Below are positions 1 through 64,000 of a DNA stretch of 64,000 nt, in pieces (positions within the stretch are counted from its first letter, which is position 1; every line of letters starts with the position of its first letter). Made by a program: the position numbers and the translations under genes. The DNA is from Escherichia coli (GTDB lineage: Bacteria > Pseudomonadota > Gammaproteobacteria > Enterobacterales > Enterobacteriaceae). Where the stretch lies: the NCBI RefSeq assembly GCF_048403405.1, contig NZ_CP183129.1. One strand, given 5' to 3'. The notes beneath the pieces were generated by a model. It was not told the origin of the DNA, made no database searches, and was given only the letters and a program-made list of their open reading frames with translations.

Positions 1-21564: not shown

Positions 21565-21595
21565 CCCTTGAAACCCTGAAACTGATCCCCATAAT
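21565..21595 (+). promoter_or_regulatory. sigma32 heat-shock promoter of grpE
   Basis: cCCTTGAAa -35 and CCCCATaaT -10 with canonical spacing ~45 bp upstream of the grpE ATG. Confidence 0.75.
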
Positions 21596-21607
21596 AAGCG
21601 AAGTTAG

Positions 21608-22234
<627 letters not shown>

Positions 22235-22288
22235 TTTCTGTTTTCGTAATAATTCACGGCCCTGCATGCGAATGCAGGGCCGTTTTCG

Positions 22289-23551
22289 TTACTCCGCCAC
22301 ACTCTCGCGCAGCGGTTTTACAGGAAAAACTTTTACCTGCTTAATCATATTGTCCTGTACGTCGAGAATATCAATATCGTACTCGCCAATACGCACGCGG
22401 GTGCCTGCGACAGGGATCTCTTCCAGTGCCTCAAGAATGACGCCATTAACCGTGCGGGCATCATCTTCCGGTAGATGCCAGTTAAAGGCTTTGTTGATTT
22501 CCCGCACGTTGGCAGTGCCATCAATAATCACCGAACCGTCGTTTTGCGGAGTGACTTCTTCGGCAAGTGTTGGCGACATCGACGTGGTGAAATCACCAAC
22601 TATCTCTTCCAGAATATCTTCAACCGTCACCAGCCCCTGAATGTCTCCATATTCGTTGACGACCAGGCCGACTTTCTTTTTGTTGCGCTGAAACTTCACC
22701 AACTGCGTGCTGAGGGGCGTACCTTCCGGGACAAAATAGATCTCGTCCGCGGCGCGCAGCATGGTTTCTTTGGTGAACTCTTTTTTCTCCGACATCAACC
22801 GCCAGGCTTCACGTACTCGCAGCATACTGATGGCGTCGTCCAGCGAATCACGGTAGAGCACGATGCGCCCGTGAGGTGAGTGGGATAGTTGGCGCAGAAT
22901 CGATTTCCAGTCATCGTTGATATCAATACCGATAATTTCACTGCGCGGCACCATGATGTCATCAACGGTCATCTTTTCCAGATCGAGCACAGACAGCAGC
23001 ATATCCTGATTGCGACGGGAAATTTGTGAGCGCGACTCATGCACGATAGTGCGCAACTCTTCTTTGCTCAAAGAGCCGCTAACCACGATATCGGTTTTGA
23101 TACCCATCATGCGCATCAGCATACGGGTGATAGCATTCAGCAACCAGACCAGCGGCATCATCAAAATTTGCAGCGGAGCCAGCAGAAAACTACTCGGATA
23201 AGCGACTTTTTCCGGGTACAGCGCGGCAATGGTTTTCGGCAATACCTCAGCAAAAACCAGTACGACAAAAGTCAGCACACCAGTCGCAATTGCCACGCCC
23301 GCATCGCCGTACAAACGCATCCCAACAATAGTGCCGAGCGCGGAGGCAAGAATATTGACCAGGTTATTGCCGATTAATACCAGGCTTATCAGGCGGTCTG
23401 GCTTACGCAGCAATTTTTCGACGCGCTTGGCCGAGCGATTACCCTGTTTCGCCATATGTCGCAGACGATAGCGGTTGAGGGTCATCATTCCGGTTTCGGA
23501 CCCGGAAAAATAGGCTGAAATGACCACCATGATGATCAGAATAATGATCAA
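22289..23551 (-). CDS. yfjD: CorC/HlyC-family inner membrane protein (CNNM/DUF21 + CBS + CorC_HlyC domains)
   Basis: 420-aa ORF with N-terminal TM helices and C-terminal transporter-associated domain; position between grpE and ypjD. Confidence 0.8.
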   Translation of the reverse strand: MIIILIIMVVISAYFSGSETGMMTLNRYRLRHMAKQGNRSAKRVEKLLRKPDRLISLVLIGNNLVNILASALGTIVGMRLYGDAGVAIATGVLTFVVLVFAEVLPKTIAALYPEKVAYPSSFLLAPLQILMMPLVWLLNAITRMLMRMMGIKTDIVVSGSLSKEELRTIVHESRSQISRRNQDMLLSVLDLEKMTVDDIMVPRSEIIGIDINDDWKSILRQLSHSPHGRIVLYRDSLDDAISMLRVREAWRLMSEKKEFTKETMLRAADEIYFVPEGTPLSTQLVKFQRNKKKVGLVVNEYGDIQGLVTVEDILEEIVGDFTTSMSPTLAEEVTPQNDGSVIIDGTANVREINKAFNWHLPEDDARTVNGVILEALEEIPVAGTRVRIGEYDIDILDVQDNMIKQVKVFPVKPLRESVAE

Positions 23552-23595
23552 CGTAGTAGTAGAAATGTGTTCCAGGGGAAACTCCTTTTCTGGGT

Positions 23596-24387
23596 TTAGC
23601 TGATTAACTGCTGGACAATTCGGCTGCCGAAGTAGGCCAGTGTCAGAATGACTGCACCCGCAACGTTAAACCAGACGACGCGACGTCCACGCCATCCTTC
23701 ATGATAATGTCCCCACAGCAGCACAATATAGACAAACCACGCCACGATAGAGAGCACGGCCTTGTCGATATTTTCCATGCTAAATAAGTTGTGCATGTAG
23801 AACAGGCCAGTGCAAAGCGTGAGCGTTAGCAGCACCACGCCAATCTGCGTGATGTGGAACATTTTACGCTCGATACTCATTAATGGCGGCATTTCCTGGT
23901 TAAACGCCAGCTTCTTGTTCTTCAGTTGGTAATCAATCCACGCCAGTTGCAGCGCGTACAGGGCGGCGATAATTAGCGTGGCATAGGAAAAGAGCGATAA
24001 GCCAATGTGCACCAGCATCCCAGGCGTTGCTTCCAGATGGGTGATGTATTCATTGGGCATGAAGGTCGCCAGCGCCAGGTTGATAAGCGCAAAGGCATAG
24101 ACAATGGGTAGCAGCAACCAGCCACGATTGCGAGAAGCCACAATGGTCATTACCGTACAGATCATCAAACTGACCAATGAACCAACGTTCAGCAGGCTGA
24201 GGTTTTGTCCGCTATCACCGTCGGGCAGGATGCGGGCTTCCAGAGCGATTGCGTGGCAGACCAGCGCAATGACCGCAGAAATAATAGCCATGCGCCGCCA
24301 GCCGCCGTTTTTTTGCAGCAGACCGGGAACAATCAGCGCAAGACTGACGGAGTAGGCGACAAGCGCGAGCAGAGCAAAAACGGGCAT
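23596..24387 (-). CDS. ypjD: inner membrane protein YpjD (cytochrome c assembly CcsA-like family)
   Basis: Polytopic membrane ORF; trimmed to MPVFALLALVAYSVSLALIVPGLLQ (263 aa); ORF track starts 25 codons upstream. Confidence 0.75.
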   Translation of the reverse strand: MPVFALLALVAYSVSLALIVPGLLQKNGGWRRMAIISAVIALVCHAIALEARILPDGDSGQNLSLLNVGSLVSLMICTVMTIVASRNRGWLLLPIVYAFALINLALATFMPNEYITHLEATPGMLVHIGLSLFSYATLIIAALYALQLAWIDYQLKNKKLAFNQEMPPLMSIERKMFHITQIGVVLLTLTLCTGLFYMHNLFSMENIDKAVLSIVAWFVYIVLLWGHYHEGWRGRRVVWFNVAGAVILTLAYFGSRIVQQLIS

Positions 24388-24553
24388 AGTAATGTCGACA
24401 GTTTGAGCAATAAGAAAGAGAAGCAGTATAGCGTCAGGTGAACGCTGCTCCAACCGTTGCATAACAACAAAGACGCCTTCATGTTATACTGCGGCAAAAT
24501 ACTGATGATGTGTCGCGATTGCGGCCAACCGTTTCCACCCCAGGCGAGAGACA

Positions 24554-25915
24554 ATGTTTGATAATTTAACCGATCGTTTGTCGCGCACGCTGCGCAATAT
24601 CAGTGGCCGTGGACGCCTCACTGAAGACAACGTAAAAGATACGCTGCGCGAAGTGCGCATGGCGCTGCTGGAGGCGGACGTCGCTCTGCCGGTAGTGCGT
24701 GAGTTTATCAATCGCGTAAAAGAGAAAGCGGTTGGTCATGAAGTTAATAAGAGCCTGACGCCGGGGCAGGAGTTCGTCAAAATCGTCCGTAACGAACTGG
24801 TTGCGGCGATGGGCGAAGAGAACCAGACCCTGAACCTGGCTGCGCAACCGCCTGCGGTCGTGCTGATGGCGGGCCTGCAAGGTGCCGGTAAAACAACCAG
24901 CGTTGGTAAACTCGGTAAGTTCCTGCGCGAGAAGCACAAGAAGAAAGTGCTGGTGGTTTCCGCCGACGTTTATCGCCCGGCGGCAATCAAACAGCTTGAG
25001 ACGCTGGCAGAGCAGGTGGGCGTTGATTTCTTCCCTTCTGATGTTGGTCAGAAGCCGGTAGATATCGTTAACGCGGCGCTGAAAGAAGCCAAACTGAAAT
25101 TCTACGACGTGCTGCTGGTGGATACCGCTGGTCGTCTGCACGTTGACGAAGCGATGATGGATGAGATCAAACAAGTCCATGCGTCGATTAATCCGGTTGA
25201 AACCCTGTTTGTGGTTGACGCCATGACCGGTCAGGATGCGGCCAATACGGCAAAAGCATTCAATGAAGCGTTACCGCTTACCGGTGTAGTGTTGACCAAA
25301 GTGGACGGCGATGCCCGCGGCGGTGCGGCGCTCTCTATTCGTCACATCACTGGCAAACCGATCAAGTTCCTCGGTGTTGGCGAGAAAACTGAGGCGCTGG
25401 AGCCGTTCCATCCTGACCGCATCGCGTCGCGTATTCTCGGCATGGGCGACGTACTGTCACTGATCGAAGATATCGAAAGCAAAGTTGACCGCGCGCAGGC
25501 AGAGAAATTAGCCAGCAAGCTGAAAAAAGGCGACGGCTTCGATCTCAACGACTTTCTTGAGCAGCTGCGCCAGATGAAAAATATGGGCGGCATGGCTAGC
25601 CTGATGGGCAAGCTGCCGGGCATGGGGCAGATCCCGGATAACGTCAAGTCGCAGATGGACGATAAAGTGCTGGTGCGTATGGAAGCCATCATCAACTCGA
25701 TGACGATGAAAGAGCGCGCTAAGCCAGAAATCATCAAAGGTTCGCGTAAGCGTCGTATCGCCGCCGGTTGCGGGATGCAGGTACAGGACGTTAACCGCCT
25801 TCTGAAGCAGTTCGACGACATGCAGCGCATGATGAAGAAAATGAAGAAGGGCGGAATGGCGAAGATGATGAGAAGCATGAAAGGGATGATGCCGCCGGGA
25901 TTTCCTGGTCGCTAA
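24554..25915 (+). CDS. ffh: signal recognition particle protein Ffh
   Basis: 453-aa ORF MFDNLTDRLSRTLRNISGRGRLTEDNVKDTLREVRMALLEADVALPVV..., GTPase motifs, Met-rich C-terminal M domain. Confidence 0.95.
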   Translation: MFDNLTDRLSRTLRNISGRGRLTEDNVKDTLREVRMALLEADVALPVVREFINRVKEKAVGHEVNKSLTPGQEFVKIVRNELVAAMGEENQTLNLAAQPPAVVLMAGLQGAGKTTSVGKLGKFLREKHKKKVLVVSADVYRPAAIKQLETLAEQVGVDFFPSDVGQKPVDIVNAALKEAKLKFYDVLLVDTAGRLHVDEAMMDEIKQVHASINPVETLFVVDAMTGQDAANTAKAFNEALPLTGVVLTKVDGDARGGAALSIRHITGKPIKFLGVGEKTEALEPFHPDRIASRILGMGDVLSLIEDIESKVDRAQAEKLASKLKKGDGFDLNDFLEQLRQMKNMGGMASLMGKLPGMGQIPDNVKSQMDDKVLVRMEAIINSMTMKERAKPEIIKGSRKRRIAAGCGMQVQDVNRLLKQFDDMQRMMKKMKKGGMAKMMRSMKGMMPPGFPGR

Positions 25916-26085
25916 TCGGCCTGGCTTGTTTGCCATTTTGGCACCGGGGTGTGCTCGTCATCCTCACGTACTGCGTGTACGCTCCGGTGACTGCGCGCAC
26001 TCCGGCACCAAACTGGCTGCACCGCCGACGGCCTTTTACAGCAGAGTTAGCAACTGTTGATTGCAATTTCCGCAAAAATGAGTAA

Positions 26086-26412
<327 letters not shown>

Positions 26413-26430
26413 TCTGTCACGGTGGTCATG

Positions 26431-26979
26431 ATGAGCAAACAACTCACCGCGCAAGCACCTGTTGATCCCATCGTTTTGGGAAAAATGGGTTCGTCTTACG
26501 GTATTCGTGGGTGGCTCAGAGTGTTTTCTTCCACCGAAGACGCCGAAAGCATTTTTGACTATCAGCCCTGGTTTATCCAGAAGGCGGGTCAGTGGCAGCA
26601 AGTCCAGCTGGAAAGCTGGAAGCACCACAATCAGGACATGATCATCAAGCTGAAAGGCGTTGACGATCGTGATGCGGCGAACCTGCTGACGAATTGTGAA
26701 ATTGTCGTGGATTCATCGCAGCTGCCTCAGCTTGAAGAGGGTGACTACTACTGGAAAGACCTGATGGGCTGCCAGGTAGTAACCACTGAAGGCTACGATC
26801 TCGGTAAAGTCGTCGATATGATGGAAACCGGATCTAATGACGTTCTCGTCATTAAGGCAAACCTGAAAGATGCGTTTGGTATCAAGGAACGTCTCGTACC
26901 GTTCCTCGATGGGCAGGTTATCAAGAAAGTCGATCTCACTACTCGTTCAATCGAAGTAGATTGGGATCCTGGTTTTTAA
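26431..26979 (+). CDS. rimM: ribosome maturation factor RimM
   Basis: [42 protein letters not shown]... (182 aa). Confidence 0.92.
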
Positions 26980-27009
26980 ACCACCGGATAAACGGTAAAA
27001 GACGGCGCT

Positions 27010-27777
27010 ATGTGGATTGGCATAATTAGCCTGTTTCCTGAAATGTTCCGCGCAATTACCGATTACGGGGTAACTGGCCGGGCAGTTAAAAATGGCCTGC
27101 TGAGCATCCAGAGCTGGAGTCCTCGCGACTTCACGCATGACCGGCACCGTACTGTGGACGATCGTCCTTACGGCGGCGGACCGGGGATGTTAATGATGGT
27201 GCAACCCTTGCGGGACGCCATTCATGCAGCAAAAGCCGCGGCGGGTGAAGGCGCAAAGGTGATTTATCTGTCACCACAGGGACGCAAGCTTGATCAAGCG
27301 GGCGTCAGCGAACTGGCAACGAATCAAAAATTGATTCTGGTGTGCGGTCGCTACGAAGGTATAGATGAGCGCGTGATCCAAACCGAAATTGACGAAGAAT
27401 GGTCAATCGGCGATTACGTTCTCAGTGGTGGTGAGTTACCAGCAATGACGCTGATTGACTCCGTTTCCCGGTTTATTCCGGGAGTACTGGGACATGAAGC
27501 CTCAGCAACGGAAGATTCCTTTGCTGAAGGATTGCTGGATTGCCCGCACTATACGCGGCCTGAGGTGTTAGAAGGGATGGAAGTTCCGCCAGTGTTACTG
27601 TCGGGCAACCATGCCGAGATACGTCGCTGGCGTTTGAAACAGTCGCTGGGCCGTACCTGGCTTAGAAGACCTGAACTTCTGGAAAACCTGGCTCTGACTG
27701 AAGAGCAAGCAAGGTTGCTGGCGGAGTTCAAAACGGAACACGCACAACAGCAACATAAACATGATGGGATGGCGTAA
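27010..27777 (+). CDS. trmD: tRNA (guanine37-N1)-methyltransferase
   Basis: 255-aa [63 protein letters not shown]... recognised as TrmD. Confidence 0.93.
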
Positions 27778-27815
27778 GCCCCCGAGATATCAGTTTACCC
27801 AGGATAAGAGATTAA

Positions 27816-28166
<351 letters not shown>

Positions 28167-28196
28167 GGTTTCGCTTAAGCGACATCCTGTTAAGAA

Positions 28197-28226
28197 GGGC
28201 TGGCCAATTGGCTGGCCCTTTTTTTA
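28197..28226 (+). terminator. rho-independent terminator of the rpsP-rimM-trmD-rplS operon
   Basis: gggctggccaattggctggccc hairpin followed by ttttttt. Confidence 0.8.
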
Positions 28227-28241
28227 TCTGTTTGCTCGTGT

Positions 28242-28724
28242 TTAAGGGGTAGTAATCACCACTGCGACGCGGCGGTTCTCGGCGCGGCCCTGGGCGGTCT
28301 TGTTACTGGCTATGGGATATTTTTTTCCTAAACCCTGTGTGGTGAGATTGCTGCGCGGAATTTGTCCACCCATAGCCCATGCATCGGCTACGACATTCGC
28401 CCGTTTCAATGATAAGGCTTCGTTGTAACTGTCTTCACCATAGTTGTCGGTGTGTCCATCCATACGGGCATGCGTTAGCCCTGTCGAGGCCAATTTGGCT
28501 GCCATGGTTTGGATCTGTTGCTGGCTTTCCGGGAGCAATTTGTAGTCATTTTTTGCGAACAGAATGGCATCTGATAAGCCCAGCGACCAGTCGCCGGCGG
28601 ATTCAGTAAATCCATAAGATTGCATAGCGGCGACTTGCTCAGGAGTAAACTTTCCCTGAGGGGACTGGCAGCCAGTCAGTATTAGCGAGGTGAAAATCAG
28701 GGGTACTACCAGGTGCTTTATCAT
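28242..28724 (-). CDS. yfiB: OmpA-family outer membrane lipoprotein YfiB (Pal-like)
   Basis: 160-aa ORF with lipobox LTGC and OmpA-like C-terminal domain. Confidence 0.88.
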   Translation of the reverse strand: MIKHLVVPLIFTSLILTGCQSPQGKFTPEQVAAMQSYGFTESAGDWSLGLSDAILFAKNDYKLLPESQQQIQTMAAKLASTGLTHARMDGHTDNYGEDSYNEALSLKRANVVADAWAMGGQIPRSNLTTQGLGKKYPIASNKTAQGRAENRRVAVVITTP

Positions 28725-28739
28725 ATCGATATATCCTTG

Positions 28740-29966
28740 TTATCTCACCAGCTTTTCGGCACGCTGGTGTTTGGCCTGATACATATTGTGATCGGCCAGC
28801 TCTTGTAATTTTTCCGCAGAGGCATGCTCAATGGTCATCGCGTAACCAATGCTTAATGTCATGGTGGTCTGATGACCATTATGAAGATCAAACGGGCGAT
28901 TAAAGATTTGTGTCAGTGCTGAGCAAATCCGCTGTACTTCGGATTCCGACTGTACACCAAAGAGGACCATCGCAAATTCATCGCCGCCTATGCGGTATGC
29001 TTTATGTTGCAGCCCGCCAAATTCAGCTAACCGTTTTGCGATTTCAATCAAGACTCTATCGCCCGTCGCATGACCCCAGGTATCATTGATATATTTGAAA
29101 TTATCGCCATCAAGAAATAGTAACGCCGACGTTTTTCGGGCATCGGAACTGTTCATCAACGTGTTGATACCGCTACGAAACGCTGCGCGGTTAGCCAGCC
29201 CGGTTAATGGGTCATGTAGTGCGGTACGTAGAAGCTGCGCATTTTTGGCCTGTAAACGAAGCTGCCACTCTTCCATTTCATCCAGCAGACTGTTGAAGTC
29301 GAGAGCGAAGCGGTGAAACTCTGCGATACGTTCTTCCGAAACTCGTCGGGAAAAATTGCGGTTGGAACGCACATCATGTACGACATCGGTGATGTTTTTT
29401 AACGCTTCAACCAGACCATTGTGCAAATGGCGGGTGAGGGTAATTGCGATGCCTGATGCCAGCAGAATGCAGGCGGTCAGGACAGCGAGCGAAAACCAGA
29501 TGAAATGGCTGATTGAACTGTCGCGAGCGGTTAAGCGAACTTCGCCAATGGTTTCACCATTGTGACGAATCGGCTGAACGATGGGGGCAGGGAAGAGCCA
29601 GTGGCTTATGAAATTACTGAAAGTATCGCCTGGATCCTTACGGGTGTAATGCCAGGATGCCAGAATATTTTGCTGCTTATCACGCACTTCTGCAGTTGAA
29701 AATTGCCCTTGCTGCCCCAGCGCTGCCAGTGTTTCAGTTGCTGCAGAGCCATCGGCAAAAACGACCGCTGCTTCCAGACTGTAAGTCATTGTTGCTGCTG
29801 TCAGTGCCAGGTTTTTTTGCGCGTACTGTTTCAGGGTCAGCACCGAGGTCACGGAAAGCAGCAACCAGATCAGCATCATAGTGATAAATATGCTGGTCAT
29901 ACTGATGTTGCGTAATGCTCTTTTAAACGTGGGGCGCTTATTAAGAGAATTATCGTTATCCATCAT
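28740..29966 (-). CDS. dgcN: diguanylate cyclase DgcN (YfiN): membrane protein with HAMP and GGDEF domains
   Basis: 408-aa ORF with TM segments and GGDEF motif region (RIGGDEF); part of yfiR-yfiN-yfiB. Confidence 0.9.
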
Positions 29967-30474
29967 TTTTCTTCCGTGCGAGCATTAAGACATCCGGGTT
30001 GACCTTTACTCCGCTACGCGATAAGGCATCCAGGTTTACGGCAAATCTGACGTCATTATTGTGGATGATCAGACAAAAGGCGCTACCAATAATGCACTCG
30101 GTATTTTGTTCGGCAATTAATAATAACGCCCTTGACGGATATTGTTCGGTTAATTCCATCTGGAATGTCGGTGACTCGTTGCCAAAATAAAAACCATTGC
30201 AGCCTGAAATCATCGCCTCTTGTTGAGTGTGAATGATGACAGGCAGATAAGGCAAAGATGTCGCGGCATTCTCTTGTAGGGCGGTACTAAAACGTGAAGA
30301 TGAAAAGATACATAACTTTGGTGGCCCTGATAGCGCAGGCCAGCGGGTGTAACTGACAATACCGGAAACCATCATACGCACGTTTTTCGCAACGTCAGAA
30401 GATTCCTGAGCGAGTATTGGTGCTCCCGTCAGCAGGAGAATCAGCAGTAAGAACAGTCGGTGAGAAAAACGCAT
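29956..30474 (-). CDS. yfiR: periplasmic repressor of DgcN, YfiR
   Basis: 172-aa ORF with signal peptide [24 protein letters not shown]; overlaps dgcN start (translational coupling). Confidence 0.88.
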
Positions 30475-30623
30475 TCAGAGATCCTCACCATCTTCGCTCG
30501 AAATGCATCGATATTTTTTCAGAATGCTCATTAAAATATCATTCTTTCATGCGGTCGTCATCAATGTGAGAAATAAAACACAATGAGCAAAATCTCATGC
30601 TTAATTTATTTGCGGGGGTTTAA

Positions 30624-30989
30624 TTAATTTAATCGTATTGTGCTGGCATTTTCATCAGCCCCTTTTTGCCATACTTCATGCAGTTGGCTGGCATTTTCAA
30701 CATTGTTGCAGCTGGCAGGAAAGCTTTTACCGGAAAGTCCTCGGGCATAAGTAAAATCGGTCTGGCAAGTTTTCTTTTGTCCTTCGGCATATCCTTTAAG
30801 GTATAGACCGCGATCCGCCTGTGAATCGCTAAATGCATCGTCATCTTTTATGGTGCTGCCCGATATCGCATCTTCCATACCGACATCATACCAGTCGGTG
30901 CTGGTCAAGGTTGGCGCGTGAGTATAAGGATCAATCTGACATCCGCTAACCAGTAAAGCCAACAAGGGGGCAATAAACTTTTTCATCAT
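30624..30989 (-). CDS. yfiL: lipoprotein YfiL
   Basis: ORF with lipobox LLVSGC; start trimmed to MMKKFIAPLL. Confidence 0.75.
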   Translation of the reverse strand: MMKKFIAPLLALLVSGCQIDPYTHAPTLTSTDWYDVGMEDAISGSTIKDDDAFSDSQADRGLYLKGYAEGQKKTCQTDFTYARGLSGKSFPASCNNVENASQLHEVWQKGADENASTIRLN

Positions 30990-31034
30990 TTCTTTCTCCT
31001 TTTTCAAAGCATAGCGGATTGTTTTTAAAGGAGG

Positions 31035-31130
31035 TGTAAATTTATTTGTACGAAAATAAGCGTCAAAAGCGCGAATAAATTGCTTGTGTAAACAAAAATG
31101 TACGAAATATGGATTGAAAACTTTACTTTA
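31035..31130 (+). promoter_or_regulatory. aroF promoter region with TyrR boxes
   Basis: TGTAAAtttattTGTACg and TGTAAAcaaaaaTGTACg palindromes matching the TyrR box consensus TGTAAA-N6-TTTACA, upstream of aroF. Confidence 0.7.
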
Positions 31131-31198
31131 TGTGTTATCGTTACGTCATCCTCGCTGAGGATCAACTATCGCAAACGAGCATAAACAGGATCGCCATC

Positions 31199-32269
31199 AT
31201 GCAAAAAGACGCGCTGAATAACGTACATATTACCGACGAACAGGTTTTAATGACTCCGGAACAACTGAAGGCCGCTTTTCCATTAAGCCTGCAACAAGAA
31301 GCCCAGATTGCTGACTCGCGTAAAACCATTTCAGATATTATCGCCGGGCGCGATCCTCGTCTGTTGGTAGTATGTGGTCCTTGTTCCATTCATGATCCGG
31401 AAACTGCTCTGGAATATGCTCGTCGATTTAAAGCCCTTGCCGCAGAGGTCAGCGATAGCCTCTATCTGGTAATGCGCGTCTATTTTGAAAAACCCCGTAC
31501 CACTGTCGGTTGGAAAGGGTTGATTAACGATCCCCATATGGATGGCTCTTTTGATGTAGAAGCCGGGCTGCAGATCGCGCGTAAATTGCTGCTTGAGCTG
31601 GTGAATATGGGACTGCCACTGGCGACGGAAGCGTTAGATCCAAATAGCCCGCAATACCTGGGCGATCTGTTTAGCTGGTCAGCAATTGGTGCTCGTACAA
31701 CGGAATCGCAAACTCACCGTGAAATGGCCTCCGGGCTTTCCATGCCGGTTGGTTTTAAAAACGGCACCGACGGCAGTCTGGCAACAGCAATTAACGCTAT
31801 GCGCGCCGCCGCCCAGCCGCACCGTTTTGTTGGCATTAACCAGGCAGGGCAGGTGGCGTTGCTACAAACTCAGGGGAATCCGGACGGGCATGTGATCCTG
31901 CGCGGTGGTAAAGCGCCGAACTATAGCCCTGCGGATGTTGCGCAATGTGAAAAAGAGATGGAACAGGCGGGACTGCGCCCGTCTCTGATGGTAGATTGCA
32001 GCCACGGTAATTCCAATAAAGATTATCGCCGTCAGCCTGCGGTGGCAGAATCCGTGGTTGCTCAAATCAAAGATGGCAATCGCTCAATTATTGGTCTGAT
32101 GATCGAAAGTAATATCCACGAGGGCAATCAGTCTTCCGAGCAACCGCGCAGTGAAATGAAATACGGTGTATCCGTAACCGATGCCTGCATTAGTTGGGAA
32201 ATGACCGATGCCTTGCTGCGTGAAATTCATCAGGATCTGAACGGGCAGCTGACGGCTCGCGTGGCTTAA
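31199..32269 (+). CDS. aroF: DAHP synthase, Tyr-sensitive
   Basis: 356-aa protein [66 protein letters not shown]...; ORF track starts at an upstream in-frame codon. Confidence 0.92.
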
Positions 32270-32279
32270 GAGGTTTATT

Positions 32280-33401
32280 ATGGTTGCTGAGTTGACCGCA
32301 TTACGCGATCAAATTGATGAAGTCGATAAAGCGCTGCTGAATTTATTAGCGAAGCGTCTGGAACTGGTTGCTGAAGTGGGCGAGGTGAAAAGCCGCTTTG
32401 GACTGCCTATTTATGTGCCGGAGCGCGAGGCATCTATGTTGGCCTCGCGTCGTGCAGAGGCGGAAGCTCTGGGTGTACCGCCAGATCTGATTGAGGATGT
32501 TTTGCGTCGGGTGATGCGTGAATCTTACTCCAGTGAAAATGACAAAGGATTTAAAACACTTTGTCCGTCACTGCGTCCGGTGGTTATCGTCGGCGGTGGC
32601 GGTCAGATGGGACGCCTGTTCGAGAAGATGCTGACACTATCGGGTTATCAGGTGCGGATTCTGGAGCAACATGACTGGGATCGAGCGGCTGATATTGTTG
32701 CCGATGCCGGAATGGTGATTGTTAGTGTGCCAATCCACGTTACTGAGCAAGTTATCGGCAAATTACCGCCTTTACCGAAAGATTGTATTCTGGTCGATCT
32801 GGCATCGGTGAAAAATGGGCCATTACAGGCCATGCTGGCGGCGCATGATGGTCCGGTGCTGGGGCTACACCCGATGTTCGGTCCGGACAGCGGTAGCCTG
32901 GCAAAGCAAGTTGTGGTCTGGTGTGATGGACGTAAGCCGGAAGCATACCAATGGTTTCTGGAGCAAATTCAGGTCTGGGGCGCTCGGCTGCATCGTATTA
33001 GCGCTGTCGAGCACGATCAGAATATGGCGTTTATTCAGGCTCTGCGCCACTTTGCTACTTTTGCTTATGGGCTGCACCTGGCAGAAGAAAATGTTCAGCT
33101 TGAGCAACTTCTGGCGCTCTCTTCGCCGATTTACCGCCTTGAACTGGCGATGGTTGGGCGACTGTTTGCTCAGGATCCGCAGCTTTATGCCGACATTATT
33201 ATGTCGTCAGAGCGTAATCTGGCGTTAATCAAACGTTACTATAAGCGTTTCGGCGAGGCGATTGAGTTGCTGGAGCAGGGCGATAAGCAGGCGTTTATTG
33301 ACAGTTTCCGCAAGGTGGAGCACTGGTTCGGCGATTACGCACAGCGTTTTCAGAGTGAAAGCCGCGTGTTATTGCGTCAGGCGAATGACAACCGCCACTA
33401 A
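32280..33401 (+). CDS. tyrA: bifunctional chorismate mutase / prephenate dehydrogenase
   Basis: 373-aa [68 protein letters not shown]... Confidence 0.93.
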
Positions 33402-33407
33402 TAATCC

Positions 33408-33442
33408 AGTGCCGGGTGATTCACATCATCCGGCACCTTTTC
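33408..33442. terminator. shared bidirectional terminator between convergent tyrA and pheA
   Basis: hairpin agtgccgg...ccggcac followed by ctttt in the 42-bp gap between the two stop codons. Confidence 0.7.
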
Positions 33443-33443
33443 A

Positions 33444-34604
33444 TCAGGTTGGATCAACAGGCACTACGTTCTCACTTGGGTAACAGCCCAATACCTTCAT
33501 CGAACGGGTGATGTCCCCTAACTCTTTCAATGCTTTTTGCATTTCCGCTGATTCAAGATTGGCCTGAATATCCAGATAAAACATCTCTTCCCATGGATTA
33601 CCGTGAATCGGGCGTGACTCCAGACGGGTCATAATCAGATTGTGGTTGCGCAGTACCAGCAACGCTTCAACCAGCGCACCAGCTTGTTGCCCGGTCGCCA
33701 TTAACAACGTCGTTTTCGCTGGAACCTGGTCAGACACGTTAATGGCTTTACGTGCCAACACCACAAATCGGGTGAAGTTTTGTCGCTGATTCGCTTCAAT
33801 ACGCTCCAGTACCTGCAAACCGTACAAAGTGCCGCCAGCTTCGCTTCCCAACGCAGCAACATGCGGTGATTTTACCTGTGCAACCTTTTCCATTGCCGCA
33901 GACGTACTTTCGGTATATTCAATCTTCCAGTGCGGATAACGATTAAGGAATTTGCTGCATTGCTGGAATGGCTGCGGATGGCTGTAGACCGTATTGATGG
34001 TGGATAAATCAGTAGTGCCGGAGACCAACAAACAATGGTCGATAGTTAACGTCATCTCGCCAACAATCGACAAACTGGTATGTTGCAGCAGATCGTAAAC
34101 GTCATTTATGGCACCGGAGCTGGTATTTTCAATCGGTACGACGGCATAGTCGGCCTGGCCGGTTTCCACCTGATTAAAAATATCGGCAAATTTGGCGCAG
34201 CCACTTTCAATGAATTGCTCAAAGTGACGGGCAGCATACTGGCGCGCCGCAAGATGGGAATAAGAACCTTTGGGGCCGAGAAAAGCGATGCGTGCTGAGT
34301 GCGGATTAATTTTATTGAGATGTTGCTGGAGCAAAGCCTGCTGAGTTAATACGGAATCTTCAATGATGAGCTGGAACAGGCGAGTAATGTAATGGGCGTC
34401 CAGATGGTGCGCTTTACCGAGCGTAATTAATCTTTCCAGTAAATCGCGTTCACGATCAATATCACGTACCTGGCGATGCGAGAGCAGTTTGGCTTTTCCC
34501 ACCTCGACGGCCAGTTCGCGCCGCTCTGCCAGTAATGCTAATAATTTTTCATCCAGCGCGCTGATTTTCTCTCGCAGCGCCAGTAATGGATTTTCCGATG
34601 TCAT
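33444..34604 (-). CDS. pheA: bifunctional chorismate mutase / prephenate dehydratase
   Basis: 386-aa [67 protein letters not shown]... Confidence 0.93.
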
Positions 34605-34616
34605 AGTGTTGCCTTT

Positions 34617-34702
34617 TTGTTATCAATAAAAAAGGCCCCCCGATTTGGGAGGCCTTATTGTTCGTCTTCGCATTCTGTTTCACACGACGAAACGCCTCCC
34701 AT
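34617..34702 (-). promoter_or_regulatory. pheA attenuator (leader terminator/antiterminator region between pheL and pheA)
   Basis: GC-rich hairpin aaaaaggccccccgatttgggaggcctt with flanking T/A runs directly downstream of the Phe-rich leader ORF. Confidence 0.75.
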
Positions 34703-34750
34703 TCAGGGGAAGGTAAAAAAGAATGCGAAGAAAAACGGTGTGTGTTTCAT
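34703..34750 (-). CDS. pheL: pheA leader peptide (15 aa, 7 Phe codons)
   Basis: Reverse complement atgaaacacacaccgtttttcttcgcattcttttttaccttcccctga = [15 protein letters not shown]. Confidence 0.85.
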   Translation of the reverse strand: [15 protein letters not shown]

Positions 34751-34853
34751 GTTTGTTTCCTTAAGTGACTTCAGTACAGTACCCGTACTGTTTTCACGCT
34801 GTCAACAAAAAACGCGCCCGAAGGCGCGTTGGCGATACACTCAATATAAAGGA

Positions 34854-35249
<396 letters not shown>

Positions 35250-35465
35250 TCAAAATGTGTGATGGAAATCTCATAATTTTGTCACTTTTTGTCAACGAAT
35301 CTTTTTTGTGAGAAATCGCAGGAAGAGGTGTTTTTTTACTTGAGGAATATCTCAAAGCGAGCCATATTTGATGAGATCGATAGTGACTAAATCGCTTCAG
35401 TTTCACAACTGACAGAATAAAAAAACGGCAGCTCAAGGGCTGCCGTTTTGTGTTTCAGGTTTCTG

Positions 35466-36203
35466 TTATGTATTGCTGCTGTTTGCGGCGATGATTTTCG
35501 CTACTTTTTCAGCTTGCGCATTCATCTGCATCTGACGGTATGCATTTTCCATCAGCGGCAGCGCATCACGCGTAGCCTGGGTATCCGGGTAGTCGCGCAA
35601 CATGCCTTCTACGCGGTTAACGACGGCAACCCATGCGCCACGTTCTGTATAGTACTCGGCAACGGAGTATTCATATTTCGCCAGACGATCTTTCAGGAAT
35701 ACCAGACGTTTGGTGGCATCGGTGGTGTACTGACTGTTCGGATAGCCGCGCACCAGTTTGGAAAAGTCACTAAACGCAGCTCGTGCATGTTGAGGATCGC
35801 GATCGCTACGATCGACGCCAAAGAACCCTTGCAGTGCACTGTCATCGAGCGCCATATTGGTCAGGCCACGCATGTACATGACATAATCGATATTCGGATG
35901 GGTCGGGTTAAGGCGAATAAAACGATCGATGGCAGCCTGTGCTAACGGCAAATCGGCGTTTTTATAGTAGGCGTAGATGAGATCCAGCTGCACCTGCTGC
36001 GAATACGGACCAAACGGATAGCGATTATCTAACGCTTCCAGTTGCGTTATTGCCTGTCTCCAGTTACCGTCCTGCAGCTTTTGTTGTGCAGTCGCGTAAA
36101 TTTCATTTGGCGGATTATCAGGTACTTCTTCCTTTGACCCCGAGCAACCCGCCAAAAACAGGCTTAGTGTGGCGGCTGCCACCAGATATTTCATGCGCGT
36201 CAT
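35466..36203 (-). CDS. bamD: outer membrane protein assembly factor BamD (YfiO), TPR lipoprotein
   Basis: 245-aa [70 protein letters not shown]... Confidence 0.93.
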
Positions 36204-36337
36204 GACGTTTTGACTTTCCTCAAAATGTAATACGGGAGATTCTCTGTTCCTGCTCCCGGTTAAGACCAGCTACAATAGCACACTATATTAAACGGCAAAG
36301 CCGTAAAACCCCAACGATAAACGAAGAAGCAGTATAT

Positions 36338-37318
36338 ATGGCACAACGAGTACAGCTCACTGCAACGGTGTCCGAAAACCAACTCGGTCAACGCTTAGAT
36401 CAGGCTTTGGCCGAAATGTTCCCGGATTATTCACGTTCGCGGATAAAAGAATGGATCCTCGACCAGCGCGTGCTGGTTAACGGCAAAGTTTGTGATAAGC
36501 CGAAAGAAAAAGTATTGGGTGGCGAGCAGGTTGCCATCAACGCAGAGATTGAAGAAGAAGCGCGTTTTGAACCGCAGGATATCCCGCTGGATATCGTCTA
36601 TGAAGATGAAGACATCATCGTCATTAATAAACCGCGCGACCTGGTGGTTCATCCTGGCGCGGGTAACCCGGATGGCACGGTACTGAATGCGTTGCTTCAT
36701 TACTATCCGCCCATTGCCGATGTACCGCGTGCGGGCATCGTCCATCGTCTGGATAAAGACACCACTGGCCTGATGGTTGTGGCAAAAACCGTTCCGGCTC
36801 AGACGCGTTTAGTCGAATCTTTGCAACGGCGTGAAATTACTCGTGAGTATGAAGCGGTGGCAATTGGTCATATGACCGCTGGCGGTACAGTAGATGAACC
36901 AATCAGCCGCCACCCGACCAAACGTACTCACATGGCGGTACATCCCATGGGCAAACCGGCGGTCACTCACTATCGCATCATGGAACACTTCCGTGTGCAC
37001 ACGCGTCTGCGGTTGCGTCTGGAAACCGGACGTACGCACCAGATCCGCGTGCATATGGCCCATATCACTCATCCGCTGGTGGGCGATCCGGTTTATGGTG
37101 GCCGTCCGCGTCCGCCAAAAGGTGCTTCGGAAGCGTTTATCTCCACGCTGCGTAAGTTTGACCGCCAGGCGCTTCATGCAACCATGTTGCGTCTTTATCA
37201 CCCAATCTCCGGCATCGAAATGGAATGGCATGCGCCTATTCCACAAGATATGGTGGAGCTGATTGAGGTGATGCGCGCCGATTTCGAAGAGCATAAGGAT
37301 GAAGTGGACTGGTTATGA
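36338..37318 (+). CDS. rluD: 23S rRNA pseudouridine(1911/1915/1917) synthase
   Basis: 326-aa ORF with S4 domain and RluA-family motif HRLDKDTTGLMVVAKT. Confidence 0.93.
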   Translation: MAQRVQLTATVSENQLGQRLDQALAEMFPDYSRSRIKEWILDQRVLVNGKVCDKPKEKVLGGEQVAINAEIEEEARFEPQDIPLDIVYEDEDIIVINKPRDLVVHPGAGNPDGTVLNALLHYYPPIADVPRAGIVHRLDKDTTGLMVVAKTVPAQTRLVESLQRREITREYEAVAIGHMTAGGTVDEPISRHPTKRTHMAVHPMGKPAVTHYRIMEHFRVHTRLRLRLETGRTHQIRVHMAHITHPLVGDPVYGGRPRPPKGASEAFISTLRKFDRQALHATMLRLYHPISGIEMEWHAPIPQDMVELIEVMRADFEEHKDEVDWL

Positions 37319-38046
37319 GTAAGCTGATTGTCCCGCAGTGGCCGCTGCCAAAAGGTGTTGCGGCCTGTAGCTCCACTCGTATCGGCGGCGTGAGCTTGCC
37401 CCCGTATGACTCGCTCAACCTCGGTGCTCATTGTGGCGATAACCCGGATCACGTTGAGGAGAATCGTAAGCGACTTTTTGCTGCGGGCAATTTGCCTTCA
37501 AAACCGGTCTGGCTTGAGCAGGTACACGGCAAAGATGTGCTTAAGCTTACTGGCGAACCTTATGCCTCAAAACGAGCAGATGCCTCTTATAGCAACACGC
37601 CGGGCACGGTTTGCGCAGTGATGACTGCCGACTGCCTCCCCGTGCTGTTTTGCAATCGAGCGGGAACGGAAGTCGCCGCCGCTCATGCTGGCTGGCGTGG
37701 ACTGTGCTCAGGCGTGCTGGAAGAGACGGTTTCCTGTTTTGCTGATAATCCGGAAAATATTCTCGCCTGGTTAGGGCCGGCAATTGGTCCACGCGCGTTT
37801 GAAGTGGGGGCGGAGGTTCGCGAGGCGTTTATGGCAGTAGACGCCAAAGCGAGTACAGCTTTCATTCAGCATGGTGATAAGTATCTGGCGGATATTTATC
37901 TCCTTGCCCGGCAGCGTCTGGCGAACGTCGGTGTCGAACAAATTTTCGGCGGTGACCGTTGTACATATACGGAAAATGAGACTTTCTTCTCTTATCGTCG
38001 CGACAAGACCACCGGTCGTATGGCAAGTTTCATTTGGCTGATATAA
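37315..38046 (+). CDS. yfiH: YfiH/PgeF family purine nucleoside phosphorylase / peptidoglycan editing factor
   Basis: 243-aa ORF MSKLIVPQWPLPKGVAACSSTRIGGVSLPPYDSLNLGAHCGDNPDHVEENRKRL...; start overlaps rluD stop. Confidence 0.88.
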   Translation: MSKLIVPQWPLPKGVAACSSTRIGGVSLPPYDSLNLGAHCGDNPDHVEENRKRLFAAGNLPSKPVWLEQVHGKDVLKLTGEPYASKRADASYSNTPGTVCAVMTADCLPVLFCNRAGTEVAAAHAGWRGLCSGVLEETVSCFADNPENILAWLGPAIGPRAFEVGAEVREAFMAVDAKASTAFIQHGDKYLADIYLLARQRLANVGVEQIFGGDRCTYTENETFFSYRRDKTTGRMASFIWLI

Positions 38047-38107
38047 CCTAAAGAATCAAGACGATCCGGTACGCGTGATTTTCTTTTCACATTAATCTGG
38101 TCAATAA

Positions 38108-38137
38108 CCTTGAATAATTGAGGGATGACCTCATTTA
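38108..38137 (+). promoter_or_regulatory. sigma32 heat-shock promoter of clpB
   Basis: CTTGAA -35 and gaCCTCATtTA -10-like element ~40-60 bp upstream of the clpB ATG. Confidence 0.6.
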
Positions 38138-38175
38138 ATCTCCAGTAGCAACTTTGATCCGTTATGGGAGGAGTT

Positions 38176-40749
38176 ATGCGTCTGGATCGTCTTACTAATA
38201 AATTCCAGCTTGCTCTTGCCGATGCCCAATCACTTGCACTCGGGCACGACAACCAATTCATCGAACCACTTCATTTAATGAGCGCCCTGCTGAATCAGGA
38301 AGGGGGTTCGGTTAGTCCTTTATTAACATCCGCTGGCATTAATGCTGGCCAGTTGCGCACAGATATCAATCAGGCATTAAATCGTTTACCGCAGGTTGAA
38401 GGTACTGGTGGTGATGTCCAGCCATCACAGGATCTGGTGCGCGTTCTTAATCTTTGCGACAAGCTGGCGCAAAAACGTGGTGATAACTTTATCTCGTCAG
38501 AACTGTTCGTTCTGGCGGCACTTGAGTCTCGCGGCACGCTGGCCGACATCCTGAAAGCAGCAGGGGCGACCACCGCCAACATTACTCAAGCGATTGAACA
38601 AATGCGTGGAGGTGAAAGCGTGAACGATCAAGGTGCTGAAGACCAACGTCAGGCTTTGAAAAAATATACCATCGACCTTACCGAACGAGCCGAACAAGGC
38701 AAACTTGATCCGGTGATTGGTCGTGATGAAGAAATTCGCCGTACCATTCAGGTACTGCAACGTCGTACTAAAAATAACCCGGTACTGATTGGTGAACCAG
38801 GCGTCGGTAAAACTGCCATCGTTGAAGGTCTGGCGCAGCGTATTATCAACGGCGAAGTGCCGGAAGGGTTGAAAGGCCGCCGCGTACTGGCGCTGGATAT
38901 GGGCGCGCTGGTGGCTGGGGCGAAATATCGCGGTGAGTTTGAAGAACGTTTAAAAGGCGTGCTTAACGATCTTGCCAAACAGGAAGGCAACGTCATCCTG
39001 TTTATCGACGAATTACATACCATGGTCGGCGCGGGTAAAGCCGATGGCGCAATGGACGCCGGAAACATGCTGAAACCGGCGCTGGCGCGTGGTGAATTGC
39101 ACTGCGTAGGTGCCACGACGCTTGACGAATATCGCCAGTACATCGAAAAAGATGCTGCGCTGGAACGTCGTTTCCAGAAAGTGTTTGTTGCCGAGCCTTC
39201 TGTTGAAGACACCATTGCTATTCTGCGTGGCTTAAAAGAACGTTACGAACTGCACCACCATGTGCAAATTACTGACCCGGCAATTGTTGCAGCGGCGACG
39301 TTGTCTCATCGCTACATTGCTGACCGTCAGCTGCCGGATAAAGCCATCGACCTGATCGATGAAGCAGCATCCAGCATTCGTATGCAGATTGACTCAAAAC
39401 CAGAAGAACTCGACCGACTCGATCGTCGTATCATCCAGCTCAAACTGGAACAACAGGCGTTAATGAAAGAGTCTGATGAAGCCAGTAAAAAACGCCTGGA
39501 TATGCTCAACGAAGAACTGAGCGACAAAGAACGTCAGTACTCCGAGTTAGAAGAAGAGTGGAAAGCAGAGAAAGCATCGCTTTCTGGTACACAGACCATT
39601 AAAGCGGAACTGGAACAGGCGAAAATCGCTATTGAACAGGCTCGCCGTGTGGGTGACCTGGCGCGGATGTCTGAACTGCAATACGGCAAAATCCCGGAAC
39701 TGGAAAAGCAACTGGAAGCCGCAACGCAGCTCGAAGGCAAAACTATGCGTCTGTTGCGTAATAAAGTGACCGACGCCGAAATTGCTGAAGTGCTGGCGCG
39801 TTGGACGGGGATTCCGGTTTCTCGCATGATGGAAAGCGAGCGCGAAAAACTGCTGCGTATGGAGCAAGAGCTGCACCATCGCGTTATTGGTCAGAACGAA
39901 GCGGTTGATGCGGTATCTAACGCTATTCGTCGTAGCCGTGCGGGGCTGGCGGATCCAAATCGCCCGATTGGTTCATTCCTGTTCCTCGGCCCAACGGGTG
40001 TGGGGAAAACTGAGCTTTGTAAGGCGCTGGCGAACTTTATGTTTGATAGCGACGAGGCGATGGTCCGTATCGATATGTCCGAGTTTATGGAGAAACATTC
40101 GGTGTCTCGTCTGGTTGGTGCGCCTCCGGGATATGTTGGTTATGAAGAAGGTGGCTACCTGACCGAAGCTGTGCGTCGTCGTCCGTATTCCGTTATCCTG
40201 CTGGATGAAGTGGAAAAAGCGCATCCGGATGTCTTCAACATTCTGTTGCAGGTACTGGATGATGGGCGTCTGACTGACGGGCAGGGGAGAACGGTCGACT
40301 TCCGTAATACGGTTGTCATTATGACCTCTAACCTCGGTTCCGATTTGATTCAGGAACGCTTCGGTGAACTGGATTATGCGCACATGAAAGAGCTGGTGCT
40401 CGGTGTGGTAAGCCATAACTTCCGTCCGGAATTCATTAACCGTATTGATGAAGTGGTGGTCTTCCATCCGCTGGGTGAACAGCACATTGCCTCGATTGCG
40501 CAGATTCAGTTGAAACGTCTGTACAAACGTCTGGAAGAACGTGGTTATGAAATCCACATTTCTGACGAGGCGCTGAAACTGCTGAGCGAGAACGGTTACG
40601 ATCCGGTCTATGGCGCACGTCCTCTGAAACGTGCAATTCAGCAGCAGATTGAAAACCCGCTGGCACAGCAAATACTGTCTGGTGAATTGGTTCCGGGTAA
40701 AGTGATTCGCCTGGAAGTTAATGAAGACCGGATTGTCGCCGTCCAGTAA
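38176..40749 (+). CDS. clpB: chaperone disaggregase ClpB (Hsp100); internal GTG at 38620 (codon 149) corresponds to the known short-isoform start
   Basis: 857-aa protein [44 protein letters not shown]...; two AAA+ modules; ORF track starts 4 codons upstream. Confidence 0.95.
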
Positions 40750-40755
40750 ATGATA

Positions 40756-40782
40756 AAACGAGCCCTTCGGGGCTCGTTTTTG
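40756..40782 (+). terminator. clpB rho-independent terminator
   Basis: aaacgagcccttcggggctcgttttt. Confidence 0.85.
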
Positions 40783-40864
40783 TCTATAAGTTAGACGGAA
40801 AAGACTATATTTAAGATGTTTTGCCTGAAAAATGAGCGAACGATAAAGTTTTTATATTTTTCGC

Positions 40865-41011
40865 TTGTCAGGCCGGAATAACTCCCTATAATGCGCCACC
40901 ACTGACACGGAACAACGGCAAACACGCCGCCGGGTCAGCGGGGTTCTCCTGAGAATTCCGGCAGAGAAAGCAAAAATAAATGCTTGACTCTGTAGCGGGA
41001 AAGCGTATTAT
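40865..41011 (+). promoter_or_regulatory. rrn operon tandem promoters P1 and P2 with upstream AT-rich UP element
   Basis: P1: TTGTCA -35 (40865) ... TATAAT -10 (40887) followed by GC-rich discriminator gcgccacc; P2: TTGACT (40984) ... TATTAT (41006); AT-rich tract 40840-40862. Confidence 0.85.
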
Positions 41012-41192
41012 GTACACCCCGCGCCGCTGAGAAAAAGCGAAGCGGCACTGCTCTTTAACAATTTATCAGACAATCTGTGTGGGCACTCGAAGATACGGAT
41101 TCTTAACGTCGCAAGACGAAAAATGAATACCAAGTCTCAAGAGTGAACACGTAATTCATTACGAAGTTTAATTCTTTGAGCATCAAACTTTT

Positions 41193-42734
<1,542 letters not shown>

Positions 42735-42819
42735 CCTTAAAGAACTGTGCTTTGCAGTGCTCACACAGATTGTCTGATAGAAAGTGAAAAGCAAGGCGTC
42801 TTGCGAAGCAGACTGATAC

Positions 42820-42895
42820 GTCCCCTTCGTCTAGAGGCCCAGGACACCGCCCTTTCACGGCGGTAACAGGGGTTCGAATCCCCTAGGGGACGCCA
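42820..42895 (+). tRNA. gltW: tRNA-Glu (anticodon UUC) in the 16S-23S spacer
   Basis: GTCCCCTTCGTCTAGAGGCCCAGGACACCGCCCTTTCACGGCGGTAACAGGGGTTCGAATCCCCTAGGGGACGCCA. Confidence 0.95.
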
Positions 42896-43088
42896 CTTGC
42901 TGGTTTGTGAGTGAAAGTCGCCGACCTTAATATCTCAAAACTCATCTTCGGGTGATGTTTGAGATATTTGCTCTTTAAAAATCTGGATCAAGCTGAAAAT
43001 TGAAACACTGAACAACGAAAGTTGTTCGTGAGTCTCTCAAATTTTCGCAACACGATGATGGATCGAAAGAAACATCTTCGGGTTGTGA

Positions 43089-45992
<2,904 letters not shown>

Positions 45993-46085
45993 ACAACGCC
46001 GAAGATGTTTTGGCGGATTGAGAGAAGATTTTCAGCCTGATACAGATTAAATCAGAACGCAGAAGCGGTCTGATGAAACAGAATT

Positions 46086-46205
46086 TGCCTGGCGGCCTTA
46101 GCGCGGTGGTCCCACCTGATCCCATGCCGAACTCAGAAGTGAAACGCCGTAGCGCCGATGGTAGTGTGGGGTCTCCCCATGCGAGAGTAGGGAACTGCCA
46201 GGCAT
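46086..46205 (+). rRNA. rrfG: 5S ribosomal RNA
   Basis: TGCCTGGCGGCC..GGGAACTGCCAGGCAT, 120 nt. Confidence 0.95.
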
Positions 46206-46215
46206 CAAATTAAGC

Positions 46216-46246
46216 GAAAGGCCATCCGTCAGGATGGCCTTTTTGC
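46216..46246 (+). terminator. rrn operon terminator
   Basis: aaaggccatccgtcaggatggccttttt hairpin plus T-run directly after 5S. Confidence 0.85.
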
Positions 46247-46809
46247 GTTGGTGAAAAAAATGCCGGATGCGACGCTGGCTGAACTGCACCCCAAATGTTG
46301 GACATAATCTGACATCTGAAGGTGCAGTTTATGAAACATTCATTTGAAGTAAAACTTGCCGCTGTAAATCATTACCTGGCTGGTCATGCAGGCATCATTT
46401 CTACGGCAAAACTCTTTCAACTTTCTCACACCAGCCTCTCACACTGGATTAATCTTTTTCTTCTTCACGGTCCTCGGGCACTGGATTGCAGACACAGGCG
46501 TAGCTATTCTCCTGAAGATAAACTTTGCGTGGTTCTTTATGCTCTCGGGCATTCTGAGTCTCTACCCCGGGTAGCTGCCCGGTTTAACATTCCCAGCCAC
46601 AACACGGTTAAAAACTGGATAAAAGGCTACCGCAAATCTGGTAATGAGGCCTTTATCAGGCGCAGGAAGGAGAAATGCATGACCCGTTCTGATGATACCC
46701 ATGAAAACGAGGCAAACATGACGCCGGAAGAGATGAAGAATGAGCTGCGTTATCTTCGCGCAGAAAATGCATATCTGAAAGCCATGCAGGAGCATCTCCT
46801 GGAAAAAAA

Positions 46810-47712
<903 letters not shown>

Positions 47713-47987
47713 GGCGCGTCTTATCCAGCTTACGCAGGCACGATAGGGGGCAGCTTATTCCTCCACATACGCCAGCGAATACGGCTTCCCCAACTTGCCC
47801 ACCTCCATACGTGTCCTCCTTACCAGAAATTTATCCTTAAGCTCCTCAATAACCATTTTCCTGCTAACTAAATTCGTGGTTAAGGTTGCATGATGATATG
47901 CAACAAATGTATAACGTTTTCTTTACCAAAAGAAATAAACAAAAGCGACCGACAAAAGCATCGGATTACGGCAGGAGACATAATGGC

Positions 47988-49286
47988 ATGGCTGAAAGTA
48001 CTGTAACGGCAGACAGCAAACTGACAAGTAGTGATACTCGTCGCCGCATTTGGGCAATTGTGGGGGCCTCTTCAGGTAATCTGGTCGAGTGGTTCGATTT
48101 CTATGTCTACTCGTTCTGTTCACTCTACTTCGCTCACATCTTCTTCCCTTCCGGGAACACGACGACTCAACTACTGCAAACAGCAGGTGTTTTTGCTGCG
48201 GGATTTCTGATGCGCCCAATAGGCGGTTGGCTATTTGGCCGCATAGCCGATAAACATGGTCGCAAAAAATCGATGCTGTTATCGGTGTGTATGATGTGTT
48301 TCGGCTCACTGGTTATCGCCTGTTTGCCAGGCTACGAAACAATCGGTACCTGGGCTCCGGCATTATTGCTTCTTGCTCGTTTATTCCAGGGATTATCCGT
48401 TGGCGGAGAATATGGCACCAGCGCCACCTATATGAGTGAAGTTGCCGTTGAAGGGCGCAAAGGTTTTTACGCATCATTTCAGTATGTGACGTTGATCGGC
48501 GGGCAACTGCTAGCTCTACTGGTTGTCGTGGTTTTACAACACACCATGGAAGACGCTGCACTCAGAGAGTGGGGATGGCGTATTCCTTTCGCGTTAGGAG
48601 CTGTGTTAGCTGTTGTGGCGTTGTGGTTACGTCGTCAGTTAGATGAAACTTCACAACAAGAAACACGCGCTTTAAAAGAAGCTGGATCTCTGAAAGGATT
48701 ATGGCGCAATCGCCGTGCATTCATCATGGTTCTCGGTTTTACCGCTGCGGGCTCCCTTTGTTTCTATACCTTCACCACTTATATGCAGAAGTATCTGGTA
48801 AATACTGCGGGAATGCATGCCAACGTGGCGAGTGGCATTATGACTGCCGCATTGTTTGTATTCATGCTTATTCAACCACTCATTGGCGCGCTGTCGGATA
48901 AGATTGGTCGTCGTACCTCAATGTTATGTTTCGGTTCTCTGGCAGCCATTTTTACCGTTCCTATTCTCTCAGCATTGCAAAACGTTTCCTCGCCTTATGC
49001 CGCTTTTGGTCTGGTGATGTGTGCCCTGCTGATCGTGAGTTTTTATACTTCAATCAGTGGAATACTGAAGGCTGAGATGTTCCCGGCACAGGTTCGTGCA
49101 TTAGGTGTTGGTCTGTCATATGCGGTCGCCAATGCTATATTTGGTGGTTCGGCGGAGTACGTAGCGTTGTCGCTGAAATCAATAGGAATGGAAACAGCCT
49201 TCTTCTGGTATGTGACCTTGATGGCCGTGGTGGCGTTTCTGGTTTCTTTGATGCTACATCGCAAAGGGAAGGGGATGCGTCTTTAG
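47988..49286 (+). CDS. kgtP: alpha-ketoglutarate:H+ symporter (MFS)
   Basis: [57 protein letters not shown]... (432 aa); ORF track starts upstream at 47886. Confidence 0.92.
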
Positions 49287-49606
49287 TGACGGGTCAGTTG
49301 CCAGACGGTATAGCCAGTAGTTGCACCGGCGACATCCCAGGTAAAATCTTTCCAGCTCCAGCCGCTCCCCTCGGGGCGGCTATCCCAAAGTTCTTTTGAC
49401 GCCCCCAGCCCAACAGAGAACATCAGCCCGAAAGTGGCACTGCGATCGCGACTCATCCCCTGATGCTGTGCATATTCATTTCCGGCGGCGGAAAGCATCG
49501 CCGAGGCGATAAAGTGTTGAGCTTTATCCTGCCCGCTCCAGCTATCGTTAGCCATATGGCTGCATCCAGAAAGTAATAATAGCGAACAGACAAAAAGAAT
49601 ACGCAA
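49283..49606 (-). CDS. yfiM: lipoprotein YfiM
   Basis: Lipobox LLSGC; ORF track begins at a TTG (49627); a second in-frame TTG at 49606 gives the 107-aa form ([23 protein letters not shown]...). Confidence 0.7.
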
Positions 49607-49651
49607 AACGTGGCCTCCAAAAAACAAACCCCGTACAGGACGGGGTTGTGA

Positions 49652-51007
49652 TTACAGGATGCGGCTAATTAATCGGTCGATGCGGATACGGCGCAAACGA
49701 CGGATGAGTTTACGAACCTTCACCGGATAATCGGCAATACTTTGCAGGTCGCGATAGTGCTTAACGATGGTGGTATGCTCGCGGATCAGCTCCAGTTCTT
49801 TCTCTCGTTGTGGCGCAAGCTCCAGTTGCGGATCGTGGATCAAAATAGCGTTTTCCAGATCCAGACGCCAGGCGCGCGGGTTCAGGTTATTACCAGTGAT
49901 CAACATCCACTTATCATCAACCCACATCCCTTTCAGGTGATAGGTGTTGTCGTCATCTTTCCATAACCGAACCACTAACTGGTCAGTGTTGACGTAATAC
50001 TGCAAACGGCTCAGGAAACGACGCAGATTGATCTCATAGAGATAAGGCAATGCGCCAATTATCTTGAAAGGTTCATCTTCCGGAATGTAGAAGTCATTCG
50101 CGGTTTTATCACCAACAATAATTTCGACCTTTTTCCCTTCGCGCAGCAACTGGATAATATTGCGCACAAGGATTGCTGGCAGGTTGAAGTAAGGTGTGCA
50201 GATGGTTAGTTTCTGCTCGGCACAAGGCATAAGATGGAAAATGGTCTTGTTCAACAGACTCGATTTCCCCAGACCTACCAACGGCGTTACGGAAAGCTGA
50301 TCGTTGTCGGCATCGCCCTGGAAATGATAAGCGGCATCACGCAGCTCCTGGCGGAACAGACGAATATCGTTCTTGATTTCCGGGCTTTTTGGCCGATTAA
50401 CATCATCCAGACGATTAACGCCGCGGCCATTCATAATATTCTGTGTAACCCATTCAAACATAATGTCTGACATCTTACGGTTACGGATAAGATGATAACG
50501 GTCGTAGCGATATTTATCGTGCTGATGCAGGTAAACATCGTTCAGGCTGGCACCGCTATAAAGTACGCTATCGTCGATGATAAAGCCTTTAAAGTGCAGA
50601 ACACCAAGGGCTTCACGGGTATTGATTGGAACGCCATAAACCGGAACATCTACGCCCGGATTTTCCTGCGCCATGCGGCAGTACCAGTCAGCGTTAGTGT
50701 TAGATGCCGCAGCGCCAATGCGTCCACGTTGTGCACGATGCCAGTCGACCAGCACCCGCACATCCAGTTCCGGACGCTGCCTTTTAGCCTCATACAACGC
50801 GTTCAGAATGCCTTTGCCACCGTCATCCTGTTCGAGATACAGGGCGACAATGCAAATGCGCTGCTTCGCGCTGGCTATTTTTTCCAGCAGCGTCTCCCGG
50901 AAGTCGGCGGGAGCGTAAAAGAAATCGACATCATCAACTGATTGAGAAATCTTGGGTAGTTGGGCAAGGTGTTGTTGATGTTTATTACGCTTAAATTTTG
51001 ACAACAT
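49652..51007 (-). CDS. pssA: CDP-diacylglycerol--serine O-phosphatidyltransferase (phosphatidylserine synthase)
   Basis: MLSKFKRNKHQQHLAQLPKISQSVDDVDFFYAPADFRETLLEKIASAKQRICIVALYLEQDDGG... two PLD-type HKD regions; 451 aa. Confidence 0.93.
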   Translation of the reverse strand: MLSKFKRNKHQQHLAQLPKISQSVDDVDFFYAPADFRETLLEKIASAKQRICIVALYLEQDDGGKGILNALYEAKRQRPELDVRVLVDWHRAQRGRIGAAASNTNADWYCRMAQENPGVDVPVYGVPINTREALGVLHFKGFIIDDSVLYSGASLNDVYLHQHDKYRYDRYHLIRNRKMSDIMFEWVTQNIMNGRGVNRLDDVNRPKSPEIKNDIRLFRQELRDAAYHFQGDADNDQLSVTPLVGLGKSSLLNKTIFHLMPCAEQKLTICTPYFNLPAILVRNIIQLLREGKKVEIIVGDKTANDFYIPEDEPFKIIGALPYLYEINLRRFLSRLQYYVNTDQLVVRLWKDDDNTYHLKGMWVDDKWMLITGNNLNPRAWRLDLENAILIHDPQLELAPQREKELELIREHTTIVKHYRDLQSIADYPVKVRKLIRRLRRIRIDRLISRIL

Positions 51008-51120
51008 CACAGTGCATTTCTTCTCTGTTCATTGAAGGGTCCTCTGTGCAATGCAGACGACATAAGCGGGCAATAATAACACCAGTCCCGATTAAGTGGT
51101 CAACATTTCCAGTACCTTAC

Positions 51121-64000: not shown

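Follow-up and report, generated by a model that had tools for sequence, protein, structure and literature searches.

The element at positions 34703-34750 of the 64,000-nt stretch of E. coli DNA analysed here (the window) is almost certainly the leader-peptide gene of an ordinary pheL-pheA attenuator from a non-K-12 E. coli, carrying at codon 4 a common and ancestral threonine, while the isoleucine of K-12 and of about a quarter of E. coli is the derived form. The Thr4 allele is already known, with thousands of annotated copies in RefSeq, and the attenuator mechanism is unchanged. The evidence for this reading comes from the leader ORF itself, the surrounding RNA structures and genes, the distribution of the two alleles in E. 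coli and the state of codon 4 in related species.

The pheL ORF lies on the minus strand, from 34750 to 34703, and by translation consists of 15 codons plus TGA, ending in UUC_CCC_UGA. It opens with ATG AAA CAC ACA CCG, continues with TTT TTC TTC GCA TTC TTT TTT and closes with ACC TTC CCC TGA; 7 of its 15 codons encode Phe, at positions 6, 7, 8, 10, 11, 12 and 14 (FFF-A-FFF-T-F). Codon 4, ACA (Thr), spans 34741..34739; the polymorphic base is the second of the codon, at 34740, a C on the minus strand and a G on the plus strand. The initial annotation had reported Thr, encoded by ACA, at this codon without stating the strand, and minus-strand translation bears it out; a plus-strand reading of 34703-34750 was rejected, the resulting translation, SGEGKKECEEKRCVFH, being meaningless. 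The peptide is 100% identical to WP_001386991.1, "pheA operon leader peptide PheL", as annotated in the pheL CDS of E. coli strain 7/2 and, as another example, in O157:H7. This is the same allele, and the 301 nt around it are identical as well; the whole 301-nt region is also 100% identical in several unrelated isolates. A full-text literature search found neither peptide string, the one with Thr4 or the one with Ile4, in any paper.

In K-12 MG1655, pheL (b2598, NC_000913.3 2737599-2737646) has ATA, encoding Ile, at codon 4; direct alignment thus supports the K-12 sequence given in the initial annotation, and K-12 does not itself carry ACA. Over the 301 nt aligned there are four differing bases, of which one lies inside the ORF, the C at 34740 (T in K-12), giving the non-synonymous difference between ACA (Thr) here and ATA (Ile) there. 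The further differences from K-12 are at window position 34772 and in pheA codons 5-6, where two bases differ synonymously. The element is otherwise like K-12 pheL and the Rfam family RF01859 in its locus, its length, its seven Phe codons, its UUC_CCC_UGA ending, its hairpins and its terminator. Ending as it does in ACC TTC CCC TGA, it also belongs to the CCC_UGA-terminated group of enterobacterial pheL genes described by Gurvich et al., 2011 (PMC3082878), with which it shares the UUC_CCC_UGA end, a Pro at -10 and the near-invariant nucleotides from Pro5 to the stop; it is unlike the rest of that group in codons 2-4 only, which are described as variable there too.

All of the anatomical parts of a textbook pheL-pheA transcription attenuator are present, and the element is identified as one because of its RF01859 score, its seven Phe codons, its hairpins and terminator, and the pheA gene downstream. 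Using cmscan, the Phe leader RNA element (Rfam Phe_leader, RF01859) was matched at full length on the minus strand at 34626..34751, covering model positions 1-125 of 125; its 132.2 bits (E = 8e-25), where the gathering score is 55, put it far beyond chance. Matches to the Rfam families Arrc14, sraA, STnc130, ctRNA_p42d and sX6 near the locus were set aside as chance, as none comes near its gathering score and their E values are 0.2-0.9.

The region 1:2 hairpin lies at 34660..34736 on the minus strand, as seen in the MFE fold (-51.7 kcal/mol, z = -5.2) and in agreement with the Rfam consensus structure; it pairs the Phe-codon segment with the segment downstream and constitutes the pause/anti-antiterminator structure. 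The alternative antiterminator (2:3), at 34646..34701 on the same strand, is predicted, at -23.3 kcal/mol (z = -4.1), for an RNA from which region 1 is removed and whose transcription has yet to reach the 3' arm of the terminator. It pairs UGGGAGGC (34701-34694) with GCCUCCCA (34653-34646), the latter being the 5' arm of the terminator; within it, GGGAGGC (34700-34694), just past the stop codon, pairs with GCCUCCC (34653-34647). The intrinsic terminator (3:4), detected both by a terminator scan and in the folds at 34626..34656 on the minus strand, consists of a 10-bp stem (34656-34632), 7 of whose pairs are G-C, a loop of 5 nt and, after the hairpin, the T-run TTTTTTAT. It sits between the leader ORF and pheA, and the antiterminator is predicted to be mutually exclusive with it. 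Neither the seven Phe codons nor the attenuator hairpins are disrupted, as the initial annotation had also stated; translation, Rfam matching, folding and terminator scanning all bear this out.

When charged tRNA-Phe is scarce, the ribosome stalls on the seven Phe codons of pheL and masks region 1, region 2 pairs with region 3 to form the antiterminator, and RNA polymerase enters pheA. With ample Phe, the ribosome instead translates pheL through to its stop codon, and formation of the 3:4 terminator brings transcription to an end. The literature on this response of pheA to charged tRNA-Phe via leader translation concerns the K-12 allele and is summarised in PMC3082878.

The pheA gene itself, encoding the 386-aa chorismate mutase/prephenate dehydratase, lies at 33444..34604 on the minus strand, as identified from the list of ORFs and from annotated loci that are identical or nearly so. 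Its ATG (34604) is 98 nt past the pheL stop (34703), on the same strand, and it differs from the K-12 gene at 20 of 1,161 nt and 3 of 386 residues (P45Q, A244V and E364D, from K-12 to the window). Around the pair are tyrA (32280-33401, plus strand), raiA (34854-35195, minus strand), bamD (35466-36203, minus strand) and rluD (36338-37318, plus strand). The RaiA protein is identical to that of K-12, and the gene order around pheL (raiA, bamD, tyrA) is as in K-12, with the locus in inverted orientation. The 22-kb stretch from 24000 to 46000 shows 99.9% identity to a few human isolates, such as MS 69-1 and TUM14771, and at least 99% identity in 317 genomes; the window is non-K-12 E. coli chromosome. 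The same stretch also holds an rRNA operon, clpB, ffh and dgcN.

Upstream of pheL, the TTGACA at 34800..34805 on the minus strand is the inferred -35 hexamer of the pheL-pheA promoter, on the basis of its sequence and of a published primer: a reporter carrying "the phenylalanine promoter" was amplified by a primer starting at this TTGACAGCGTGAAAACAGTAC (PMC3082878). A generic sigma-70 scan of 34500-34900 called no promoter, a good -10 hexamer being absent there. About 5 nt upstream of the TTGACA and directly downstream of raiA there is a strong terminator hairpin (34811-34830, minus strand), whose 8-bp stem contains 6 G-C pairs and leads into a T-run; by the K-12 annotation, the raiA mRNA and RaiZ, an sRNA derived from the 3' UTR, both have their 3' ends here. 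In the promoter/5' UTR, 22 nt 5' of the pheL ATG, minus-strand position 34772 is G in the window and A in K-12 (TACTGAAGTC vs TACTAAAGTC). This position is polymorphic in the genus, with G in E. albertii, E. whittamii and Escherichia sp. E1V33 and A in Escherichia sp. MOD1-EC7003.

The frequencies of the two pheL alleles were determined by megablast with 35-mers centred on the SNP, against 5,426 complete E. coli genomes; as megablast seeds on exact words of 28 bases, a mismatch at the centre of a 35-mer prevents a match. The ACA/Thr 35-mer was found in 3,993 of these genomes (73.6%) and the K-12 ATA/Ile 35-mer in 1,392 (25.7%); together they cover 99.2%, with 41 genomes (0.8%) matching neither. 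Exact 61-mers gave the same direction, 3,560 genomes with ACA and 1,383 with ATA, but left 479 genomes unassigned owing to other nearby SNPs, and those counts were superseded by the 35-mers. Thr4 is thus the majority form in an ordinary E. coli polymorphism, its carriers including O157:H7, BL21, B7A and LY180. The initial annotation had treated the codon as a small strain marker. The base does differ from that of K-12, but Thr4 is both the majority form and, by the comparisons below, the ancestral one, which makes K-12 the variant; as a marker, the base at 34740 tells one only that a strain is not in the K-12-like quarter of E. coli. RefSeq naming follows the allele, with "pheA operon leader peptide PheL" used for Thr4 and "phe operon leader peptide" for Ile4, apart from a few exceptions such as H67 and H85.

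For the wider comparison, species-representative genomes were scanned for a conserved 11-residue coding pattern, which yielded at least 120 pheL loci. Four non-coli Escherichia lineages among the matches listed served as outgroups, with E. fergusonii, Shigella and Salmonella lying outside the sample. Codon 4 is ACT in E. albertii, ACG in both E. whittamii and Escherichia sp. E1V33, and ACA in Escherichia sp. MOD1-EC7003, so that all four of the non-coli lineages among those matches encode Thr. As every sampled non-coli Escherichia has Thr, this residue is ancestral in the genus, and the Ile4 of K-12 derives from it through a single C-to-T transition of ACA. The use of Ile codons elsewhere is in line with such a derivation from ACA: the 13 other species with Ile before Pro5 among the matches listed use ATC (10) or ATT (3), and none uses ATA.

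Across the 120 Enterobacterales leaders listed, the position just before Pro5 is occupied by eight different residues -- L in 29, T in 28, V in 19, K in 16, I in 13, F in 11, Q in 3 and H in 1 -- encoded by 19 codons. Codons 2-4 are hypervariable among these leaders, which in some species are also extended at the N-terminus or begin with GTG. From Pro5 to the stop, on the other hand, the 36 nt (34703-34738, minus strand) take just two forms in 105 of the 120 leaders listed, the window having the commonest of all (63 of 120); here only the conservation at synonymous sites is informative, since the search pattern admitted synonymous variation only. Taken together, the N-terminus looks unconstrained, while the RNA and Phe-codon segment that it leads into is under tight constraint, and Gurvich et al. 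reached the same conclusion on pheL conservation (PMC3082878). One of the genomes scanned, the metagenome-assembled Enterobacter sp. UW_MP_ENTER5_1, has pheL on two separate contigs in different versions, MVRKPFFF..., as in Serratia grimesii, and MKQTPFFF..., as in Enterobacter cloacae, which suggests a mixed bin.

Within the RNA, the SNP corresponds to position 12 of the Rfam model, where the 5' segment of the consensus is unpaired, and in the predicted fold the first paired base comes 4 nt after it; the two alleles give identical MFE structures and energies (-51.7 kcal/mol). Three wild-type codons before CCC_UGA suffice for wild-type +1 frameshifting in pheL (PMC3082878), and therefore codon 4 lies outside the frameshift signal. 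Codon 4 also precedes the Phe run and all of the paired segments, so that the Thr/Ile difference most probably has neither selective nor regulatory consequences. That attenuation is probably unaffected, as the initial annotation had proposed, is therefore a reasonable inference, with the SNP in an unpaired 5' segment and the predicted fold unchanged.

Two other accounts of the base at 34740 need to be weighed against an ordinary, neutral polymorphism. It could be an error of sequencing or assembly, or a rare mutation private to this one strain and hence a sharp strain marker; nothing speaks for this beyond the difference from the K-12 reference, and it is refuted by the frequency of the allele in the population, by the identical isolates and by the outgroup Thr. 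The exact 35-mer occurs in thousands of independent complete genomes, the unrelated isolates match over the full 301-nt region, and other Escherichia also have Thr, in the case of Escherichia sp. MOD1-EC7003 with the same ACA codon, leaving this account with a negligible probability.

The other account takes the K-12 codon as the one of interest. ATA is rarely used and has its own minor tRNA-Ile, and the first codons of the leader may be translated at slightly different speeds in the two alleles. It is conceivable, though very improbable, that the rare AUA at codon 4 of K-12 slows the leading ribosome, or requires the minor tRNA-Ile, to the point that strains with ACA have a different basal read-through into pheA. 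The K-12 codon choice is indeed unusual, ATA being absent from the 13 other Ile-encoding species listed, and attenuators are sensitive to ribosome position. On the other hand, the position tolerates eight residues and 19 codons across the species listed, it lies outside all of the paired regions, the folds are identical, and both alleles are at high frequency in E. coli; moreover, the classic model has the polymerase pause at the 1:2 hairpin until the ribosome catches up, which buffers the effect of the speed at which the early codons are read. Slightly less probable again is a more specific form, in which the derived AUA would weakly tie pheA attenuation to the lysidine-modified minor tRNA-Ile, a coupling that the ACA allele would lack, with basal pheA expression differing slightly between the two. 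A common, probably neutral Thr4 in an ordinary pheL-pheA attenuator remains by far the preferred reading.

K-12, then, is no proxy for "the" E. coli sequence: at 34740 it is the laboratory reference that has the minority and derived state. Because of this, differences from K-12 should be polarised with population and outgroup data before the query sequence is named the variant.
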